Of a stretch of DNA of 64,000 nt, positions 1 to 64,000 are shown in pieces. Location: the NCBI GenBank assembly GCA_963662945.1, contig OY759974.1, positions 2,080,001 through 2,144,000 of the forward strand, written 5' to 3'. The position numbers and the translations under genes were made by a program. Each line of letters begins with the position of its first letter. Positions within the stretch are counted from its first letter, which is position 1. The notes under the pieces were generated by a model. The model saw only the letters and a list, made by a program, of their open reading frames with translations. It was not told the origin of the DNA and did no database searches. Origin of the DNA: Arcobacteraceae bacterium (GTDB lineage: Bacteria > Campylobacterota > Campylobacteria > Campylobacterales > Arcobacteraceae).

Positions 1-844
1 AGGTAAAGCACTTGAAAATTATGTTTATCCATTCATTAAGAATGAACCAATAGAAGAGATTACAAGACTTGATTTAATAGAAGTAATGGAAGATTTAAAA
101 AGTAAAGGGATATTGGAAACAGCAAGTCGTGTCCTTATGCTTTTAAATAAAATTTATATGTATGCAGTAACTTATGAATATGTAAAACACAATATAACAG
201 CCGATATAGATAAGAAAGTTATATTAGGTTCAATCAAAAAGAAACACTATCCAACTTTTACAAAAGAAAATGATATTAAAGCATTATTATTATCTATTGA
301 TGAATACAGTGGTGATTATAGCACTACAAAAGCCTTGCAGATGTTACCCTATGTATTTGTACGAAGTTTCAATATAAGACACTGTGAGTGGTCTGAAATT
401 GATTTTATAGATGAGGTTTGGAGAATACCTGCAAGTAAGATGAAAACAAAAGAAGAGTTTATCTTGCCACTACCAAAACAAGTGATAACCATACTACACG
501 AGATAAAAAAGTTTAGTAGTGATGGTAAGTATGTATTTCCAAGCTTTAGAGGTAAAGATAATCCTATGAGTGATAATACTTTGATAAGTGCAATTAGAAG
601 AATGGGTTACACAAAAGATGAGTTTGTACCTCATGGTTTTAGAGCTATGTTTTCAACTATAGCATACGAGAAAGCAAATGTAAAAGATGGTCATACTTTT
701 ACAAGTGAAGTTATAGAGTCATTACTTGCACATAAAGAGCCAAATAAGGTAAAAGGTGCATATAATAGAGCAGAGTATGTAGAACCAATGCAAGGGCTTA
801 TTCAATGGTATGCTGATTATTTAGATGGAGTTAAAAATGGATAA
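1..844 (+). CDS. P4-like tyrosine integrase (5' end outside window)
   Basis: Frame is open from base 2 (GKALENYVYPFIK...). Catalytic residues present: FVRS (R), HGFR (HxxR), LAH, AYNR (Y). 'WRIPASKMK' and 'MSDNTL..AIRRMGY' are typical of P4-like integrases. Confidence 0.93.
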   Translation, partial: GKALENYVYPFIKNEPIEEITRLDLIEVMEDLKSKGILETASRVLMLLNKIYMYAVTYEYVKHNITADIDKKVILGSIKKKHYPTFTKENDIKALLLSIDEYSGDYSTTKALQMLPYVFVRSFNIRHCEWSEIDFIDEVWRIPASKMKTKEEFILPLPKQVITILHEIKKFSSDGKYVFPSFRGKDNPMSDNTLISAIRRMGYTKDEFVPHGFRAMFSTIAYEKANVKDGHTFTSEVIESLLAHKEPNKVKGAYNRAEYVEPMQGLIQWYADYLDGVKNG

Positions 845-1400
845 AAAAGATTTACTTTGGATAGGTAAACATAAATTTGATGAGATTAATGAAGTAATAA
901 AAATTTATGGAGATAATTTATTAACTATGGAAATATTTGATGAATTAGATAGACGATTTAAAGAATTAGAAAAGTTAAAAAAATTAAATATTACTAACAA
1001 TAACTTTACACATAAAGTAAAGTCTTATAACAAAATTAAAAAAAAGTTAAAAGAAGAATTTGATTATAACTTACCTTTAACTTTACCTTTTAATAGTCCT
1101 AGTGAAATTAAAATTTACATTCATTTACTTTTAAATAGTATAGATTTAAATAAGGAACAAATACAACAGGTATTTAAAGAATATGATAGTGAAATTATAC
1201 GATTACCTAAACTTAAAAATATAGATAATGATATATACAATGAAAAGTCTACACCACTTAATATGAAGATGTGGAAGAAAACAAATTATGTTTTATGTGA
1301 TGAAACGGGAGAATATATATCAATTGAAGAATGGCAAAAAAATAATAGGACAAAAATTTCAAAAGAAGATGCAAAGTTAATGGGACTAGAGCCCTCATAA
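837..1400 (+). CDS. hypothetical protein (island)
   Basis: ORF overlaps the integrase stop; GGAG RBS precedes ATG 837. Confidence 0.7.
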   Translation: MDKKDLLWIGKHKFDEINEVIKIYGDNLLTMEIFDELDRRFKELEKLKKLNITNNNFTHKVKSYNKIKKKLKEEFDYNLPLTLPFNSPSEIKIYIHLLLNSIDLNKEQIQQVFKEYDSEIIRLPKLKNIDNDIYNEKSTPLNMKMWKKTNYVLCDETGEYISIEEWQKNNRTKISKEDAKLMGLEPS

Positions 1401-1564
1401 TCATAATATACTATATATTTAGCCAGTAAAATGTTACTGATTAAGAGCTTCAAAAAGTTTTCATAAAAATCTATACTTACATTATCCAATAAGAGCTAAC
1501 TGGATGTAACACCACCTAATCGTAGCTCAATTAGTGTGGGAAATATAAAAACAAAGGTCATAAA

Positions 1565-1756
1565 ATGACTAATGAAAAATTTTTAAGAATAACAGATGTA
1601 ATGAGTTCAACAGGTTTAGCAAAATCAACTATTTGGTTATATGTAAAAGAGGGTAGATTCCCAAAACAAATTAAACTAAGCCCAAGAGTAAGTGTATGGA
1701 AGTTATCTGATGTAGATAATTGGATAAATGAAAAGATTGAAAAGGAGATTGCTTAG
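1565..1756 (+). CDS. alpA: AlpA family excisionase/regulator
   Basis: FLRITDVMSSTGLAKSTIW..VKEGRFPKQIKLSPRVSVW..SDVDNWI is the classic AlpA signature. Confidence 0.93.
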   Translation: MTNEKFLRITDVMSSTGLAKSTIWLYVKEGRFPKQIKLSPRVSVWKLSDVDNWINEKIEKEIA

Positions 1757-1838
1757 ATGTTAGCTTCATACATAGTTCAATCATTGACTTTTACTTATTC
1801 TTTCACTGCTCTTTTTAAGAATATTTTAAGGTTTACAG

Positions 1839-2492
1839 ATGATAGCCAAAGATAAGCTTGATGATGCTTTTAAACTGGTAAATAACTTTAAGTCTATGGA
1901 TTTAAAAACTCAGACCTTTAATCAATTTCCTCTGAAACATTATAGAGTTCCTGAGGTTGATGGTATTCATAAAGGAGAGTATCGAAAAGGTATACATAAA
2001 GTAAAACCATCTACTTTAAAGTATATTCTTTTTTATCTACATAACGTAGATGAGGATATGATTATCGAAGCTCTAATAGTTCTTTTATACCATTGGAAAG
2101 TAAAAAAGAAAGATACAAAGAGGATGAGAAAAGTTTATAATAGAGTATATGAACATTATACAGTAACTAATAAAGATAGTGTACCTATGGTTACTATTAA
2201 CTATAATGCTGTTGTATATTCTATTTCATTTAATGTAGGTTCCGTAAAGTTTAATAAGTTTGGATATACAACTGATAAATTTAGGTTTATAAAACTTATA
2301 GATGATGTAAAATCTAAATATCCAAATGTTAGTGTAGGTAACTTTCAAATTCATCAAGTTATTCAATTTAAAACAAAAGAACAAGCAAAAGCATTTGAAG
2401 AAGAAGCAATAAAGAATTTAGAACTTCATAAAGACTACAAGAAGTGTAAAGTATGCTTTGATGGTTATAAAGAAGCTTATTTACATATATAA
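1839..2492 (+). CDS. putative GIY-YIG/T5orf172-like nuclease
   Basis: C-terminal VYSI...KFGYT..R...AKAFEE...FDGYKEAY pattern resembles the T5orf172/Seg-like GIY-YIG domain. Confidence 0.55.
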   Translation: MIAKDKLDDAFKLVNNFKSMDLKTQTFNQFPLKHYRVPEVDGIHKGEYRKGIHKVKPSTLKYILFYLHNVDEDMIIEALIVLLYHWKVKKKDTKRMRKVYNRVYEHYTVTNKDSVPMVTINYNAVVYSISFNVGSVKFNKFGYTTDKFRFIKLIDDVKSKYPNVSVGNFQIHQVIQFKTKEQAKAFEEEAIKNLELHKDYKKCKVCFDGYKEAYLHI

Positions 2493-2507
2493 TTGTGTTG
2501 CCACACT

Positions 2508-2530
2508 CACAACCACTGCAAGTGGTTGTG
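2508..2530 (+). terminator. stem-loop after nuclease gene
   Basis: CACAACCACT-GCA-AGTGGTTGTG perfect 10-bp inverted repeat between convergent genes. Confidence 0.55.
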
Positions 2531-2641
2531 TGGTAGAAATAACATTTCATATTGACTGTATTATTATATATAATATACAACCAAAAATAACAAAAATAAT
2601 ATCAATTTTAAAAGGTAGATATTTTTGTTAATTAAAATATA

Positions 2642-2902
2642 TTATTCCCCCATTGGTTGAAAAAAAGAAGCCATAGGTACATCCAAAACTTTTGAAATAC
2701 TATAAAGCTGTTTAATATTAAAATGCTTATTTTCTAAACCTGCCTCGATTTTTGATAGCATACTTGCAGATGAATGACCCATAGCAAGAGCAAGTTGCTC
2801 TTGTGTAAAACCTTTCATTTTTCTAAAATATTTTACATTGTTGGTTATAGTTTCAAAAAGTTGTTCAAACTCTTCTTCCTCTACATCATTATAAATCTGC
2901 AT
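2642..2902 (-). CDS. XRE-family HTH regulator
   Basis: NVKYFRKMKGFTQEQLA...LSKIEAG...ISKVLDV. Confidence 0.9.
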   Translation of the reverse strand: MQIYNDVEEEEFEQLFETITNNVKYFRKMKGFTQEQLALAMGHSSASMLSKIEAGLENKHFNIKQLYSISKVLDVPMASFFQPMGE

Positions 2903-2979
2903 AAGTCTAATGTTTTCCCTATAGGTGTAAGATATATGTAAGTTTATAAAAGATACTATTTTTTAGTAACTCCCTATAA

Positions 2980-3474
2980 GTGAAAGAAAGGAACAGAATG
3001 AAGTTTTTGAAAAATTTTATATTATTAGGTGTGATTTTATTGATAAGTGGTTGTACTCAAGCACCACATCCTATTGGAGGTGGTTTATATATGACTACAT
3101 CTACAGGTGCAGGATTTAGTGCAGAAGGTGTTACAAAAAGTGTGTATGCAGAAGCTGAAAAATTAGCTAAAGAGAAAAACAAAGTAGTTTATGTCGAATC
3201 AATTGATGTAGAGCAAGGTGCTTTGGGTAGAAATCCACCTTCAGCGAAACTAATGTTTAGATTAGTTGAACCAAATAGTGAAGAAGCAAAATCAAAACAA
3301 AGATTAATACCTGGTCTTCAAAGAATACAAATGATAGGAAACAATAATAATCCTCCAAAAAGTGAACCTACGTTAGAAGAAAAGCTATCTAAAATAAAAA
3401 AGCTTTATGAAGATGGTACTATAACCAAAGAAGAGTATGATAAAGCTAGAATTGGGATTTTATCTAACTATTAA
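2980..3474 (+). CDS. lipoprotein with C-terminal SHOCT domain
   Basis: Lipobox LISGC; EEKLSKIKKLYEDGTITKEEYDKAR matches SHOCT. Start may be ATG 2998. Confidence 0.85.
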   Translation: MKERNRMKFLKNFILLGVILLISGCTQAPHPIGGGLYMTTSTGAGFSAEGVTKSVYAEAEKLAKEKNKVVYVESIDVEQGALGRNPPSAKLMFRLVEPNSEEAKSKQRLIPGLQRIQMIGNNNNPPKSEPTLEEKLSKIKKLYEDGTITKEEYDKARIGILSNY

Positions 3475-3486
3475 GGTAGTAATATA

Positions 3487-3711
3487 ATGATAATTAGTGA
3501 CTTAATAAGTGAAATTGAAGCTTTAAAAGTTCTTAATTCTAAAGAATAAGATGTACTTAATTTAGCAAAAAAAATGACAACTTCAAAACAACAAGTTGGA
3601 ATTGATACAAGTAGCGAAGAAGCAATAAGAAATGGTGAATTTCAATACAATGGAGATTCATTTACTACATATGGTTATGATTTTGATACAGATGATGGAA
3701 GAAGATATTAA
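3487..3711 (+). pseudogene. 74-codon ORF interrupted by in-frame TAA (3547-3549)
   Basis: MIISDLISEIEALKVLNSKE*DVLNLAKKMTTS...GRRY* fills the gap between neighbouring genes in one frame; AAGG upstream; next ATG abuts the final stop. Confidence 0.5.
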
Positions 3712-3897
3712 ATGTCAGCAATAATAGCTTTAATTTCATTTTTTATTATAGTATATATTTATGGGTCATTAATACAATATTATGAGAAACGAAAAAACTA
3801 TAAAGCTGTTAGGAACATAGAGAAAATAGGTGGATTTTTCTTATTATTTGCTTTATTCTTTGGAGGAGTAAATATTGATGGTATTATAAAACCATAG
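3712..3897 (+). CDS. small two-TM membrane protein
   Basis: Two hydrophobic segments separated by a basic loop. Confidence 0.6.
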   Translation: MSAIIALISFFIIVYIYGSLIQYYEKRKNYKAVRNIEKIGGFFLLFALFFGGVNIDGIIKP

Positions 3898-3918
3898 TCT
3901 AAAATAGGTACTAAATAT

Positions 3919-4830
3919 ATGAAAATTATAAAAACACTATCAATATGTATATATTTTACTTTAAATATATATGGTGGAATGTTAGATAACTCTAATTCAG
4001 AAAAATTTATAAGCAGATTTGATTTGTATAATACTAAAGAATTGGCAGAATATATGTCAAATATAATGATTAAACAAGTTGGTAGTTTTCCTATAAAAAT
4101 AGATGAAGTAACTATTCTAAGCAATATTACTTCATATAATAACAATATAAGAATATCTAAGCAAATTGATACTAATCATCCCTTAATGAAAAATCAAGAT
4201 TTTTCTTCTTTGGGAAATATGCACCAATACTTTTTCAACTCAGAAAGAAATTATACTTGTTCTAGTATATATCACTTATATACATTAAGTAGAGATATTA
4301 CTTATTATTATGACTATAGGGATTTTAATGGTAACAATTTATTTGAACATATTATAAAAAAAGACGATTGTGAAGCAAGTAATTTTAAAAAATTAAAAAA
4401 AACTACAAATAAAAATAAATTAATGTTAGAAACAACAATATATCCTTTTATTAGAGAGCTTACTAAAAGAGAAAATGATATATTTTTATTTATGGTACTA
4501 AATACAGATTATAAGTTTTTTACAAAAAAAGAAGCTACATTAATGAAAAAAAATATACGGATGATTATATTTCTGTTAGCAAACTTATCTAAATCAGATG
4601 AGACATTTAAAGATTATATAGACTTAGAAAGTTATGTTATTTTTAAAGAAAAAAATAAATTTGATTTAAAACTTAAAAATATTGCCGATAAGTTAGAAAT
4701 ATCTACCAAGCAAGAATATGAAGAATATAAAAATAAATATCTAGAAAAATCCATCCAAACTTTAAAAATTTATATTAAAATAATAGAAGAAATGGAAAAT
4801 AAATTAGGTACAAATAGAAACAAAACTTAA
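3919..4830 (+). CDS. hypothetical exported protein
   Basis: Signal-peptide-like N-terminus, long ORF, co-directional cargo. Confidence 0.7.
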   Translation: MKIIKTLSICIYFTLNIYGGMLDNSNSEKFISRFDLYNTKELAEYMSNIMIKQVGSFPIKIDEVTILSNITSYNNNIRISKQIDTNHPLMKNQDFSSLGNMHQYFFNSERNYTCSSIYHLYTLSRDITYYYDYRDFNGNNLFEHIIKKDDCEASNFKKLKKTTNKNKLMLETTIYPFIRELTKRENDIFLFMVLNTDYKFFTKKEATLMKKNIRMIIFLLANLSKSDETFKDYIDLESYVIFKEKNKFDLKLKNIADKLEISTKQEYEEYKNKYLEKSIQTLKIYIKIIEEMENKLGTNRNKT

Positions 4831-4847
4831 ATAACTATGAGGAAAAA

Positions 4848-5567
4848 ATGTTAAAGGGAATATTATTTTTACTATTAATGCTTTCTACTATAGAAGCACA
4901 AAATTTAGAAGTTGCAGAGTTAAAGATTGATTATGATTCTCACAAATTAAAGAAAAACTTTTTTGACTTTAATGGTATTAGACTAAGTAATATGATTATA
5001 GAAGTACGCCCTTTAGATAATCCTCAATTTTTAAATGTAATTGCTGAAAGTCTTTCACCTAGACTTGACTTCAAGTTTAAAACAGAAAAAGGATATTTAC
5101 TTGAAGGTTTACCTATAAAATTAATGAATCCAAATATAATAGAATCTGGAGATTTGTTTAGTAAACAAATATCTCTTTGTGATACAACTTCTTCTTTATA
5201 TTTGTATCCAAAAGATAAATATACAAATACAGATGATTTCTTATCTAAACAAGTTGAAAAAAAAAGAGAATGTAGAAAAGAGAATTTGTATTTTGGTTTT
5301 AAAGCAGAAGATGTCAGAGATGAAAGACTATATAGTATTAAACAAGATTTAATATCTCTTTATAATGCTAAAGAACATATTTTAGAAGTACATTATAAAT
5401 GGTACGAAAATAATTCAAACTATATGCATGATTTTTCTATTGTGCTAGGTCAAGAGAATACACGTGTAAAAAATAAACCTTATCAAGAAGTTAAATATTA
5501 TAAATTAAAATTTTTTAATAATATTCCAGAACACATTAAAAGAGTTAATAAATCTTATGATGATTAA
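4848..5567 (+). CDS. hypothetical exported protein
   Basis: GAGGA RBS; signal peptide MLKGILFLLLMLSTIEA. Confidence 0.7.
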   Translation: MLKGILFLLLMLSTIEAQNLEVAELKIDYDSHKLKKNFFDFNGIRLSNMIIEVRPLDNPQFLNVIAESLSPRLDFKFKTEKGYLLEGLPIKLMNPNIIESGDLFSKQISLCDTTSSLYLYPKDKYTNTDDFLSKQVEKKRECRKENLYFGFKAEDVRDERLYSIKQDLISLYNAKEHILEVHYKWYENNSNYMHDFSIVLGQENTRVKNKPYQEVKYYKLKFFNNIPEHIKRVNKSYDD

Positions 5568-5899
5568 TAATATTATATTTCTTTTGATAAGTTATTATTT
5601 TAAAAAGAATAATTTTAATTTAATACTCATAGGAATCAAAAAAGTTAGAAATAGGATAATTTTCTAAAGACCTATATTATAAACAATGGGGTTTATATTA
5701 TTTCCCCCTATTGTAATATTTTGTTTATAGAAGTACGTAGAGAAATTTATTTAGAGATAGAGTTATGGACTATTTATTATGGTTAATAAGATATAATTGA
5801 ATATAGATTTTATTTTTATTGAGCGAATATTTCATTTTAGGGGGTATTTTAGTGGGTAAAATTATATTTATATGTTATAAATGCCTAAAATAAAGAATA

Positions 5900-5922
5900 G
5901 TTCAATCCCGGACGACCCACCA
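5900..5922 (+). repeat. attR: duplicated 3' end of a tRNA (Lys/Val-type acceptor)
   Basis: GTTCAATCCCGGACGACCCACCA is a T-loop remnant, T-stem, acceptor strand ACGACCC and ACCA. GC-rich in an AT desert, with no 5' half of a tRNA upstream. Confidence 0.8.
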
Positions 5923-5989
5923 TTTAATAATAATATGTTACAATTCTTTTCATAAAATCATTAAAATATAAAAAAATGGATGTAGTATT

Positions 5990-6160
5990 ATGAAAGAATA
6001 TCTCTCTGATTTAAAATTTACCCTTGGGTTACTTTTCTTAATTATTTGTATCATTCTCTATAATATTAATTATTTTTTATCTGATGAAACAATTTCTGAT
6101 GTAAAAGTTATTAAACTTAATCTCATAGACAATAATACAAGTAATTTTATAAAAAAATAA
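5990..6160 (+). CDS. small single-TM protein (56 aa, not in ORF track)
   Basis: MKEYLSDLKFTLGLLFLIICIILYNINYF...; GGA upstream; ends 9 nt before acyP. Confidence 0.45.
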   Translation: MKEYLSDLKFTLGLLFLIICIILYNINYFLSDETISDVKVIKLNLIDNNTSNFIKK

Positions 6161-6169
6161 AGAGTATAT

Positions 6170-6439
6170 ATGGAAAATTATAGATTTTTAATTAAGGGAA
6201 AAGTTCAAGGTGTTTATTATAGAAAAAACATAGAAGCAAATGCCTTAAATGAGGAATTTAGTGGTTATGTAAAAAACTTAGATGATGGAAATGTTGAAGC
6301 TTGTGTAACATGTTCTGTAACCAAATTGGAAAATTTTTTAGGTATACTTCAAAAAGGATCTCCAAATAGTATTGTAGAAAAGATAGAACAATACAGTTGT
6401 GATGAGGTTTTTACTGGTGAGTTTGAAATAAGATATTAA
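6170..6439 (+). CDS. acyP: acylphosphatase
   Basis: GKVQGVYYR and GYVKNLDDGNVE motifs. Confidence 0.95.
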   Translation: MENYRFLIKGKVQGVYYRKNIEANALNEEFSGYVKNLDDGNVEACVTCSVTKLENFLGILQKGSPNSIVEKIEQYSCDEVFTGEFEIRY

Positions 6440-6476
6440 TCTTTAGAAGATATAATACGAATACAAAGGATATAAA

Positions 6477-7046
6477 ATGAAAAAAATTATAATAAGTATA
6501 GCGACAGTCTCATTACTTTTTTTAGGTTGTAATGATAATACTAAAGAAGAAGTAAAAGAAACAACAAATAAAGCTATTGATAATGTTACAAAAGTAACAG
6601 AAAATATGACTGAAAAAGCAACTAATGTTGTGGAAAAAGTTACAGAGAAAACTAAAGAAGTGGTAAATGATGTTAGTGAAAAAACAGCTCCAGTTGTTGA
6701 TGAAGTTACAACAAAAGCAAAAGCTGTTGCTACAGAGGTTACAACAAGTGTGGTAAAAGTAAAAGAAGATATAAAAGAAAAAATTCATACAGCAACAGCT
6801 CCAGCAGTAGATGGAAAAGCTTTGTTTAAAGTATGTGCATCATGTCATGGGCAAAATGGAGAGAAAAAAGCTTTAAATGCTTCTCAAGTAATACAAGGTT
6901 GGGAAAAGTCGAAAGTTGAAATAGCATTGCATGGATATAAAAATGGAACATACGGTGCTGCTATGAGAGGTGTTATGGTAGGGCAAGTAAAAAATTTAGA
7001 TGATGCAAAAATATCAGCATTAGCATCATATATTTCTACATTATAA
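6477..7046 (+). CDS. lipoprotein c553-type cytochrome c with low-complexity tether
   Basis: Lipobox LFLGC, T/E/K/V-rich linker, CASCH, GAAMRGVM. Confidence 0.9.
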   Translation: MKKIIISIATVSLLFLGCNDNTKEEVKETTNKAIDNVTKVTENMTEKATNVVEKVTEKTKEVVNDVSEKTAPVVDEVTTKAKAVATEVTTSVVKVKEDIKEKIHTATAPAVDGKALFKVCASCHGQNGEKKALNASQVIQGWEKSKVEIALHGYKNGTYGAAMRGVMVGQVKNLDDAKISALASYISTL

Positions 7047-7048
7047 TT

Positions 7049-7435
7049 ATGAATAATCAAACAACAATAAAATTTATAAAACTAGGAGCTTTAATGATGG
7101 CTCTTAGTGTTGCATTTGGTGCATTTGGTGCACATGCTTTAAAAAATGTCTTAGATGAGCATATGACAAAAGTATATCATACAGCTGTAGAGTATCAATT
7201 TTATCATTCTTTAGGTATGTTTGTAGTGGCTTTTGTTGCTTATTTAAATAATGACAAAAGAGTAAAAATTGCTGGATATATTATGGTGATAAGTACAGCT
7301 ATTTTTTGTGGTAGTTTATATACTATGACCATAACAGAATTAAAATGGTTAGGTGCCATTACTCCAATAGGTGGAGTTGGTTTTATTATCTCTTGGATTA
7401 TGTTACTACTTAGTCTAAATCCTAAAATGAAATAA
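7049..7435 (+). CDS. DUF423 membrane protein
   Basis: GAFGAH, YQFYH, FCGSLY, GAITPIGG. Confidence 0.93.
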   Translation: MNNQTTIKFIKLGALMMALSVAFGAFGAHALKNVLDEHMTKVYHTAVEYQFYHSLGMFVVAFVAYLNNDKRVKIAGYIMVISTAIFCGSLYTMTITELKWLGAITPIGGVGFIISWIMLLLSLNPKMK

Positions 7436-7459
7436 GTGTTTTTGAGATATAATTTTTTT

Positions 7460-7753
7460 ATGAAAAAACTTCGGGAAGAACTTAGTAAATATCTTGTAAT
7501 TGTTAAAAAAGAGAGTTATCATACAAGAGCTATGGTAATAACTTTTAAAAAATTATTGCATAAACAACTAGGTGGCAAATCAAACCCTACTGAGGAGGAA
7601 GTAAAAGAAGCAATTATGCAACTAAAAGATGTAGGTAAAATAACTGCACTTCTACCACTTATTGCACTTCCTGGTTCTATTTTAACGATTCCAGTACTTG
7701 TAAAAATTGGAAAATATTATAATATTGATATTCTTCCTAAAATGAAGAAGTAG
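7460..7753 (+). CDS. hypothetical protein
   Basis: PTEEEVKEAIMQLKDVGK...LPGS; ATG 7460 preferred over GTG 7436. Confidence 0.65.
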   Translation: MKKLREELSKYLVIVKKESYHTRAMVITFKKLLHKQLGGKSNPTEEEVKEAIMQLKDVGKITALLPLIALPGSILTIPVLVKIGKYYNIDILPKMKK

Positions 7754-8542
7754 TTATTGCTTTAGAGCTTTTCTCATAGTCTCAATTAACTCATCATCTG
7801 CTTTAGTATTTGTAAACAGTTCAAAAGCAATAACACCTTGAAAAAGTAACATATCTTCCCCATCTTTACAAGGTAGTTTGTACTCTTTTGCTTTTTGTAA
7901 AAAAGGTGTTGTCTTTCCATAAATACAATCAATTGCATATCTTGAATTTTTTAAAATATCTTCTAATACTGGTAAAGGGGTAGGGTAGTTGTCATCTTTT
8001 AATCCAGCACTTGTAGAGTTTACTACCAAATCATAGTTTTCACAAATAAAATCGTCCCAAGTGAAAGTTTTACATCCAAGTTCTTTAAAAAACTCTAATC
8101 TTCCCTCACTTCTATTGATAACAGTTGTATCAATACCAGCTTCATTAAAAGCAACAGCTATAGCTTTTGCAGTTCCTCCAGCTCCTAAGATGATAGCTTT
8201 TTTTATTTCATTAAACTCTTCAATAGCTTTCATAAAACCTGGTGCATCTGTATTGTAAGCTACTACTTTTCCATTTTCATTGATATAGGTATTTACTGCT
8301 CCTATTTTTTTTGCCAATCCTCTTACTTCATCTGCATTTTCATATGCATCTTCTTTGTGTGGTACAGTGATATTTGCACCTTTTAAGTGTTTAGCTAAAA
8401 AAACTTGTTTGATAGTTGAGCCATCTTCAAGTTGTGTTTTATCATAAACTCCATCAAATTTAATATGTGAAAATCCAGCATTGTGCATTTGTGGAGATTT
8501 TGAATGCTCTACTGGATTTCCAAAAATTGTAAAGTTGGTCAT
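7754..8542 (-). CDS. aroE: shikimate dehydrogenase
   Basis: HSKSPQMHN, GANITVPHK, GAVNT, NTD, GAGGTA, NRS. Confidence 0.97.
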   Translation of the reverse strand: MTNFTIFGNPVEHSKSPQMHNAGFSHIKFDGVYDKTQLEDGSTIKQVFLAKHLKGANITVPHKEDAYENADEVRGLAKKIGAVNTYINENGKVVAYNTDAPGFMKAIEEFNEIKKAIILGAGGTAKAIAVAFNEAGIDTTVINRSEGRLEFFKELGCKTFTWDDFICENYDLVVNSTSAGLKDDNYPTPLPVLEDILKNSRYAIDCIYGKTTPFLQKAKEYKLPCKDGEDMLLFQGVIAFELFTNTKADDELIETMRKALKQ

Positions 8543-9177
8543 TATTTTAATCGTCCAAGAAGAAGGTTTGTCCAGTTTGTTTCTTTTGATTTATTGACAT
8601 CTGTAACTTGAGGTGTTTCTTCCTCTTGTGGCTGAATCTCTTCACTAATTTCTATTTCTAGTTCTTCAATATTCTCATCAAAATCAGAAGTTGTTTCTTC
8701 ATATGATGTTTTTTTATCTTCTTTTGCTTCATCACGTTCTAAACTTTTCATTAAGTCTTCTCTATACATCATTATAAACTTTTGAAAAATATTGTAACTT
8801 ACATATTTGTCATATTTACCAGGATATTTTAGGTATTTATTTTCTATAAGATTATTATAAAGGATTGTTACGTTGTACTCTTCATCATAATGTTGTGCAA
8901 TTGCATGTGCATCTCGTACAAGGATATTAAGTGAGACAAATTCTGTATATTCATCAGGGAAAAGTTTTGTAAGTATTCTTGTGTAATTTCGTTTTTGAAA
9001 TTCTAAACCAGCTAAATCTTTTAGCATCTCTATTTGCTTTTGTAGAGGGATTAAATCTTCTAACCATTCCAAAATTTTGTCCTTATTTTGGTTAACTACA
9101 GCTTCAAAAGAACCTTTTCCTGTGTATGAATACGTATTGTTTTTAATTTGATTGCTTATAATAGAGAGTTTTTTCAT
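8542..9177 (-). CDS. hypothetical protein
   Basis: 211-aa ORF with AAAGGTG RBS, coupled to aroE; acidic tail. Confidence 0.75.
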   Translation of the reverse strand: MKKLSIISNQIKNNTYSYTGKGSFEAVVNQNKDKILEWLEDLIPLQKQIEMLKDLAGLEFQKRNYTRILTKLFPDEYTEFVSLNILVRDAHAIAQHYDEEYNVTILYNNLIENKYLKYPGKYDKYVSYNIFQKFIMMYREDLMKSLERDEAKEDKKTSYEETTSDFDENIEELEIEISEEIQPQEEETPQVTDVNKSKETNWTNLLLGRLK

Positions 9178-9303
9178 AATTTCACCTTTTATAAAATGTA
9201 GATTAATTATAACATAAAAAACTCAAAACTTCTTTAATAGTTCTCATATAGTTTTTAATAATTCTTTAGATATAATCTTTGTAATAAGAAAAAAGGTATA
9301 TAA

Positions 9304-10677
9304 GTGGATACAAAAAGTAAATTTGATTTAGTAAATTTGAATGAGAAGAGTTTAAAAAATTTAACAACATTAGGTTTTCTTTATATGACACCTATTCAAG
9401 AGAAAAGTTTGCCATATATTTTAGATAAAAAAGATGTAATTGGAAAAGCAAAAACAGGAAGTGGAAAAACAGTTTCTTTTGGTCTTGGAATTTTAAATAA
9501 TCTTGATAGTACTAATTTTAGAATTCAGTCGCTAGTTCTTTGTCCGACAAGAGAACTAGCAACACAAGTAGCAAATACTTTGAAAAATTTAGCACGATAT
9601 AAACACAATATAAAAATACTGACTCTAACAGGGGGAGTGCCTTATAAACCACAAGTTCATTCACTTTCTCATCAAGCACATATCATAGTAGGAACACCAG
9701 GAAGAGTTTTAAAACATCTTACTGAGAATAATTTCTCTTGCGAATTTATTAATACACTTGTATTAGATGAAGCGGATAGAATGTTAGATATGGGATTTAG
9801 TGAAGATATTAATCTGATTATTGATTATCTTCCAAAACAAAGACAAACAATGCTTTTTTCAGCAACTTATCCTGAAAGTATAGAAGAACTTTCAAATAAT
9901 ATTTTATCTAATCCAATAACTGTAGAAGTAGAATCAACACATTCAAGTAATAGTATCACACAAAAGTTTTACGAAGTGAATGAACATCAAAAAACTAGTT
10001 TAGTTTTAAAACTTTTTCAACCTACACAAAAAAGTGTAATTATCTTTTGTAATACAAAAATTCAATGTGATGAATTAGCAGATAGTTTAGAACAATATGA
10101 TATGGAACCTCTTGTGCTTCATAGTGATATGGAACAAAAATATAGAGATGAAACATTAATAATGTTTGCGAATAAAAGTTATCCCATACTGATTGCAACA
10201 GATGTTGCTTCAAGAGGGCTTGATATTGAAGATGTTGATATGGTTATAAATTATGATTTACCAAATGACTTTGAAGTCTATACACATAGAATTGGGCGTA
10301 CAGCTCGAGCTGGAAAAGATGGTGTGGCTGTTAGTTTTGTAGATAATTTGGGAAAATTTGAAGATTTAGAAGAGTATTTGAATACAACTTTTGAACTTCT
10401 TTCAAGTGATGATATAAAAACCAAAGATGATGTAAGATTAGAATATGATTATTCTACTTTATATATCAATGGTGGTAAACGTCATAAGTTAAGAGCTGGA
10501 GATATTTTAGGAGCTTTAACTGCTGGAATAGGGCTTGCTAAAGATGATATAGGAAAAATTGATATATTACCTACGTGTTCTTATGTTGCTGTAAAAAATG
10601 AAGTGTATCAAAAAGCCTTTGATGGGCTAAATTCAAATAAAATGAAAAATAGGTATTTTAAAATATATAAAAGATAA
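9304..10677 (+). CDS. dbpA: DEAD-box RNA helicase DbpA
   Basis: AKTGSGKT, PTRELA, DEAD, SAT, HRIGRTAR; C-terminal GGKRHKLRAGDILGALT DbpA RNA-binding domain. Confidence 0.95.
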   Translation: MDTKSKFDLVNLNEKSLKNLTTLGFLYMTPIQEKSLPYILDKKDVIGKAKTGSGKTVSFGLGILNNLDSTNFRIQSLVLCPTRELATQVANTLKNLARYKHNIKILTLTGGVPYKPQVHSLSHQAHIIVGTPGRVLKHLTENNFSCEFINTLVLDEADRMLDMGFSEDINLIIDYLPKQRQTMLFSATYPESIEELSNNILSNPITVEVESTHSSNSITQKFYEVNEHQKTSLVLKLFQPTQKSVIIFCNTKIQCDELADSLEQYDMEPLVLHSDMEQKYRDETLIMFANKSYPILIATDVASRGLDIEDVDMVINYDLPNDFEVYTHRIGRTARAGKDGVAVSFVDNLGKFEDLEEYLNTTFELLSSDDIKTKDDVRLEYDYSTLYINGGKRHKLRAGDILGALTAGIGLAKDDIGKIDILPTCSYVAVKNEVYQKAFDGLNSNKMKNRYFKIYKR

Positions 10678-10685
10678 AAAGCACT

Positions 10686-11165
10686 CTAAATATGAGTACT
10701 TTCTTTTTTTGTTCTTATAAATTGATTTGTAAAATATATTTCACTTAAAAATAATAATAGTGATATAATTAAAAATACCATTGCTAAAATAAATGCAACA
10801 GAGATAAATATTTCACTATCAAAAGAAAATAATGAACTAAAAAATACACTTATAATAACCAAAGCAATCATAAGTCCAGTAGATGTTGCAAAAAAGATAG
10901 AAGTATTGATATTTTGAATACGCATAAGTAAAAAGGTTCTTCTTTTTATAAGGTATTTAGTTTCTTCACTACAGGCATCATCTTCTTTTTCATGTTGATT
11001 TATAATAGCATCCATAATTTCTAATTTATCGATAGTTCGTGTAAGTCTACTTGTTAAGACATTTAAAAGTCCAGCAACACCAGCTATTAAGAAAACTGGT
11101 GCAACTGAGAGTTGAATTAGTGTTGATATTGTTGTTACTTCAGAACCGTTAGTTGGTATAAACAT
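10686..11165 (-). CDS. DUF2721 membrane protein
   Basis: IQLSVAPVFLIAGVAGLLNVLTSRL. Confidence 0.88.
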   Translation of the reverse strand: MFIPTNGSEVTTISTLIQLSVAPVFLIAGVAGLLNVLTSRLTRTIDKLEIMDAIINQHEKEDDACSEETKYLIKRRTFLLMRIQNINTSIFFATSTGLMIALVIISVFFSSLFSFDSEIFISVAFILAMVFLIISLLLFLSEIYFTNQFIRTKKESTHI

Positions 11166-11238
11166 AAATTACCTTTTTACTTTTGGGTATTATAACAAAT
11201 TTAAGATTGTATTTTATTTTATGTAGATGAGTAAAAGT

Positions 11239-12669
11239 TTACTCATCTAATGCAATATCTTTACTAAAGTAAGGATTTGATAATTGAAATTTACTAAGTA
11301 TTCTACTATATAAAACACTGTTTTCAAACATATTTCCCATCATTACAAAGTTTTGGATATTGAATTTCTCTTTTAATTGGTTTAGTGTTGTAATACTCAT
11401 ATCAGCCAAAGCTTCAAAAATAGAATATGCCAAATAATGCTCTTCTACTCCTGCTAATTTAAAGCTTATAATTGAACCAATAAAATCACTATAACTAAAT
11501 CCATTTTTTGTAAAGTTTGTATCGATTTTTAATCCACCATTCCCTCTAAATTCATAGGCTTTATCACATACTGCTTCAAATCCTTTGTCTTTTAGTTCTA
11601 AAATAGATGAAATAGTTTCAAAGATATTCATAGAAGGGTTTGTTTCAAACTCTTGTACTATTTCAGGATATTTTTTAGAGAAATTTTCTAATAGTTTTAT
11701 TCTTTTTTCATCACTTTTAAATTCTTCTAATACTGTCTTTAAATCAAACTCTTGAAACTGAATTACTTTTTTAACACCAACTTCATTTGATACAATAAAT
11801 GAGATTCCCAAAAGACTTAGATTTGCACCTATTGCACCTTTGTTAAATCCAGCTTCTTGTGAAATATTTAAAAATCTATTGAGAACTTTATCTTCATTTA
11901 ATAAGTCTAATTGTTTAGCAACTCTTGATGCTGTAATGATTGTTTTATTTTGTTGGATAACAACAACTTTTAAATCATTTGTATCTTCAAAAAACAAATA
12001 GTCAACACCACTTTCTTTTGCATTAATAGATGCCAAAAGACTTCTATTATTGTAAGGTGCTTTGATAAAGATATAATTTTTACCTGTAAGAGTTTTGAGT
12101 GTTTCATCTTTTATTGTTGCTTTGACAGTTGGTTTTTCTATACTAAATAAAGCTTTTATTTCATCTTCTGTAAGTATAAAAAGATCATCTATTTTTTCAC
12201 TGTTTGTAATAAGTACAGCACAATCTTGACTATAATGTGGAGAAAAAGTTGTAAAGTCTTCATAAGTTTTTTGTACTAGATTAGAATAATGATTACACTT
12301 AAAAGATTCATCTAAATAATATTGACTACTTGGGTCTTGTATGAGTTCTAAACATTTAGGACAAGGAGCAATATTATAATCATCAGATTTAAAATCACTA
12401 GGGTATATTTTCTCATCACTGTTAATTGTTTCGATTTCTCCTAAAAATATCGAATGAGGTAAATATTTTGCAAGGTTTTCATTGAATAGTTCTAAATCTT
12501 TTTCATTATTTGTATCTATGCAAAGTTCTATTTTATTGTTTTGTTGTTTGACACTGGCATTGATTTGACTATTGTTTATAATTGTTTGTAAAAATCCTGC
12601 AAAATAAGTATTATTACTATGATAGTTTATTATTTGTTTAACTGGCACTTTGATATTCCTTACATTCAC
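11239..12669 (-). CDS. hydE: hydrogenase accessory protein HydE (degenerate HypF-like)
   Basis: LPHSIFL, CPKC, EFRGNGGLKID; follows hydD as in Campylobacterota hyd operons. Confidence 0.8.
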   Translation of the reverse strand: MNVRNIKVPVKQIINYHSNNTYFAGFLQTIINNSQINASVKQQNNKIELCIDTNNEKDLELFNENLAKYLPHSIFLGEIETINSDEKIYPSDFKSDDYNIAPCPKCLELIQDPSSQYYLDESFKCNHYSNLVQKTYEDFTTFSPHYSQDCAVLITNSEKIDDLFILTEDEIKALFSIEKPTVKATIKDETLKTLTGKNYIFIKAPYNNRSLLASINAKESGVDYLFFEDTNDLKVVVIQQNKTIITASRVAKQLDLLNEDKVLNRFLNISQEAGFNKGAIGANLSLLGISFIVSNEVGVKKVIQFQEFDLKTVLEEFKSDEKRIKLLENFSKKYPEIVQEFETNPSMNIFETISSILELKDKGFEAVCDKAYEFRGNGGLKIDTNFTKNGFSYSDFIGSIISFKLAGVEEHYLAYSIFEALADMSITTLNQLKEKFNIQNFVMMGNMFENSVLYSRILSKFQLSNPYFSKDIALDE

Positions 12670-13195
12670 TACTTGGATCTTTATAGGCAGCTATAATATC
12701 TTCTAGAGTAGTTTCTTTTTCTTTTTTAGTGTGATTAATTCCTGCTTTTTGGAGTTCATCTAATGCTGTCTGTACAAATGTTGGAAAGACCTTTTTCATA
12801 CTATCACTTAATCCAACATTTACACTTTTAATATCTTCTGGAACAATTCCTATTATATTGACATCTGCCATATTTTCTAAAAGTGAACATATTTCGAGCA
12901 TCTCAACAATCTCAACTTCATGGGCTGTTTGTTTATAACTCCCAAGTCCTAAAAGTTCATTTGCTGGAAGATTATAAATAGAACCTACAGTATCTTCCAT
13001 TGTGATTGTATCAAGTATTAAAACTTTGTCATAATCTTGATAATAAGTCATCAGTTGAAATCCTAAAACACCACCATCTACAAGTGTAACATCACTATCA
13101 AATGTATAGTTTTCACTTAAGTATTTTGAAGCATAAACACCAATACCTTCATCTTGAAATATTATTGTACCAGCTCCCACTATTGCTGTTGTCAT
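12638..13195 (-). CDS. hydD: hydrogenase maturation protease
   Basis: DEGIGV, VDGGVLG, TAHEV. Confidence 0.93.
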   Translation of the reverse strand: MTTAIVGAGTIIFQDEGIGVYASKYLSENYTFDSDVTLVDGGVLGFQLMTYYQDYDKVLILDTITMEDTVGSIYNLPANELLGLGSYKQTAHEVEIVEMLEICSLLENMADVNIIGIVPEDIKSVNVGLSDSMKKVFPTFVQTALDELQKAGINHTKKEKETTLEDIIAAYKDPSSECKEYQSAS

Positions 13196-13215
13196 ATTTT
13201 TCCCTTTTTAAAAAA

Positions 13216-13246
13216 AATGCTAGATGAGATTTTCTCATCTAGCATT
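13216..13246 (-). terminator. intrinsic terminator-like hairpin just upstream of hydD
   Basis: 14-bp perfect stem AATGCTAGATGAGA/TCTCATCTAGCATT followed by a U-run on the minus strand. Confidence 0.65.
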
Positions 13247-13336
13247 ATAATGTATTACTCTTTGAGAATAATTATAGTAGTTATTGGCATAAACTATGTA
13301 AAATAAATTTTACATATAAGTTTTGCCGTGCGAAGC

Positions 13337-13364
13337 AATAAAAGCCAAACTGTTGGCTTTTATT
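13337..13364 (-). terminator. stem-loop at hydC 3' end
   Basis: AATAAAAGCCAA-ACTG-TTGGCTTTTATT. Confidence 0.65.
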
Positions 13365-14065
13365 TAATGCTTCTCCTCTTTAACAAATTTACTACCACCA
13401 ACAACGATACTAATATCACCTTCATTCCAAAAGATTGTTCTCCATATTTGATAATAAATATGGAACATAACCCACACAATAATAGCATACATAGTATAGT
13501 GGTGAGATAGTCTTACATCCATAAATGTACCACCCGTTGCCCATACTGTCCAATCAGTCGCAACATGTAATATCCAAGGCCACCATGCCCCAATAGAACT
13601 TATACCAGAAGCAAGTCCATGCACATATAGTTGTAAACCTGTTAATAACATCCATACAAGCATAAGATGAAATACAAAGAAGAATACGGCATTAAAACTA
13701 TCTGCATGACTTGAATCAAATTTTTTTACTCTATTAAGAGTAATTAAATTAATAAACACATCAAAGAACTGTTTTATATTACTCATATTTGGAATTAGCT
13801 TTTTATATGGTTTTTCAAATCTTGAAAAAAAGTATAAATAAGCAACCACAATACTACTAACGTCAAAGATAATAGCTGCCATAAAATGTATCCATCTGTT
13901 CCAAGCCATTACATATTTATCAACAGCAGGATCAGCAATAAAACTTTGATAATAAGGGTGTCCTATATAAAGTCCTGTAACAACAGCTGCAACCATACAA
14001 ATAGCTACAACCCAATGGTTCCACCTCATAAAGGTGGTCATTCTTTTTACTTTTTGATAACTCAT
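13364..14065 (-). CDS. hydC: Ni/Fe hydrogenase cytochrome b subunit
   Basis: RWNHW, RWIHF, LSHHY, MFHIY haem-ligand histidines in TM helices. Confidence 0.95.
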   Translation of the reverse strand: MSYQKVKRMTTFMRWNHWVVAICMVAAVVTGLYIGHPYYQSFIADPAVDKYVMAWNRWIHFMAAIIFDVSSIVVAYLYFFSRFEKPYKKLIPNMSNIKQFFDVFINLITLNRVKKFDSSHADSFNAVFFFVFHLMLVWMLLTGLQLYVHGLASGISSIGAWWPWILHVATDWTVWATGGTFMDVRLSHHYTMYAIIVWVMFHIYYQIWRTIFWNEGDISIVVGGSKFVKEEKH

Positions 14066-14078
14066 ATTGTCCCCCTTA

Positions 14079-15824
14079 TTATATAGAACAACTAGTATTG
14101 ACTTTAAAGCTACTTAACTCTTTTCCTTTAGTATCTACAATATGTACAGCACAAGCAATACATGGGTCAAAACTATGTATAGTTCTTAATATTTCTAAAG
14201 GCTGATCAGGATTAGCAACTTTAGTTCCTATTAATGAAGCTTCATAAGCACCCATTCTATCTTTGTAGTCTCTTGGAGCTGCATTCCATGTTGATGGAAC
14301 AACCGCTTGGTAGTTTTCTATTTTACCATCTTTGATTTTTACCCAGTGACCTAAACCACCTCTTGGTGCTTCTGCTAGTCCATGACCTTTTGCATCTTTT
14401 GATACAGTATTAAAATCAAACTCTGTCCATGTAGATAAATCCCCATTTGCAACATTTGCAGCTAGTTCATCAACCCATTCTAACATTACATCAGCTAAAA
14501 GTTCACTTTCAATAGCACGAGCAGCTGTTCTACCAACAGTAGAGAACAGTGCACTTGCAGGTGCTGCTTTTCCTAAACCTAATTTTTCACCTAAAAGTCC
14601 TAAGAAACCAGTTACATATTTTGTAATTCTTTCATCACCAGCTGCAACACCTACTACCATTCTAGCTAACGGTCCAACCTCTACTCTTGTATCATCATAA
14701 ATTGGTGATTTAATCCAAGAATACTTTTCTTTTGGTTTAATATAAGAGAAACCATCAGCTTTTTTCTCAAAACCAGTATATTTAGGTTCAGTTTCACCAT
14801 CATAAGGATGAAGAGGTTTATTACCTTCGTACCAAGAATGAGTAACATCTTCTGCAACTTTATTTTGGTCAAATGGATATACTTTTGACAAGTCACCATT
14901 AAGAACTACACCACTTGGAAATAAAAGTGCTGATTTGTAAAAACCTGTGTCATCAAGTCTAAAGTCACCATAAGTCATATAGTTTTTAAGACCACCACCA
15001 GTTCCATCTAATGCTTCATCTACATATTTTACACCAGCCATCGCTAAATCAGGAAGATATGCTGTTTTGATAAAATGTCTAAATTTTTTCAATAATGTTT
15101 TAAATAGTGCAATTCTTGCAGGGTTTTTAATATCTTGAACACAAGTAACACCACCAACGACAAGTGATTGAGGATGTGGCATTTTACCACCAAAGATTGC
15201 CATCATTTTAGCTGCATCTCTTTGTAAATCAAGTGCTTGAAGATAGTGTGCTGTTGCTATTAAATTTTGTTCAGGAGTAAGTTTATAAGATTTATTTCCC
15301 CAATATGCATTTGAGAAAATTCCTAGTCGACCTTGTTTAACAAATTTAGTAAGTCTTTCTTGTATTTGAATTAGTTCTGATTTACTTGTACCATAAGGAG
15401 TTTTATGCCAATTAAAAGATTCAGCTTCCGCTTTAGCAGGATCTGCTTTAAGTGCACTTGTAATATCAACCCAGTCAAGTCCATGAAGATGATAGAAATG
15501 TACAACGTGGTCATGTAAGTATAATGCACCTTGAATTAAGTTTCTGACTAGTCTAGCATTTTTTGGAATAGTTACATTAAATGCATCTTCAACTGCTTCA
15601 ATACTTCTTTGGTAGTGAGTACCTGTACAAACACCACAGATTCGCATAGCTAAAAGTCCAGCATCTCTTGGATCTCTTCCTTTTAGAATAGTTTCAATTC
15701 CTCTAAACATTGTACTACTTGCGTACGCATCTTTTATAATATTATCTTCACCGATAATTGCCTCAACTCTTAAGTGACCTTCAATTCTAGTAATTGGATC
15801 TACTATTAAATGTTTATTTGCCAT
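14079..15824 (-). CDS. hydB: group 1 [NiFe] uptake hydrogenase large subunit
   Basis: DPITRIEGH, RICGVC, SFDPCIACAVH plus cleavable C-terminal tail. Confidence 0.98.
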   Translation of the reverse strand: MANKHLIVDPITRIEGHLRVEAIIGEDNIIKDAYASSTMFRGIETILKGRDPRDAGLLAMRICGVCTGTHYQRSIEAVEDAFNVTIPKNARLVRNLIQGALYLHDHVVHFYHLHGLDWVDITSALKADPAKAEAESFNWHKTPYGTSKSELIQIQERLTKFVKQGRLGIFSNAYWGNKSYKLTPEQNLIATAHYLQALDLQRDAAKMMAIFGGKMPHPQSLVVGGVTCVQDIKNPARIALFKTLLKKFRHFIKTAYLPDLAMAGVKYVDEALDGTGGGLKNYMTYGDFRLDDTGFYKSALLFPSGVVLNGDLSKVYPFDQNKVAEDVTHSWYEGNKPLHPYDGETEPKYTGFEKKADGFSYIKPKEKYSWIKSPIYDDTRVEVGPLARMVVGVAAGDERITKYVTGFLGLLGEKLGLGKAAPASALFSTVGRTAARAIESELLADVMLEWVDELAANVANGDLSTWTEFDFNTVSKDAKGHGLAEAPRGGLGHWVKIKDGKIENYQAVVPSTWNAAPRDYKDRMGAYEASLIGTKVANPDQPLEILRTIHSFDPCIACAVHIVDTKGKELSSFKVNTSCSI

Positions 15825-17049
15825 TACTCATCTCCCTCTTTTTTCCTGCTGCAATACTTGCTACTGCGTGAATACCGATACCAATACCAGCCGCTGTTAA
15901 TAATCCTAAACCAAATTCATCTACAGATTTTTCTACACCACCAGTTGGTGCTTTGATACGACTGTCTGCGATTGGTCGTTCTGTTGCATATTTATCCCAG
16001 AATTGTGGCTCTGAACAACCAATACAACCATGACCTGCACCAATAGGCCAATTCACTGCTTCATTGTATCGTACAATTGAACAGTTGTTGAAAGTCATAG
16101 GACCTTTACATCCCATTTTATATAAACAGAAGTTATTTTCAGCCCCTTTATCTCCCCACTCTTCAACAAATTCTCCAGCATCAAAGTGAGCTCTTCTTTC
16201 ACAGTTATCATGGATTCTATAACCAAATGCAAATTTTGGTCTATTTAAATGGTCTAACTCTGGAATTTGTCCTGTAAGAACAAAATGTAAAATAGTACCA
16301 GTAATATTTGCAGGATTTGCAGGACAGGCTGGAATGTTTATAATAGGTTTCCCTTTTACAACATCTTGCACACCAACAGCACCAGTAGGGTTTGGAGCCG
16401 CCGCAGGAACTCCACCAAATGTAGCACATGTACCAACTGCAACAAGAGCTGCTGCATCTTTTGCGACATGTTGTAAATGTTCCTCAAAAGTTTCAGCTTT
16501 TGCTCCGATAGTACACCACTCTTTACCTGCACCAACAGGAATTGAACCTTCAACTACACAGATATATTTACCTTTAAAAGTTTTCATTGCTTCTTCTAAA
16601 TGTCCTTCTGCTTCGTGTCCGGCAGCAACCATTAAAGTTTCGTTGAATTCTAAAGATAATACATCTAAAATAAGTTCATCGATAGTAGGTGCATCACTTC
16701 TTAAAATTGCTTCAGAGTTACCCGCACAATCTTGAAGTTCAAGCCAAATGACCGGAACTCTATTCATAAGTTCAGCAGCTCGTAAAACTACTGGTGTAAA
16801 TGTAGGAGGAAGCATAAGCATAGCACAGGCTGCACTTGCCCACTTCATAAAATCTCTTCTTGTAAGACCTTCTGCTTCCAAAACATGTTCTATAGATGTT
16901 TTTGAGGCAACCTCAGTTTTTTCTAACTCATCAAGTCTTCGATTCATCTTCTCCAACAAGTTATTATAATACTCATCACCACGGTTTGTATTTACTTTTG
17001 CACCTTTTGCACTGAACATTGAAGCTAATGCATCTCTTCTATCAGTCAT
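15814..17049 (-). CDS. hydA: group 1 [NiFe] hydrogenase small subunit (Tat)
   Basis: TRRDFMK Tat motif, QDCAGNSE, HDNCERR, C-terminal TM anchor. Confidence 0.97.
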   Translation of the reverse strand: MTDRRDALASMFSAKGAKVNTNRGDEYYNNLLEKMNRRLDELEKTEVASKTSIEHVLEAEGLTRRDFMKWASAACAMLMLPPTFTPVVLRAAELMNRVPVIWLELQDCAGNSEAILRSDAPTIDELILDVLSLEFNETLMVAAGHEAEGHLEEAMKTFKGKYICVVEGSIPVGAGKEWCTIGAKAETFEEHLQHVAKDAAALVAVGTCATFGGVPAAAPNPTGAVGVQDVVKGKPIINIPACPANPANITGTILHFVLTGQIPELDHLNRPKFAFGYRIHDNCERRAHFDAGEFVEEWGDKGAENNFCLYKMGCKGPMTFNNCSIVRYNEAVNWPIGAGHGCIGCSEPQFWDKYATERPIADSRIKAPTGGVEKSVDEFGLGLLTAAGIGIGIHAVASIAAGKKREMSNGK

Positions 17050-17071
17050 GACATTCCCCTTTTAAATTATC

Positions 17072-17085
17072 TGAATATTCATTCA
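17072..17085. promoter_or_regulatory. candidate TetR operator in hydA promoter
   Basis: TGAAT-ATTC-ATTCA palindrome between a minus-strand TACAAT -10 (17095-17100) and the hydA RBS. Confidence 0.5.
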
Positions 17086-17123
17086 TATAATAAAATTGTA
17101 GGGCAATATAGCTTTAATAAAAC

Positions 17124-19106
17124 TTATACTGAATTAGGAAATGTAATAATAAATTTTGCACCCATGTATTCTTTTTTCTTATAGGTATAGGTGTCATTTA
17201 TAACTGTAATATTACCTTGAAGGTGTTTCACTATAATTTCTCTAGCCATATAAAGTCCTACACCAGTACCTTTTGTTTTATGTTTTGTTGTAAAATATGG
17301 TTCAAATATTTTTTCTAAATATTCCGTTTTTATTCCACCTGCATTATCTTTAATAATAATTGTTATTAAATCATTTTCTTTTGATACTTCTATGAAAAGT
17401 AATTTTACATCTTGAATGTTTTCAAGTGCATCATAAGCATTATTAAGAATAACCAACAAAATCTGTAAAAGTTGATTTTTAAAACTATTTATTTCAATAG
17501 GCTCTATTTGTTTTACAAGAGAAACTTCCTTCATTTTATCTCTTAAATGTATTAACTTTAGTGTTTTATCAAGAATTTTATCAATTTTAAAATACTCTTT
17601 ACTTACACTTGTAACAAAAAAGTTTCTAAAGTCATCTATGGTATTTGAAAGATATTCAGCATTTTCATTAATATTCTCTAATGATTCATCCAAAAATTTG
17701 TCATCTAATTGCCCATATTCTTTTTTTGCTTGAATTCCAGTACTTGAAATAGTTATTAAAGAAAGAGGCTGTCTCCATTGATGAGCAATATTTTCAAGAA
17801 GTTCTCCCATTGCTGCCATTTTTGATTGTTGATAGAGTAATGTTTCTTTTTCTTTAAGGGTTGCTTCGACTTTTATTTTATTTTCAAGTAATTGATTTGT
17901 TTGTATTGCAACTTGCTCAAATTCATTAAATTTAAGTGTATTTAACTCTATTTTTTTGTTTTCATTTACAAGTGTACAAATTGATTTTATGAGATTATTA
18001 ATATCTGTTGTAAGTGATTCTTTAATTGTTTTTAATATGAAGTAAAATAAAATTGAGAATAATATTCCTAAAAATAATGTTGTTACAATATCTTTATAAA
18101 GTTCAGATAGTAGTTCTTTCTTTTTGATTTCTATACTATTATTTATATCTTTAAATGTTTCTCCAAATCCAATATAGAGTTGCCACTTATCAATTCCAAC
18201 TACATAACTTATTTTGTCTAAAGTTTTGTCTTTTCCTAATGGTATACTATAGGTTACAAAACCACTTCCTGATTTTGCTACTTTTATTAGTTCTTGTACT
18301 ACTTTAAGACCATTTACATCGGTAACATTATAAACATTTTTCCCTTTTGCTGGTTCTGTGTAAGATATTCCATCGTAAGAAGCAGAAAAAATATAGTTGC
18401 TTAATGTAGTTCCAAATCGAAAACTATCTATTTTTGCTAAAAAGTGTTGTTTTAGTTTTTCTTCTATATCTGTTAAAAATACCCCAGTTCCAATATAACA
18501 ATCAAATGGTTCAAAATATTTAAAATAAGATATTTTCTTTTCAAATACTAAGGTATTGTGATTTTGCCACTCATACTCAAAAAATCCCTCTTTTTTCTCT
18601 TTAACCATAGTAATAATATCATGAATAGATTTTTTGTTACTTTGGGTTGTAAGATTAAATACATTTTTACCTTCAAGATGTTTTAATCCTGAGACTAATA
18701 AAAATGTACCATCAAGCTTCGTCATAAAAACATATTGATCACCTATATCATAAAATTTTAATTCTCTTAATGATTCAATAATAATACTTTGAATATTTGG
18801 ATTATTTTTTTGTGTTTTATATAAATTTTCTGCAATGTTGTATGCTACATCAACTCTTTTTTGTAACTCTTTTTTTGTTTTTTCTTGAAGTTTTTTTCTT
18901 GAAGATTCTATATCAGTTATAAAAAAATCAACTTTATTTTTCATTAATTCTTTTTTTGCATTTAATGTTTCTTGTTGAATCTTTTCTTTATCTTTTAAAA
19001 AACTATTATAAGATAATAATGCATTAAATAGAATTGTAACAACTATAAACACACTAAATACAATCATTATTGCAGTATAGAGTGTTTCGTATAAACTTTT
19101 TTTCAT
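17124..19106 (-). CDS. double-Cache sensor histidine kinase
   Basis: Two TMs, two Cache repeats, IAHQWRQPL H-box, DNAGGI, FTTK, GTGVGL. Confidence 0.93.
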   Translation of the reverse strand: MKKSLYETLYTAIMIVFSVFIVVTILFNALLSYNSFLKDKEKIQQETLNAKKELMKNKVDFFITDIESSRKKLQEKTKKELQKRVDVAYNIAENLYKTQKNNPNIQSIIIESLRELKFYDIGDQYVFMTKLDGTFLLVSGLKHLEGKNVFNLTTQSNKKSIHDIITMVKEKKEGFFEYEWQNHNTLVFEKKISYFKYFEPFDCYIGTGVFLTDIEEKLKQHFLAKIDSFRFGTTLSNYIFSASYDGISYTEPAKGKNVYNVTDVNGLKVVQELIKVAKSGSGFVTYSIPLGKDKTLDKISYVVGIDKWQLYIGFGETFKDINNSIEIKKKELLSELYKDIVTTLFLGILFSILFYFILKTIKESLTTDINNLIKSICTLVNENKKIELNTLKFNEFEQVAIQTNQLLENKIKVEATLKEKETLLYQQSKMAAMGELLENIAHQWRQPLSLITISSTGIQAKKEYGQLDDKFLDESLENINENAEYLSNTIDDFRNFFVTSVSKEYFKIDKILDKTLKLIHLRDKMKEVSLVKQIEPIEINSFKNQLLQILLVILNNAYDALENIQDVKLLFIEVSKENDLITIIIKDNAGGIKTEYLEKIFEPYFTTKHKTKGTGVGLYMAREIIVKHLQGNITVINDTYTYKKKEYMGAKFIITFPNSV

Positions 19107-19165
19107 TATTTTTGTCTTACCTTTAGGCAATTATATCAAAATTTGAATTACAATAAAGTAACAAA

Positions 19166-20425
19166 TTAATGTGTCGTACACACGGAACATACATCAAAGC
19201 TTTTAAAAACTATCTGTGCTACTTGGGTATTATCTAATCCTATTATCGCTTTTTGTGAGATTCCCAAATCTTGTTTTGTCCCATTACTTAAATTCCATTG
19301 TGTTGGAGTAATGATTTGATAGTCTATAATTTGATTTTCTTTTATAGTTACTTTATGAATAAGTGATCCGCGTGCTGCTTCAACTATACCAACTCCTGTT
19401 GCATTGAGTTTAGAAATCTCAATTTTTGGTTTTATATACGAAGGTTCTTTCAAATTGATCTGTGCTATGAGCTCTTTAGAATGAATAAGTAGTTGTGGAA
19501 TTTCACAAATTCTTGCCAAAATTCTTGAAAAAATGCTATCTTGATATCGTCTATGACTATCTTTAATAAGAGGTGTTTTATTTATCATTGCACGACTTAG
19601 AGCTCCCACTTCATAGTAATAGTTTTTAAATTTTACATTTTTTGCATAAGAGTTTTTATTTGGATGTTCATTGACATATTTTACATTTATATTGTGATTT
19701 ATTTTTGTTTTTACGCCACGTCCACCTTGAAAATAACTATTGTTTCCAAAAGCAATGAATCTATCAAAACTTTTTCCTATTTTAGATATTTTTTTCTGTT
19801 TTAAAGTATTTAAAATAAGAGGTAAATCTCCTGTAGCACTTAAAATCTTTTCAACACTTTCACAAGCTAAAAAATCTTCAATATTTGCATTGATAAGAGT
19901 ATCTTGGTAGAATTTAATAACTTCATCTATATAGTTTTCCATTTTTAATAAATCTGTGCTTGTGATTTCACTTACAATTCCACCAACAATAGCATAAGAG
20001 TTATGTGGATATTGTCCAGCTATGGTAGCAATTGCTTTTGACATAAGTTGTGAAGGATATGTTGCACCTTTTATATTTTGTTTAAATCCCAGAAGTGGAA
20101 AAAGTGTAAGATATATCCATTTAAAATGATTTTGAATTATCTCAAAATTTAGTGTCAGTTCTCGTGCTATTTTAGCTTTTTGTGAAATCTCAATGTTCTC
20201 ATAACAATTTTCAAGTGCTTGAACTGTGGCAATGAGATGTGCATGATTACAAATGCCACAGACTCTTGGATTGATTACAAGTGCATCAAGAGGATTTTTT
20301 CCTTTGAGTATATTTTCTATATGTCTTGAACTTGTAAACTCAATATCTACAAAATCTATTTTTTTATTTGTAAAACTAAAATTAAGTTTCGCTTCACCCT
20401 CTATTTTTTCTATAAGTTCTATCAT
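19166..20425 (-). CDS. group 2 cytoplasmic [NiFe] hydrogenase large subunit (HupL/HupV-like)
   Basis: EKIEGEA, PRVCGICNHAH; ends at SFDVCSVCTTH with no C-terminal extension. Confidence 0.92.
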   Translation of the reverse strand: MIELIEKIEGEAKLNFSFTNKKIDFVDIEFTSSRHIENILKGKNPLDALVINPRVCGICNHAHLIATVQALENCYENIEISQKAKIARELTLNFEIIQNHFKWIYLTLFPLLGFKQNIKGATYPSQLMSKAIATIAGQYPHNSYAIVGGIVSEITSTDLLKMENYIDEVIKFYQDTLINANIEDFLACESVEKILSATGDLPLILNTLKQKKISKIGKSFDRFIAFGNNSYFQGGRGVKTKINHNINVKYVNEHPNKNSYAKNVKFKNYYYEVGALSRAMINKTPLIKDSHRRYQDSIFSRILARICEIPQLLIHSKELIAQINLKEPSYIKPKIEISKLNATGVGIVEAARGSLIHKVTIKENQIIDYQIITPTQWNLSNGTKQDLGISQKAIIGLDNTQVAQIVFKSFDVCSVCTTH

Positions 20426-21291
20426 CAGTTGTCCATCAGTTTTATTTCAAATCTCTCTATTTTAAAAGCTTTTGCAACACCAGCTAGTGAAAGGTAAGCG
20501 CGTTTTGGAACTCCTAATGGAAGATTTTGTGGTATCCCCATATTTTTCTTGGTTTCAAAAAGATTTTCTTTTGGAAAAGTTGGTTCTGTACATCCCATAC
20601 AAGGATGTCCTACTCGTGTTTTTGAGTTTATTTCATTCCAAAGTATTTTATTACAACTACCATTTGTATAGGGTCCTTGACATCCATGGTCATAAAACAT
20701 ACATCCTTCTAAATTACCAAATTTATGATTATCAATTTTATATTCAAAATATTCGTTTCTTGTACAACCATTATGTATAGTAGTTGCATAAAATTCTTTT
20801 GGTCTAAGATAAGGATCTAATTGAAGTTCGTAATCTTTTTTTATACTGTATAAAGTATTAACCAAAATTTCTGGATGAATAGGGCAACCAGAGATATTAA
20901 TAGTTTTATTTTTTAAGTGTTGATATCTGTTATGGACTAATTTTTGTCTAAAATGAAGACCATATTTACTATTTTCATTATTTAAAAAAATACCACCAAA
21001 AGCGGCACAAGTTCCAACAGTGATGATTTTTTTTGCTTTGCTACCATATTGTTCTATGATAGTTTTTATATCTACATCGGCTTTTGTATGACCATCTTCT
21101 AGAGTCCCATCAATAAGTAACACATCACAAGGTAGATCTTTAGAAACAACATCTTGTAAACTATAATTAGTTTCTAAAGTAGGGTGATAAATAAAAGTAA
21201 AGTCTTGTAAAAACTTTTCAATATGGGGATAATTTAAAAACGAGTGTACATTTCCATGACATGAAAGTAAATTAAGCCATAAAAGTTTCAT
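20425..21291 (-). CDS. group 2 hydrogenase small subunit (no Tat signal)
   Basis: SCHGN, GTCAAFGG, SGCPIHP, HNGCTRNEYF, PCMGCTEP. Confidence 0.92.
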   Translation of the reverse strand: MKLLWLNLLSCHGNVHSFLNYPHIEKFLQDFTFIYHPTLETNYSLQDVVSKDLPCDVLLIDGTLEDGHTKADVDIKTIIEQYGSKAKKIITVGTCAAFGGIFLNNENSKYGLHFRQKLVHNRYQHLKNKTINISGCPIHPEILVNTLYSIKKDYELQLDPYLRPKEFYATTIHNGCTRNEYFEYKIDNHKFGNLEGCMFYDHGCQGPYTNGSCNKILWNEINSKTRVGHPCMGCTEPTFPKENLFETKKNMGIPQNLPLGVPKRAYLSLAGVAKAFKIERFEIKLMDN

Positions 21292-21294
21292 AAA

Positions 21295-21882
21295 CTATAC
21301 TTTGAGAGCCTTATAAATGTTATTACTAATATCATCTATATAGCTGTTAAGGTCATTTGGGAGGATATTTTCACCTTTTAAGAAAACCATACCACCTAAA
21401 TATCCCATAAATAAACCAAAAGCACTAAAAAAGTCTTGGTCTCTAAGTTCTTCATTTTTAACGCCATCTTCAAAATAAATCATAATCTCTGTTACAAAAT
21501 CATTAACACAAATCATCCCCTCACAGCCATCTTTAAATACTTCTCGATTTGATAAAAAGACTCTTAAAAAATAGTCAATCATCTCAGGGCGTAAGTTTGC
21601 TGTTTGAAAATATACTGTAACAATTTGTTTTGTTTTTTCTTGGGTTGAGATATCTTTTTCATTAATACTTTTGAGTTGTTCACCTAAATATTGTGAGATA
21701 TGTTTAATAATCTCTTTTGCTAAAATATCTTTTGATTTGAAGTAGTTGTACATATTTCCTACACTCATTTTTAAAGCTTTGGCAATATCAGGTATAGTAG
21801 TTGTATAGAAACCATTTTTTGCAAAAAGTTCCAAGGCACCTTGGATAATAAATTCTTTTTTTAACTCTTTTTTAGTTTTCAA
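21295..21882 (-). CDS. TetR/AcrR regulator
   Basis: ALELFAKNGFYTTTIPDIAKALKMSVGNMYNYFKSK; TTG start with AGGA RBS. Confidence 0.95.
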   Translation of the reverse strand: MKTKKELKKEFIIQGALELFAKNGFYTTTIPDIAKALKMSVGNMYNYFKSKDILAKEIIKHISQYLGEQLKSINEKDISTQEKTKQIVTVYFQTANLRPEMIDYFLRVFLSNREVFKDGCEGMICVNDFVTEIMIYFEDGVKNEELRDQDFFSAFGLFMGYLGGMVFLKGENILPNDLNSYIDDISNNIYKALKV

Positions 21883-22004
21883 TGTAATCTTCCTATAAAC
21901 TTTTATTGCCTATTATACAATTTATGGTATAAAAGTATGTAATTGTAATTTTTTAGTAACTAAACTATGTTATATTTCTAATATTGAAAAAAGGTGGAAG
22001 CTAT

Positions 22005-23762
22005 ATGTCTGAATATGTTTTAATGTTGATATTTTTACCTTTGGTCTTTGCTGTAGCAATACTTTTTAATAGTGTGAGAGTCCGAAATATTGCTACTTAT
22101 TTGTTTGTTGGATTCTTGATTGTTATTTCTTTGAAATTATTTTTATCTAAAACAATTATTGAACTTAATTTTAATCATATGGTGCATACTGTTTTTCTTG
22201 TTTTAGATTTTATTCTTTTAGGATATTTTCTTTCACAAGGGGTTAAATATAAAGATAAACTTATAGGTGTATTTGCAAGTATACAATTGGTATTATTTGT
22301 GGTATTTTTACAGTTTTTTCCAACTATAACTTCTCACGATATTATAGTTGATAAAGTATCATTTGTGATGTTACTGATTGTAAATATTATTGGTGGGATT
22401 ATTATTATTTATTCTTTACAATATATTCAAAGTGAAGATTTTAAGGCTTGTAAAAAAAATCTTTTTATCTCTATTTTATTCTTCTTTATCGGAGTGATGA
22501 ATTTAGTTGTTACTACAAATAATGTTGAGATATTTTTTCTAGCTTTTGAGCTTACAACTTTATGTTCATATATTCTTATTCGATATAGAAATGATGAACT
22601 CTCTATACAAAATGCGAGAAGAGCTTTGTGGATGAATCAAATAGGTGGCGTTGCTATTTTGTTAAGTTTATTAAGTGGAGTGTATTATTATGATACAATA
22701 TATTTTGATACTTTAATTAAACATATTAATGGATTGTTTTTACTTCCTATCTCACTTTTAGTTCTTGCAGCTTTTGTTAAAGGTGCATCAATACCTTTTG
22801 ATAAATGGCTTTTAGGGGCAATGGTAGCTCCAACTCCAGTAAGTGCAATTTTACATAGTGCAACAATGGTAAAAATAGCACCTTATCTTATTTTAAAAAT
22901 AGCCCCAGCTTTTTCCTCGACTATATCTCTTGCAGTTATATTTTTTGGAACATTTGTATTTATGTCGGCTTCTCTTTTGGCTTTAGGAAAAGATTTTTTT
23001 AAAGAGATACTTGGACTTTCTACAATTGCTCTTTTAGCCTTAATGATGGCAATGGCTTCAATTGGTACACCTGAGGCTATAAATATTTGTTTAATACTTA
23101 TTGTTTTTCATGCTATTTCTAAAGCTTTATTATTTTTACAAGCAGGTATTTTAGAAAAAGTATTTCATTTGAAATATTTACAAGATATTGATTATTTGAT
23201 AAGTAGGTCAAAACTATTGGTATTTTTTATTGTAGTGAGTTTTGCTTCTTTAACACTTCCTCCTTTTGGAGTTTTTATAGGAAAATTTGCCTCTATAGAA
23301 CTGATTTCATCTTTAATAAGTGAGAATATATTTTATATCTTCCCTTTATTATTTTTATTAATTGGTTCTGTCTTTTTAACACTTTTATATTTTAAAGTTT
23401 TAACAAAACTTATAGCTTTTGATGATCAAATACATGAAAAAGTGGTAATAGATTGGACATATAAGTTTACCTCTTTTATTTTAGTTGGGCTTTTATGTTT
23501 GGGAATTTATATAAGTTATATCAATGATTTTATGACACATATAGAGATATTAGTAGCTGGTTTTTTAATACTTGTTACTTTTGGATTATTATATATGTTA
23601 ACCTTGAAAAATATCAAAAAAGTAGCCCCTTATAATTGTGCTGAAAAAGATACAGTGCAATTAAGTGCATACTATTTTATAATTGAAGATAAATTCAAAG
23701 AATTAATAGTCTACATATCTATTTTTTTAATGGTTCTTATAGTCTATATGGGGGTAATATAA
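22005..23762 (+). CDS. echA: Ech hydrogenase subunit A (NuoL/antiporter-like)
   Basis: Many TMs; WLLGAMVAPTPVSAILHSATMVK, HAISKALLF. Confidence 0.85.
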   Translation: MSEYVLMLIFLPLVFAVAILFNSVRVRNIATYLFVGFLIVISLKLFLSKTIIELNFNHMVHTVFLVLDFILLGYFLSQGVKYKDKLIGVFASIQLVLFVVFLQFFPTITSHDIIVDKVSFVMLLIVNIIGGIIIIYSLQYIQSEDFKACKKNLFISILFFFIGVMNLVVTTNNVEIFFLAFELTTLCSYILIRYRNDELSIQNARRALWMNQIGGVAILLSLLSGVYYYDTIYFDTLIKHINGLFLLPISLLVLAAFVKGASIPFDKWLLGAMVAPTPVSAILHSATMVKIAPYLILKIAPAFSSTISLAVIFFGTFVFMSASLLALGKDFFKEILGLSTIALLALMMAMASIGTPEAINICLILIVFHAISKALLFLQAGILEKVFHLKYLQDIDYLISRSKLLVFFIVVSFASLTLPPFGVFIGKFASIELISSLISENIFYIFPLLFLLIGSVFLTLLYFKVLTKLIAFDDQIHEKVVIDWTYKFTSFILVGLLCLGIYISYINDFMTHIEILVAGFLILVTFGLLYMLTLKNIKKVAPYNCAEKDTVQLSAYYFIIEDKFKELIVYISIFLMVLIVYMGVI

Positions 23763-24595
23763 TGGAATATTTATTGATAATATTAGCTCCAATTTTTGGT
23801 GGATTGATTTATGGAATAGAGAGGGTACTTCGAGCAAGGATGCAAAATAGAATAGGACCACCAGTATTGCAACCTTTTTATGATATGTATAAATTAATGG
23901 GGAAAGAACCTTTTATAGTAAATAATTATCATATTGTATTTGCCATTATGCATCTTTTAACTTTATGGATTGCAGTAGGTTTGGTGATTTTTGGTGTAAA
24001 TCTTTTGTATGTGATATTTATACATCTTTTATCGTCAATATTTTTAGTTCTTGCTGGATATAGTGTAAACTCTGTATATTCACATATTGGTTCAAACAGA
24101 GAATTACTATCAATAGTGGCATATGAACCTATATTGATATTTGTTGCAGTTGGATTTTATATACTTAATAGTAGTTTTGATATTGAAATTATACGATCAC
24201 AAAAGAGTGAAGTTGCACAACTTTTTTTATTGTTTTTCGCATTTTTATTAGTCATACCTATTAAGTTAAAAAAATCTCCTTTTGATGCAACAGAAGCTCA
24301 CCAAGAAATTGTAGGTGGAATCGAGGTTGAGTTTAGTGGAGTATTTTTTGAGATAGTGTATATGGCAAAATGGATTGAATATGTTTTTATCTACAGTATT
24401 TTATTACTTTTTGCAGGAGATAGTTTTTTATATGGTAGTTTGATGTTTATATCTGTGTTTTTAGTGGTTAACTTAGTGGATAATGCAACAGCAAGGATAA
24501 AAATCAAAAACTTATTGCAAATTGTATTATCAATAGGTTTAATTTTAAGTATTATAAATTTAATATTAGTTGGATTAGGGGTTTTAGATGTTTGA
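23762..24595 (+). CDS. echB: Ech subunit B (NuoH-like)
   Basis: ARMQNRIGPP..QPFYD, KSPFD, HQEIVGG. Confidence 0.85.
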   Translation: MEYLLIILAPIFGGLIYGIERVLRARMQNRIGPPVLQPFYDMYKLMGKEPFIVNNYHIVFAIMHLLTLWIAVGLVIFGVNLLYVIFIHLLSSIFLVLAGYSVNSVYSHIGSNRELLSIVAYEPILIFVAVGFYILNSSFDIEIIRSQKSEVAQLFLLFFAFLLVIPIKLKKSPFDATEAHQEIVGGIEVEFSGVFFEIVYMAKWIEYVFIYSILLLFAGDSFLYGSLMFISVFLVVNLVDNATARIKIKNLLQIVLSIGLILSIINLILVGLGVLDV

Positions 24596-25022
24596 AAAAT
24601 ATAGAAAAAAATCCCCTTGGATACTTCACTATAATGCAGGAAGTTGTAATGGTTGTGATATAGAAATTTTAGCGTGTCTTTCTCCTAAGTATGATTTAGA
24701 GAGATTTGGTGTTGTAAATACAGGAAATCCAAAGCAATCAGATATTTTTCTAGTGACTGGTCCAGTTACCTATAGAAGTAGAGAAAGACTTGTAGAGCTT
24801 TATAATCAGATGCCAAATCCAAAAGTTGTCGTTGCAGTTGGAAGCTGTACTTGTACTGGTGGAGTTTTTCGTGGTATGTATAATGTTGAAGATGGGATTG
24901 ATAGATATATCCCTGTTGATGTGTATATCCCTGGGTGTGCTGCAAGTCCTGAACTTATCATGGATGGTGTTGTAAAAGCTTTAGAAATTTTAGAAACAAA
25001 ACAAAAGGGCAATGATGATTGA
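24588..25022 (+). CDS. echC: Ech small subunit C (NuoB-like)
   Basis: KSPW..HYNAGSCNGCDIE, VGSC, DVYIPGCA. Confidence 0.9.
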   Translation: MFEKYRKKSPWILHYNAGSCNGCDIEILACLSPKYDLERFGVVNTGNPKQSDIFLVTGPVTYRSRERLVELYNQMPNPKVVVAVGSCTCTGGVFRGMYNVEDGIDRYIPVDVYIPGCAASPELIMDGVVKALEILETKQKGNDD

Positions 25023-25365
25023 TAAAAGAGAAACTACTTTAAAAACAGTTGTTGAAGATATAAAAAATTTTTATGAGAAAGAAAAACATCATTTTTTAAC
25101 ACTTAATGGTCTAAAAATAGATGAGGAAACAACACAAATACAATGGATATTTGCAACTTATAGAGAAGTTGATACTCTAACAATGTTTTATGTAAATGTA
25201 AAACAGTATGAGGTAGTACCAAGTATTGTAGAGATACTTCCTAGTGCGATAATCTCACAAAGGGAGATTGTAGATATGTTTGGTATTGATATTGAAGGAA
25301 GTAGTAAAGGACTTTACTTAGACGAAGACAGTGAGCAGATGCCACTGGGAAGTTGTGGGATATAA
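25012..25365 (+). CDS. echD: Ech subunit D (NuoC-like)
   Basis: VPSI..ILPSA..QREIVDMFGI. Confidence 0.82.
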   Translation: MMIDKRETTLKTVVEDIKNFYEKEKHHFLTLNGLKIDEETTQIQWIFATYREVDTLTMFYVNVKQYEVVPSIVEILPSAIISQREIVDMFGIDIEGSSKGLYLDEDSEQMPLGSCGI

Positions 25366-25367
25366 TT

Positions 25368-26459
25368 ATGGCAAATAAAAAAATTATCAATATACCACTT
25401 GGAAGTCAGCATATCTCACTTTTAGAACCAGTTAAATTTAAATTTGCATGTGAAAATGAAAAAATAGTTGCAGTAGATAGTGATGTTGGATTTGTACATA
25501 GAGGGATAGAAAAAGCGTGTACTACTAAGTTTAATTTTGATGCAGTACCGTATGTTGTAGCTAGAATTTGTGGGCTTTGTGCTATTACACACTCTCTTTG
25601 TTATACAACAGCTGTGGAGAGTTTACTAGAAGGTGAAATAACACAAAAAGCAAAATATCTTCGTATATTACTTGTAGAACTTGATCGTATCCACTCACAT
25701 ATGTTGTGTTTATCTCACACAGCAGAAAATGCAGGATTTGAAGCTATGTTTATGCAAATCATGGGTGATAGAGAATATGTGATGGACTTGCAAGAGAAAA
25801 TCACAGGAAATAGGATACAGTTTGACTATGTCAGTATAGGTGGGGTAAATCGTGATATTACAACTGATATTATCAAAGATATTAAAACAAATCTAAAATT
25901 GATAAAATCAAAAGTAGATGAGTATATTTATGAGTTTACAAACAATTGGAGTTTATCACTAAAGTTTCAAAATATAGGAACTTTAACGTTAGAGGAAGCA
26001 TATGATTACAATGCCATAGGACCACTTGCTCGGGCAGCTGGGTTAGCAACGGATGTAAGAAGTGAGACAAATTATCTTCCTTATGATGAGGTGGGATATA
26101 AAATGCAAGTGTCAATTTTGGGTGATATACATTCACGAAATATTGTGAGACTTAAAGAGATTTTAAATTCTATACAGATGTGTGAAAATATTGTAGATGG
26201 ATTACCTGAAGGTGATATATTTACAAAACTTAAGGGGAAACCAAATGGAGAAGCTCTTATAAGACTGGAAGCACCAAGAGGTGAGTTAATGTATTATATA
26301 AAAGGGGAGGGGAAACCACTTTTAAATCGTATGCGGATTAAAACGCCAACATTTTCTTGTATCCCAGCTTTTATGGAAGTGTTTAAAGGTTCAAACTATG
26401 CAGATGCACCAGCTATATTAGCATCGTTTGACCCATGTATGTCGTGTACTGCTAAGTAG
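25368..26459 (+). CDS. echE: Ech [NiFe] large subunit E (group 4)
   Basis: GFVHRGIE, RICGLC, EAPRGE; ends DPCMSCTAK. Confidence 0.9.
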   Translation: MANKKIINIPLGSQHISLLEPVKFKFACENEKIVAVDSDVGFVHRGIEKACTTKFNFDAVPYVVARICGLCAITHSLCYTTAVESLLEGEITQKAKYLRILLVELDRIHSHMLCLSHTAENAGFEAMFMQIMGDREYVMDLQEKITGNRIQFDYVSIGGVNRDITTDIIKDIKTNLKLIKSKVDEYIYEFTNNWSLSLKFQNIGTLTLEEAYDYNAIGPLARAAGLATDVRSETNYLPYDEVGYKMQVSILGDIHSRNIVRLKEILNSIQMCENIVDGLPEGDIFTKLKGKPNGEALIRLEAPRGELMYYIKGEGKPLLNRMRIKTPTFSCIPAFMEVFKGSNYADAPAILASFDPCMSCTAK

Positions 26460-26467
26460 GATAAAAG

Positions 26468-26866
26468 ATGTTTAGTTCAATAAAAAAAGCTTTTAAAAAC
26501 TTATTTACCAAACCACAAACTATAGACTATCCTGCCTCTCCTATAGAAAAACCTGCAGGTCATAGAGGACTTATAGAGTATGGGGAAGAGCATTGTATCT
26601 ATTGTCTAAAGTGTGAAAAAGCTTGTCCACCAGGTGCGATTCTTTTTGTACCTACGGGTAATCCAAGTGAAAATCCAAAAAATAAAAAAAGCCAAGAGTA
26701 CAAATACAATTCACACCTTTGTATCTACTGTGGAGAGTGTGTAAGAGCGTGTCCAAAACCGCAAGAAGCACTATGGCAAAGTGAAAAGAAACCAATGATA
26801 GGGATAAAAGAGGATAGGGTAAATGATGGTTGGTTTGAGATAGAGGCTTTGAAAAAATCTAAATAA
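26468..26866 (+). CDS. echF: Ech subunit F, 2x[4Fe-4S]
   Basis: CIYCLKCEKACP and CIYCGECVRACP. Confidence 0.87.
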   Translation: MFSSIKKAFKNLFTKPQTIDYPASPIEKPAGHRGLIEYGEEHCIYCLKCEKACPPGAILFVPTGNPSENPKNKKSQEYKYNSHLCIYCGECVRACPKPQEALWQSEKKPMIGIKEDRVNDGWFEIEALKKSK

Positions 26867-26951
26867 TATTGAAGTTTAAAAAGAGTAATTCTAATATTTT
26901 AGGTAAATTTACTATTTTAAGTCAGATGTAAATTTAAATATAATAACATTA

Positions 26952-27263
26952 ATGATAACTATTAAAAGGAAAATAAAAATGATTAGAGAAAAGTATAAAA
27001 TATATTTAAAATATCTTTATGAAAATGAATATCAAATTGAATTTTCTACAGAAACTCTTAATGAATTTCTCGAAAATAAATTAAACTGTAGTAAAAATGA
27101 ATTTCAGTTAATTCACAAAAAAGCTATCGAGAAAAAACATATTTTTATTAACAATGGCATATACTGTCTTTCTTTTGATGGAATTGACTATTGTGAACAT
27201 TGTTGTTTAACTGGGGATAAATTATCAGATTCTAAACTTGATTTAAACTATCAACCTATTTAA
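26952..27263 (+). CDS. hypothetical protein (possible winged helix)
   Basis: ORF only; AAGGA RBS favours the second ATG (MIREK); YCLSFDGIDYCE tail. Confidence 0.5.
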   Translation: MITIKRKIKMIREKYKIYLKYLYENEYQIEFSTETLNEFLENKLNCSKNEFQLIHKKAIEKKHIFINNGIYCLSFDGIDYCEHCCLTGDKLSDSKLDLNYQPI

Positions 27264-27460
27264 ATTTTTGAAGAATCAAAAAAACACTTTCATCATTTTA
27301 ATTTCTCTCGTTCTATCTTCTCCTGAGGTGGAATACATACTATTAAGTAATCAAATAAAGTAAAACTACAAATTTTACAAAACATTACATTGTGCAATAT
27401 TTTTAACCTCAAATCAAAAAAGATGATAAGATAAATATAAATAACTAGAAAGATATCTTA

Positions 27461-27489
27461 TTGACATTTTTATATAATAAATATATAAT
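27461..27489 (+). promoter_or_regulatory. sigma70 promoter of the TA operon
   Basis: Perfect TTGACA-N17-TATAAT. Confidence 0.8.
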
Positions 27490-27521
27490 AACTATATCTT
27501 TTCTATACTTTGGAGGGATAG

Positions 27522-27791
27522 ATGTATTTTGAATACGATAAACAAAAAAGTATGAAAAATAAAGAGAAACATGGTATTAGTTTTGAAGAAGCAAAATTAT
27601 TATGGAATGATGAAGCAACTGTAATACCTGCAAAAGATATTAATGGTGAGATGAGATATGCACTTATATCAAGACTACAAGATAAATGTTTTGTAGCAAT
27701 TTTTACCATAAGAGATGAAAAATATCGTATTATAAGTGTAAGAAGATGTCGAAAAAATGAGGTGACAATTTATGAAAAAAATAACAACTGA
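27522..27791 (+). CDS. brnT: BrnT family toxin
   Basis: FEYD..KS..NKEKHGISFEEA...RIISVRR. Confidence 0.93.
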   Translation: MYFEYDKQKSMKNKEKHGISFEEAKLLWNDEATVIPAKDINGEMRYALISRLQDKCFVAIFTIRDEKYRIISVRRCRKNEVTIYEKNNN

Positions 27792-28038
27792 AGAATTTGA
27801 TACAAAATTTGACAATCAAGAAGATATAAGTTCCTATTTAGATGAAACAAAATCCCTAAAACTAGCTGATTTTGATAAAACAATAAAAACAAAAAAAATA
27901 AATGTAGATTTTCCAGAGAATATTTTGATACAACTTGACCAAGAAGCTAAAAGAATAGGGGTAACAAGACAATCTATCATAAAAGTTTGGATTGCAGAGC
28001 GATTAAAAGAGGAACAAAAATATAAATTCGTAGGATAA
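27772..28038 (+). CDS. brnA: BrnA/CopG-type antitoxin
   Basis: KKINVDFP...LDQEAKRIGVTRQSIIKVWIAERL; overlaps the toxin gene. Confidence 0.9.
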   Translation: MKKITTEEFDTKFDNQEDISSYLDETKSLKLADFDKTIKTKKINVDFPENILIQLDQEAKRIGVTRQSIIKVWIAERLKEEQKYKFVG

Positions 28039-28054
28039 GAGAATACAAAAATAA

Positions 28055-28068
28055 TTGATATACATCAA
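28055..28068. promoter_or_regulatory. FNR/Dnr/NssR-type box
   Basis: Perfect TTGAT-ATAC-ATCAA, upstream of a TATAAT (28091-28096) and the hemerythrin gene. Confidence 0.85.
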
Positions 28069-28121
28069 TGCAACTATTCTAAAATCTTTCTATAATTTCT
28101 TAAAATAATTAAGGAATAAAA

Positions 28122-28547
28122 ATGACAATAAATCAATTTATGACAGCAGACCATAGAGCTTGTGATGAGCAGTTTGCAAATCTTGAAAATATAGTAGATA
28201 GTGGAAACTTTGAGGGTGGAAAAACAATGTATGATGAGTTTGAAAAGCATATGTTACACCACTTTGATATGGAAGAGAAAGTTATGTTTAAAGAGTTCAA
28301 TGAATGTGGAGGAGGGCATTGTAATCCTACTGGTGTGATGATTATGGAGCATGAACAAATGAGAGCTTTATTTACTCAGATGAAAGATGCCATTGAACTA
28401 AATGATAAGGAAAGATTTTTAGGATTAAGTGAAAATCTTTTATTTGTGATGCAACAACACAATATGAAAGAGGAGCAAATGATGTACAATATGGCTGATG
28501 AAAATCTTCCAAGTGATGAGATTATCCAAAAGATGCAAAATATCTAA
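28122..28547 (+). CDS. hemerythrin-domain protein
   Basis: DHRACD, HFDMEE, EHEQMR, HNMKEE. Confidence 0.93.
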   Translation: MTINQFMTADHRACDEQFANLENIVDSGNFEGGKTMYDEFEKHMLHHFDMEEKVMFKEFNECGGGHCNPTGVMIMEHEQMRALFTQMKDAIELNDKERFLGLSENLLFVMQQHNMKEEQMMYNMADENLPSDEIIQKMQNI

Positions 28548-28549
28548 AT

Positions 28550-28807
28550 ATGTATAATGAAATCATACTTGACTGTAGAGAATTAGAAGCCCCTGAGCCT
28601 TTAAATCTTGCAGTTTCAAACTTATCTAAACTAGATGATAATAATTATATCAAAATGATACATAGACTAGAACCTATGATGTTATTGACTATCCTAAAAG
28701 AGAATAACTATGGATATGATATAAAACATACTAGCAATGAAGTTTTAATTTATATCTATAAAAATAATGAAAAAAAGAGAGAATATATCGAATGTTTGCA
28801 GGACTAA
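28550..28807 (+). CDS. DUF2249/TusA-like protein
   Basis: LDCRELEAPEPL...HRLEP. Confidence 0.82.
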   Translation: MYNEIILDCRELEAPEPLNLAVSNLSKLDDNNYIKMIHRLEPMMLLTILKENNYGYDIKHTSNEVLIYIYKNNEKKREYIECLQD

Positions 28808-30018
28808 GTCTTGATCAAGCTCCACCATTTAGAGCACCTTTAAAGTTTTTTTTAACAGCACCTATTTTTGCTCTTATTGCTGGAGTTTTATTACTTTTTG
28901 GGGATAGCTTTGAAATACATTCTCCTACTACAATTGCTACTATACATCTACTTACTATAGGATTTATGGTGATGATAGTTTTTGGGGCATTGCAACAGAT
29001 GCTTCCTGTTGTTGCAGGTGCTGTTATACCTAAACCTATGATTGTAGCAAATACTACTTATACACTTTTAGTTCTTGGAATTATCTCTTTTGTAGTAGGT
29101 TTTGTTTTATATAATAAGTTACTTTTTTTTATCGCTTCAAATTTTTTACTTTTAGGTTTATTTTTGTTTACTTCTATTGCTTTGGTACAACTTTTAAAGG
29201 TACAAAAAAAATCATGGATAGTACTGGGTATGACACTTTCGTTAGTGTTTCTAATGGTAGCTTTTTTCATAGGTATCCATCTTATTATCTCTCATGCACT
29301 GGCTAATATCTCTACTTCTCATTATGATATTGCACTTATACATTACAATTATATATTTTTTGGATTTATCTTTTTACTTATAGTTTCAATCACATTTCAA
29401 GTGGTTCCAATGTTTTGGGTGGCAGATGCTTTTTCTCAAAAGCAACAAAAATTTATTATACTGTTTACTACACTTGTTTTGATTTGTTATGGTTTTAATA
29501 TATTTATGAACTTGGGTTTTGATACAGTTTATAAGTTTTTAATGAGTGGTGTTATACTTTATTTTGGATATATAACTATACAAAAATTAAAAAATAGAAA
29601 AAGAAAACTCAAAGATATCTCTGTATATTTTTATATAACTTCAATGATATTTTTGATGATGGGTACTCTATCTTGGATAGTGCAATTGCCATTACAATTT
29701 CTAGGTATCATTTGGGAGCTTGGTTTTGTTTATACACTTATGAATGGGATGTTATATAAAATAGTTCCTTTTCTTACATGGTTTCATCTAAGTAGTAAAG
29801 GTATTTTTGATATCCCAACTATGAGAGATATGATAAGTATAAAATGGAGTCAAATGCAGTTTAATCTTCATCTTGCAAGTGTATTGTTTTTTATTGGGGG
29901 ATTGAGTTTTAGTAGTGAGTATCTTATCAAATATGGAGCAATCTTTTTTATAGTATCAAATATACTTCTTTTTATAAATCTCTATAAAGCAGCTAGAATT
30001 TTTTTAGTGCGTTTTTAG
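28792..30018 (+). CDS. polytopic membrane protein (NnrS/haem-copper oxidase-like, hemerythrin-associated)
   Basis: LSLDQAPP, HLLTIG, QMLPV, VVPMF, YKIVPFLTWFH. Confidence 0.75.
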   Translation: MFAGLSLDQAPPFRAPLKFFLTAPIFALIAGVLLLFGDSFEIHSPTTIATIHLLTIGFMVMIVFGALQQMLPVVAGAVIPKPMIVANTTYTLLVLGIISFVVGFVLYNKLLFFIASNFLLLGLFLFTSIALVQLLKVQKKSWIVLGMTLSLVFLMVAFFIGIHLIISHALANISTSHYDIALIHYNYIFFGFIFLLIVSITFQVVPMFWVADAFSQKQQKFIILFTTLVLICYGFNIFMNLGFDTVYKFLMSGVILYFGYITIQKLKNRKRKLKDISVYFYITSMIFLMMGTLSWIVQLPLQFLGIIWELGFVYTLMNGMLYKIVPFLTWFHLSSKGIFDIPTMRDMISIKWSQMQFNLHLASVLFFIGGLSFSSEYLIKYGAIFFIVSNILLFINLYKAARIFLVRF

Positions 30019-30586
30019 CCTTTTGATAGGTTTCTTTTGTATTAATATTTAAAAACTGTTCATAATTTTCAAAAACTATCTCTTGATAGTTTTTTGAGTT
30101 TTTTATCATATAGTTTATTTTATGAATATCTTTCTTTATCATCTCTTGAATAGTTGGTAAAACATCTCTTGAAAATACTCCACAAAGATTATGTATATTA
30201 TTATCATTATCTTTTGCAATAGTGATAGAAAAGTCACTTGAATTTTTGATGAGCTTTTCTATAGTCTCCTTTTCTACAAAAGGTGTATCTACTGTGATTA
30301 TAAAAACTTTTTCATCTTTTAGAGTTTGAAATATTGTCTCTAGTGCTATCATTGGAGAAAAAATAGTTTGATTTTTATCTAAGATAAGTTGTTTATTTGG
30401 AAGTTGAAGTTTCTCATATTTATCTGTTTTTGCTGAGATATATATATTGTCAAATATGGGAAGAAGTTTCCTATATAGATACTCAATCATTGTTGTTTCA
30501 TTATCAAATTGCATAAGTGATTTATCTTCACCCATACGACTACTTTGTCCACCACTTAAGATGACGCAAGGTATAGTATTAGGCAT
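29993..30586 (-). CDS. mobA: molybdenum cofactor guanylyltransferase
   Basis: ILSGGQSSRMGEDK, VDTPF, FLNINT. Confidence 0.93.
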   Translation of the reverse strand: MPNTIPCVILSGGQSSRMGEDKSLMQFDNETTMIEYLYRKLLPIFDNIYISAKTDKYEKLQLPNKQLILDKNQTIFSPMIALETIFQTLKDEKVFIITVDTPFVEKETIEKLIKNSSDFSITIAKDNDNNIHNLCGVFSRDVLPTIQEMIKKDIHKINYMIKNSKNYQEIVFENYEQFLNINTKETYQKAKNALKKF

Positions 30587-32177
30587 TTGATGCTTCACTT
30601 ACGAGAAGTTTCCCAACTTCAAGATTTGAATCAACAAAACTTTTGATTGGTAAATCTTTCAGAGCTTTTCTCTCATCTATGGAGTCAATTTTTACTATGA
30701 TATTTGAATTTGGTTCAAAATGCAATACTGCTTCACTTATAAGTCTTTTTCTTTTAGGATTAGACACGGTTATGATGATAGCTCGTGCTTCATCTACTTT
30801 TAGAGACTCCAAAACAGGAAGTTTATCAAGGTGACCAAAGTATCCCATATAGCCTAACTTTCTTGCGAGTAATACATGTTTTAAGTTATCTGAGATGATA
30901 ACAAATGGTATCTCTTGTGTACTTAATTCTTGTGCGACAATTCTTCCTAGCATAGAAAATCCAGCTATTACCACATGGTTTTTTGCCTCAATTGGAGTAA
31001 TAACATCTGATTCATAAAACTCTTTTGCAAAATATGATGAAAGTTTATAAATATTATTTACGATAAATGGTGTCAGTATCATCGAAATTACAGTTATAAG
31101 TATCAAAAAACTTGCCATTTGAGGAGAAATCAGATGATTTGAAAGTGCTAGTGCAAAAATAGCAAATGAAAATTCCCCAACGCTAGCTAGCGCAAGAGCA
31201 GTTTTTACGGCACTATTTTTATCTGATTTTTTTATCATAATTATATAGATAACTATCGCTTTAAATAAAAATACTCCCACAAAAATAGCAAATATAATAT
31301 GAAGATTGTTTAAAAAGTAAAATACATCTATTTTAGTTCCAACACTAAAGAAAAATGCTCCTAAAAGCAGGTCTTTGTAGCTAGAGATATCTGATTCTAC
31401 TTTTACACTATATCCAGTATCAGCTATAATCATACCAGCAATAAAGGCACCCAAAGAGTAAGTAAACCCTAAATCATGAGCTAAAAGTGAAGCCCCAATC
31501 ACTATAGAAAAAACAGCCCCTAAAAACAGTTCTTCTAAACCACTTGAAGCTGAAGATCTAAGGAGTATATTTACTATTTTTTTCCCAATTGTAAACATAA
31601 ATAAGATAATTATCAATGCAGATATAAAAGTTTGAAATAAAACTTCTGTTAAAGATAATGTATCATTTGTTAGAAAAGTTATAAGTAAAAGTATAGGTAT
31701 CACTGCTAAATCTTGAAATATTAAAATTCCCAATGATTTTTCCCCATAAGGTGTATGAATATCTTTTGATTCCTTAAGATAAGTTAACACAATAGCAGTT
31801 GATGAAAGGGAAAATGCTAATGAGATAATAATCGAAGTATTAAAATCTAATTTAAAAATAAAATAAGAGATGATAAATATTACCAAGGTACTTAAAATAA
31901 CTTGTAAAAAACCATTTACAAGAAGTATCTCTTTCATTTTACGAATTTTGTCAAAATTGAGTTCTAATCCGATAGTAAACATCAAAAATACAATTCCAAA
32001 TTCACCGATTAATTCAAGTGAATGTATGTCAATGCCATTAAAATTAAAAATATAACTAATAATAGTACCAGAAAGGATATATCCAATAATATGTGAGATA
32101 CCATATCTTTTAAAAATAATATTGAATATCGTAGCAAATGAAATCGCTAAAAAAATTGCTATAAGTATATTGTTCAT
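30579..32177 (-). CDS. CPA2 cation:proton antiporter with KTN domain
   Basis: EFGIVFLMFTIGLE, LSSTAIV, FQDLA, C-terminal KTN. Confidence 0.92.
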   Translation of the reverse strand: MNNILIAIFLAISFATIFNIIFKRYGISHIIGYILSGTIISYIFNFNGIDIHSLELIGEFGIVFLMFTIGLELNFDKIRKMKEILLVNGFLQVILSTLVIFIISYFIFKLDFNTSIIISLAFSLSSTAIVLTYLKESKDIHTPYGEKSLGILIFQDLAVIPILLLITFLTNDTLSLTEVLFQTFISALIIILFMFTIGKKIVNILLRSSASSGLEELFLGAVFSIVIGASLLAHDLGFTYSLGAFIAGMIIADTGYSVKVESDISSYKDLLLGAFFFSVGTKIDVFYFLNNLHIIFAIFVGVFLFKAIVIYIIMIKKSDKNSAVKTALALASVGEFSFAIFALALSNHLISPQMASFLILITVISMILTPFIVNNIYKLSSYFAKEFYESDVITPIEAKNHVVIAGFSMLGRIVAQELSTQEIPFVIISDNLKHVLLARKLGYMGYFGHLDKLPVLESLKVDEARAIIITVSNPKRKRLISEAVLHFEPNSNIIVKIDSIDERKALKDLPIKSFVDSNLEVGKLLVSEASNA

Positions 32178-32245
32178 GAGTATATTATATCAAATATTTT
32201 TAAAAGAATTTCTCTTGAAATGTATTATATTTTATACAATGAATA

Positions 32246-33961
32246 TTAATCTTTACTATAATGTTTGTGAAGTTCTCTAATTGTTTCATAATCATCTTTT
32301 CTAAAGAATGTAAGAATATCAAAAACCTCTTCTCTTGTTCGTCCAAGATTTAGTAGTGTTTCAGCAGCAAGTCTTAAACTACCTTCGGCAGCTTCTGGCA
32401 TTGCCCATGTTGCGCCATGTTTTAATAATGCATCACGTGTTTCCATATCTCGTGTTCTTGAAAGAACTTTTAAAATAGGATATTGTGCTCTTATGTGTGA
32501 GATTATTTTTGAAGATGTATGGTGATTATCAACTGTTATAATAACTGCTTCAACTCTCTCAAGACCTATTTTATTTAAAAATTCTAGTTCACTAAGTTCA
32601 CCATAGTATACAGCTCTTCCCTCTTTTTGTCCTAGTTCTACTCTTTTAGAGTCTATATCAAAAGCAATATAGGGAACACCAGCATATTCTAACATTGTAG
32701 CAACTAATCTACCTACTCGCCCATATCCAGCAATGACAACACCTTTCCATAACTCTTCTGGTACATAGGCAGACTCTATTTTGATAGGTTCATTATTTAA
32801 TTTAAGAGCAAGTTTATCTCCAATATTTACTATCATTGGTGTAAGAAGCATACTAAAAGAGATTATTGTTACAGCAGCAATAAAAAGTTCATCACTAATT
32901 ACACCTAATGCTTTAGCAGAACCAAAAAGAACAAATCCAAATTCTCCACTTTGTGACAAAAGAAATGAAACGGAAGCAGCTGTTGATCTACTATATCCCA
33001 TATATAACATTAAAACAAATAAAGCAATAATTTTAATCCCCATAATTACAAAAAGATGTTGAATTAAAATTAAAGGGTCATTCATCATTGCATGGATATC
33101 GATAGACATCCCAACTGCAATAAAGAACATAGTCATTAAGAGTCCTTTATAAGGTTCGACATGGGCTTGTATTTGATAATGATATTTAGAACTTGATAGC
33201 ATCATTCCCATAATAAAAGCTCCCAATGCCATTGAAAGACCAGCATGTTCCATTGCCCATGCTGCAAAAATTACCGCAAGCATAACAGAAAAGAAAAAAG
33301 CATCACGATTTTGATTTCTTGCTAAATAATCTAAAATTTTTGGAATGATATATTTCCCCAATGCTATCAAAGTTATAATTGAACCAAGTGCAATAAAAAT
33401 TTGTTGCCATAAAGAATGTCCTTGAGAAAGATCTCCCCCTTTGGCCAAAATTGGAACTAAAGCTAGTAATGGAACAACAGCGAGATCTTGCATTAATAAA
33501 ATTGCAAAGCCACTTTTCCCTACAGGGGAATATAATTGTCCTTTCTCTTGTAAAATTTGCATTACAAATGCAGTAGATGAAAGTGCGAATGTAAGACCTA
33601 CTAATAATGCAACTTGCCAAGACTGAGAATAAAAAGTACTATAGATAAAAATTAAAATACCAGATAGAATAATTTGTGCACTTCCTAAACCAAATACTTC
33701 TTTTCTCATATCCCAAAGTTTTTTAGGTTGCATCTCTAAGCCTATGACAAAGAGTAATAAAACTACACCAAATTCAGTAATATGTCGTACCGCATCAACT
33801 TTATTTGTTAAAATTGGACCAGGAGAATAGGGACCTACAATTACACCAGCAATTAAAAGTCCTAATATACTACCCAGACCAAGTTTTTTAGAAAGTGCAA
33901 CAAGTAAAGTAGCAACAGCAAATAGATAGAATGTTAAGTTTAATAATTCAGAATTATCCAA
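32246..33961 (-). CDS. KefB/KefC-like CPA2 antiporter
   Basis: EFGVVLLLFVIGLE, MQDLA, GYGRVG KTN motif. Confidence 0.92.
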   Translation of the reverse strand: MDNSELLNLTFYLFAVATLLVALSKKLGLGSILGLLIAGVIVGPYSPGPILTNKVDAVRHITEFGVVLLLFVIGLEMQPKKLWDMRKEVFGLGSAQIILSGILIFIYSTFYSQSWQVALLVGLTFALSSTAFVMQILQEKGQLYSPVGKSGFAILLMQDLAVVPLLALVPILAKGGDLSQGHSLWQQIFIALGSIITLIALGKYIIPKILDYLARNQNRDAFFFSVMLAVIFAAWAMEHAGLSMALGAFIMGMMLSSSKYHYQIQAHVEPYKGLLMTMFFIAVGMSIDIHAMMNDPLILIQHLFVIMGIKIIALFVLMLYMGYSRSTAASVSFLLSQSGEFGFVLFGSAKALGVISDELFIAAVTIISFSMLLTPMIVNIGDKLALKLNNEPIKIESAYVPEELWKGVVIAGYGRVGRLVATMLEYAGVPYIAFDIDSKRVELGQKEGRAVYYGELSELEFLNKIGLERVEAVIITVDNHHTSSKIISHIRAQYPILKVLSRTRDMETRDALLKHGATWAMPEAAEGSLRLAAETLLNLGRTREEVFDILTFFRKDDYETIRELHKHYSKD

Positions 33962-34132
33962 TTTATATTTTCCTCTTAAAATTATCTTTAGATAATTTAT
34001 AATGATTATTATATCTATTAATCAATTAGAATTGGATTGCATTATATATTGATTAATAAACAAGGTTAATGTTATTTTAATAGATTTTTTATAGAATAAG
34101 CAAAGTTAGTAATTAATAAAAGGAATTTAAGT

Positions 34133-35422
34133 ATGACAAAATATGTTGAGACTTTTCAGGATTTTATATCCAAAGAAGCATTTAGTGGATTTTTACTTTT
34201 TACTGCAACTGTAGTTGCCGTTATTGTAGCAAATTCTTCACTTTCGCAAGAGTATTATAATCTATGGCATGCACCACTTGGTGTAACTATGGGGGATATG
34301 AATATCTCTATGAGTTTATCTATGTGGATAAATGATGGTTTGATGGCACTATTTTTTTTAATGGTTGGATTAGAGATTAAAAGAGAGATGCTTATAGGTG
34401 AGTTAAGCAGTGTAAGAAAAGCTTCTTTTCCTGTAATTGCAGCAGTAGGTGGAATGGTGATTCCTGCACTTATTTATGTAGGATTAAATCCTGAAAATCC
34501 AATTGGTTTTGGAGTTCCTATGGCTACAGATATTGCATTTGCATTAGGAATTTTACTGCTTCTTGGTAACAAAGTAAATCCAGCATTAAAATTATTTTTA
34601 GTAGCACTTGCTGTTGTTGATGATTTGGGGGCTGTTTTAGTAGTAGCAACTGTATACACAAGTGAAATTCATGCAGCTTATTTTCTCCATGCTATTTTAA
34701 TTTATGCATTGATTTGGATACTCAATCTTAAAGGTGTAAAAGCACTTTGGCCTTATCTAATTCTTGGAATTTTTTTATGGGTTTATATACATGCTATAGG
34801 TATTCACGCAACTATTGCTGGGGTATTATTAGCTTTAGCTATACCTATTAGTTCAAAAATTGAAGAGAGAAAATTTATTGAAACTTCAAAAAAAGCAATA
34901 GATGAATTTGAAAAACACATCGATGAGATACCAATTTTAAATCATCATCAAATAGATGCTTTAGAAAATATAGCTTATGGATATGATAAAGTACAAAATC
35001 CATTAGTCAAATTAGAACATCAGCTTCATGGGTTTAGTGCATTTTTTATTATGCCACTTTTTGCTTTTGCAAATGCAGGAGTTGTTATAGATTTTAGTGG
35101 GGTTTCACAACATCTTATGATAGTTTTAGGAGTTGTTTTCGGACTAGTTATAGGAAAACCTATAGGAATAGTAGCTTTTACTTATCTTGCATCAAAAACG
35201 AAACTTATTCATAAACCTGATAATTTAAGTTGGGAAGAGATAGTTGCTGTTGGATTCTTAGCTGGGATTGGGTTTACAATGTCTATTTTTATAACTCATT
35301 TAGCGTTTGTAGATGAGAGTGTAATTAGTGCAGTAAAACTTGGAATTTTTATAGCTTCTTTTATAGCTGGAGTTCTTGGAGTTTTACTAATAAATAGAGC
35401 TTCTAAAAAACAGTGTAGTTAA
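34133..35422 (+). CDS. nhaA: Na+/H+ antiporter NhaA
   Basis: WINDGLM, ATDIAFA, VVDDLGA, GIGFTMS. Confidence 0.97.
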   Translation: MTKYVETFQDFISKEAFSGFLLFTATVVAVIVANSSLSQEYYNLWHAPLGVTMGDMNISMSLSMWINDGLMALFFLMVGLEIKREMLIGELSSVRKASFPVIAAVGGMVIPALIYVGLNPENPIGFGVPMATDIAFALGILLLLGNKVNPALKLFLVALAVVDDLGAVLVVATVYTSEIHAAYFLHAILIYALIWILNLKGVKALWPYLILGIFLWVYIHAIGIHATIAGVLLALAIPISSKIEERKFIETSKKAIDEFEKHIDEIPILNHHQIDALENIAYGYDKVQNPLVKLEHQLHGFSAFFIMPLFAFANAGVVIDFSGVSQHLMIVLGVVFGLVIGKPIGIVAFTYLASKTKLIHKPDNLSWEEIVAVGFLAGIGFTMSIFITHLAFVDESVISAVKLGIFIASFIAGVLGVLLINRASKKQCS

Positions 35423-35425
35423 AAT

Positions 35426-37018
35426 ATGTTAACAATTATTGTTGCTACACTATTAATCTCTTTAGTGGCTAATATATTTTTAAAGAGATTTAACCTTCCT
35501 ACAATTATAGGTTATATTGTTACAGGTACAATTATTGCCTATGGATTTGGACTGCATGATGCTGTCCATAACCATGAACTTAAAGAGATAGCAGAATTTG
35601 GAGTAGTTTTTTTAATGTTCACTATTGGATTAGAATTTTCTATAGAACATTTAAAAAAGATGAAATATGAAGTATTTGTTGCAGGTACTTTACAGATAGT
35701 TATTACCTCTTTTATAGTGTATCTTATGGCATATTATATTTTTGATATTACACAAAAAACCTCTTTTATAATCTCTCTTGCAATTGCCTTATCTTCAACG
35801 GCAATTGTTTTAAAAACATTTAATGAAACAGGAGAAATAAATAAACGATATGGACAAAGAAGTTTAGGGATTTTGATTATGCAAGATATTGCAGTAATCC
35901 CTATCTTACTTATTATAGGTTTTATGAGCAATAATAATCAAGGGGAAATCTCATCAGTTTTACTACAAATGGGATTGAGTGCATTGGTTTTACTTGTTTT
36001 ACTAGGAACTATAGGAAAATATCTTTTAGAGCCATTTTTCACTCAAATTGTAAAAACAAATTCTGATGAACTTTTTATTACTACGATTCTTTTCTTAGCA
36101 ATAGGGGCTTCATATTTAGCACATATTTTAGGATTTTCATACTCTCTTGGAGCCTTTATTGCAGGAATGTTGATTGCAGAAACAAAATATAAACATCAAG
36201 CTGAAGCAGATCTTATCCCATTTAGAGATATTCTTCTAGGAATCTTTTTTATTACTGTTGGAATGCAAATAGACTTTAATATTATTTTTTCATATATTCA
36301 TATTATAGCTATGCTATTGGTGGGTGTTGTTGTTTTAAAATTTATAATTATCTATTCAATAGTAAGAACTACTGAAAATAGTAAAATAAGTTTGCAAACA
36401 GCATTAAGTTTGGTGCAAATAGGAGAATTTTCTTTAGCTTTGTTAGAACTTGCTAGAACAAATGGACTTATAGGTCCACCACATGGTCAAATTATGATTG
36501 TTACTATTGTAATTTCAATGATTCTTACTCCAATTATTTTAAAAAACATCCCTTTTATTGTGGATTTATTTATTAAAAAAGAGCAAATAGTTGAGAATCA
36601 AATAGAGTCAAGTGATTATACAAATCATACGATTATTATAGGTTTTGGAGAGTTTGGACAAAATGTTGCAAAAGTATTAAGGAATGATTCATTCCCTTAT
36701 ATTGCTATAGAGAATAACATAGAAACGTACCATAAAGTAAAAGCGCTGAATGAACCAATAATATTTGGAAATGCAGTAAAAAAAGATATTTTAAAAACGG
36801 CAAATGTCAAAGAGGCTAAAAATATTGTAATAGCTATAGATAATCCTAAGAAGCTTTACCATGTGTGTCACACTTTACAACATTTTCTTTCAAATGAAAA
36901 TATAATTGTTAAGGTACATAATAGTGGAGAAAAGCATATAATTGAAGAATTAGGTATTCAAAATATTATAGTTGAAAATGAAATTAGTAGTCAAGAAGTT
37001 TTAAAAAAACTTTTATAA
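35426..37018 (+). CDS. CPA2 cation:proton antiporter with KTN domain
   Basis: EFGVVFLMFTIGLE, MQDIA, GFGEFG. Confidence 0.92.
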   Translation: MLTIIVATLLISLVANIFLKRFNLPTIIGYIVTGTIIAYGFGLHDAVHNHELKEIAEFGVVFLMFTIGLEFSIEHLKKMKYEVFVAGTLQIVITSFIVYLMAYYIFDITQKTSFIISLAIALSSTAIVLKTFNETGEINKRYGQRSLGILIMQDIAVIPILLIIGFMSNNNQGEISSVLLQMGLSALVLLVLLGTIGKYLLEPFFTQIVKTNSDELFITTILFLAIGASYLAHILGFSYSLGAFIAGMLIAETKYKHQAEADLIPFRDILLGIFFITVGMQIDFNIIFSYIHIIAMLLVGVVVLKFIIIYSIVRTTENSKISLQTALSLVQIGEFSLALLELARTNGLIGPPHGQIMIVTIVISMILTPIILKNIPFIVDLFIKKEQIVENQIESSDYTNHTIIIGFGEFGQNVAKVLRNDSFPYIAIENNIETYHKVKALNEPIIFGNAVKKDILKTANVKEAKNIVIAIDNPKKLYHVCHTLQHFLSNENIIVKVHNSGEKHIIEELGIQNIIVENEISSQEVLKKLL

Positions 37019-37043
37019 ACTAGAGGGTTTCCTCTAGTTTATA
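37014..37043. terminator. bidirectional terminator
   Basis: TATAAACTAGAGG-GTTT-CCTCTAGTTTATA between convergent genes. Confidence 0.8.
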
Positions 37044-37046
37044 CTT

Positions 37047-38078
37047 TTAGTTAAACTCTGGTTTTGGAGTTTTATCTGTTATTACCGGTAAAATAGGGTA
37101 AGTTATAGTTGGTTTTTTCCCTGTTAAAGAGTTTAAGAAAGTTACAATTTGTTCACTCTCTTTATCAGTTATTTTAATACCTAACTGAGTAGAACCCATC
37201 TCTTTAACTGCATCTTTTAGTGACCAAATATTACCATTGTGGAAATATGGTGCTGTTTCTTGGATATTTCTAAGTGTTGGAGTTTTTACCATACCATCTT
37301 TATTTCCTTTAAAATCACCCTTTGCATAAGAGTATTTTGCGTGAATTTGGAATGGTTGCATAGTACCACCAAGACCTATATCTGTATGACAAGCAGTACA
37401 ACCTTTATCAATAAATACTTTTAAACCTGTTTTTTCCTCTTTTGTTAATGCATTTGCATTACCATTTAAAAATGCATCAAATCTTGAAGGTGTTATAAGG
37501 GTTCTTTCAAATACAGCAATTGTATCTGTAATAAGTTCAAATGTAATTTTTACATCATCTCCATAAGCTTTTTTAAATTCAGCTACATAATCAGGCATAG
37601 AAGTTACACGTGCAAGAACTAAATCTTTTGGAGCTGCCATCTCTGGACCTGCTTGAACTGGACCTTGTGCTTGCGCTTCTAAGTGAGGGTCTCTTCCATC
37701 CCAAAATTGTACAGCATTTAAAACTGAGTTATAAACAGTTGGAGAGTTTAAATGATGTGGGTTTGCTGTCCATTTGTGACCAATTGCAGCACCAACTCCA
37801 TCAACACCACCCATTGCTAGGTTGTGACATGTATTACATGAAATTAGATTACTTTTTGAAAGTCTTGGATCAAAATAGAGTTTTTTCCCTAATTCTACTT
37901 TACAATCTGTAATAGGATTTTTTGGATTATCCACTAACTTTAATACCTCTAATTTACTTTGTGGGATAGCTTTAAGACCTGAGTCTTTTGCTGATTTGAT
38001 AAGTGAAGTATCACTCATACCAAATAAACTTACACTTGTAAACAATGTAGCTGCAGCTACGATAGATAATTTTTTCAT
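37047..38078 (-). CDS. di-haem cytochrome c peroxidase (canonical)
   Basis: Signal peptide, CNTCH, IGH, QFWDGR, CTACH, PTLRN..TAPYFHNG, EMG. Confidence 0.95.
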   Translation of the reverse strand: MKKLSIVAAATLFTSVSLFGMSDTSLIKSAKDSGLKAIPQSKLEVLKLVDNPKNPITDCKVELGKKLYFDPRLSKSNLISCNTCHNLAMGGVDGVGAAIGHKWTANPHHLNSPTVYNSVLNAVQFWDGRDPHLEAQAQGPVQAGPEMAAPKDLVLARVTSMPDYVAEFKKAYGDDVKITFELITDTIAVFERTLITPSRFDAFLNGNANALTKEEKTGLKVFIDKGCTACHTDIGLGGTMQPFQIHAKYSYAKGDFKGNKDGMVKTPTLRNIQETAPYFHNGNIWSLKDAVKEMGSTQLGIKITDKESEQIVTFLNSLTGKKPTITYPILPVITDKTPKPEFN

Positions 38079-38168
38079 AATTTTCCTTTTTGAATAATTT
38101 CAATAATAAGTATAAAGAAAAAAAATGTGAAAATTATGTGGAAATTAAATTTACCTAAAATAAAAAGA

Positions 38169-39659
38169 TTACTTTTTTAAAGTGATAATAAACAAAGCAC
38201 CACCTTTACTATTTTTAACTTCTAACTTCCCTTTACTTTTTTCAATAATCATCTTTGACATGTAAAGACCTATCCCTAGACCTTTCTCTTTTGTGGTAAA
38301 ATATGGCTCAAATATTTTTTCTAGAAGTTCTTGTTTTATTCCACCTGCATTATCTTTTATCTCTATTTTTATGGTATCTTTTTCACTATATGTATTTATA
38401 GTAATATTTGGATTTTTGATTGATTGTTTTATAAATTGATCTTTTGCATTATTCAAAATATTAAAAATCACCTGTAAAAACTCTCCTTTATATACTTTGA
38501 TAGAGATATTTTCATCTAGAGTACACTTTATATCTATATTATGTGATTTAAAACTATCTTCTAAAAGGTTTATCACCTCTTTTATAGATTTACTCAAATC
38601 AAAAAGTTCTGTTGTATTTGTATTTCTAAAAAAATCTCTAAAATCATCTATTGTATTGGAAAGGTATTTTAACTGTCCATTAGCAAGTTTTATTTTTTTA
38701 TCAAAATATTCTAGGGTTAATTTATCTTTTTTATATGCTGTGTTGAGATTCATTAAAATATAAGAAAGATGGGTAAGTGGCTGTCTCCATTGGTGGGCAA
38801 TATTACCTATCATCTCTCCCATTGATGCTAGTTTACTTTGGTATGTGAGGTTGTGAAGTTGTTTCTGAGATTGTTTCAATTTTCTATAAAAAAGTGTAAA
38901 AAGGGTCAAAAAAAGTGCAACAAGTACAAATAGTATATTCAAAGTTATATAAACACTCTTTTGTACCATATCTCTTTGCTTTATCAGTAACAACTTCATT
39001 TTTTCTAAAAGTGTATCTATGTTTTTATTGATTGCTTCATTTTGATATTGTAATTGAAAATTGATACTACTTTGTAAAGTTTTTACCTCTTTTACAAAAA
39101 TCTCTTTAAATTTATTATCTATTTTTAAGTCATAATACTTCACTAAATCCATATCATAAAACTCTTTTTGCTTATTTGAAAGTAAGTCAAGTCTTATGTT
39201 ATTAAGCTTATTTTTTGTCTCAAGGTCAAAGTTTGCTAGTTCATAGTGTGACCTATCTAAAATAATCGATATTATTTTTTCATCGGTTGCTCTTCTTGCT
39301 TTAAACCTTTCCAACCAAATAACTTTTTGACCAAATTGTATATCTAGTTGATCTAATATATTTATATAAGAGGCTTCAAAATGAACATTTTTTGCATCAT
39401 TTTTTATTTTTTTAATCGATTGTAGACTCAATGTAATATCTTGATTTATAATATCAAAATTGTCTACTTTCATATACCCTTTAATATAATTATTTAATTT
39501 ATTATTTAAAGCTATAAGTGTATTTATTTTATCATTGTGATCAAAAAAAAGTTGTGTATTTTTTTTGTGAATGAGAATTGTATAAAACATAATCAAAAAA
39601 ACTACAAGTAAAGTTATTAATACTATATAGATATTATTTCGTATAAGATATTGTCTCAT
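38169..39659 (-). CDS. sensor histidine kinase with all-helical periplasmic domain
   Basis: Two TMs, IAHQWRQPL, DNAGGI, GLGIGL. Confidence 0.93.
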   Translation of the reverse strand: MRQYLIRNNIYIVLITLLVVFLIMFYTILIHKKNTQLFFDHNDKINTLIALNNKLNNYIKGYMKVDNFDIINQDITLSLQSIKKIKNDAKNVHFEASYINILDQLDIQFGQKVIWLERFKARRATDEKIISIILDRSHYELANFDLETKNKLNNIRLDLLSNKQKEFYDMDLVKYYDLKIDNKFKEIFVKEVKTLQSSINFQLQYQNEAINKNIDTLLEKMKLLLIKQRDMVQKSVYITLNILFVLVALFLTLFTLFYRKLKQSQKQLHNLTYQSKLASMGEMIGNIAHQWRQPLTHLSYILMNLNTAYKKDKLTLEYFDKKIKLANGQLKYLSNTIDDFRDFFRNTNTTELFDLSKSIKEVINLLEDSFKSHNIDIKCTLDENISIKVYKGEFLQVIFNILNNAKDQFIKQSIKNPNITINTYSEKDTIKIEIKDNAGGIKQELLEKIFEPYFTTKEKGLGIGLYMSKMIIEKSKGKLEVKNSKGGALFIITLKK

Positions 39660-40624
39660 TTGATTATATTCACTTCCCCACTTAAAGATTTTAAAAATTC
39701 TTCAATATAAAAGAGCTCCTCTTTTTTTAATTCGATTCCCAATTGAGCTTTTGCAATTAACTCAATAGCTTCTTTAAGGGTTTTTATACTTCCATTGTGC
39801 AGATAAGGGGAGGTAAGTGCTACATTTCTAAGTGTTGGTACTTTGAAATAAAATTTATCATAATCATTTTTTGTTATATTATAAAACCCAAGATTTAGAT
39901 CAATAGTAAAAGAGGAGTTGGTGTCATTATTATTCTGAGAATTATGGTTCAAATCTTTAATAACACTTGGATCAACCAAACCAAAACGGGCATATAAACC
40001 TCCTCCGATATTTATACCGTTGTGACAAGATGTACATCCTTTTTTATAAAAAAGCTTATATCCTTTTTTTTGATCACTATTTAAAGCTTCTTTATCTCCC
40101 ATAAGATACCTATCAAAAGCACTAGGAGTTATAAGTGTTTTTTGAAACTCTTGAAGAGCATCGCCAATATTGTCTTTGGTGATACCATTTTCATACAAAT
40201 TATTAAATAGGGTATTGTAGTTTTTATTTTTTTTAAGATTTTCAATAAGATTTTCAAAGCTATTTCCCATCTCTTTAGGATTTGTAATAGGAAATTGCAC
40301 TTGATGAGACAAACTTTCTCCTCTACCATCCCACATCTGTCTGAAGTTAAATACCGCATTGAGTACTGTTGGTGTATTTATATTTCCCATTTGCCCATTG
40401 ATACCAAAAGATAATGGAAGATTGTCAGTACCACCTAGTTCAAGATTGTGGCAACTAGCACAAGAGATTGTATTATCTTTTGAAAGTATCGTGTCAAAAT
40501 AGAGCTTTTTACCAAGTAATGCTTTTTGTTTATCATACTCTATGGCTTTTGGTAGGGGTAGCATCACCTCTACACCATACAAGTTTATTACAAAAGAAAA
40601 TAATAAAACTAAAAGAAATTTCAA
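39656..40624 (-). CDS. divergent cytochrome c peroxidase-like di-haem protein
   Basis: CASCH and CTSCH, MWDGR, VPTLRN; overlaps the kinase start. Confidence 0.88.
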   Translation of the reverse strand: MKFLLVLLFSFVINLYGVEVMLPLPKAIEYDKQKALLGKKLYFDTILSKDNTISCASCHNLELGGTDNLPLSFGINGQMGNINTPTVLNAVFNFRQMWDGRGESLSHQVQFPITNPKEMGNSFENLIENLKKNKNYNTLFNNLYENGITKDNIGDALQEFQKTLITPSAFDRYLMGDKEALNSDQKKGYKLFYKKGCTSCHNGINIGGGLYARFGLVDPSVIKDLNHNSQNNNDTNSSFTIDLNLGFYNITKNDYDKFYFKVPTLRNVALTSPYLHNGSIKTLKEAIELIAKAQLGIELKKEELFYIEEFLKSLSGEVNIIK

Positions 40625-40630
40625 AATATT

Positions 40631-41305
40631 TTATCCTGCAAGATTGATTTGATATCCTATACCAGATATATTTTTAATACTTGATTTTGAAGTTTTTTTT
40701 CTAAGTTCTCGTATAACAGAACGAAGTGCATCTTCACTCATATTTCCATCCCATACATAACTATTAAACTCTTCATATCTCAAAGCCCTATTAGAATTTT
40801 TGATCAAATACTCCAAACATAATAACTCTTTTTTTGTAAGTATGATTTGTTTATTCTTAAAAAAAAGTGTTTCATTGAATATATCAAATGTATATCCTCC
40901 AAAAATATGAAATATTGATTGTTTAGCTACAACATCTTCAACACAACTATTTAAAACAGGTAATAAAGTATCTTCCATAATAGGTTTTACAAGATACTTA
41001 ATAAGTCCAAGTTCTATAGCTTCAACTAAATATGAAGTTTCTAAAAAAGCTGTAGCTATAATAATCTTTGTAGTTTTATCAGTTTTGCGTATCTCTTTTA
41101 TCATCTCTATACCATTGAGTTTGGGCATTTTTATGTCAGTGATAATAATATCTGGTTTTAACTCTCTGTATTTTTCTAATCCCTCTTTACCATTAGATGC
41201 TTCATAAACATTGTCACAATAAAACTCAAGATATTCAACTGCATCTGCTCTTATAAAATCTTCATCATCTATATAGAGTATTTTTAAATTTTTTAAGCAC
41301 TCCAT
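40631..41305 (-). CDS. OmpR-family response regulator
   Basis: IDDE, TDIKMP, KP; winged helix ending ISGIGY. Confidence 0.95.
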   Translation of the reverse strand: MECLKNLKILYIDDEDFIRADAVEYLEFYCDNVYEASNGKEGLEKYRELKPDIIITDIKMPKLNGIEMIKEIRKTDKTTKIIIATAFLETSYLVEAIELGLIKYLVKPIMEDTLLPVLNSCVEDVVAKQSIFHIFGGYTFDIFNETLFFKNKQIILTKKELLCLEYLIKNSNRALRYEEFNSYVWDGNMSEDALRSVIRELRKKTSKSSIKNISGIGYQINLAG

Positions 41306-41506
41306 AAGTTTCCTTTTTAAATAATCTACACTATGATAATAGAAGAAAAATTACAACATAAACAAATATTCTTATCACTTCTCTTCTATACTTCCATCTA
41401 TTTTTACATATAAAGTATAAATATATACTTACAGAACTATATAAGGACAGCTCTAAAATATTTTGATAACTTGTATGAACCAAATAGTACTTTATTTTGT
41501 AATCAA

Positions 41507-41540
41507 AAAAGGGATATTGAGTTGATTCAATATCCCTTTT
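41507..41540 (-). terminator. terminator after peroxiredoxin
   Basis: AAAAGGGATATTGA-N6-TCAATATCCCTTTT. Confidence 0.8.
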
Positions 41541-41561
41541 CATAAATTGACTACACTATAA

Positions 41562-42266
41562 TTATGACATAATCTCTTCAATAGTGATGTAATCACCAAC
41601 TCTACCAGTCATTTGCTCTACATCTGTATTTACTGGAAGTGTTTTTTTACCTGGAACCCATCCTGCTGGACAAACTTCACCTGTTTTTTCTGCATGTTGC
41701 CAAGCTCTTACTTGTCTTAAAAATTCATGCACATTTCTTCCTACCATTGGAGCTTGTACCTCTTGGGCTACTACAGTTCCCTCAGGATTGATTAAAAATC
41801 TTCCTCTAAGTGCAATACCTTCCTCTTCAATCATAACACCAAAAGCTCGACTAACTGCACCTGTAGTATCTGCACCAATTGTAAGTTGTAATCCTTTTAA
41901 TAATGGCTCAGTTTCAACAAATCTTTTATGTGAAAATTTTGTATCTGTTGATACTGCTAATATCTCAACGCCAAGTTCTTGAAACTCATCATATTTTGCA
42001 TTCATTGCAGCTATTTCTGTTGGACAAACAAATGTAAAATCTGCTGGATAAAAACACACTACTGACCATTTACCTTTGTAATCTTCACTACTTACTGTTT
42101 GGTAGTGACCTGTTTTTGCGTTATACGCATCCATTTTAAACTCTGGAGCTTTTCTTAATACTAATGATGAACTCATATTTTTTTCCTTTTTTTCTATTAT
42201 TTTATTTTCGTCTGTAGAGACAACTTGTTTTTCTTCTATTGGTTTTGCACCTGTATCGCAAGCCAT
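41562..42266 (-). CDS. 2-Cys peroxiredoxin (AhpC/Prx1) with N-terminal extension
   Basis: FYPADFTFVCPTE and GEVCPAGW. Confidence 0.95.
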   Translation of the reverse strand: MACDTGAKPIEEKQVVSTDENKIIEKKEKNMSSSLVLRKAPEFKMDAYNAKTGHYQTVSSEDYKGKWSVVCFYPADFTFVCPTEIAAMNAKYDEFQELGVEILAVSTDTKFSHKRFVETEPLLKGLQLTIGADTTGAVSRAFGVMIEEEGIALRGRFLINPEGTVVAQEVQAPMVGRNVHEFLRQVRAWQHAEKTGEVCPAGWVPGKKTLPVNTDVEQMTGRVGDYITIEEIMS

Positions 42267-42403
42267 TTTATTTCCTTTATGTTAAAAGTGATGAAAGTAT
42301 ATCTAAAGGAAAAAAATTATCCTTTAGAAGTAATTATTATAATATTTTATTAAGATTAATATAAGTAAATGATTATTTAATTATAAGGAAAGAGTTGTAA
42401 AGA

Positions 42404-43792
42404 TTATATGAAAAGTAAAAATAATCCCAAGCCAAGGATAAACACTAAACTTCCATACTCAAATACTTTTTTTAAAGTATTGTTTTGTGAGGATTTTTTC
42501 CTTACATTGATACTTAGGTAGGCAGTGATAAAGATGATTAAACTCATCCCTAAGCTCATAAATATAGCACTTAAAAATCCTACATAATAAATTCCAAGTC
42601 CAAAAGTAAAGATAAAGATAGTTACAGTTCCAGGGCAGGGTACAATTCCTGCAGCTAGTATCACCCCTAAATCTTCACTTTTTGTGTTACATCCGCTACA
42701 TCCACAGCTTGGTGCATTTGGATTGTGTATAGAAAAAGTAAGTTTATTTGTAGTTTTATATTTTTTATAGATAAGGTATAAAGCTATAGATATGATAATA
42801 ACAGCACTTAATTTTGTAGCCACATATTCAATATCTGTTATAAAGCTTATAAATAATAAATTAAGAACAAAATATATAAACATAGTAAGTAAAAATGCAC
42901 TAAAAGTATGAACAACCCCTATAAGTAATGAGATATTAAAAGCTTTTACAACAGAGCGATTTTCACTTAAAAAGTAGCTAGAAACTAAACTTTTTCCATG
43001 ACCAGGACCAAGGGCATGCAAAATTCCATAAGCAAAAGAGAAGAATAATAGCCACAAATAAGAGCTAATAGAATTTGTTTGTTTTATATCAGTTAAAAGT
43101 GTTTGAATTTTTTCTTTATAAAGTTTTAATTGCTGTGATAATTCTTGAAACAAATCTGTTTTATGTTTGGATTCTATAACAGTTGTTATATTTTTTTCAG
43201 GAGTCTTTTTTAGTACAATTGATGGGTCATTAAACTCAATTATTGCATAATGTTCAAAAGGTTTAATAATATATTTACCCTGATAGTTTTCTAAAATTAT
43301 ATCTTCTAATTTAAAGTTAAAATTATTTTGCTCATCTAAAAAAGAAATTCTTAATATATGGTTGTATTGAGGCATAAAGTCTGCATCAAAACTAAAAGAA
43401 TAATACATAAAACCATTTTCAAATAACATTTTTTTTGAGTTAGGTTTGATATTTAAAGGTTTTTTTGAGATAAAATGTTTTTGTGCATAGGTTATATGTG
43501 TAAGATAATTAAAATTATTGAGATAATCTTCTAAAGCTTTTGTAATAGCTTCTTGTTCTTCTTTATCAAATTTTCCATTTGAATTTTGATCATATTGCGT
43601 AAGACTTGAAACAAATTTTTTATCAAATTTCCATTGAACTTCAAAGTGTGTTGTGGTTGGAAGTGTGGATACTTTTGTTGTAACAGTTACAACTGGTATA
43701 TCCATTTGACATAAAGCACAACCAAAACTGGCTGTGCTTGTAAAAAGTGTTAATAAAATATAGAATAAAATTTTATTTATTGGCAATTGCAT
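42404..43792 (-). CDS. DUF1007 + NicO/RcnA-type permease fusion (ZevA-ZevB-like)
   Basis: Signal peptide plus CALC, W.FD...YDQNSNGKFD; then HALGPGHGK, HTFSA, VPCPG. Confidence 0.82.
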   Translation of the reverse strand: MQLPINKILFYILLTLFTSTASFGCALCQMDIPVVTVTTKVSTLPTTTHFEVQWKFDKKFVSSLTQYDQNSNGKFDKEEQEAITKALEDYLNNFNYLTHITYAQKHFISKKPLNIKPNSKKMLFENGFMYYSFSFDADFMPQYNHILRISFLDEQNNFNFKLEDIILENYQGKYIIKPFEHYAIIEFNDPSIVLKKTPEKNITTVIESKHKTDLFQELSQQLKLYKEKIQTLLTDIKQTNSISSYLWLLFFSFAYGILHALGPGHGKSLVSSYFLSENRSVVKAFNISLLIGVVHTFSAFLLTMFIYFVLNLLFISFITDIEYVATKLSAVIIISIALYLIYKKYKTTNKLTFSIHNPNAPSCGCSGCNTKSEDLGVILAAGIVPCPGTVTIFIFTFGLGIYYVGFLSAIFMSLGMSLIIFITAYLSINVRKKSSQNNTLKKVFEYGSLVFILGLGLFLLFI

Positions 43793-44666
43793 TTGCTAAT
43801 TGTATTAAATTTTCACTCCATTTTGGATTAAGAGGACTTACTTTTATTACAGGTATTCCAACTTCTTGAGCTATTTGCTTTGCTACTTTATCACTAAATT
43901 CAGGCGCAGTAAAAACTGCTTTTACTTTTTCTTCTTTTGCTTCATCTATTAAATATGCTACTTGTTTTGGTTTTGGATTTTTCCCACCAGCTTCAATTGC
44001 TACTTGTGTAAGTCCATAATCTCGTGCAAAATATCCCCAAGCTGGATGAAATACCATAAATTTTGTGCCACTTGCAGTATCTATCAATATTTTTTTGATA
44101 GTATGATCAGTTTGATTTATTTTTTCCAAAAATTTTTCATAGTTGTTTTTATAATATGCTTCATTTTTACTATCAAGTTTTACCAAGGCATTAAAAATAT
44201 TTTTTGCTATGATTTTTACATTTGCTGTACTTGTCCAGATATGTGGGTCTAATGAGTCATGTTCGTGTTCATGGTCATGATCTTCTTTGTCTGTTTTATG
44301 TTCATGCTCGTGTCCATCTTCCTCATGATGATGTTCACCCATAGGAATTTTTTCAACTCCTTTTGCAAGATTAACAATCTCCATATTTTTATTTTGGTCA
44401 GCAAATTTTGGAAGCCATGATTCTTCAAATTCAACTCCAATAGAAAAATATACATCAGCATTTGAAATATCTTTCATTTGTGATGGTTTTGGCTCATAAG
44501 AGTGAGGAGAACTTCCTGGTTTTACCATTAGAGCTACATTTACTTTATCTGCTCCAATTGCTTTAACAAAAGTTTGTTGAGGCAATACACTTACTACAGC
44601 ATTTACATTTGCATATAAAAAACTTGTAGCTGTAAAAATAGTTGTTACTAGTAATTTTTTTATCAT
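43773..44666 (-). CDS. ZnuA-like metal-binding protein (cluster A-I)
   Basis: SPHSYEP, His-rich loop, DPHIW, FHPAWGYF. Confidence 0.93.
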   Translation of the reverse strand: MIKKLLVTTIFTATSFLYANVNAVVSVLPQQTFVKAIGADKVNVALMVKPGSSPHSYEPKPSQMKDISNADVYFSIGVEFEESWLPKFADQNKNMEIVNLAKGVEKIPMGEHHHEEDGHEHEHKTDKEDHDHEHEHDSLDPHIWTSTANVKIIAKNIFNALVKLDSKNEAYYKNNYEKFLEKINQTDHTIKKILIDTASGTKFMVFHPAWGYFARDYGLTQVAIEAGGKNPKPKQVAYLIDEAKEEKVKAVFTAPEFSDKVAKQIAQEVGIPVIKVSPLNPKWSENLIQLANAIANK

Positions 44667-44677
44667 TTTCTATCCTT

Positions 44678-45523
44678 TTAGAATTTGTATTTTAACATTA
44701 ATGATGTAACTTTTGTATCTACATCATCTTGTCTTTCTGGTAATTCTTTACCATTTTGATATGAGTATTTTACCATTATATCAAAGTTTTTAAATTGTTT
44801 TCCAAAACTTACCATATAGGTTTTGTCTTGTTCCATTGCATGATGTTGTACTTTGTTTCCATCATCCATAACTGTAAATATTCTTTTCCCAAAAAAAGCA
44901 CCAACACCAGCAACATATCCTTGATAATTCATACCTAGTTTTACACCAGTAGTAAAATAATCTTTATCTTGGAAACTATAAGTTGCATATTTATCACCAT
45001 CTATTTTGATAGTTTTTGCAATAACTGATGCTTTTAATTTTGTTTCACCGATTTTAAAACCTTTGAAAACTGATACATCATATTGATTTACATTAAACTG
45101 CTCATAGTCACTTTTATAGTAATCAAGTGCTACACCAAAACCTTTGTTAATATTATATATTCCACCTAGTCCATATACTTTCCCTTGATCTGTTGGAGCA
45201 AGGTTATCAAGTATTTTGATATAACTTGTTTTTAAAGTAAAAAGTTCATTGAAATTATACTTATAATTTACATTGTATTTTTTTACATGTAAAGTATCAA
45301 TAGGTCTATGAGTAACTGGATTTTCTCTATCTACACTATCTTGCTGATAGTTTAATTGTATTGTAGAGTTTTCATAATTATGCATTGTTCCAACTGTATA
45401 AATTGTACCATCTTTTTTGGTTTTAGAGTTAGTATAGTCTTTGATTCCTGCATCTAAATATATGTTACTATTAGCAGTTAAAAAAGAGCTACAAACAACT
45501 AAACCAAACACTAATTTTTTCAA
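44678..45523 (-). CDS. putative outer-membrane beta-barrel protein
   Basis: TTG start at 45523 after AAGGAG; signal peptide; amphipathic strands; terminal YKF; VQHHAME motif. Confidence 0.75.
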   Translation of the reverse strand: MKKLVFGLVVCSSFLTANSNIYLDAGIKDYTNSKTKKDGTIYTVGTMHNYENSTIQLNYQQDSVDRENPVTHRPIDTLHVKKYNVNYKYNFNELFTLKTSYIKILDNLAPTDQGKVYGLGGIYNINKGFGVALDYYKSDYEQFNVNQYDVSVFKGFKIGETKLKASVIAKTIKIDGDKYATYSFQDKDYFTTGVKLGMNYQGYVAGVGAFFGKRIFTVMDDGNKVQHHAMEQDKTYMVSFGKQFKNFDIMVKYSYQNGKELPERQDDVDTKVTSLMLKYKF

Positions 45524-45537
45524 ATACTTCTCCTTGT

Positions 45538-45604
45538 TGCAACTTAGTTGCATTTAATATTTCGGAAGTATATATGAAAAAATCTTAAGTGCGACTTAGT
45601 TGCA
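45538..45604. promoter_or_regulatory. two 7-1-7 palindromic operators (Zur/Fur-family-like)
   Basis: TGCAACTTAGTTGCA (45538-45552) and TGCGACTTAGTTGCA (45590-45604). Confidence 0.75.
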
Positions 45605-45616
45605 TTACAATAAGTT

Positions 45617-46804
45617 TTATTCCTTGATTAAATGCTCATATCTCTTATCAGTCAAAAGTTTCATAAAAGCTACCAAAGCCTCCACTTTTCTTTCACTTAA
45701 AGGCTTTCCAACAGTTAAAAGTTTCATATCATCTTTGGCAATCTCTACTTCTGGTTTATTCCAAACTTTTCCTGTCTCTGGATTTATAGTATTTTCTTTA
45801 TTGGTATATTTATCATAAAACTTTACAACAGTTTTTAAGTCTTGAAATACACCATTATGCATATAAGGGGCTGTTACCGCTATGTTTCTTAGTGTTGGTA
45901 CTTTTATTTTTCCATCGTATTGTTTTGCATTTGGTAGTTTTTTTATCTCTGGATTTTGTAAGAGACCATGATCTACGAAAGTATGTGGATCTACTACATT
46001 TTTTTCCATTAAAGTTTTGTTTTGTGGTACTCCTATATTGTGATACTGGTAGTTTGAAAAAGTTTCTTGAGGTGCATCTTCTGTTTTTAGCATATGACAC
46101 GAAGCACAATTTGTGTTGTTGTTACTAAAAAAGAGTGTTCTTCCCAAATCTTCTAAAGCAGTTAGATCATATTCACCTTTTAAAAATCTATCATATTTAC
46201 TATCAAAAGGGGCAAATTGTTCTGTTTTTTCAAAACTTGCAATGGCTTGTGCCATCATAGAGTAGGCTTTGTCACTATCTTTGAAAATATCTTCCCCATA
46301 GATTTTTTTGAACTCTTGATTGTATGTTGGACTATTTTGAAGTCTTTTTACTAAGTATTGGGCTGAGGGCATTCCCATCTCTACAGAGTTCATAGGAGGT
46401 CCACCTGCTTGTCCCTCTAAAGTATGTTCTCTTCCATCATAAAATTGTCCACCAATATATTGTTTTTTCTTTTTATCGTAGTGAAATTTTGGACTAAACA
46501 TTGCATAAGAGGCAGTGGGTGCATTTCTATCTCCGATACTTTTTCCATCATCTCCTAAGCTTCCTGCCCCTTTTACACCATTATCTCTCTCATCTATAAA
46601 TCCATGTTGTGGATTGTGGCAGGTTGCACAGGATTGGGTTTTGTTTTTGGATAAAATAGGGTCAAAAAAAAGTTTTTCCCCTAATGCTATCTCTTGTTTC
46701 TCTTTTAATTTTGCTGTTTGTGTATCAATATTATTTGAACTACATCCTGCAAATATTATTAGGGTAGTTGCTATTGATAAACCTATTTTAAATTCTTTTG
46801 CCAT
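45617..46804 (-). CDS. di-haem bCcP/MauG-superfamily lipoprotein
   Basis: Lipobox FAGC, CATCH, CASCH, VPTLRN..TAPYMHNG. Confidence 0.9.
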   Translation of the reverse strand: MAKEFKIGLSIATTLIIFAGCSSNNIDTQTAKLKEKQEIALGEKLFFDPILSKNKTQSCATCHNPQHGFIDERDNGVKGAGSLGDDGKSIGDRNAPTASYAMFSPKFHYDKKKKQYIGGQFYDGREHTLEGQAGGPPMNSVEMGMPSAQYLVKRLQNSPTYNQEFKKIYGEDIFKDSDKAYSMMAQAIASFEKTEQFAPFDSKYDRFLKGEYDLTALEDLGRTLFFSNNNTNCASCHMLKTEDAPQETFSNYQYHNIGVPQNKTLMEKNVVDPHTFVDHGLLQNPEIKKLPNAKQYDGKIKVPTLRNIAVTAPYMHNGVFQDLKTVVKFYDKYTNKENTINPETGKVWNKPEVEIAKDDMKLLTVGKPLSERKVEALVAFMKLLTDKRYEHLIKE

Positions 46805-47705
46805 ATTTAACTCCTAGTTTTTTAAATGGGATAAATAAAAGGTTTGATATTGTTTGAAAATCTTTTATCTCTACTCCAAAATGTATTTTTTCATTGTTTT
46901 TTATTGTGTGTGAAAGTTGTAAAGTTCCAAAAACTTTATCCCAGATTGCTAAATATCCACCATAGTTTTTGTTGTAGTATTTTGTACTATGGTGTAGTTG
47001 ATGTCCATAAGGGGAGATAAAAATATTTTCTAAAACTTTTGGATAGGAAAGTTTGATATGTGAATGTCTTAAATTTGAACCCATAAGTGAGAAAAAAAAC
47101 AATATCACATTAACTCCAACTATCTCAATAACACCAATCATCGCACCAAAAAAGTATATAAATATTCCACTTACAAGCCCAATACTTAAAGAATACCGCA
47201 GTGCAAATAAGATATTTTCTATTGGATGTATTCTATAAAAAGTGAGTGGATTTAATACTTTTGCACTATGATGTACTTTGTGAAATTCCCAAAGAATAGG
47301 GATAGTATGTAAAAACCTATGTATCCAATATCTTGTAAAATCACTCACTAGAAAAAGAGTAATAGTAAAAAGTATCATCACTTCTGTGTAAGAAAAATAT
47401 GTAACTTTTACAAAACCATAATTTTCTAGTAAAAATTTATAAGTCAAAAGTGTTATCTCTTTTGCACTTACAATAATTGGTAATATCAAAAGTGTTTTGA
47501 TAAAAAATGAAACTATAAAATATTTATAGTCTAGTAGGGCACTTTTATGAAACCATAGTTGAGGGCTTAAGTTTATCCTTCTCTCTTTTTTATACACTAA
47601 AAGATATACGGAAGCTATAAAAAGTGATGAGAGGATATACACCCAATAGATTCTTTTACTTGGACTAAAAAGTGCTATAAAAGAATCAACTAAACTAGTT
47701 TCCAT
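46788..47705 (-). CDS. sterol desaturase / fatty-acid hydroxylase family di-iron membrane protein
   Basis: His boxes HRFLH, HKVHH, RHSH, HQLHH; WDKVFGT. Confidence 0.92.
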   Translation of the reverse strand: METSLVDSFIALFSPSKRIYWVYILSSLFIASVYLLVYKKERRINLSPQLWFHKSALLDYKYFIVSFFIKTLLILPIIVSAKEITLLTYKFLLENYGFVKVTYFSYTEVMILFTITLFLVSDFTRYWIHRFLHTIPILWEFHKVHHSAKVLNPLTFYRIHPIENILFALRYSLSIGLVSGIFIYFFGAMIGVIEIVGVNVILFFFSLMGSNLRHSHIKLSYPKVLENIFISPYGHQLHHSTKYYNKNYGGYLAIWDKVFGTLQLSHTIKNNEKIHFGVEIKDFQTISNLLFIPFKKLGVKYGKRI

Positions 47706-47708
47706 ATA

Positions 47709-48668
47709 TCAATCTCCGTCCGCATCCAAGATTTTTGCTGTAACTTTTAACTCATCAATAAGTGAAATATAATAAGCTATATGAAGTTTTTTAAGATTTT
47801 CATATAACTCTTGCGTGTGTGTTAAATCATCATTTTTTATCTTGGCTGTATTTTTCAAGGCATTATTGAGATACTGTGTAGTTTCTTTTAATACTTTTGT
47901 TGCACCATAATCTTGTAAAGTATCTCCAAAGTTTTTAAAACTTTGAGTATCAAGTACTCTTTTGTGTGTTTCAAGGATTGATTGAATTGCTAAAACACTA
48001 TTTTTACTTATAGTATATTCAGCCCTTGAATTATCTGGTTTGTTTTCATGTTTTTTTGTAAAACCAGCTGTATCTCCAACTCTCCACTCGGTAAGTTTAT
48101 AAGAGTTTTCACTCAAAGAGTTTAATATAATAGCATTTGCTTTAAGTTCATTTTTTATAAATTTTTCTTTTTGTTGTAAATATCCATTATAAATCTCAGT
48201 AAGATTGTTTTCCATGGTTTGTAAAATAATAAGTGTAATATCTTTTATTCTTTGATTATGAAGATTTTTTGTAAATAAGATATATTCTAAAGCATTGATA
48301 GTTTTATGTGAGTTTTTATACAAACTTATTTTTAAATCCTCAGAGCTAGCTATAATCAAATCAAGTTGTTCTTTTATATCTTCATTGCCTTGATGAAAAG
48401 TATCTAAATATCTTGGTGTATCTAGATAGTTTTCATCTAAATCTCCCAAGATATAAAAGGCTTCTATGCTTTTCCAACTTTTTACAATATTTTTAAAATC
48501 ATTTTGTACCATACCGAAGTTATCTTGTTTGATATGTTTTTGTAAAGTTTTTACATCTTCTATACTTTGTTTACTATTTTTTAAAATAACATTGTCATAC
48601 AAAGAGATTAAGTTCTCATTTGCAAATAGTGTATTTAGTAAAAATACAACTCCTAATATCCATCTCAT
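47709..48668 (-). CDS. imelysin-family protein
   Basis: Helical exported protein, KTINALEY, terminal DADGD. Confidence 0.8.
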   Translation of the reverse strand: MRWILGVVFLLNTLFANENLISLYDNVILKNSKQSIEDVKTLQKHIKQDNFGMVQNDFKNIVKSWKSIEAFYILGDLDENYLDTPRYLDTFHQGNEDIKEQLDLIIASSEDLKISLYKNSHKTINALEYILFTKNLHNQRIKDITLIILQTMENNLTEIYNGYLQQKEKFIKNELKANAIILNSLSENSYKLTEWRVGDTAGFTKKHENKPDNSRAEYTISKNSVLAIQSILETHKRVLDTQSFKNFGDTLQDYGATKVLKETTQYLNNALKNTAKIKNDDLTHTQELYENLKKLHIAYYISLIDELKVTAKILDADGD

Positions 48669-50069
48669 CTATAATTCCTTTATATAGTTTATAATTTTAT
48701 TTCGTTGATTTTCGGTTAAGCTCATAAAATCATTTTTGATTTGTAAAGCTTCGCCTGCGTGCCATAAAATAGCTTCTTCAATAGTTTTTGCTCTTCCATC
48801 ATGTAAAAATTCAGGTTCTTTCCCTAAAGTTAATTTATGTTTTCCTATTCCCCAAAGTGGAGCAGTTCTCCATTCATTTTTATTTGCTTTGAACTCCACT
48901 CTTCCATCACTTAAACCTTCACCCATATCGTGCAGTAACATATCTGTAAATGGTTTTATCACATAGCCAGAGTTCAGAGTATACGAAGGGATATGGCACT
49001 TTACACAACCAATTTGTGCAAAAAGTTTTTCCCCTTCAAGTTCTGTTATAGTTGATTTTGGAATTTTTAAATTTTTTAAATAAAATGCAATAGATTCCAG
49101 TCTATGCATTGGCAAATCAAAAGGTGTGCCAGCTCTTAATGTATCTCCTTTTGGAGCTTTGAGACAATTTTCTTGGGAGCTTGTACAGTTCTCATTTGGG
49201 AATAGGGGAGTTGTGAGACTCATATCATTATGGGCTGCTGCTGCACTTTGGTGTATCACTGATGGTGCTGAAGCTTTATAAGTATATCTTCCAACTTTAA
49301 AAGTTTTTTCAGATGGACTATAGACAATATTTGCTTTTCCTGATATTCCATCATTATTTTTATCTTCTATATCTTCATTTTTTAAGATTTGTTCATCGCT
49401 TAATTGTTCTAAAAGTCCCAAACCTAGAAGGGCAGGGGCAAGTCTAGAAGATAGTGAAACTTTTTCATTCATCTTTCCATAGTTTAAATGGGTAAGTTGA
49501 TTTTCAACTCCATGAAATGGTTGTTTTAGTGTAACTATTTTTCCATCTGGATAGGTTACTTTGATATCTTTATATGCTATAAGTGGCTTTGCTTCAAAAG
49601 GTACATCTTGTGAACCATTGATACTTATTTGTGAACCATAGGTTTCTTCACTTACAAAACCATTGTATTTGAGCATATCTTGATGTTGTTTTGAACCATT
49701 TGAGGGAATTGAAACTCTTAATATATATGATCTTGATATAGAACCATTTTCATTATAAAGTGAGCCTTTGCCATTTTTTGGATGACAGCTAATACAGGTA
49801 TTTGCATTGAAAAGTGGACCTAGTCCATCTCTTGCAGTTGTAGCACTTGGTGCTTCTACCCAAGGGATTCTATAAAAACTTTTTCCTTCTATAAACTTAT
49901 CTATTTGTTCATCATTTAAACCTGAGACTTGTTGTGAAAAAATATTTTTAGAAGAGTTTGTTGTTGTATAAATCTTATCAAGTTTTTCTTGTATTGTTTC
50001 ATTTGATAGAAGTGCAGTGGTAAAAACCACTGTACTTAAAAGAAAACTATATTTTAGTTTCTTCTGCAT
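48669..50069 (-). CDS. di-haem oxidoreductase (DHOR/DUF1111)
   Basis: ARDGLGPLFNANTCISCH, CVKCH, LLHDMG, EWRTAPLWG, LHDGRA. Confidence 0.93.
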   Translation of the reverse strand: MQKKLKYSFLLSTVVFTTALLSNETIQEKLDKIYTTTNSSKNIFSQQVSGLNDEQIDKFIEGKSFYRIPWVEAPSATTARDGLGPLFNANTCISCHPKNGKGSLYNENGSISRSYILRVSIPSNGSKQHQDMLKYNGFVSEETYGSQISINGSQDVPFEAKPLIAYKDIKVTYPDGKIVTLKQPFHGVENQLTHLNYGKMNEKVSLSSRLAPALLGLGLLEQLSDEQILKNEDIEDKNNDGISGKANIVYSPSEKTFKVGRYTYKASAPSVIHQSAAAAHNDMSLTTPLFPNENCTSSQENCLKAPKGDTLRAGTPFDLPMHRLESIAFYLKNLKIPKSTITELEGEKLFAQIGCVKCHIPSYTLNSGYVIKPFTDMLLHDMGEGLSDGRVEFKANKNEWRTAPLWGIGKHKLTLGKEPEFLHDGRAKTIEEAILWHAGEALQIKNDFMSLTENQRNKIINYIKEL

Positions 50070-51384
50070 CTGTTACATCTTCAACTGATAATTTGATACC
50101 ATTTGCACCAGCAATATCTACCATTTTATCACCTAATTTTCGTAATTCATTTTTTAGTTTTACGATTACTTTAGCTTGTGGATCAGTTGGATGAATCTGA
50201 TAATCAAAATGTCTACTTGTTTGAGCAATTGCATTGATTGATTCAATTTTAGATTCAATTTGACCTAAAAGTTCTAGTATCTCTTTTTTAGCTTCAACAG
50301 ACAAAGCATCTATAGGAGCTGTTCCATAATCTACACCTTTATATGTTCCCATAAGAAGATTTTTAAATCCTTGATAGTTTGTAGCAATATCTCTATGAGT
50401 ATTATCACTAAAACAACTATGCTCATCCTCTTCACTAGGAGTTAAAACAGCAACTGCAATTCTTTCATTTGCTAGTTCTGATTTTATAAATACACCCATC
50501 CCTGCAAAAATTTGTTTTAAGGCTTCATTTTGAGCAATGTTTTTTGAACTATCACTATTTATTCCTAATATTGCAGCTCTATAGTTTGTCATATCTCCTG
50601 TTTTCCAAGCATCTGAAATGATTGTTAAATCATCAACAATTTTTTGAGCACTAGCTTTTAGGTAAGCTAATCTTCTCTGTGCATTTTTATCTGTAGTAAA
50701 GTCACTTAAAGGTCGCTGACCTGCAGTTAAAGCACCTTTTGTAATTGAATCTTTTACAAAGTTACTATAATCTTGATCTTGTCCCCAAAGTAAAAATTCA
50801 ACAGCATGGTATCCTGTAGCTACATTTGCTTCCCCACCATTTTCATTAAGTGCTGTTATTGCATCAACTGTGATATTTGTCACATCTACACTTGAACTTC
50901 CTTCACCACCTGGGTTGAATTTACCTTTTGTATCTATGATATTTCCTGATGTTTTAGCACCTTTTGCATCAATAGTATAATCAATCATATTTTCATCCAA
51001 TGGCCAAGCATTGATTTGTCCCTCTAGTGCACCATAAGTTTCTGCTACCCAACCTTCTTCTGCATCAATAGGACCATTAGAAAGTCTAAAAGCTTCAGTT
51101 AAACCATAAGATTCTCTAGAGATTAACCAAGCGGCTTTTGCTTCCACTAAAGTATCTTCTGTTGGATTTGCTGTGAATTTATCAATAGCTATTTGTAAAA
51201 GTTTTGCATCATTTAAGGCATCTTTATAGTTGTCTTTAGCAATATTTGCATAAGTTTCTAACAGTGATGGTTCATTTTGTATTTTGGCAGTTGATGGATT
51301 ATTTCCAGTACAACCACTTAAAGCTAAAATAGCAGCAAAGCTTAGTCCTGTAATCATTGTTTTTGTTGTTTTTATCATCATCAT
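50047..51384 (-). CDS. imelysin/IrpA-like iron-regulated lipoprotein
   Basis: Lipobox LSGC, INAWPLDE, GYHAVEFLLWGQD, EDEHSCFSDNT. Confidence 0.93.
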   Translation of the reverse strand: MMMIKTTKTMITGLSFAAILALSGCTGNNPSTAKIQNEPSLLETYANIAKDNYKDALNDAKLLQIAIDKFTANPTEDTLVEAKAAWLISRESYGLTEAFRLSNGPIDAEEGWVAETYGALEGQINAWPLDENMIDYTIDAKGAKTSGNIIDTKGKFNPGGEGSSSVDVTNITVDAITALNENGGEANVATGYHAVEFLLWGQDQDYSNFVKDSITKGALTAGQRPLSDFTTDKNAQRRLAYLKASAQKIVDDLTIISDAWKTGDMTNYRAAILGINSDSSKNIAQNEALKQIFAGMGVFIKSELANERIAVAVLTPSEEDEHSCFSDNTHRDIATNYQGFKNLLMGTYKGVDYGTAPIDALSVEAKKEILELLGQIESKIESINAIAQTSRHFDYQIHPTDPQAKVIVKLKNELRKLGDKMVDIAGANGIKLSVEDVTDAEETKI

Positions 51385-51389
51385 TCCTT

Positions 51390-51884
51390 TTATTTTGAGA
51401 CTAAAAAGCCAATTTCTTTATCAATTATATGTAAACCGCGACCCTCTAAACCTACAATATCCATCTTGTCAAGGATACCTTTGAATAGCGCTTCTTCTTC
51501 ATGTTGTTCACTTAAATACCATTGAAGAAAGTTAAATGTTGCATAATCTTTTTGTTCTAAAGTTAATTCAACTAATTCATTGATTCTACTTGTAATAAAA
51601 AGTTCATGTTTATATGTTTTTTCAAATACATCTTTAATATCTTTAAAAACAGTATCAGGAGCATCAATACCTGAAATAACCGCTTGTGAACCTGTTTCGT
51701 TGATATAATTGAATAACTTATACATATGTCCTAATTCTTCTTTTGAATGATCTGCTAGAAATTTTGCAGCACCATCTAGACCTTGTGCTTTACACCAAGA
51801 TGACATCGAAAGATATAAGTTTGAAGAGAAATGCTCCAAATTTATTTGATGATTTAATTTATCTAATACCTCTTTTTTTAACAT
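51390..51884 (-). CDS. ftnA: non-haem ferritin
   Basis: QINLEHFSSNLYLSM, EELGH, HELFIT, FLQWYLSEQHEEE. Confidence 0.96.
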   Translation of the reverse strand: MLKKEVLDKLNHQINLEHFSSNLYLSMSSWCKAQGLDGAAKFLADHSKEELGHMYKLFNYINETGSQAVISGIDAPDTVFKDIKDVFEKTYKHELFITSRINELVELTLEQKDYATFNFLQWYLSEQHEEEALFKGILDKMDIVGLEGRGLHIIDKEIGFLVSK

Positions 51885-51912
51885 TGGATTTTCCTTTATT
51901 TATGTTATAATA

Positions 51913-51979
51913 AAGTTCAATATTTTATTGAACACCACAAGTTAAAGATGTGTAGTTTGGCGGCTTACATCTTTAACTT
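51913..51979 (-). repeat. two-hairpin element, copy B (between porin and ferritin)
   Basis: GTTCAATA-TTT-TATTGAAC plus AAGTTAAAGATGT...ACATCTTTAACTT; homologous to 53137-53199. Confidence 0.85.
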
Positions 51980-51987
51980 TTTTTATT

Positions 51988-53097
51988 TTAGAAACTGTAA
52001 ACTAACTGTGCACTATAATAAGTACTATCATCGTTTGCAACATGAGCATCAATATCAGCAAATATTAAACTCACTGTAAAATTTTTATATAATTCTTTAT
52101 CAATTGTAAAGTTAAACTCTTTTTCTGTTTCGTCTACAGTTCCATTTTTATAGTCTGTTGAACCATAAATTGCTCCAAAATCAAATCCTGCTACACTATA
52201 GTTTGCACCTATATAGTAAGTATCAGCATCAGTTCCATAAACTTGATTTCCACTATCTAATGGATTGATATTTTCACCTAAAGCCTCAAGAGTACCAATT
52301 CCTCCATCTTTATCTGTAGTGATATATCCTGCATTGACACCAAATGTATCGTTTGCGTAACTTAAATCTACAGCAGCAATATTACCATCTACAGTTCCTG
52401 CAACATCTTCATCTGTTGTAGTGTATTTAGCAATAGCACCAAAACCATTCATATTAAAATCAATTTTCCCACCAACTGCACTAAATGTATCTTTAGCATC
52501 CATATAGTATGCACCTAATGCTAAATTATCATTGATTGTATAAGTTGCATCTATTACATAAGCACCATCACCATTTGTACCAATATCAGAAAACTTGTAA
52601 AGTGCTTCATCATTTGCACTTGCACTTACTTTATCAGTATAACCTACGATTAAAGTAGTATTTGGAATTGCAGTTATAACTCCAACAGCAGCTTCATGGT
52701 AGTCCGATATCCATTCTAAATCAATCTCTTGTCTACCAAGTGTAAGTGAAAACACATCATTTGCATATCCTACATTTGCAATATTTAACAATGCTTTTGG
52801 AACATCTCTACCATCTTCATAATCACCATTTTCTTTTTCATCAAGTTCAGTACTTGACATAAATCCAACAGCTGCTTTAAATCCATTAAGTGTATCTGTT
52901 TCATAGTTTATGTTGATATGTCCTAGACTATATCCACTGTCAGGTGTAGTTCCACCATTGTCGTTACTTACAGTATACGCTGAAATTTCTCCACTTGTTT
53001 TTCCATTTTTAAATGCATCTTCTAAAGTATTGCTATCAGCTACTAAATTACTTGTAAGTAATGCTGCTGTTAATATGCTTAAGTTGATTTTTTTCAT
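51988..53097 (-). CDS. Opr/OprD-like outer-membrane porin
   Basis: Signal peptide, LEDAFKNGKTSGE, GRQEIDLEW, terminal YSF. Confidence 0.88.
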   Translation of the reverse strand: MKKINLSILTAALLTSNLVADSNTLEDAFKNGKTSGEISAYTVSNDNGGTTPDSGYSLGHININYETDTLNGFKAAVGFMSSTELDEKENGDYEDGRDVPKALLNIANVGYANDVFSLTLGRQEIDLEWISDYHEAAVGVITAIPNTTLIVGYTDKVSASANDEALYKFSDIGTNGDGAYVIDATYTINDNLALGAYYMDAKDTFSAVGGKIDFNMNGFGAIAKYTTTDEDVAGTVDGNIAAVDLSYANDTFGVNAGYITTDKDGGIGTLEALGENINPLDSGNQVYGTDADTYYIGANYSVAGFDFGAIYGSTDYKNGTVDETEKEFNFTIDKELYKNFTVSLIFADIDAHVANDDSTYYSAQLVYSF

Positions 53098-53136
53098 TTG
53101 ATTCTCTTTCCTTTTATATCAATTCATCGATTTTGT

Positions 53137-53199
53137 AAGTTCAATATTTTATTGAACGCCATTATTAAAGATATGTAATTTGACGGCTGTATCTTTAAT
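53137..53199 (-). repeat. two-hairpin element, copy A (upstream of porin)
   Basis: GTTCAATA-TTT-TATTGAAC plus ATTAAAGATA...TATCTTTAAT. Confidence 0.85.
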
Positions 53200-53221
53200 G
53201 TGTGAAATTTCCCTTTTTGAT

Positions 53222-53311
53222 TTAATTAGTAAGGTGTTTATGTCTATAATGAATTCCATTTACCTTTGAATTTTTTTTAAGAAAATTAAAAAACTGTCGT
53301 AAAAAGTTCAT
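53222..53311 (-). CDS. unannotated 29-aa small ORF / leader peptide
   Basis: AGAAAGGAG RBS 9 nt before ATG; MNFLRQFFNFLKKNSKVNGIHYRHKHLTN*. Confidence 0.6.
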   Translation of the reverse strand: MNFLRQFFNFLKKNSKVNGIHYRHKHLTN

Positions 53312-53361
53312 AACAATTAACTCCTTTCTAATTAAATTAAACAATGAAATTATAATTATAT

Positions 53362-53433
53362 TAATATTCATTATCAATATGAAATCTTATTATAAATATT
53401 CTTAATTATTTCTTATATTGATAGTTATTATCA
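53362..53433. promoter_or_regulatory. Fur boxes in the divergent porin/CDF promoter
   Basis: TGATAGT-T-ATTATCA (53419-53433) and TAATATT-C-ATTATCA (53362-53376) versus consensus TGATAAT-N-ATTATCA. Confidence 0.75.
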
Positions 53434-53549
53434 GTATTATTAAAATATTTATATCAATTTAAGTTAGAAATATATACTATACCTAGAATTTAGACTTATT
53501 GGAATACTAGTAGCATATAGTATTTTATATAATAACAGAGGAAAATATA

Positions 53550-54509
53550 ATGGAAAGTTGTAATTTTGGTTTAAATGAACATAAACCTTTTTTCAAAGAA
53601 GAGATGCACCATCACCATCATCATGAACATCACCATGGAGAACATACACATCATCACGAACATTCACACGATCATAGAGGTACAGACAAAAAAGTATTGA
53701 AAATTGCATTAACTATAACTTTTATTACAATGCTTGCTGAGTTTTTTTATGGTTTTTTATCACATTCTTTAGCACTGATTTCTGATGCTATACATATGTT
53801 TACACACTCATTTGCACTTATTATTTCACTTGTTGCAATTATTATTGCAAGTAAAGAAGCACCATTAGAGAAAACATTTGGATATTATAGAGCAGAAGTT
53901 CTTGCTGCATTTATAAATGGAATCACTATTATACTTTCGATTGTATGGATTTTATATGAAGCAGTTGATAGGTTTTTAAATCCACAAACCATAGATATAA
54001 AAACTGCAATGATTGTGGCTGTCATAGGACTTGTAGTAAATATTATTACAGGTGTTATTTTGATGCAAGGGGATAAAGATAATATCAATCTTAAATCTGC
54101 ATTTGTTCATATGTTAAGTGATGCTTTATCTTCAGTTGCGATTATTATTGGATATATTGTTATATCTTTTACAAATTGGTATTTTATAGATGTTATATTA
54201 GCTGTATTGGTTGCTTTTGTTATTGGAAGATGGGCTGTTGATGTTTTAAAACATTCTATCAATACTTTAATGGAAAGTTCCCCTATAGATATAGAAGAGG
54301 TAAAACAGTATATTGAGCAACATAAAGAGGTAATCGAGTTACACGATGTACATATTTGGGAGATAACACAAGATATGTATAATATGACAGCACATGTGAA
54401 GATTGAAAAAAGTTCTTTAGAAAATTATGAAGAGCTTTTAAAACAGTTAAACAATCAATTACAAGAGAAGTTTAAAATTGTACATACTACCTTTCAGTTT
54501 GAATGGTAG
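53550..54509 (+). CDS. CDF (CzcD/ZitB-like) metal transporter
   Basis: His-rich N-terminus, SLALISDAIHM, TFGYYRAE, HMLSD, LHDVHIW, HTTFQFE. Confidence 0.95.
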   Translation: MESCNFGLNEHKPFFKEEMHHHHHHEHHHGEHTHHHEHSHDHRGTDKKVLKIALTITFITMLAEFFYGFLSHSLALISDAIHMFTHSFALIISLVAIIIASKEAPLEKTFGYYRAEVLAAFINGITIILSIVWILYEAVDRFLNPQTIDIKTAMIVAVIGLVVNIITGVILMQGDKDNINLKSAFVHMLSDALSSVAIIIGYIVISFTNWYFIDVILAVLVAFVIGRWAVDVLKHSINTLMESSPIDIEEVKQYIEQHKEVIELHDVHIWEITQDMYNMTAHVKIEKSSLENYEELLKQLNNQLQEKFKIVHTTFQFEW

Positions 54510-54519
54510 TATACTATTT

Positions 54520-54984
54520 TTATAATGATTTGTTTTGACAATTTTTACATATGCCATACAACATCATAGTATGGCTTTGAAGTAAAAAACCATTTTCTAT
54601 TGCCACGAGTTCTTGTATTTTTTCAACTTCAGCATCATAAAACTCAACAATTTTTCCACACTCCACACATACCATATGGTCATGATGAGAGGTCAGTGTT
54701 AATTCATAAACTTTACTTTCAAAACCATCTATGGATATCCCTGTGACCGTATTAAGTTCTTCAAGTAAATTTAGAATTCTATAAACAGTTGCAATTCCAA
54801 TATTTATATTATAAGTACTTTTGACTCTTTTTGCCACATCTTCAGCACTAATATGTTTATCACAATCAAATAATATTTTTAATACATATTCTCTTTGATT
54901 TGAATTATTTAATCCTAATGATTTAATAGTTCTTCTAAATTTTAATATATATTCATCATAAGATACTGTTAAATTTTTTTTCAT
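54520..54984 (-). CDS. fur: Fur-family regulator
   Basis: IATVYRIL, HHDHMVCVECG, YGICKNC; ATG 54984 follows AAAGG. Confidence 0.88.
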   Translation of the reverse strand: MKKNLTVSYDEYILKFRRTIKSLGLNNSNQREYVLKILFDCDKHISAEDVAKRVKSTYNINIGIATVYRILNLLEELNTVTGISIDGFESKVYELTLTSHHDHMVCVECGKIVEFYDAEVEKIQELVAIENGFLLQSHTMMLYGICKNCQNKSL

Positions 54985-55030
54985 ATTGAAACCTTTAATA
55001 ATCATTCTAAAGTAAGTCAATTATCAATTG

Positions 55031-55098
55031 TGATAATTAATATCAAAATATTAACAGAGAGTAACTTTATTTAATCTTAATACTGATAATAGTTATCA
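55031..55098. promoter_or_regulatory. Fur boxes upstream of fur
   Basis: TGATAATTAATATCA (55031-55045) and TGATAATAGTTATCA (55084-55098). Confidence 0.75.
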
Positions 55099-55134
55099 AA
55101 AATATTAATATATTTAATGTAAGTGCTTTTGAAA

Positions 55135-57291
55135 TTAAAAAATAACTTTCATATTAAATGTAAAACTTCGTGGAGAACCTACATAATAATTTGTAGTGTC
55201 TTCTAAGATATCCGCACTTCCTACACTTGCAACATATTTTTCATTGAAAATATTTAATAACGATAGTTGTAATGAGAGTTCTTTTGCAAAATTTAATTTC
55301 TTATATGTATATCCATACGACAAATCAAAAGTTACATAATCATCTATTTTTTCTTTATTTTCAATATCAGCATATCTCTCCCCTATGTATCTTCCATTGA
55401 GTGAAAATAGATGATTATCTATTTTGTAAGTTGTTCCTGCTTTTAAAGTGAATTTAGGAGTCTCAGCTACTTCATTTCCTTTGAGGTTATATTGAGTTCC
55501 TGAGTAATCTATATTACTCTTTACTTCACTAAATGTTAGTGCTGGATTGATAAAAAACCATAGATTAGGTGTAGGTTCAATACTGCTTTGTATTTGAGTT
55601 CCGTACACTACTGCTTTACCTATGTTTTGAAGATAATCGATACCAACAGTAGGGTCATATGCCGAACTTAATAAATCATCATGGATATTGTAAAATAAAC
55701 TTAAAGTCGCTTCCCCTTTTTCAAAATATTTTCTGATTCCTACATCAATAAGATCAGAAGTTTCCATATCCCAAGACTCGACAACTGATTGGAGAGTTTT
55801 CCCTTGTGCAAGTAGCTTTGTTCTTAATCCATTTTTGTTAGCAGCATATTGTGCAGCAAAAGAGTATCTATATGGTCTTTGATATCCTTTCCCCCATTTT
55901 GCAAAAAACTCTGTAGCTTCATCAATCTCATATCTAGCCCCAATAGTTGGAAGTAAAAGATTATATTTCATTTCATCTACACTTCCTCCAGGTGCAATTG
56001 TTCCTCGACTAATTGCAATATCATAATCTGATTCTAAATTATTTCCTAGATATGTATCGTTTGCAGCTTCTTTATAGTAAAGATATCGAAGACCAGCTTC
56101 GATTTTTAGTTTCTTGAAATTTTTACTAGCTGAGATATATGGAGAAATAAGATCTGTAGCTCCATGGTTTTTATTAAGCCATTTCCAACCTTGATGAACT
56201 CTAGCAGGTGTAGTAGAAACCTTTCGCACATATTTTTCAAGCCAACTACGTTCTAACCATATACCACTTTCCATGCTAAAACTGTTAAAATCATACTTTG
56301 AATCCAATTGAAATCCAACGCGTTTTGCATCTACTTGTCCATATCCATCCCCTTCATCACTTTTTTCATCATACCCTGAACCGTAAATTTTTAAAAGAGA
56401 ATCTGTTCCAAAAAGTTTTTGTTTAAGTGACAATTGAAGATCATCATAACTTGAATCTGTTTTCCAATAATCATAATAGTCAATTGCATTTGGATTATTA
56501 GATTGGTAATCTTTGTTGTAGTTTGCATTAAGATTTAAAATTTCATTATAGGTAAGTCCCATAAAATTATGTTTTTTTTGTTCATTGTGAGAGTAAAATA
56601 TTTCTATTGGGAAAGTTTCATTACCTGTATTTACCCCAATAGCTAAATTTCTTTTTTCTCCTAAATCACCTTTGCCTTTCCATTTTTTTGCATTTGCTTG
56701 ACTCATTGAGATAAAAGCTTTGGAATAATCATCTATTTTTCCAGTATCAGCCCGTAAAAATAGTTTGTAAAAATCATCTTCACCCATACTTAGTGAAAGT
56801 TCCCCTTGTGTTACATCAGAGGGTCTTTTAAAAATAAGATTTATGAGTCCAGCTTTACTTCCTACACCACTTCCAGAACTTGGATTTAAAGCACCATTAT
56901 AGTGTTCAATAGTTTCTAGATTTTCTAGATCATAAATCCCTTGTCTTGGGCCTATGGGACGAATAGAATAGTTTGGAACCCCCTCTAAACTTATTGCCAT
57001 AAAGTTGTCATCTACTCCACGACTTCTTGCACTAGTTTCACCTAATCCGTATGGATCTTGAGTCTCTACTATAAATCCAGGTTCAATATCAAGGGTTTTA
57101 TAGATAGAAGATTTTGCTTTATTAGAATAAAGATCAATACCATTACTTTTAATCTCATTTTTTTCTCTTAAAGGATTACTATCTTGTGTTGTAGGATTTT
57201 CTGGTTGGTATCCAATAACTGTTATAGGGGCAAGATCTACAGCAAAAAGTGCAGTGCTTGTAAAGATCAATGTAAAAATTTGCTTTTGCAT
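55135..57291 (-). CDS. TonB-dependent receptor
   Basis: Signal peptide, ITVIG TonB-box-like segment, plug domain, NIFNEKY...GSPRSF...F terminus. Confidence 0.92.
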   Translation of the reverse strand: MQKQIFTLIFTSTALFAVDLAPITVIGYQPENPTTQDSNPLREKNEIKSNGIDLYSNKAKSSIYKTLDIEPGFIVETQDPYGLGETSARSRGVDDNFMAISLEGVPNYSIRPIGPRQGIYDLENLETIEHYNGALNPSSGSGVGSKAGLINLIFKRPSDVTQGELSLSMGEDDFYKLFLRADTGKIDDYSKAFISMSQANAKKWKGKGDLGEKRNLAIGVNTGNETFPIEIFYSHNEQKKHNFMGLTYNEILNLNANYNKDYQSNNPNAIDYYDYWKTDSSYDDLQLSLKQKLFGTDSLLKIYGSGYDEKSDEGDGYGQVDAKRVGFQLDSKYDFNSFSMESGIWLERSWLEKYVRKVSTTPARVHQGWKWLNKNHGATDLISPYISASKNFKKLKIEAGLRYLYYKEAANDTYLGNNLESDYDIAISRGTIAPGGSVDEMKYNLLLPTIGARYEIDEATEFFAKWGKGYQRPYRYSFAAQYAANKNGLRTKLLAQGKTLQSVVESWDMETSDLIDVGIRKYFEKGEATLSLFYNIHDDLLSSAYDPTVGIDYLQNIGKAVVYGTQIQSSIEPTPNLWFFINPALTFSEVKSNIDYSGTQYNLKGNEVAETPKFTLKAGTTYKIDNHLFSLNGRYIGERYADIENKEKIDDYVTFDLSYGYTYKKLNFAKELSLQLSLLNIFNEKYVASVGSADILEDTTNYYVGSPRSFTFNMKVIF

Positions 57292-57364
57292 TATACATCC
57301 TTAGGATTTGATTTTTTGACAGAATATCAATTCTCTTTTAATTAAAGTATAAAAATATCGTTTC

Positions 57365-58138
57365 TTATATACTTTTAGGACTATTATTTTTCAAATGGTA
57401 AATATAACAAGGATTTTGAAAGACATCTTCAAGCTTATTTTGCTTAATAATTTCAGGAGAAAAGTTTTCTAAATAGGTGCTTGCAATGTGGGTAAAACCA
57501 ATATTATCAAGCCACAAAGGATAAACTCCTGCTGAAAAACCAGCAAGTATCACCATCTTTGCTTTTTTTGTAAATTGTAAAAGTGCATCAACTGTTGACC
57601 CAATAAGAGCAGCTCCTGTAATAACAACAATTGAAGCTTCACTTACTGCCTCATATTCAAAGATATCATTATAAACTTTGTTTTGTGAATCTGTTTTTGT
57701 TCTACAAAAAACAGTTACATCATATTTATTTTCTTTCAATTTATTAACAACAGGGGATAAATGTCCTATAAAAACTATCTTGTCAAGTTCATTACTATTT
57801 TTCATAATAAGTTTTGTAAGTTCTTCTCTAAGATTTTCTCTAAGTTCTAGTTTTTCTTTTGAAAGCGTATATTGTCCAATCGCATTAATAGTAGCAAGGG
57901 TTACAGCTCTTAAAGAGATATCATAGGTTTTTGATTGCAATATCTCTTTTATGGAAGAACATTGAATAGTTTCAAGTTGACCTTCCCCTTTAGGGGTAAG
58001 TGCTACTCCTGTAAAAATCTTTTTTTTATCACTAACTCTTACATAGGTAAGAAGATCACATATCTCAAAATCTATGAATTCTAAGTTATTTTCTTTTGCG
58101 CAGTTAAGGGCTTTATTTTTTAAATCGTCTAATATCAT
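57365..58138 (-). CDS. DUF364/Rossmann-like putative metal-binding protein
   Basis: LATINAI, IVFIGHL.P, VVITGAALIGST. Confidence 0.75.
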   Translation of the reverse strand: MILDDLKNKALNCAKENNLEFIDFEICDLLTYVRVSDKKKIFTGVALTPKGEGQLETIQCSSIKEILQSKTYDISLRAVTLATINAIGQYTLSKEKLELRENLREELTKLIMKNSNELDKIVFIGHLSPVVNKLKENKYDVTVFCRTKTDSQNKVYNDIFEYEAVSEASIVVITGAALIGSTVDALLQFTKKAKMVILAGFSAGVYPLWLDNIGFTHIASTYLENFSPEIIKQNKLEDVFQNPCYIYHLKNNSPKSI

Positions 58139-58932
58139 GGGTGTTCCTTATGTGAATGTATTTGTTCAACAGATTCTTGGTGAATATGTCTAAAAAAAGT
58201 AAATGGATGACCATCTTTCCAAAAAATCTCACAGTTAATACCGTATAAATTATTGATCATCTTTTCATCTACACTTAAACTTGTCTGAAACTCTTGAATT
58301 GTTTTATTATTTATCATTACAATGTTATCTCCATAATGAAGGGCATTTTGAAGATCATGGAGTACTACAAAAGTAATAAGATTATTTTGTTTTGTCTTTT
58401 GTTTGATAATCTCTAAAATCTCAATTTGATTTTTTGGATCAAGGTGGGAAATTGGTTCATCTAAAAGTAATACTTTTGGTTCTTGTATTAAAGTAGCTGC
58501 CAAAAATATTTTTTGTTTTTCCCCTCCACTTAGGGTATCTATATTTCTATGTAAAAACTTTTTTAAATCAAACTCATCAATATATTTATCAATGATTATA
58601 TAATCTTCACGTTGTAAAAGTATGCCACTATATTTTCTACGAGATAGCTCTAAAATATCTATAACACTTAAAGATGTTCCTGTGTTAAATTGTCCCATAT
58701 ATGCTATTTTACGCGATAGTGTTTCTATTGGAAGATTTGAGATATTTTCCTTATCAAGATATATCTCACCCTTACAATTCAAAATTTTAACGATAGATTT
58801 TAAAAGGGTACTTTTCCCTGCACCATTTCGACCTAAAATAATATTTAGCTCACCACTTTTGACCTCTAAATTAATATTTTGAAGTAATATTTGATTGTTA
58901 ATTGAAGTTGAAAGATTTTTTATAACGAACAT
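58135..58932 (-). CDS. FecE/BtuD-type ABC ATPase
   Basis: GRNGAGKST, LSGGEKQ, LLDEP; His-rich tail. Confidence 0.93.
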   Translation of the reverse strand: MFVIKNLSTSINNQILLQNINLEVKSGELNIILGRNGAGKSTLLKSIVKILNCKGEIYLDKENISNLPIETLSRKIAYMGQFNTGTSLSVIDILELSRRKYSGILLQREDYIIIDKYIDEFDLKKFLHRNIDTLSGGEKQKIFLAATLIQEPKVLLLDEPISHLDPKNQIEILEIIKQKTKQNNLITFVVLHDLQNALHYGDNIVMINNKTIQEFQTSLSVDEKMINNLYGINCEIFWKDGHPFTFFRHIHQESVEQIHSHKEHP

Positions 58933-58933
58933 A

Positions 58934-59950
58934 CTACCTCTTTTTTTTGTATAGAAAATATAAAAATAAAGGTGCACCTAAAAGAGAAGTAAATATTCCT
59001 ACAGGGATTACAATAGGCAACATAATAGTTCGAGAAATAATATCTGCAAAAAGTAAAAGTCCACCACCACTGAGTATAGAAAGTGGGATAAGATATTTAT
59101 GTGAACTACCCACAACAAGTCTTACAATATGTGGAGCAATAAGTCCAACAAATCCAATAATCCCAAAAAAGGCAACACTTAAAGCACTTAAAAGAGAAGC
59201 TAACATCATCACTCTAAAGGTAAGTTTTTTGGTATCAATTCCTAAAGTTTTAGCATGGTCATCTCCTAGCATAAGTGCATCAAGCTTCCAAAAAAGTTTA
59301 AAATAAATTAGAAAAATTAAAATAAGTACAATAGCGATAACTCCAACTATATCTAAACCTGCTTTAGAAAGATCTCCAAACGTCCAAAACAAAGTAGCAG
59401 CTGCATCAGTATCATCTGCAAAATACTGTAAAAACATTGTAAGAGCTGAAAAAAATGCACCAAGAGCTACACCAAAAAGTATTAACGATTCAGGAGTCAT
59501 ATTGGAACGTTTTCCCAAAGAGATGATAATCATAGTAGTAAACATACTAACACTAAATGCTAAAAATGCTGTCATAAATCCTGCACTAAAAGTGGAAGAG
59601 ACTGAGTAAACTTGCAATATGATAATAGCAAAACTAGCACCAAAAGCACTTGCTTGCGATATTCCTAAGGTAAAAGGGGAAGCTAAAGGATTTTTTAAAA
59701 CAGCTTGCATTAAAGTTCCAGAAAGTCCAAGTGCTGCCCCTACAAAAAAAGCAGCAAATGTTCTTGGTACTCGAATATCATAAAAGATGAGGGAAAAATT
59801 ATCTGCACTATTATTTAGTCTTGCAATATCACTAAAGTCAATTCCATTATTTCCACTTAATAAAGAGAGAATAAAAAGGAATAGAACGACAAGGGAAAAT
59901 AATAAAATAGTGAAAATTTTATTTTTAGAATATAAAGACCTACTATACAT
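58934..59950 (-). CDS. FecCD/BtuC-type permease
   Basis: RVPR, NPLASPFTLGIS, IGFVGLIAPH. Confidence 0.94.
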   Translation of the reverse strand: MYSRSLYSKNKIFTILLFSLVVLFLFILSLLSGNNGIDFSDIARLNNSADNFSLIFYDIRVPRTFAAFFVGAALGLSGTLMQAVLKNPLASPFTLGISQASAFGASFAIIILQVYSVSSTFSAGFMTAFLAFSVSMFTTMIIISLGKRSNMTPESLILFGVALGAFFSALTMFLQYFADDTDAAATLFWTFGDLSKAGLDIVGVIAIVLILIFLIYFKLFWKLDALMLGDDHAKTLGIDTKKLTFRVMMLASLLSALSVAFFGIIGFVGLIAPHIVRLVVGSSHKYLIPLSILSGGGLLLFADIISRTIMLPIVIPVGIFTSLLGAPLFLYFLYKKKR

Positions 59951-60972
59951 TATAATTTATAAGGATTATTCTTTTCAAAAATCTCAAATCCTCTCTTCCC
60001 TAAAAACATTTTGTAAATCTCTTTTTGTTTTGCTTGAAAATCTATATCTTTTTGAAGATATGAAGCGATAAGCCAGCTGTTTATAAAGACATTTTCAATA
60101 TTTGTATTGTAAAAGTTATAAGGATAAAGCCAATAAACTTGTTTTTGTTGAAATGCCGTAATGCTATTAAAAATTTTTTTATCTTTTTCTAACTCTTCAT
60201 TGATAATCTTTTTACTTAAATAATCTAGAAATATTATCTGTGGATTATAAGAGAGTAGGGCTTCTTTATTGATAAAAAAATGTCCTTTTTGATCTTCTAA
60301 AATATCATTTTTTAAATGAAGTAGTTCAAATGATGGATAACTACTCTCCGTACTTGTAATCCCTTGAATCCCTTTATATCCAATTCCCCCAATATAAACT
60401 TTTTTATTAGTTAAAGTTAAAGAGCTAAGTTCTTTTTCTTGCTGATTTATAAACTCTATAAGCTCATTTGCTCTTGTCTGCTTTTGTGTAATTTTGGCTA
60501 TAAGTTTTAAAGAGTTTTTTATAGATTGAAGTTTGTTATCTTGTTTTACTCCACCATAAGTAGCTCCATAACTTAAAACAACCACAGGAATATTTGTTTT
60601 CTTTTGGATAAGTTCTACTTGCTCTTTTGATAAAAAAGAGGTAAATATTATATCTGGATTTAGTGATATCAGTGTTTCAAGATTTGGCATTTTACCTGGT
60701 CCACCTTGTCCGACAACTGGGAGTGATTGAAGAGTTTTTTTATCAAATATTGTACGATAGGGAGCTTTTAAATCATATTTTTTCTCCAGCTTTTCTATTC
60801 CTACAATATGGTCTTGAAGATTCAAATAGCTTACAAGCCTTAAGGCACCAGGACCTAAACAAACTATTTTTTTTGTATCTTTAATCTCAACTTTTCTATC
60901 AAACATATCATGTATCGTTATACTTAACAAAGAACTTGTAAATAACATTGCTAAAAGAAATAATTTTATCAC
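59950..60972 (-). CDS. iron/cobalamin-class periplasmic binding protein
   Basis: DMFDRKV, GPGALRL, GQGGP, NLETLISLNPD, PYNFY. Confidence 0.9.
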   Translation of the reverse strand: MIKLFLLAMLFTSSLLSITIHDMFDRKVEIKDTKKIVCLGPGALRLVSYLNLQDHIVGIEKLEKKYDLKAPYRTIFDKKTLQSLPVVGQGGPGKMPNLETLISLNPDIIFTSFLSKEQVELIQKKTNIPVVVLSYGATYGGVKQDNKLQSIKNSLKLIAKITQKQTRANELIEFINQQEKELSSLTLTNKKVYIGGIGYKGIQGITSTESSYPSFELLHLKNDILEDQKGHFFINKEALLSYNPQIIFLDYLSKKIINEELEKDKKIFNSITAFQQKQVYWLYPYNFYNTNIENVFINSWLIASYLQKDIDFQAKQKEIYKMFLGKRGFEIFEKNNPYKL

Positions 60973-61144
60973 CTATAACTACCTTTTTTAATTTTTCAAA
61001 TCATAAGTTAACTTTATTAAAACTATTGTTAAAAACTATGATACTTATATATTTTTGGGACTAAATGTTATAAAATTGCTCCAGAATCTTAATAAGTCTA
61101 GATAACTTCTAAAATTTTTTTAAGAATAAGTATTAAAAGGAATT

Positions 61145-62377
61145 TTATCCTTTTATTCCATCAACTCTTGGTAATAATAGAAACTTTCTTGTTTGTATAA
61201 AATACAAAATAAAAGGAAGAATCCAAAATAGTATAGATATATACATCAATATCATAGAGTAGTTCGGAAAAAATGGTATTAAAGTTCTAGATAGTGTTGC
61301 AAAAATAAGTAAAATAACACTAGTGGCTATCCACCAGTTCGATTTAAGAACTCTTCCTGTATGTACATGTGCAATAATAACCATAACCATAAAAAAGGAT
61401 ATTCCAAAAGCACCAGTTGTTAAAAAATGTCTAAAATGAGTTTCATTTCCAAAATTATCTAGATGTGAAAAGCCTAAAAAGCCATAACCTAATGCCATCA
61501 TAATAACAACACAACTTAAATACCAAACAAAAGGTTCTTTTAGTATGGATTCAAACTTGAGATTATAATCATTTAAAATTCCTAAAATTGCAGCAAAACA
61601 AGCAAATCCTAACCAGCTTAAAATAGAATTTGTTGGATAAAAATACTCTATAGTTGCAAATAAAATGACAGTAAATATTGCTAAGTTATAACGAAAAGGT
61701 TTTGCTATAAATACATCATCTAATTGTTTGTGTTCAAGTATTTCATTGATAGCTTCCATATTTACCCGTCTTAGTGCAAGTAAAGTAAGAATCATAAATC
61801 CACCGACACTTACTTTGAGAATCTCTAATGCGTTTAGGGAAATAAGTTGTGCTTTGGAAGCAAAAAAGAGTATCTGTAAAACTGTGAGAAATACTATAGT
61901 ATAAGCAATACTTGCATGTCTTTGTAATTTATCTAAAACTACAGGTTTAAAAGCCCATACTATAATATAAATCCATAATGCTATATTAATAAATCCTACA
62001 ACATAAACACCTACAATATCAATAGACCAAAAGCTTACTCTTCCAGCAATCCATAAGAGAATAATATTACTTAGTCGTTTTCCTACTATAGGAATAAGTC
62101 CAGGGAAAAGTTCTGGAAGACCCGTAAAAATAAAAGCCATAATTCCTGCGACTCCAACTCCAAATAACATTTCATAGATATGCCAACTCAAAGGATCATC
62201 AAAAATATTTAATCTACCGCTAAACACAAAAGCCCATAAAAATATAAGTGTTACCATATAAAGTGGAAGTATTAAAAATATTGGACGAAATCCATAAGCT
62301 AAATAGGGAGGGATATTATCTTCATCTGGATAAAATTTATAATGTTTTGTAGCATTTTGTTTTTGATTAATTTCCAT
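61145..62377 (-). CDS. nnrS: NnrS family membrane protein
   Basis: [19 protein letters not shown]. Confidence 0.88.
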
Positions 62378-63123
62378 TATATTGCCTTTATTTCAAATGT
62401 ATTGATAACATCACAGTCTGTTAAGAACTCTTGTGTTTTATTAAAAATAAATTTATCATCTCTATTATTTTTTTCTTCATCTATTGTATATGTTTTGATA
62501 ATTTCACCGGGGTCACTTTTTAAAAGTAAAATTTTATCACTTAATCGAATCGCTTCCATTAAATCATGTGTAATAAACAGAACACTTGTACCAAACTCTT
62601 CACAACTTTTAAGTACAAAGTCTTGTAACTCTCTTTTGAGACCAATATCAAGTGCTGAAAAGGGTTCATCCAAAAAAAGTAATCTTGGTTTGGTGATTAA
62701 AGCTCTTGCAAAATTAACTCGCTGTTTCATCCCTCCACTTAAATCTTTTGGATATTTTATAAAATCTTTCTCTTCAAGTCCAAATCTTAGAGCTATTTCA
62801 CAGGCTTCCTTGTATGCTGTTGTATATTTTTTTGTTGCAATAATAGGGAGCATTATATTTTCAACTACTGTTTTCCAAGGAAGTAACCTAGCATCTTGAA
62901 AAGCAAAAGCCGATGAGGTAAAACTATTTGTTATCTCTCCTTCTGTAACATCAAGAAGATCACTACAAAGTTTTAATAGAGTTGTTTTTCCACCACCACT
63001 TGGACCTACTATACTTATTACTTCACCTTTTTTTAGTTCAAAATTGATATTATTTAAAATTTGTGTAAATCCAAAGTAAAAATTTAATTCACTTACTTTT
63101 AATCTCTCCTCTAATCTCTCCAT
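62377..63123 (-). CDS. NitT/TauT-type ABC ATPase
   Basis: [34 protein letters not shown]. Confidence 0.93.
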
Positions 63124-63893
63124 GATTCAACCTCTTTTTTAATTGGTTCTAAAACAATATATTCAACAAAAAGTAAAACACCAACCATTGTCATAACTAA
63201 AGCTAAAGCAGTTGGGGTATCAAGATGACTTCTAGCAATTGCTAGTGAAGCTCCAATACCATCATTGGCACTTAATAGTTCTGCCATAATTACAATTTTC
63301 CAACTCATACCAAGTGCTGAAACCCAAGATGGAAAGAGATATGAAAAAAGATGAGGAAAATAAAGGTCTTTGCATTTTTGCCAAAAACTTAAATGAAAAC
63401 TATCCATCATCTCCTTTAAATCTCCTTCTAAAGTTCTACTCCCTTGTAATGCACCAACAAATACAATAGGGAAAGAGGCAATAACAACTGTAAACATCAC
63501 AGTCATATCCCCAAAACCAAACCAAATCATGGCTAGTACGATCCAAGCTATAGGTGGAATACCCACTAAAATAGTAACTATAGGACGACTCATAACAGAA
63601 GCTGTGATGAAGTATCCAGCAATTAGCCCAAAAAATGTTCCAATAGTTAAAGATATTCCAAATCCCATCATGCCTCTTTTTATAGTAAGCAGTAAATCTT
63701 CTATAAACTCTTGTTGTTCAAAAAGTGAAAAAACAGTTAGTAATACCTCTTTAGGGGATGGTAAAACTAAGTCACCATAGATTTGATTTCCCATATCCCA
63801 GAAAGCCAAAAAAAGGAAGATTGAGGCAATACTACCCCAACCACTCCATAAAAACCAAGGAAAATCTTTGAGTATTTTTATAATGGTTTTCAT
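63111..63893 (-). CDS. NitT/TauT-type ABC permease
   Basis: LPSP, IPPIAW, WKIVIMAELL. Confidence 0.92.
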   Translation of the reverse strand: MKTIIKILKDFPWFLWSGWGSIASIFLFLAFWDMGNQIYGDLVLPSPKEVLLTVFSLFEQQEFIEDLLLTIKRGMMGFGISLTIGTFFGLIAGYFITASVMSRPIVTILVGIPPIAWIVLAMIWFGFGDMTVMFTVVIASFPIVFVGALQGSRTLEGDLKEMMDSFHLSFWQKCKDLYFPHLFSYLFPSWVSALGMSWKIVIMAELLSANDGIGASLAIARSHLDTPTALALVMTMVGVLLFVEYIVLEPIKKEVESWRD

Positions 63894-64000
63894 TTAAAAT
63901 ACAAACCTTCATCAGGAATTTTTCCACCTATAAGTTTTGGCTCATTTTCCAAAAGTATTTGAAAAAACTTTTCTAAATCTTCTTTAGCATCCATTGCACT
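63890..64000 (-). CDS. C-terminus of ABC substrate-binding protein (partial)
   Basis: ...AKEDLEKFFQILLENEPKLIGGKIPDEGLYFK*, ATGA overlap with the permease. Confidence 0.75.
   Translation of the reverse strand, partial: SAMDAKEDLEKFFQILLENEPKLIGGKIPDEGLYFK

Follow-up and report, generated by a model that had tools for sequence, protein, structure and literature searches.

Within the window, i.e. the whole 64,000-nucleotide stretch of DNA that was analysed, four genes follow one another on the minus strand. They encode an OmpR-family response regulator (40631..41305; 224 aa; Pfam Response_reg, E 4e-26, and Trans_reg_C, E 1e-11; DD, TDIKMP, T and K motifs), a CCP-like dihaem c protein (39656..40624; 322 aa; Pfam CCP_MauG, E 1.5e-55), a membrane histidine kinase recognised from its ORF and motifs (38169..39659; 496 aa; H-box His289, HATPase) and a canonical dihaem cytochrome c peroxidase (ccp, 37047..38078; 343 aa; Pfam CCP_MauG, E 7e-51), the predicted target of the regulator. 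The minus-strand ORFs confirm the order given in the original prediction, including the 4-nt overlap of the genes for the CCP-like protein and the kinase (ATGA at 39656-39659). Between kinase and ccp, on the same strand, motif comparison revealed a direct repeat with two 11-bp half-sites (38125..38146), the predicted regulator site. It ends 10 nt before TATACT (38109..38114), a predicted -10 element of the ccp promoter according to its conservation in aligned cassette loci; a promoter scan gave 34 sites against 33 expected. A bidirectional terminator-like hairpin (37014..37043) closes ccp.

A synteny survey, which had been proposed as a check, showed that the four-gene order recurs in further genomes (G006, G529, G816, G843, G858 and G860) and in Arcobacter/Halarcobacter loci (L034-L036), and therefore the cassette order is not a product of chance. 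The source genome contains three paralogous CCP-like/DAHL pairs. In G015 and G020, a pair with the Met-to-Ile exchange described below has neither regulator nor ccp adjoining. The peroxiredoxin gene (ORF at 42266-41562, minus strand) is indeed the upstream neighbour of the regulator gene, as had been noted, but it does not belong to the same unit, since a strong terminator-like hairpin on the minus strand (about 41505-41541, z -7.3) marks the boundary. The link is also local: of the cassette genomes read, two (this one and G006) have the gene next to that of the regulator, and in G013, G009 and G025 a peroxiredoxin lies near a ccp that has no cassette.

The CCP-like protein and its canonical neighbour, which are 37% identical, have two CxxCH motifs each. 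Alignment to solved peroxidases places Ile75 of the CCP-like protein (SFGIN) at the position of the distal His (canonical CCP: AIGHK) and Ile290 (ELIAKAQLG) at the Met ligand of the high-potential E haem (KEMGSTQLG), so that both proposed losses are real. Retained are the bridging Trp98, the catalytic Gln108 and Glu118, and the Ca ligands Asn83, Thr271 and Pro273; the roles of the Trp/Gln/Glu and Asn residues in the reaction with peroxide are described in PMC10094543. The protein starts with a hydrophobic signal-like segment and has a short C-terminus. Its structure model (pLDDT 90.9) has YhjA (9qdt, TM 0.88) as top fold match. The canonical CCP has all its His, Trp, Gln, Glu and Met ligands intact and finds its best PDB match in Geobacter CcpA (E 7e-90).

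None of the 120 closest matches of the CCP-like protein has the distal His, and 60 of them carry Ile at the position of the E-haem Met. All 60 Ile-clade proteins retain Trp98, Gln108, Glu118 and Asn83, and their C-terminal domains offer no conserved substitute His or Met as E-haem ligand. A metagenome scan yielded only five close relatives. Of 129 DAHL-linked partners, 119 have kept the E-haem Met. At the sequence level, its loss is therefore the feature of one subclade and cannot account for a sensor role of the family. The protein falls below the NCBIfam cut-offs of MauG (156 vs 444 bits) and MbnH (172 vs 363), and does not reach that of BthA; with two CxxCH in 322 aa it also lacks the third, N-terminal haem domain of the YhjA type. 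That the protein is catalytically altered had been deduced from the residue losses. The loss of the distal His, however, is no sign of inactivity, because E. coli YhjA, which has no such His, is reported to bind H2O2 and to be an active peroxidase (PMC10301912). For the E-haem Met our literature search found no published mutant data, and thus the effect of Ile290 is judged by analogy to YhjA M125A. In the subclade, loss of the Met would lower the potential of the E haem and slow its re-reduction, which would prolong the peroxide-oxidised state. By this analogy, Ile290 may make the CCP-like protein a detector rather than a scavenger.

The kinase motifs are intact, and the regulator combines a receiver with a winged-helix domain, as is typical of OmpR/PhoB-type two-component systems. 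In the kinase, two hydrophobic helices flank an all-helical periplasmic domain of ~205 aa; the model (pLDDT 91.9) shows a double module between the membrane helices. Taken alone, the kinase gives no direct match to Pfam DAHL (PF19443) and reaches only 7.5 bits when compared with a DAHL profile from which its clade was left out. Its 62%-identical orthologues match PF19443 with 26-28 bits (E 2e-6 to 6e-6), below the cut-off of 38, and a profile of the kinase clade aligns with the DAHL profile at an hhalign probability of 98.9 (E 1.4e-17). Thus, the proposed helical sensor domain stands and, by profile comparison, is a divergent DAHL domain. In ten out of ten Ile-clade kinase partners the DAHL motif is changed, with Asn128, Ser129 and His191 lost. 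Foldseek found no match of the sensor domain at E<=0.001; the best full-length fold match is the TorS sensor (194 of 207 residues aligned, rmsd 2.9), with a Z of 12.6, a value that helical bundles commonly reach.

The pairing of the two genes extends far beyond the cassette. Among 61 related genomes, 38/39 DAHL matches are immediately preceded, in the same orientation, by a gene for such a His-less CCP-like protein. The same holds upstream for 37 of 40 further Campylobacterales DAHL loci and, across 301 Pseudomonadota genomes, for all of the 30 best loci from 68 matches. The DAHL genes in these counts were found independently of the CCP query. Gene pairs abut or overlap in 137 of 142 locus rows (some of them duplicates), and 24 of 25 rows of His-bearing CCPs, taken as a control, have no DAHL neighbour. 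Since the output domains of the DAHL proteins vary (kinase, hybrid kinase, GGDEF/EAL, chemoreceptor), the constant unit is the CCP-like protein plus DAHL. Exceptions are L312 and L313, DAHL genes with upstream DNA but no CCP-like gene, the latter having a monohaem cytochrome c instead. DAHL was found in 185/401 Campylobacterales and 51/301 Pseudomonadota genomes searched. Some His-less relatives, in Myxococcota and among the trihaem forms, occur without DAHL. Among 29 Pseudomonadota partners, five have Glu118 replaced, so that peroxide chemistry cannot be a property of the whole family. A literature search, with most subscription journals outside its coverage, found no paper that describes CCP and DAHL as a general module; the linkage may be mentioned in the original papers on DocA (Bingham-Ramos and Hendrixson 2008) and DAHL (Elgamoudi 2021).

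The closest parallel is DocA (Cj0020c/CcpA1) and Tlp10 (DocB/Cj0019c) of Campylobacter jejuni. As in the cassette, the gene for a His-less dihaem CCP here runs into the beginning of the one for a DAHL receptor: a CCP of 304 aa labelled C. jejuni is encoded upstream of, and overlapping with, a DAHL chemoreceptor. This CCP is 43% identical to the CCP-like protein and likewise has no distal His but keeps Trp, Gln and Glu. DocA differs in retaining the E-haem Met, and the system has chemotaxis instead of transcription as output, with neither a regulator nor an operator or target gene of its own. According to a 2026 paper (PMC13462783), docA and tlp10 are coupled in translation; one sentence there already suggests that DocA might pass a peroxide signal to Tlp10 by contact with it. 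YhjA and the trihaem quinol peroxidases share the missing distal ligand at the peroxidatic haem and the same Trp/Gln/Glu. In a tree of 155 out of 215 rows, built by a quick method and rooted at the midpoint, the trihaem rows and the CCP-like protein are on one side. YhjA possesses a third haem, a membrane anchor and the E-haem Met, in contrast to the two haems, Ile290 and DAHL partner of the CCP-like protein. With the classical dihaem CCPs (Pseudomonas, Geobacter, Neisseria CcpA) it has the fold, two CxxCH, the Ca site and the catalytic residues in common, but it lacks their His-bearing activation loop with its Trp as well as the E-haem Met, and the C-terminal tail has a median of 8 residues in its group versus 25 in the classical enzymes. 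TorS, which is reported to be controlled by TorT and the apocytochrome TorC (PMC8534201), resembles the kinase in its double four-helix-bundle sensor; the partner of TorS is a binding protein or apocytochrome, and the likeness is one of fold.

Of 184 Arcobacteraceae genomes, 12 have the cassette, and all 12 carry the repeat in the spacer from kinase to ccp; these genomes (three genera) share descent and do not represent 12 independent events. One of 12 pattern matches, G858:C1, falls within a gene and is due to chance. The repeat is absent from all 18 ccp promoters without the cassette (best 6.6 vs 30.1 bits), which were obtained from 17 of 22 loci after five loci without a His-type ORF by the pattern used had been dropped. 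A matrix built without the source genome ranks the repeat site first in 2.5 Mb (30.1 vs 17.1). TATACT is conserved in 6/6 aligned cassette loci, and four further genomes have variant hexamers. Operators of OmpR/PhoB-type regulators are typically direct repeats with a period of 10-11 bp, which the predicted operator fits. The source ccp is 85-87% identical to same-genus ccp without the cassette and 73-81% to cassette ccp of other genera; its promoter nevertheless resembles the cassette type. This co-occurrence of repeat and cassette, which is new, points to ccp as target, and it is likely that the regulator acts on it. The accessory-sensor model with ccp as target finds good support in gene linkage and the conserved repeat, but not in the residue losses originally cited.

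The order and overlap of the genes, the lost and retained residues, the homology to DAHL, the near-obligate pairing and the co-occurrence of repeat and cassette are all directly established. From these it is reasonable to propose a three-component regulator of CCP-like detector, DAHL kinase and OmpR-type regulator that switches on ccp, to which we assign a probability of roughly 0.5. The periplasmic CCP-like protein would bind the DAHL-type helical domain of the kinase, and H2O2 would react at its open haem. This state would be reported to the kinase, which would phosphorylate the regulator; bound to the 11-bp direct repeat, the regulator would activate the adjoining intact ccp. Physical binding of the CCP-like protein to the kinase domain is likely, H2O2 as signal has slightly better than an even chance, and we infer that the regulator activates rather than represses ccp.

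The same wiring might instead report a gas, either oxygen or nitric oxide, or how far the periplasmic cytochrome c pool is reduced, with microoxic induction of ccp. The open distal site could bind gases, both haems of the Ile clade may be five-coordinate, and clade neighbours include a truncated globin, a hemerythrin and a nitrite reductase. Since C. jejuni Cj0358 and most bacterial CCPs are reported to rise at low oxygen (PMC5656828), an oxygen or redox signal would fit equally. Yet gas binding alone would not need the Gln108, Glu118 and Trp98 found in 60/60 proteins, and the predicted target is a peroxidase, which makes this alternative unlikely. It is still more doubtful that the CCP-like protein is an ordinary, constitutively open peroxidase like YhjA that is merely co-transcribed with a DAHL protein sensing small molecules alone. 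The activity of YhjA without distal ligand, the fold match and the His-less relatives without DAHL are in line with this, as is the report that the Tlp10 DAHL domain detects small molecules such as malate (PMC9796306), so that DAHL may not need a partner. However, the near-obligate, translationally coupled pairing spans phyla and output types, three paralogous pairs occur in the source genome, and Met loss should impair electron entry; moreover, docA mutants reportedly are not peroxide-sensitive and share the tlp10 colonisation defect (PMC13462783).

A real sensor pair whose target is not ccp, or which represses it, appears improbable. The repeat could then be a co-inherited flank, as the 90-bp spacer that contains it was passed on together with the kinase, or be read by another of about 100 regulator-like candidates in these genomes, and C. 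jejuni RacR is reported to repress cj0358 (PMC6682613). Against this, the repeat and its spacing to the -10 element persist at 62-71% protein identity while the flanking DNA varies, and genomes without the regulator (G013, G015, G020) also lack the repeat.

Returning to the three-component regulator, a broader view may tentatively be put forward, although we consider it somewhat less than an even bet. DAHL would be the docking receptor of widespread periplasmic dihaem pseudo-peroxidases, not primarily a small-molecule sensor, and peroxide status would be fed to kinases, c-di-GMP enzymes and chemoreceptors. The cassette would be the purest form, a turnover-crippled haem trap with a one-gene regulon, serving as dedicated periplasmic H2O2 sensor for bacteria without OxyR. 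This could also explain DocA, which is reported to be required for chick colonisation and dispensable for peroxide resistance (PMC13462783, PMC3156733). The finding thus bears on the role of DocA in C. jejuni and on what DAHL receptors sense. The cassette has its own regulator, a predicted operator and one target gene, all of which are missing in other members of the pair family, so that a promoter reporter can probe both partner dependence and signal. If the proposal is true, these bacteria would possess a haem-based peroxide sensor in the periplasm, distinct from the cytoplasmic OxyR/PerR.

On the minus strand we found the genes in the positions and order of the original prediction, i.e. an OmpR-type response regulator (41305–40631; Pfam receiver and OmpR-type DNA-binding domains), a CCP-like dihaem protein (40624–39656; CCP_MauG), a kinase (39659–38169; HisKA, weak, and HATPase), whose gene shares an ATGA overlap with the preceding one, and a canonical CCP (38078–37047; CCP_MauG). 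This four-gene cassette is real. Genomes related to the source are Campylobacterales, with Arcobacter and Halarcobacter as nearest named kin. The neighbouring peroxiredoxin (42266–41562, minus) has an N-terminal Cys-containing extension and its best NCBIfam match is the PrxU family, below cut-off; copies 94–99% identical occur near ccp in same-genus genomes without the cassette, once with a catalase in between. Four cation/proton antiporter genes (30579–37018; three Kef-like and one NhaA-like by reading of the sequences) converge on the ccp terminator. A third CCP_MauG-family gene (45617–46804, minus; 395 aa), MbnH/MauG-like below cut-offs, is clustered with genes that read as sterol-desaturase-like, imelysin-like and Zn/Ni uptake genes.

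Profile searches of the kinase for a DAHL domain (double all-helical sensor, PF19443), as had been proposed, gave a split outcome. The sensor region has no direct Pfam match, and against a DAHL profile built without its own clade the kinase scored a non-significant 7.5 bits. Its orthologues match DAHL below cut-off, and the profile of the kinase clade aligns with that of DAHL over the full length (probability 98.9, E 1.4e-17). The sensor model is all-helical; its longest structural matches are the sensor domains of TorS, McpZ and PilJ, with Z about 12, a range common for helical bundles. We call the sensor a divergent DAHL.

To see how often such gene pairs recur, we counted from DAHL genes, not from CCP, as query. 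A CCP-like gene lies 100–420 bp upstream on the same strand in 38 of the 39 DAHL matches listed from 61 related genomes, the exception being a weak match, and upstream in all 30 best loci of 68 matches from 301 Pseudomonadota genomes, one locus being that of the seed genome. A larger Campylobacterales sample gave 37 of 40 loci; in the other three the contig ends too early, there is no CCP-like gene, or a monohaem cytochrome c takes its place. In the last of these, locus L313, the cytochrome c gene that precedes the DAHL receptor (1381–3636) is small (1012–1344), which suggests other c-type partners of DAHL receptors. The DAHL outputs comprise kinases, hybrid kinases, GGDEF/EAL proteins and chemoreceptors, and named pair loci also occur in Cyanobacteriota and Acidobacteriota. 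Of 25 rows of CCPs bearing the distal His, 24 show no DAHL gene alongside; the converse is looser, as some His-less relatives, in Myxococcota and among trihaem forms, have no DAHL partner. The source genome holds three CCP-like/kinase pairs. Its two further His-less genes (contig C1, 1739232–1742040, plus, and 885396–887835, minus) each overlap or abut that of a membrane kinase, clearly DAHL-PAS in the former; both retain the E-haem Met, and neither has a regulator gene next to it. A DAHL chemoreceptor of genome G786 is preceded by a CCP-like gene (L315:3219–3686) truncated at 155 aa, which may reflect a natural lesion or a fault in the assembly.

Alignment to solved peroxidases confirmed that the CCP-like protein lacks the distal His (Ile75) and the E-haem Met (Ile290). 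Trp98, Gln108 and Glu118 as well as the Ca ligands Asn83, Thr271 and Pro273, positions whose roles are described in sections of PMC10094543, are retained. The distal His is absent from all 120 closest proteins; at position 290, 60 have Met and 60 Ile. The loss of the His had been read as catalytic alteration. The best fold match of the protein model, however, is the E. coli trihaem quinol peroxidase YhjA (TM 0.88), which according to passages in PMC10301912 is active, binds H2O2 in its oxidised form and likewise lacks a protein ligand on the distal side; by this analogy, the loss means an open haem site, not a dead enzyme. Loss of the Met is characteristic of a single subclade, which is well supported (12 rows, support value 99), and 119 of 129 DAHL-linked partners retain this residue. 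A search of the C-terminal domain for a conserved His or Met that could take its place gave none; judging from the M125A variant of YhjA, the loss would lower the haem potential and impair the entry of electrons. In DAHL-linked proteins the loop Trp is also missing and the C-terminal tail is short, with a median of 8 residues against 25, features that may free the dimer face. Residues 220–245 form an Asn-rich low-complexity insertion near the E-haem, of low model confidence and variable within the clade. The Pseudomonadota partners at L135, L138, L142, L145 and L148 represent a second, independently altered subgroup, with a different loop and Asp or Gln for the catalytic Glu.

An 11-bp direct repeat upstream of ccp (38146–38125) ends 10 nt before a TATACT element and is the predicted regulator site. 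Activators of the OmpR/PhoB type commonly use direct repeats with this period that cover the -35 region; the site also resembles the C. jejuni DccR box. A matrix derived from four genomes other than this one gave the site 30.1 bits, the top score in the genome (next 17.1); the best of 18 canonical ccp promoters without the cassette reached 6.6 bits. The kinase clade occurs in 14 of 184 family genomes and the promoter pattern in 12, which represent three genera and shared descent. In eleven cases the match immediately follows the kinase gene; ccp is visible beyond it in 10 of them, and the remaining one lies at the end of a contig. In the twelfth genome, the cassette contains the repeat with three mismatches. 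The repeat is missing from the other two clade genomes, G015 and G020, in which the kinase carries a PAS domain, a globin comes next and there is no close regulator. Loci L115 (4999–8604) and L116 (7146–10793) carry a Met-to-Ile CCP-like gene and a DAHL-PAS kinase, then a truncated globin, and neither regulator nor ccp. The regulator is upstream in all eight genomes whose upstream DNA was read. The ccp promoter tracks the regulator, unlike the ccp protein, which tracks the genus (85–87% identity to non-cassette kin vs 73–81% to cassette copies in other genera).

Most likely, the periplasmic dihaem protein would dock on the DAHL domain, H2O2 would react at the open haem and change its state, and the kinase would phosphorylate the regulator to induce ccp, whose product would remove the signal. 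Such a sensor kinase with a periplasmic partner would work like TorS with TorT/TorC, as outlined in parts of PMC8534201. The wiring from sensor pair via regulator to ccp is better supported than H2O2 as the signal. Because CCPs usually rise at low oxygen, according to portions of PMC5656828, the main rival is that O2, NO or the redox state of the cytochrome pool is sensed instead; the other, in line with independent ligand sensing reported in sections of PMC9796306, is that DAHL senses a ligand without its CCP-like partner.

In membership tests the CCP-like protein was placed neither with classical CCPs, nor with YhjA-type enzymes, nor with MauG/MbnH. Its pairing with DAHL is of the type of DocA and Tlp10, the CCP-like protein and DAHL chemoreceptor of C. 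jejuni. One family member, a CCP labelled C. jejuni that lacks the distal His and retains the Met, is encoded upstream of a DAHL chemoreceptor; position and labels agree with the description of docA-tlp10 in PMC3156733 and PMC13462783. The latter suggests, in one line, that DocA might report peroxide to Tlp10. The available text of the bCCP network study PMC6405878 does not mention kinases, and a literature search with incomplete primary-paper coverage found no publication on a general CCP-like/DAHL module, the cassette or its operator. What is new is a transcriptional output of such a pair, with a predicted operator and target, and a Met-less subclade of CCP-like proteins.

Follow-up and report, generated by a model that had tools for sequence, protein, structure and literature searches.

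A probable Fur-controlled iron-starvation operon in an Arcobacteraceae bacterium, built around a recurrent five-gene cassette with a membrane di-iron protein and a MauG-type di-haem lipoprotein

Operons that encode an imelysin, a DUF1111 protein and a second imelysin, that are regulated by Fur and that lack the permease EfeU have been described in P. aeruginosa (PA4370-PA4372, the icmP cluster) and V. cholerae (VC1264-VC1266) (Xu et al., 2011; PMC3143127). The locus studied here has in common with these clusters an imelysin lipoprotein with a GxHxxE motif, an intervening DUF1111 di-haem protein, a second imelysin without the motif histidine, the absence of an EfeU permease, and Fur control, which is represented here by Fur-type boxes in the sequence (PMC3143127). 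The preliminary description of the locus had considered the lack of FTR1/EfeU unusual; since the trio belongs to a cluster type already known in 2011 to be EfeU-less and Fur-regulated, the absence of a permease is not unusual (PMC3143127). The same paper does not contain the word 'desaturase', and we found no description of a membrane di-iron protein and a MauG homologue following the imelysin/DUF1111/imelysin trio in the literature searched.

The window, that is, the whole stretch of 64,000 nucleotides analysed, carries seven co-directional open reading frames on its minus strand between positions 45617 and 53097. Family calls for their products were made with Pfam and NCBIfam. The intergenic gaps, in gene order from the porin to the MauG-type protein, are 103, 5, -23, 0, 3 and -17 nt, and these coordinates and gaps, together with Fur-type boxes upstream, agree with the earlier picture of seven mostly overlapping or abutting genes behind Fur boxes. 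On balance, we read the sequence as probably that of a Fur-controlled iron-starvation operon. Its core would be a periplasmic iron-capture cassette of five genes, encoding an imelysin lipoprotein, a DUF1111 di-haem protein, a second imelysin, a membrane di-iron protein (FAH) and a MauG-type di-haem lipoprotein, to which a leader (a small ORF and a hairpin), an Opr porin and a ferritin appear to have been added in this lineage. Genes for zinc uptake and cation efflux (by Pfam) flank the operon, and the zinc operon carries its own palindromic operator. Two metatranscriptome runs yielded contigs only of relatives 90-97% identical and were thus uninformative on the transcript or iron response of this organism.

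All genes of the trio are on the minus strand. Imelysin 1 (50047-51384; Pfam Peptidase_M75, 216.6 bits) is a predicted lipoprotein with the lipobox LSGC and the canonical GxHxxE motif, present as GYHAVE at residue 191. The DHOR/DUF1111 protein (48669-50069; PF06537, 266.6 bits) is a di-haem protein with a signal peptide and two CxxCH motifs, and a sequence search found no solved relative of it. Imelysin 2 (47709-48668; PF09375, 59.1 bits) also has a signal peptide; it has no GxHxxE motif and is of the PA4372/IPPA type.

FAH (46788-47705, minus strand) is a protein of 305 residues of the FA_hydroxylase family (PF04116, 88.5 bits against a cut-off of 31), encoded by the only PF04116 gene of the genome, in single copy. 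The name 'desaturase' previously given to it does not hold as such, the protein being a member of the fatty-acid hydroxylase/sterol desaturase superfamily (Pfam), while the claim that it is the only integral inner-membrane protein of the operon stands. Its HxxxH, HxxHH and HxxHH boxes (H129, H133, H142, H145, H146, H235, H238 and H239) are invariant in 43 orthologues, as are H214 and H216. An AlphaFold2 model (pLDDT 87.7) had Scs7p as its top solved fold, and this match was weak (Foldseek E 0.54, TM 0.28-0.30; VIA Z 5.1, rmsd 5.1 Å over 168 residues, with no other chain reaching a Z of 5); no transporter fold among solved structures matched the model above chance. The best NCBIfam match was OlsE, at 59.5 bits far below its cut-off of 475. 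FAH resembles the hydroxylases of the Scs7p/OlsE type in its Pfam domain and its eight-histidine motif, and Scs7p is its best, though weak, structural match. Unlike them, the FAH clade is extended at the N-terminus by about 110 residues that include two more helices and a conserved loop motif, occurs, in the loci examined, only in iron-uptake neighbourhoods, and is fused to exported iron proteins.

The preliminary description had proposed a survey of gene neighbourhoods, and in the survey the membrane protein, the imelysins and DHOR indeed co-occur. Among 47 loci (L023-L069) with an FAH about 42-72% identical to the one studied here, the order imelysin-DHOR-imelysin-FAH-MauG-like is kept in 41, from several phyla; four others reach contig ends and are consistent with it, and two, L047 and L060, are exceptions. 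By record name, the taxa include Campylobacterota, SUP05/Thioglobus, Moraxella, Bisgaardia, Pelistega, Advenella and Oligoflexales. An FAH orthologue is present, nearly always in single copy, in 116 of 184 genomes of the family, and FAH-family proteins were found in at least 588 species of the searched genome collection. Beside the cassette, in the 14 loci whose flanks were read, lie feoAB, Fe(III) ABC genes, FTR1, flavodoxin, porins, and ferritin or bacterioferritin with bfd. Distant relatives of FAH (37-43% identity) have DUF4856, imelysin, TonB receptor or FbpA-like neighbours in 14 of the 15 loci examined. FAH is also found fused to such proteins: by our own count, the 120 longer FAH relatives among the matches listed include about 75 fusions with an Fe(III) binding protein, seven with a TonB receptor, seven with CCP_MauG and five with an imelysin, and two complete genomes of the family contain an open FAH-MauG reading frame of 700 aa. 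The FAH half was N-terminal in all 16 fusions checked, and in 19 of 19 fusions read it was followed by a signal-peptide-like segment, often with a lipobox, which places the C-terminus of FAH and its histidine cluster on the cytoplasmic side. Sequence comparison establishes which genes the operon holds and how they are arranged, that it has Fur-type boxes, that the five core genes keep their order from phylum to phylum, and that FAH repeatedly adjoins or is fused to iron proteins that are exported. The function proposed for FAH within the system is an inference. The five-gene cassette is widespread yet unstudied, with FAH and the MauG-type enzyme as fixed partners of known periplasmic iron-binding proteins.

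To our knowledge, every characterised PF04116 enzyme is a lipid oxygenase, and since FAH keeps all the His-box residues, it could have an ordinary lipid substrate. FAH may then be an O2-dependent lipid hydroxylase or desaturase that helps uptake only indirectly during iron starvation, acting on a membrane lipid (for example ornithine lipid, cf. OlsE) or on the lipid anchor of the cassette lipoproteins. The PF04116 score above cut-off, the invariance of the eight-histidine di-iron motif, OlsE as the best NCBIfam match (below its cut-off, as given above), the sphingolipid hydroxylase Scs7p as the best solved fold and the presence of two lipoproteins in the cassette all agree with this possibility. 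However, both the tight linkage that spans phyla and the recurrent fusions involve iron proteins that are exported and belong to four different families, and not all of these are lipoproteins (some Fe(III) binding proteins, for example, have signal-peptidase-I-type sites). Moreover, no conserved lipid-synthesis gene lies near FAH in the loci examined, and induction of a di-iron enzyme under iron scarcity would be costly. We regard a purely lipid-directed function as rather doubtful, though still deserving serious weight.

An unlikely alternative is that FAH itself carries iron across the inner membrane as a permease, or conducts electrons through it, and that the operon is a self-contained system for capture, import and storage, as was first suggested. 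FAH is the sole integral inner-membrane protein of the operon, the genome lacks FTR1 (no match to PF03239 in the complete genome, with the control matched in four known genomes), and the place of FAH in the gene order is that of EfeU in EfeUOB (PMC3143127). A complex prediction, another check proposed at the outset, lends weak support to an association of FAH with imelysin 2, which would suit this alternative as well as the reading preferred here: FAH and mature imelysin 2 scored 0.52 against 0.00 for the best control, with a partner pLDDT of 86 and agreement between runs on at least 52% of contacts. Of 157 solved complexes 116 came up to the mark used, as did 2 of 215 mismatched pairs, but among passing pairs a score of 0.60 or less was seen for only 18 of the 157 solved complexes, yet for both passing mismatches. 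On the other side, relatives of FAH occur in operons with their own Fe(III) ABC permease (L078, L079) or adjoining feoAB (L036), so that, judged by gene content, FAH cannot be the general permease of these systems. FeoB and an FbpA-like binding protein are encoded elsewhere in the genome, and porin and ferritin vary among relatives; the iron system is therefore not self-contained. The histidine cluster of FAH faces the cytoplasm, the protein has no haem motif for transmembrane electron transfer, and no solved transporter fold matched it above chance.

The first two genes of the operon, also on the minus strand, encode an Opr-family porin of 369 aa with a signal peptide (51988-53097; Pfam Porin_4; NCBIfam opr_porin_1, 280 bits against a cut-off of 100) and a cytoplasmic non-haem ferritin of 164 aa (51390-51884; Pfam Ferritin, 142 bits), which passes the NCBIfam equivalog NF007638 for non-haem bacterial ferritin (193.4 bits, cut-off 178). 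The porin is missing at the corresponding place in three relatives (G009, G006 and G043), and in other lineages a ferritin or bacterioferritin adjoins the cassette. The porin is thus a variable accessory gene, and the ferritin a recurrent but variable one. Upstream of both lies a small ORF of 29 codons (53222-53311, minus strand) with an AAGGAG-type ribosome site and a conserved peptide motif, approximately LKKxSKxNGxYYR. Nine of the 28 genomes of the genus, and 12 of the 184 of the family, carry it, each with a single copy; in eight of eight relatives inspected it is preceded by Fur boxes or a Fur-like gene, and ferritin, imelysin or feoAB come next.

The hairpins noticed in the preliminary description are copies of a unit of about 60 nt that occurs twice and is absent elsewhere in the 2.5-Mb genome. 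In copy A, a stem-loop with the loop motif GCCGYCAAAYTACA is followed by the palindrome GTTCAATAAAATATTGAAC. This copy (53139-53199, minus strand; folding z-score -2.8) comes after the small ORF and before the porin gene and copy B (51915-51977, minus strand; z-score -4.4, with none of 200 shuffles folding equally well) lies before the ferritin gene. Rfam 15 gave no match at the gathering score across the whole window, and its low-scoring matches between 45400 and 53600 were at chance level only, none of them on the element. In relatives G009, G043 and G004, where porin and ferritin are both missing locally, the element precedes imelysin. The hairpin is thus not specific to ferritin, and the proposal that it could uncouple ferritin from uptake finds no support.

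Fur-type boxes were scored as 7-1-7 inverted repeats against the consensus TGATAATNATTATCA, which we take to be that of Fur. Box 1 (53419-53433; no strand assigned) has one mismatch and is kept upstream of the small ORF in relatives. Box 2 (53362-53376; no strand assigned) has two mismatches and overlaps the best sigma-70-like promoter match of the minus strand (53349-53377; TTGATA, 17 nt, TATAAT; 11 of 12 positions, a match to consensus only) at its -35 hexamer and spacer. The window holds nine such repeats where 2.3 were expected, a number reached by none of 100 shuffles. In 28 of 42 cassette loci a Fur-type box was found in the 700 nt that precede imelysin 1, the remaining 14 having no box that matches this consensus. 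Box density in this interval was 1.81 per kb as compared with 0.096 per kb elsewhere in the same loci, an enrichment that base composition explains in part, since mostly intergenic DNA is compared with mostly coding DNA. Together with the gene order across phyla, the iron-gene flanks and the fusions, the boxes bear out both the link to iron and the membership of the membrane di-iron protein in the system. That the ferritin shares a Fur-boxed promoter with uptake genes would be odd if Fur acted as a holo-repressor only. In related bacteria, ferritin is repressed by apo-Fur, and the direction of regulation is thus uncertain in the present case.

PerR boxes look like Fur boxes, both di-haem proteins belong to peroxidase-like families and a ferritin is present, features that would also fit an operon for defence against peroxide or oxidative stress under a PerR-like member of the Fur family, rather than one for iron uptake. 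We consider this very unlikely: for the neighbouring regulator the Helicobacter-type Fur model of NCBIfam gives the best score (128.7 bits, against 71.4 for PerR), and in other phyla the cassette is flanked by iron importers, bfd and flavodoxin, not by catalase or AhpC. In addition, imelysins are iron-uptake proteins in the known systems (PMC3143127).

The fifth protein of the cassette (45617-46804, minus strand; CCP_MauG family) was previously called a di-haem lipoprotein; its two CxxCH motifs and the lipobox FAGC agree with this, and the assignment can be refined to that of a close MauG homologue (phmmer against Paracoccus MauG chains, E 1e-103, 350 bits). By our own count it is about 48% identical over 357 aligned residues to MauG of Paracoccus denitrificans (PDB 3l4m, 4y5r and others), with which it shares the two CxxCH motifs. 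With residue numbers and ligand positions that we take to be those of MauG, the equivalents of the His/Tyr haem ligands, including Tyr294, and of Gln103, Pro107, Glu113 and Met114 show no variation among the 29 cassette orthologues compared. Unlike Paracoccus MauG, the cassette protein is a lipoprotein, the equivalent of the surface hopping residue Trp199 is Asn in all 29 orthologues, and that of the inter-haem Trp93 is W in 15, H in six, Y in five and L in three, being Tyr in the protein studied here. The protein is below the cut-off of the NCBIfam equivalog TTQ_mauG (96.8 bits against 443.85), and PF02975 (methylamine dehydrogenase) had no match in the genome, a result to be read with the control, which likewise matched in no genome. 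The best NCBIfam model is that of the MbnH family (TIGR04039, 150.7 bits), also below its cut-off (362.85). This match and the flanking zinc-uptake and cation-efflux genes would suit a cassette that acquires another metal, such as copper, with the MauG-type enzyme modifying a periplasmic binding protein (cf. MbnH/MbnP), but this is the least plausible explanation, given the Fur-type boxes, the ferritin, feo and fbp genes that many lineages have next to the cassette, the far weaker match to the solved MbnH chain (E 1e-21) than to MauG and the zinc operon's separate operator.

Read as an iron-starvation operon, the locus may work as follows. At low iron, Fur would leave both boxes, and a single transcript would run from about position 53342 through the small ORF, porin and ferritin to the five core genes. 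Iron species would enter the periplasm via the porin and be bound by the imelysins as by EfeO/EfeM. The two di-haem enzymes could provide an oxidative step, the oxidation of Fe(II) with peroxide; alternatively, the MauG-type enzyme may carry out the oxidative maturation of a partner protein. FAH would be the inner-membrane partner, its cytoplasm-facing di-iron centre serving as a redox or acceptor site. The crossing of the inner membrane would probably be left to FeoB or to an Fbp-type ABC system encoded elsewhere, and the iron would end in ferritin. A bolder combination seems possible, and we offer it tentatively. In it, FAH would not be a lipid enzyme but a new class of inner-membrane iron-uptake component. 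Its partners would be the Fe(III)-binding proteins that are exported (imelysin, FbpA-like, DUF4856 and TonB-receptor proteins), which its cytoplasm-facing di-iron site would serve as acceptor, as reductase or as an iron-status gate. In this cassette, the MauG-type enzyme would mature or recycle an imelysin by oxidation, much as MbnH acts on MbnP, and the Fur-boxed small ORF would encode a small protein, not described before, that is linked to ferritin and takes part in iron homeostasis.

These observations bear on how imelysin/DUF1111 systems take up iron, a question standing since 2011. In many lineages the system gains two fixed parts, a membrane di-iron protein that adjoins or fuses with exported iron proteins of four families and a MauG-type enzyme whose characterised relative acts by modifying a protein, and a vague 'iron-regulated cluster' becomes a set of concrete tests. 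As the hosts include marine sulfur oxidisers (SUP05, Campylobacterota) as well as the animal-associated Moraxella, Bisgaardia and Pelistega, the cassette may bear on both iron cycling and host colonisation. The system is like EfeUOB/M in its logic, which joins two kinds of periplasmic protein, a metal-binding one of the M75/imelysin type and a haem peroxidase, to one membrane protein (PMC3143127; PMC9174327). Unlike in EfeUOB, FTR1/EfeU is missing from both operon and genome, the membrane protein is from an unrelated di-iron oxygenase family, and the peroxidase-like proteins are c-type di-haem proteins, neither of which matches the DyP family (Pfam) to which EfeB belongs. The PA4370-PA4372 type differs in another way: here and in the 41 related loci the trio is followed by a PF04116 protein and then by a MauG-type enzyme, and in this lineage it is further accompanied by a porin, a ferritin, a small ORF and a hairpin.

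The seven genes on the minus strand code, in order, for an Opr-family porin (51988-53097), a non-haem ferritin (51390-51884), a first imelysin (imelysin 1, 50047-51384), a DHOR/DUF1111 di-haem protein (48669-50069), a second imelysin (imelysin 2, 47709-48668), a membrane protein of the FA_hydroxylase family (PF04116; 46788-47705; here FAH, formerly termed a desaturase) and a CCP_MauG di-haem protein (45617-46804). The families were assigned with Pfam and NCBIfam. The intergenic spacings from the porin to the MauG-type gene are 103, 5, -23, 0, 3 and -17 nt. A lipobox is found in imelysin 1 and in the MauG-type protein, and two CxxCH motifs in each of the two di-haem proteins; the GxHxxE motif is present in imelysin 1 but absent from imelysin 2. 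By its named homologues the window belongs to the Arcobacteraceae, and the host genome is a single contig of 2.5 Mb.

A search of the window with the 19-bp E. coli Fur consensus gave no match with up to three mismatches, and the 7-1-7 form of the box was used in its place. This form occurs 9 times in the window, against 2.3 expected. Two of the boxes lie upstream of the operon (53419-53433 and 53362-53376), and the latter overlaps the top promoter-like site of the minus strand. Of 42 related loci, 28 have Fur-type boxes in the 700 nt that precede imelysin 1, usually paired at about -90 and -35; the boxes number 1.81 per kb in this stretch, as compared to 0.096 per kb over the remainder of these loci, a difference that base composition explains in part. 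Thus, the co-directional iron operon behind Fur boxes proposed in the preliminary description is borne out by the open reading frames, the assigned families and the 7-1-7 boxes, and we conclude that the operon is real and linked to iron.

A gene just upstream of the operon (54520-55020), whose best-scoring NCBIfam family is Fur, has two one-mismatch Fur-type boxes of its own immediately before it (55031-55045 and 55084-55098), suggesting that it is autoregulated. The same two boxes lie downstream of a gene for a TonB-dependent receptor (55135-57291). Elsewhere in the genome, outside the window, a stretch at C1:2161609-2161716 shares 76% identity with the operon's Fur-box leader; it lies about 1.2 kb from a gene for an FbpA-like binding protein (2162882-2163874). 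At the other end of the operon, the palindrome ATGCAACTAAGTYGCA occurs twice (45538-45553 and 45590-45605) between the MauG-like gene and a downstream operon (42404-45553) that codes for a porin-like protein, ZnuA and a DUF1007-NicO fusion. There are four such sites in the whole genome and none for the reversed control. The palindrome probably serves a small zinc-type regulon as its operator, and its likely role as such sets genes 42404-45553 apart as a unit separate from the iron operon.

Which parts of the operon are stable was assessed by comparing 40 close relatives at the DNA level, together with a tblastn map. The five genes from imelysin 1 to the MauG-type gene, which we refer to as the core or cassette, are kept in G009, G014, G008 and G020 (DNA comparison/tblastn) and in G015 (DNA comparison). 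At this site, G009 and G043 have neither porin nor ferritin, G006 has no porin, and G014, G020 and G015 have the ferritin and no porin. The porin and ferritin are therefore unstable components among close relatives. Two genomes show losses from the cassette itself. In G013 it is deleted in its entirety, with the Fur boxes and a small ORF remaining, and of the MauG-like gene just the final codons survive ahead of the zinc operon. G006 has an intact ferritin (94% identity); its DHOR and imelysin 2 give matches of 33-36% only, as overlapping pieces, and its FAH contains stops; judged by these matches, the cassette looks like it is decaying behind a retained ferritin.

The preliminary description had proposed a gene-neighbourhood survey. 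A scan for FAH relatives in one genome per species gave at least 588 stretches encoding one, and the best 80 were mapped by tblastn. All five genes, in the same order, were found in 41 of the 47 loci L023-L069 among these best 80. Four more are cut by contig ends and otherwise consistent with this order; the two exceptions are L047, without a MauG-like gene after FAH, and L060, with a truncated FAH and no upstream imelysin. The taxa named for these loci include Campylobacterota, SUP05/Thioglobus, Moraxella, Bisgaardia, Pelistega, Advenella and Oligoflexales, and an orthologue of FAH was detected in 116 of the 184 genomes of the family. The flanks of 14 cassette loci contain feoAB, Fe(III) ABC genes, ferritin or bacterioferritin with bfd, FTR1, flavodoxin, porins and a short Fur-like gene. 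Some Campylobacterales have an extra gene between FAH and the MauG-like gene, coding for a porin in L052 (10988-12358) and for a protein without an assigned family in L055 (5854-7188); in loci of this type a short Fur-like gene (113-114 aa) follows the MauG-like gene. On a gammaproteobacterial contig (L088, 1-3935), a second, divergently oriented imelysin-DHOR pair adjoins the five-gene cassette, and a further CCP_MauG gene lies beside it.

Behind the Fur boxes, the leader of the operon carries a small ORF of 29 codons with a good ribosome site (53311-53222, minus strand). A profile made from six copies detected it once per genome in 9 of the 28 genomes of the genus and in 12 of the 184 of the family. 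Its peptide motif is conserved despite diverged DNA, suggesting that it is probably translated. In the eight relatives inspected at this locus, Fur boxes or a Fur-like gene were found upstream of the small ORF every time. The gene that follows is ferritin in G006, G020, G015, G125, G174 and G113, imelysin 1 in G009, G043 and G004, feoAB in G011, and the remnant of the deleted cassette in G013. In three other genera (L133, L134 and L135) the small ORF has ferritin on one side and either a Fur-like gene or Fur boxes on the other.

Five species share an element of about 60 nt, located after the small ORF and ahead of the first structural gene; it is formed by a stable stem-loop with an AT-rich palindrome behind it. 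The host genome has two copies and no others, one before the porin (53139-53199) and one before the ferritin (51915-51977), an arrangement consistent with the porin gene having inserted into the leader along with a copy of the element. The hairpins had been proposed to uncouple ferritin from uptake. This idea did not hold, because genomes that lack the ferritin have the element as well, before imelysin 1, and it is thus not specific to ferritin. A candidate riboswitch-like pseudoknot, between the loop GCCGY and a downstream RUGGY, was seen by eye in four copies, and the G009 copy breaks one pair; in an alignment of only five or six close copies, two pairs show double changes. An IRE-like aconitase site was rejected as most copies do not have a CAGUG-like loop. 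The second palindrome was rejected as a regulon operator, the genome containing only two exact sites, with near-matches no commoner than for the reversed control. Rfam gave no family at gathering score in the window, and nothing above chance-level matches within 45400-53600. Among 42 cassette loci of other taxa, regular expressions found the small-ORF motif before imelysin 1 in none and the hairpin loop motif in seven, none within a comparable hairpin. By these searches, the small ORF and hairpin element are restricted to this genus and a small number of neighbouring ones.

Parts of the region were detected in two metatranscriptome runs only (X1 and X2), as short contigs from relatives 90-97% alike. 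One contig of 891 nt, from a porin-less relative, runs from the leader through the hairpin and ferritin into the beginning of imelysin 1. This agrees with co-transcription, a contig in an RNA library being no proof of a transcript.

FAH is the only PF04116 protein encoded in the genome. Its histidine boxes do not vary among 43 orthologues, and its AlphaFold2 model is confident (pLDDT 87.7, pTM 0.85). The nearest solved structure, yeast sphingolipid hydroxylase Scs7p, is a weak match, and Foldseek found no match for the model in the PDB at E <= 0.001. For relatives with 37-43% identity, 14 of the 15 loci examined have DUF4856, imelysin, TonB receptor or FbpA-like genes as neighbours. Longer relatives (120 proteins listed, architectures counted by eye) join FAH to an Fe(III) binding protein (about 75 among the matches listed), a creatininase domain (25), CCP_MauG (7), a TonB receptor (7), an imelysin (5) or a Tad-like domain (1). 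FAH formed the N-terminal part in all 16 fusions scanned, and all 19 linkers inspected have a basic stretch and a signal-peptide-like segment after FAH, often with a lipobox cysteine. This segment puts the C-terminus of FAH, together with the His cluster, on the cytoplasmic side and means that the partner is exported. A 700-aa FAH-MauG reading frame is open in two complete genomes of the family. In the creatininase fusions (P0149, P0202 and 23 other proteins), the creatininase-family domain (PF02633) forms the C-terminus and is preceded by a hydrophobic segment; should this segment be membrane-spanning, the domain would be extracytoplasmic.

We also predicted the complex of FAH with mature imelysin 2, a check that had been suggested. 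The score of 0.52, versus 0.00 for the best control, weakly supports the pairing. In the calibration, 116 of the 157 solved complexes and 2 of the 215 mismatched pairs reach this mark; just 18 of the 157, together with both mismatches that passed, reach it with a score of 0.60 or less. The partner had a pLDDT of 86, and contact agreement between runs was at least 52%. The preliminary description had left FAH as either an electron conduit or a permease. Some operons of FAH relatives encode their own Fe(III) ABC permease, and the host genome, which has no FTR1, codes for FeoB and an FbpA-like protein elsewhere, which argues against FAH being a general permease. We read FAH instead as an integral inner-membrane partner that may provide a redox or acceptor site. 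The mechanism first proposed is partly supported: the iron link and the place of FAH in the system are, the ferritin-specific hairpins and the supposedly unusual absence of EfeU are not.

The fifth protein of the core is far nearer to Paracoccus MauG (E 1e-103, 350 bits; about 48% identity by eye count) than to other solved di-haem enzymes, namely the BthA-type chain 6nx0 (E 1e-43), classical di-haem peroxidases (E about 1e-23) and the MbnH chain 6e1c (E 1e-21). In MauG numbering, the equivalents of the haem ligands, including the tyrosine, and of Gln103, Pro107, Glu113 and Met114 are invariant in 29 cassette orthologues. In contrast, Trp199 is replaced by Asn in all 29, and Trp93 varies, being Tyr in the protein studied here. 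A profile search for the methylamine dehydrogenase light chain (PF02975) gave no match, its control also matching no genome. The conserved haem ligands together with the altered Trp199 and Trp93 indicate MauG-like haem chemistry on what must be another substrate. Possibly, the protein oxidizes Fe(II); by analogy with MbnH acting on MbnP, it may alternatively serve in the oxidative maturation of an imelysin.

Our literature search, with subscription journals outside its coverage, found no paper in which an imelysin is joined to a PF04116 or MauG-type gene. Operons under Fur control that combine a DUF1111 di-haem protein with two imelysin-like ones, PA4370-PA4372 and VC1264-VC1266, have been described, and EfeU is noted to be missing from such clusters (Xu et al., 2011; PMC3143127). 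The trio of imelysin 1, DHOR and imelysin 2 is thus known, and FAH and the MauG-type protein as core genes, as well as the leader, are undescribed in the literature searched. The lack of FTR1/EfeU, which had been considered unusual, is therefore a known trait of this kind of operon.

Follow-up and report, generated by a model that had tools for sequence, protein, structure and literature searches.

A conserved two-hairpin element in Fur-linked iron loci of Arcobacteraceae and its possible role as a cis-encoded antisense RNA

What is specified by a small paired element that stands in duplicate before the porin and the ferritin genes of a bacterial iron operon? The element was noticed in a 64,000-nt stretch of DNA from an Arcobacteraceae bacterium (GCA_963662945.1, OY759974.1:2080001-2144000), referred to here as the window. 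A sequence-only reading had described two copies of a two-hairpin motif and proposed a cis-acting post-transcriptional element of the mRNA, reminiscent of IRE logic or possibly an attenuator. The comparative analysis reported here indicates that the element is real, conserved, and structured, and the sequences make it a candidate for a new RNA family tied to iron loci. The paired stems, the low copy number, and the conservation at iron loci are all compatible with a cis-acting element of the mRNA; an antisense gene that has the mRNA-sense copy as its target is nevertheless the likelier reading. Nothing on this element was found in the open-access literature.

The two copies and the operon that carries them

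Both copies occur where they had been reported, copy A at 53137-53199 and copy B at 51913-51977 of the window, with the adjoining genes on the - strand (Table 1). In the sense of the mRNA each comprises a stem-loop with a 10-bp stem (hp1), a short linker, and a 7-5-7 palindrome (hp2). The hp1 stem of copy A pairs 53199-53190 with 53173-64 around a loop of 16 nt, and a 6-nt linker leads to the palindrome (53157-53139). Copy B repeats this layout (51977-51915) with a loop of 17 nt and a linker of 7 nt, and its hp1 loop acquires an extra inner stem through G.U pairs when read on the + strand. As the sequence-only reading had noted, at the outermost and innermost pairs of hp1 the A-U of copy A corresponds to G-C in copy B, both substitutions being compensated, and hp2 is identical; together with the next TT the identity extends over 21 of 21 positions, and 12 of the 45 aligned columns before hp2 differ. 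The duplicated unit ends sharply, at hp1 on one side and at hp2 plus TT on the other. Predicted RNA folds reach -11.8 kcal/mol for copy A (z -3.1) and -20.5 kcal/mol for copy B (z -5.2), with none of 200 shuffled sequences folding as well in either case. A distance of 22 nt separates the stop codon of a 29-codon ORF from copy A, and 39 nt lie between copy A and the ATG of the porin gene; for copy B the corresponding distances are 10 nt from the stop codon of the porin gene and 28 nt to the ATG of ferritin. The earlier description, which placed each copy just behind a stop and about 30-40 nt ahead of the following start, is thus approximately correct.

Table 1. Features of the porin-ferritin locus, in window coordinates
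Feature	Position	Strand	Remarks
Imelysin, di-haem oxidoreductase (DHOR), and imelysin-like genes	47709-51384	-	Rest of operon
Non-haem ferritin gene	51390-51884	-	
Extended -10 promoter TGTTATAAT (putative)	51903-51911	+	Opposite ferritin; faces the element
Copy B, hp2	51915-51933		7-bp arms, 5-nt loop
Predicted antisense small RNA, ~70-74 nt	51917-51989	+	Inferred 5' end 51916-51919; 3' end in T-tract
Copy B, hp1	51941-51977		10-bp stem, 17-nt loop
T-tract (7 T, A, 4 T)	51978-51989	+	Directly after hp1; terminator-like tail
Opr-family porin gene	51988-53097	-	
Copy A	53139-53199	-	hp1 53164-53199, hp2 53139-53157; porin mRNA leader
29-codon small ORF	53222-53311	-	AAAGGAG ribosome-binding site; between operon promoter and copy A
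Operon promoter-like site TTGATA-17-TATAAT	53349-53377	-	11/12 matches; overlapped by Fur-box-like site 53362-53376
Fur-box-like site	53419-53433		1 mismatch to TGATAATnATTATCA; divergent porin/CDF intergenic region
Fur-family regulator gene	54520-55020	-	

Fur-box sites with at most one mismatch number only three in the 64-kb window, and all belong to this locus; this clustering places the element in Fur-linked iron loci. Four Fur-box-like sites are recognizable here (53362-53376, 53419-53433, 55031-55045, and 55084-55098, the last three with 1 mismatch each), and they are distributed over the intergenic regions on the two sides of the CDF and Fur-family genes, one pair lying upstream of the Fur-family gene and downstream of a TonB-dependent receptor gene. 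The CDF-family cation efflux gene (53550-54509, + strand), with a histidine-rich N-terminus, is divergent from the porin-ferritin operon, and a Fur-box intergenic region is common to both. No Fur-box-like site with two or fewer mismatches was detected at copy A, at copy B, or at the putative antisense promoter described below.

A second genome of the same genus (G025, L010/L013) has an identical locus, comprising the Fur-family gene, CDF gene, Fur boxes, small ORF, element, ferritin, and imelysin, but the element is present only once and the porin is missing. The difference from the window would be accounted for if copies A and B had recombined or if the porin gene had been inserted along with a copy. 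In the window the porin is thus bracketed by direct repeats able to recombine.

Distribution and conservation of pairing

The exact 19-mer of the hp2 palindrome has only two sites in the 2,497,315-bp genome; the next-best site carries 2 mismatches, and a reversed-pattern control matches equally often at 3 mismatches. A covariance model was built first from three sequences and then rebuilt from 11, and in the whole genome the second-round model recovers copies A and B alone at E<0.2. A scan of positions 50000-55000 with the covariance models of Rfam 15 gave seven weak matches (E 1-6.9), none overlapping copy A or B, in line with the original statement that the element is not a known riboswitch. 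That statement had been accompanied by two findings that would speak against a regulatory RNA, namely many copies scattered through the genome or a lack of conservation at orthologous loci. A REP/MITE-type repeat is excluded by the two copies in 2.5 Mb and the one or two copies in each other positive genome, and the element is kept at related iron loci in other genera.

Relatives were sought in 184 species genomes of the Arcobacteraceae, 151 of them with the covariance model and a strict pattern and the remaining 33 with the strict pattern only, so that diverged copies in those 33 may have escaped. Clear covariance matches (E below 1e-4) were obtained in 9 of the 151 genomes, at 11 sites in three genera; within the genus of the window 6 of 28 genomes are positive. 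The strict pattern added no sites over all 184 genomes, and 151 sampled genomes from 26 families of the order yielded no credible match outside the family. A pattern scan of metagenomes returned 36 stretches, 9 of which match the model (three of these being identical), and a collection of species representatives returned 18 pattern stretches, 6 of which match it. Five of those 6 are titled Arcobacteraceae, Arcobacter, or Campylobacterota, and one comes from a Sulfurovum MAG. The pattern matches that fail the covariance model (27/36 and 12/18, respectively) were discarded, as were weak model matches inside a repetitive coding region (G037, G074), one lacking the features of the element (G288), and four judged false or unverified (L021-L024). 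With the exact duplicates L072 and L085 left out, the working set comprises 18 instances drawn from 9 of the 184 Arcobacteraceae genomes, the Sulfurovum MAG, and several metagenome contigs.

The element is oriented alike in all 18 instances, its end lying 28-41 nt ahead of the start codon of the gene that follows, and every one of these loci is linked to Fur. That gene codes for a porin (9 instances), an imelysin-family protein (5), a ferritin (3), or an LTXXQ-like periplasmic protein (1). On the upstream side a Fur-family gene is found directly or one gene further in 5 instances; DUF4198 genes (2), a TonB-dependent receptor gene (1), an OprD porin gene (1), and a ferritin gene (1) occur there as well. 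A homolog of the 29-codon small ORF precedes 8 of the 18 instances. The ORF of the window has a strong ribosome-binding site and no match in Pfam. Its homologs share a conserved K-x-N-S/T-K-I/V/L-N-G core, in which the N-G codons differ at synonymous third positions, suggesting that the micropeptide is real; the homolog of one metagenome contig overlaps the fur stop.

Selection on structure, claimed in the sequence-only reading from two copies, is borne out by the larger set, in which both stems covary. In the alignment fitted by the model 98.0% of 305 cells are paired and 11 of 17 pairs have changed on both sides; no shuffle among 500 reaches the observed score, and slid controls fall to 27-47% paired. 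Since a model-fitted alignment leans towards the structure, the count was redone on an independent MAFFT alignment, which on the antisense strand gives 98.4% of 322 cells paired and 6 of 18 pairs changed on both sides, again with a covariation score reached by none of 500 shuffles. The loop of hp1 spans 16-19 nt across instances and holds a conserved UCAAA core. The loop of hp2 measures 5, 7, 8, 11, 13, or ~31 nt, and its arms remain complementary throughout. The hp2 stem is 10-11 bp long in L094 and L086, where the loop is also larger, and in one genome both arms have shifted in step. Complementarity of the arms despite variable spacing points to selection on nucleic-acid pairing and argues against a DNA operator of fixed spacing.

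Several variations were also observed. In L018, L019, and L039 (G126, G006, and G076) the hp2 loop carries an insert of ~30 nt that forms a small hairpin of its own (CUCUC...GAGAG), with compensatory differences between the genomes. In L014 and L015 (G002 and G020) a purine-rich AAGGGAGG block lies ~20-30 nt upstream of hp1, and after it comes a sequence close to that of the hp1 3' arm (TCTTTAA), with which the hp1 5' arm could form an alternative hairpin; this arrangement is confined to these two sister genomes. An integron attC-like site was considered for the element as a whole and discarded, the core sites being in the wrong order.

A putative antisense promoter and the proposed antisense RNA

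Between hp2 and the Shine-Dalgarno region the instances share a conserved ATTATA-N-CA, that is, TG-N-TATAAT on the opposite strand. The sequence-only reading took the element on the mRNA strand and overlooked both this motif and a T-rich tail on the other side of the element. At copy B the site (TGTTATAAT) is flanked by hp2 and by the ribosome-binding site of ferritin, and it faces away from the ferritin gene. Copy A alone of the 18 instances lacks TATAAT; of the 17 that have it, 16 have TG as well. The motif keeps a fixed place, 3-5 nt before hp2, and its position n, which the promoter consensus leaves free, takes all four bases. In the genome of the window TGnTATAAT is rare (383 sites over the two strands; 0.077 per kb and strand). 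The sigma-70 consensus reported for Epsilonproteobacteria is an extended -10 motif with no -35 box (PMC3656092; PMC3847290), a motif assigned to ~89% of C. jejuni promoters in one account (PMC3656092) and placed 4-8 nt upstream of the TSS in another (PMC3847290). A role of hp2 as a -35 element was rejected on account of the wrong spacing. A second perfect TGnTATAAT occurs at window positions 51701-51709 (+ strand), inside the ferritin coding region and opposite N-Y-I-N codons; G025 has the same bases, and the motif may be an antisense promoter inside the gene or may result simply from codon conservation.

At the far end of the element at least 5 T are found in the first 8 nt past hp1 on the antisense strand in 13 of the 17 promoter-bearing instances. 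The hp1 loop is large for an intrinsic terminator, and a simple terminator scan made no call; the inner G.U stem shortens this loop on the antisense strand. Two weaker hints favor the antisense strand. It folds more stably in 15 of 18 instances, in part through the inner stem, a bias that is not significant alone and could simply reflect G+U-rich composition. Of the non-Watson-Crick cells, 10 are G.U if read on the antisense strand and 5 if read on the sense strand, and three of the latter belong to the outer two hp2 pairs, possibly upstream of the antisense TSS; in the core pairs the strand bias (~6 events against 2) is not significant. The predicted antisense RNA contains no conserved ORF in the instance sequences when compared by eye, and a peptide was dismissed, since some instances lack the ATG and the reading frames are not conserved.

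From the antisense promoter and the T-rich tail together, the element most likely forms the body of a gene for an antisense small RNA whose target is the copy in mRNA sense. The specific proposal, judged from the sequences to have about an even chance of being right, is a cis-encoded antisense RNA of ~70 nt that pairs with the mRNA leader. Its ends are predicted from the position of the promoter, the 4-8 nt between -10 and TSS, and the hairpin with its T-tract. Transcription of the + strand from TGTTATAAT would yield an RNA with hp2 as its 5' hairpin and hp1 plus the U-tail as its terminator, fully complementary to the - strand mRNA just upstream of the Shine-Dalgarno sequence. The target mRNA would originate at the Fur-box promoter (53349-53377) and cover the small ORF, porin, ferritin, imelysin, and DHOR genes. 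The antisense gene would thus be set head-to-head against an iron gene at its ribosome-binding site, and it would face the Fur-box promoter of the operon. Pairing with the leader or intercistronic region may then control the downstream cistron through duplex-dependent cleavage, blocked translation, or collision of converging polymerases. With Fur-box sense promoters upstream, the complementary leader is probably transcribed, and because both RNAs would have to fold into matching hairpins, the stems would be selected on both strands.

Copies A and B had been taken as equivalent; the antisense -10 and the T-tail are present at copy B only, and copy A has neither. Copy A, in the porin leader, would consequently serve as a target only. 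RNA made at copy B could reach it in trans through 21 nt of perfect complementarity at hp2, but as a putative trans target copy A is the weakest link of the antisense reading. Duplexes predicted with RNAduplex between the RNA and ~2,900 crude gene starts were only loose and uninformative, and a simple genome search found no further complementary sites for the loop and arm, with up to one mismatch, beyond the locus. Because the TSS is expected at the first bases of hp2 or within them, part of the hp2 stem may be untranscribed on the antisense strand.

A bolder and rather unlikely extension holds that promoter, two-hairpin antisense RNA, and ribosome-binding site form a portable sense/antisense cassette, a post-transcriptional regulator of iron loci in the Hfq-less Campylobacterota. 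If true, the cassette would be a functional counterpart of IsrR or RyhB that spread by duplication before porin, ferritin, and imelysin genes. Promoter-less copies such as copy A would serve as trans targets, which would let a single small RNA coordinate several cistrons of an operon under Fur control.

Sense-strand, DNA-level, and recombinational readings

The retention of both stems and of an identical hp2 in copy A, which has no antisense promoter, speaks for a function exerted by the mRNA or by the DNA. It is not explained by an antisense RNA alone and is the main argument for an mRNA-strand function. Such a function could be that of a purely sense-acting cis-regulatory RNA in which hp1 and hp2 work in the leader of the mRNA or between its cistrons, whether by binding a protein, by governing RNase processing or stability, or as an attenuator, the antisense -10 being incidental or a minor by-product. 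This reading is considered improbable, though it draws on the proximity to a start codon in a single orientation (18/18), which a free-standing small-RNA gene would not need and which therefore also counts against the antisense RNA. A U-rich run follows hp2 on the mRNA strand, and in several instances a weak third hairpin can pair CUUUAUU with the Shine-Dalgarno region, strongly in 2 of 18. In the predicted ensembles of 16 of the 18 instances, however, the Shine-Dalgarno sequence is mostly unpaired. There is no bias to sense-strand G.U pairs and no Rfam match, and the invariance of exactly the nine TGnTATAAT positions amid drifting flanks stays unexplained if only the sense strand matters. The attenuator of the sequence-only reading also loses ground, no mutually exclusive pairing having been found. 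A riboswitch or attenuator leader was rejected, since across the 18 instances the element amounts to two independent hairpins, with no support for an antiterminator, a pseudoknot, or a closing helix. G002 and G020 do not keep the pairing of the A-rich 5' flank with CUUUAUU that would close the element, and the hp1 loop finds no complement in hp2 with which to form a pseudoknot. Inspection gave no other antiterminator or pseudoknot pairing, and the hp1 loop was discarded as an antiterminator. The appeal to IRE logic does not hold either. An IRE has a six-nucleotide apical loop, CAGUGN, and an unpaired C in the upper stem. The present element resembles it in placing a hairpin 5' of a ferritin gene, but it has two hairpins, precedes porins and imelysins as well, and combines an uninterrupted 10-bp stem with a 16-19-nt loop that has neither CAGUGN nor a bulged C. 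Nothing links it to aconitase, and an aconitase-bound IRE-like element is not supported by these features.

A function in the DNA itself would take the form of a bidirectional promoter, from which ferritin and its counterparts receive a short-leader start of their own, with the palindromes as operators, for example of the neighboring Fur-family protein, and the divergent transcript as a by-product. A sense TATTAT does overlap the antisense TATAAT with a 1-bp offset, and it keeps A at -11 and T at -7 in 17 of 17 promoter-bearing instances, but it lacks TG and its first base is variable. A start ~17-20 nt before the ATG would fit the short 5'UTRs reported as common in Epsilonproteobacteria (PMC3656092). 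A Fur-family gene adjoins most loci, and a promoter of its own would benefit ferritin inside a Fur-repressed operon. The palindromes themselves speak against operators: hp2 half-sites stand from 5 to ~31 nt apart and are still complementary, the stems change by paired substitutions, and a dimer site of fixed geometry would not tolerate such changes in spacing. A Fur-family operator at the copies was accordingly rejected, hp2 being 7-5-7 rather than the 7-1-7 of Fur-family boxes resembling TGATAATnATTATCA, with variable spacing, and the Fur-box-like sites lying elsewhere in the locus and not, at two or fewer mismatches, at either copy. The DNA-level explanation is on this evidence doubtful, a little more so than a sense-only RNA. 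Far less credible is a functionless origin, in which the copies are direct repeats left as a recombination scar or mobile-element relic by insertion of the porin gene. The single copy without porin in G025 is the product expected of recombination between A and B, and the duplicated unit does end sharply. Single copies are nevertheless conserved in at least three Arcobacteraceae genera and a Sulfurovum, where they covary and keep the promoter, and this conservation across genera largely refutes the idea; genomes carry only one or two copies, and no transposase or terminal repeats were seen.

The antisense RNA, the reading preferred here, has its closest architectural counterparts among plasmid countertranscripts such as CopA/CopT of R1, RNAIII of pIP501, and RNAI of pT181. 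These are short antisense RNAs with two stem-loops and a U-tail, transcribed from a constitutive-looking promoter inside the target leader. The predicted RNA would share with them the two stem-loops, a terminator-like U-tail, a promoter facing that of the target, stems conserved on both strands, and recognition loops. A small leader ORF lies near the element, as tap does in R1, although here it is upstream of the target region and not downstream. Unlike the countertranscripts, the element is chromosomal, is located in iron-homeostasis operons before four gene families, has a loop of 16-19 nt as opposed to 6-8, and shows no terminator/antiterminator alternative. The closest system by theme is IsrR/isiA of Synechocystis, in which an iron-stress-repressed cis-antisense RNA is directed against an iron-regulated mRNA and could set a threshold of expression. 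IsrR lies inside the coding region, is much longer, and has no sequence or structural similarity to the element, whose putative antisense promoter has no Fur box. RyhB and PrrF are Fur-regulated, trans-acting small RNAs. The predicted RNA resembles them in its position in an iron locus beside fur and ferritin, and differs in the lack of a Fur box at its promoter, in always being in cis to a start codon, and in the absence of further complementary sites in the genome search. To our knowledge, no RyhB analogue or RyhB-like iron small RNA has been described in Epsilonproteobacteria. Members of this group are reported to lack Hfq (PMC3847290). A conserved, covarying antisense-RNA module beside fur, at the ribosome-binding sites of ferritin, porin, and imelysin genes, would give concrete and testable access to post-transcriptional iron control in the phylum, and it would represent a regulatory cassette that can be duplicated inside an operon, flanking in the window a porin gene that a sister genome lacks.

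Follow-up and report, generated by a model that had tools for sequence, protein, structure and literature searches.

In the 64,000-nucleotide stretch of an Arcobacteraceae genome analysed here (hereafter the window), an open reading frame of 29 codons, originally described as unannotated, lies between a porin gene and a divergent gene for a CDF-type cation exporter, behind two Fur-box-like sites (Table 1). This locus raises the question of whether so short a frame is a gene at all and, if it is, whether its product binds metal, whether its translation senses metal and sets the expression of the genes that follow, or whether it works elsewhere in the cell. The original prediction offered the first two answers, a metal-binding small protein or a leader peptide coupled to a hairpin as in attenuation. 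Judged by comparison of sequences, the small ORF is a genuine conserved coding gene and more than a product of chance, and it lies in an iron locus wherever its surroundings were read. Its function points in a third direction: we consider it probable that the ORF encodes a translated, trans-acting small basic cytoplasmic protein belonging to a Fur-family iron regulon, and that this protein is neither a histidine metal binder nor an attenuation leader.

Table 1 Features of the iron cluster around the small ORF, in window coordinates
Feature	Position	Strand	Description
Di-haem oxidoreductase (DHOR)	48669–50069	minus	Pfam match
Imelysin (Peptidase_M75) lipoprotein	50047–51384	minus	Pfam match
Ferritin	51390–51884	minus	PF00210, 1.3e-41
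Two-hairpin module, copy B	51915–51977	minus	in front of ferritin
Opr-family porin	51988–53097	minus	Porin_4; opr_porin_1, 280 bits
Two-hairpin module, copy A	53139–53198	minus	stem 1 53198–53165, stem 2 53157–53139; 5' region of the porin
Small ORF	53222–53311	minus	29 codons plus TAA stop; ATG 53311–53309, TAA 53224–53222; 29-aa product MNFLRQFFNFLKKNSKVNGIHYRHKHLTN; new family of small basic proteins
Inverted repeat I1	53351–53316 with 53241–53206		36 nt; encloses the small ORF
Shine-Dalgarno sequence AGAAAGGAG	53329–53321	minus	9 nt before the ATG
Promoter-like TTGATA-17 nt-TATAAT	53377–53349	minus	11/12 consensus matches; overlapped by Fur-box-like site 2
Fur-box-like site 2, 7-1-7	53362–53376	.	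2 mismatches
Fur-box-like site 1, 7-1-7	53419–53433	.	1 mismatch
CDF cation-efflux gene	53550–54509	plus	divergent; His-rich N-terminus; shares the Fur-box intergenic region
Fur-family regulator	54520–55020	minus	two Fur-box-like sites in front (55031–55045 and 55084–55098)
TonB-dependent receptor	57291–55135		on the upstream side of the small ORF

The small ORF with its strong Shine-Dalgarno sequence is present as originally described, and it is indeed the first ORF behind the Fur-box-like sites. A DNA search covered 61 genomes, namely the window's own (G000) and 60 relatives, and the whole region is found in four genomes of the same genus, at 83% (G006), 78% (G013) and 73% (G009 and G025) DNA identity. 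The ORF, the Shine-Dalgarno sequence and the ATG are kept in all four, the peptides are 48–83% identical to that of the window, and AAAGGAG or AAAGGGG stands at the Shine-Dalgarno position; the alignment of these close relatives also retains the frame, the promoter and both Fur-box-like sites. Conservation in relatives together with dN/dS had been set beforehand as a test, and both came out in favour of a gene, with dN/dS at 0.10–0.45 in ten of ten pairs, figures that are rough because each pair offers only about 15 synonymous sites. Variable columns number 11, 6 and 17 at the first, second and third codon positions, respectively, and the Ser, Asn and Gly of the core are written with different codons in distant members.

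More distant members came from profile searches. A first profile, built from five peptides, gave weak matches in 184 Arcobacteraceae genomes, and inspection of these for the core motif left seven true relatives (G137, G020, G015, G011, G125, G004 and G185), to which a second profile added G129. After inspection of the candidates, the carriers amount to 13 of the 184 genomes, distributed over genera g1 (9/27), g8 (2/11), g37 (1/5) and g10 (1/6); they belong to a group of marine and wastewater bacteria. Two extra metagenome loci (L103 and L104) carry the small ORF as well, HMMER found nine proteins at E ≤ 0.001 among 1.84 billion representatives, and the family profile retrieved 16 proteins from a collection of 5.8 billion, the window's own peptide being absent from these 16. 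Altogether we count 25 distinct relatives from Arcobacteraceae genomes and metagenomes, and purine-rich Shine-Dalgarno-like sequences precede the ORF in 12 of the 13 genome loci, G129 being the one without. Several candidates were discarded on inspection: L059 and L095 are contained in long ORFs of the opposite strand, L041 and L048 have an in-frame stop within the motif, L050 lacks the core motif, and L074, L078 and L090 have neither the motif nor an iron context.

No existing family covers these peptides in the databases that we searched. None of the 16 proteins has a Pfam domain, and the sole source names among them are one 'hypothetical protein' and one garbled entry; the named protein records all read 'MAG: Arcobacteraceae bacterium'. 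The six members checked have no Pfam or NCBIfam family, a profile search of the PDB returned one chance match only (E = 2), and the ESM Atlas gave no usable match for the family. Of 8000 candidates scored in a search for longer proteins, none was a fusion, although this counts as weak evidence. Among 361 genomes from other families of the order, there was a single match at E ≤ 0.001, which was dropped because it lies inside a 596-aa ORF of the opposite strand. As far as searched, the family thus appears to be confined to Arcobacteraceae, where its distribution is so patchy that it must be dispensable in most relatives, although counts of absence are soft because a profile of 30 residues has limited reach. 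Our literature search brought up no publication that describes a protein of this sort in Arcobacteraceae. The main text of a small-protein census of C. jejuni (PMC11955535) contains none of 'ferritin', 'iron' and 'Fur' as a whole word; small ORFs related to iron could be listed in its supplements.

An untranslated chance ORF, kept only through the regulatory DNA that surrounds it, has to be weighed at this point, as the intergenic DNA is AT-rich and 83 ORFs of at least 20 aa occur in 7 kb. We regard this as exceedingly improbable: the frame, start, Shine-Dalgarno sequence and core recur in 25 sequences from at least four genera whose DNA has diverged, and dN/dS stays below 0.5 in every pair.

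What selection has preserved can be read from the peptides themselves. Each consists of an 11-residue amphipathic stretch, the core, and a basic tail that is between 2 and about 25 residues long, with a total length of 26–46 aa (one call of 65 aa probably has a wrong start), and all 25 members are basic, with a pI of 9.7–11.8 and a net charge of +3 to +13. The shared core, [FIL]LKKxSKxNGxYY[RK], broadens to [FIL][LIMF]K[KSQN]x[ST]K[IVTC]NGx[YH] over the 25 sequences, in which only K12, K16, N18 and G19 (window numbering) are invariant. The Phe-rich amphipathic helix that had been proposed for the N-terminus was borne out, with a hydrophobic moment of 0.70 over residues 1–11 of the window peptide, and an AF2 model of the G013 member, built with the family alignment, predicts helices at residues 3–14 and 16–29 (mean pLDDT 70, and 79 for residues 1–10). 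Hydrophobic residues are limited to the 11-residue amphipathic stretch in the 25 members. A type I toxin or small membrane protein was considered and rejected, as there is no transmembrane stretch and GRAVY lies between −1.21 and 0.00 in 25 of 25.

The histidines fared differently. In the window peptide, three of them fall within six residues (H21, H24 and H26, in HYRHKH), and a metal-binding protein or metallochaperone acting through this motif, possibly serving ferritin or the CDF exporter, would also suit the metal genes nearby and the three or four histidines of some relatives. Against it, 11 of the 25 members are free of His, no position is His throughout, H21, H24 and H26 are replaced by Y, Q or N in relatives, no Cys, Asp, Glu or His is conserved among the 25, and two carriers (G025 and G013) have no Pfam ferritin. 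We therefore abandoned HYRHKH as a metal site, with K12, K16, N18 and G19 being invariant instead, and we consider metal binding a very improbable function; the histidines of the window ORF, as well as its coupling to a hairpin, do not carry over to the relatives.

The genomic context was read in 15 loci, from the 13 genomes and from L103 and L104; the contig of L104 ends downstream of the small ORF, leaving 14 loci with a readable downstream side. The small gene always lies within an iron locus, with ferritin, imelysin, feoAB, porin or a Fur-family gene as neighbours. The next co-oriented gene is ferritin in eight loci (G006, G137, G185, G020, G015, G125, G129 and L103), imelysin in three (G009, G025 and G004) and feoAB in G011, where it carries Fur-box-like sites of its own. 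In the window genome, the small ORF is followed by the porin and then by ferritin; G000 is the only genome with the porin as the next gene 3', and the porin is missing from the corresponding place in G006, G009 and G025. In 13 of the 14 readable loci, an iron gene thus follows directly 3' and in the same orientation; the distance to the next gene is 10 to 143 nt, and the small ORF stands in the 5' leader of an operon in G000 and most loci, the exceptions being G013, G129, G137, G185, L103 and L104. In G013, the gene after the small ORF is convergent and the small ORF stands alone; in G137, G185, L103 and L104, the preceding gene is of the Fur family and its 3' end overlaps the small ORF; and the G129 copy sits between porin and ferritin, starting 2 nt past the porin stop.

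An iron gene directly 3' in nearly every locus is also what would be expected of a cis-acting leader or upstream ORF, the translation of which sets the next gene (ferritin, imelysin or porin) by coupling, by stalling or by remodelling of a hairpin. In the stalling variant, the ribosome would arrest on the KKxSKxNGxYYR stretch, and arrest peptides such as SecM, TnaC and SpeFL typically have a conserved peptide core. The gap to ferritin of only 10 nt in G020 and G015 agrees with such a role, as do the conserved hairpin module that separates the ORF from the following gene in five genomes and the ATCTTT just past the stop in G009 and G025, whose sequence would allow pairing with the 5' arm of stem 1. 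However, a leader in G013 would have nothing to regulate because the downstream gene is convergent, the feoAB genes of G011 come with separate Fur-box-like sites, the spacing between the ORF and the gene behind it varies widely, four loci overlap a Fur-family gene, and the G129 copy follows a porin gene. These loci weigh against a leader role in general, and the module and the folding of the ORF, described below, also argue against it, so that we consider cis action unlikely. Trans action is preferred because the gene stands by itself in G013 and in the middle of a unit in G129, and because of the separate sites in front of feoAB in G011 and the four Fur-family overlaps.

A trans-acting protein could still have had one of its neighbours as an obligatory partner. 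Bfd, for example, is small and iron-regulated, and its gene adjoins one for iron storage. Ferritin was rejected in such a role because two carriers, G025 and G013, both single-contig assemblies of 99% completeness, have no match to PF00210, and the family further differs from Bfd, which holds a 2Fe-2S cluster ligated by Cys, in having no conserved Cys. PF00210 also covers Dps and bacterioferritin, and neither of these two genomes has any match to it. Imelysin was rejected likewise because G013, G011, G137 and G125 (all 99% complete) have no match to PF09375; G013 possesses neither of the two.

The coupling to a hairpin that the original prediction proposed could be examined directly. The ORF was said to stop about 22 nt before hairpin copy A, and the measured distance is 23 nt (stem 1 starting from 53198). 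This hairpin is part of a two-hairpin module of roughly 60 nt, of which the window holds two copies. The module occurs 3' of the small ORF in five of the 13 genomes (G000, G006, G009, G025 and G004) and starts 23–33 nt past the small-ORF stop; in six copies, its pairing is kept in 92% of cells, with a compensatory change at two pairs only. Its distance to the following start codon is always 30–45 nt, no matter which gene comes next, and it is therefore taken to be part of the 5' region of the downstream gene. Across the compared sequences, the module does not consistently accompany the small ORF. Over the ORF itself, RNAalifold gave −0.28 kcal/mol for five orthologues, without any helix in common where the ORF ends, and no alternative terminator or antiterminator structure overlapping the ORF is conserved, the hairpins being without a T run. 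The inverted repeat I1, which encloses the ORF and would hide its Shine-Dalgarno sequence, was also tried as a regulatory structure and dropped: it is not conserved beyond G000, its fold is no better than that of shuffled sequences (z −1.14), and we judge it to be a chance feature of AT-rich DNA. Hairpin-coupled attenuation is thus supported neither by the distribution of the module nor by the structure of the ORF.

Two details of the module are recorded here in their own right. In the window, direct copies of it stand on both sides of the porin gene; in G006, a single module and no porin separate the small ORF from ferritin. This is consistent with the porin having been inserted and the module duplicated, or with G006 having lost the porin when the two copies recombined. 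In addition, the stem-1 loop (GCCGTCAAA-type) is conserved among copies whose stems differ, G004 included.

In general plan, the small ORF resembles the leader and arrest peptides trpL, hisL, mgtL, TnaC and SpeFL, being a short ORF that heads an operon and has a strong Shine-Dalgarno sequence and a conserved core in its peptide, and in some genomes it is followed by hairpins. It differs from them in that neither alternative structures nor a run of regulatory codons is conserved, and in that it stands alone or mid-operon in several genomes.

Alternatively, the RNA rather than the peptide might be the active element, either as a Fur-controlled small RNA or as a molecule with both functions. No RyhB-type RNA is known from Campylobacterota, no RyhB/FsrA-type system from Arcobacteraceae and no FsrA-like RNA from the lineage of this family; moreover, the G013 unit looks monocistronic and short, and the unit lies behind the best-conserved Fur-box promoter. 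The combination of third-position variation with amino-acid conservation across genera with diverged DNA speaks for the peptide, however, and no conserved fold was found, the fold z-score being as modest as already given for I1. A search of Rfam with positions 51300–54000 at E ≤ 10 yielded only chance-level matches to unrelated families. We consequently rate an RNA-based function as improbable and return to the trans-acting protein as the preferred explanation.

The regulatory part of this explanation depends on the upstream region. All sites were scored with the 7-1-7 pattern TGATAATNATTATCA, which is taken here as the Fur-box consensus. The window contains nine matches against 2.29 expected, a number reached in 0 of 100 shuffles, and the three matches with one mismatch all lie inside the iron cluster, one of them being site 1 and the other two preceding the Fur-family gene. 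Sites with at most two mismatches occur within 250 nt upstream of the small ORF in eight of the 13 genome loci, compared with a background of 0.07 per 250 nt over the remainder of the loci, and in four further loci they precede the co-oriented gene ahead of the small ORF. The head of the small-ORF unit therefore carries Fur-box-like sites in 12 of the 13 genomes, G011 having no upstream site at this threshold, and in an alignment of five genomes the promoter-like stretch is nearly invariant. From these consensus matches we infer that the small ORF is probably under Fur control; five Fur-family open frames above the Pfam cut-off in the window genome are candidates for the regulator. With Fur-box-like operators at the head of the transcription unit, the protein should be made when iron is scarce.

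Some features of this region attracted our attention beside the main question. In several genera, the two sites are paired at a nearly fixed distance between their starts, 57 nt in the window (53362–53433) and 59 nt in G185, G004, G129 and G125 (L067 948–1021, L068 874–947, L073 280–353 and L072 about 1297–1370 being further pair coordinates), which amounts to a fixed two-operator layout regardless of the next gene. Elsewhere on the G000 contig, outside the window, a stretch that shares 76% identity with the part holding the Fur boxes and the promoter (contig positions 2161609–2161716) lies just ahead of another Fur-family paralogue (2161807–2162169). The CDF exporter, which has its promoter region in common with the small ORF, contains 17 His in 31 residues at its N-terminus (window 53550–53690, HHHHHHEHHHGEHTHHHEHSHDH), and to find a metal exporter next to such sites would be unusual as a regulatory arrangement.

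Small proteins of metal regulons are known from other bacteria, and two cases invite comparison. MntS of E. coli, which belongs to the manganese regulon, is linked to, and acts on, the exporter MntP, and the small ORF is likewise divergent from a CDF metal exporter in G000, G006, G009 and G025; no homology between the two was seen, and the CDF neighbour is limited to these four of the 13 genomes. MntS is described as a small non-membrane protein of unknown fold that is made at metal scarcity (PMC4361602). A closer likeness in chemistry is offered by FbpA, FbpB and FbpC of Bacillus subtilis, which are described as basic, Fur-repressed proteins of 54, 48 and 29 aa in the response to iron limitation (PMC10730256). 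The size and charge of this class (<60 aa, strongly basic) are found in 25 of 25 members here, if the 65-aa call has a wrong start as is probable, and the ORFs of the family lie behind Fur-box-like sites; the family belongs to another phylum and is likened to Fbp as an analogue rather than a homologue, with no match of its own in Pfam, NCBIfam or the PDB.

In the preferred reading, the protein combines an N-terminal amphipathic helix, the invariant K-x3-K-x-N-G and an aromatic and basic tail, and it would act in trans on a partner encoded elsewhere rather than on an adjoining gene. As the protein is strongly charged, the partner would most likely be an RNA, another nucleic acid or an acidic protein, by analogy with FbpA, FbpB and FbpC. 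A bolder version, in which the small ORF is the founding member of an undescribed Fur-controlled family that forms a post-transcriptional iron-sparing arm in Arcobacteraceae, acting on RNA as FbpB does or binding and modulating the Fur-family paralogue whose gene it overlaps in four loci, seems to us unlikely.

Small proteins that belong to metal regulons are nothing new as a kind, whereas the family, its motif and its lineage are absent from Pfam, NCBIfam, the PDB and the literature we found. Metal-regulon small proteins such as MntS and FbpA, FbpB and FbpC are few, were found singly and tend to escape annotation. The 25 sequences described here, which have a sharply conserved core but no database family or name, are tied to iron loci in a group with environmental as well as animal-associated members. 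The family is a solid and testable new one and holds no surprise of principle. Should the protein be produced when iron is limiting and work in trans, it would provide a first handle on iron control in Campylobacterota beyond Fur, at the post-transcriptional or protein level.

Other genes recur around the small ORF. In G004, G020, G015, G011, G125 and G129 (loci L042, L043, L044, L045, L046 and L073), a gene of about 103–112 aa recurs no more than two genes away from the small ORF or from ferritin; the first 40 residues of its product, and these only, match DUF2325 weakly (E 0.002, below the Pfam cut-off). Flavodoxin is encoded directly upstream in G020, G015 and G011. Finally, a conserved ORF of 54–59 aa (MSDIQVEVKVQRIIAQSGYKKNDNLLCPIMKILQMRH...) at L103 102–266 and L104 2369–2548 precedes the unit of Fur-family gene, small ORF and ferritin in these two loci, and it may encode a second small protein of that unit.
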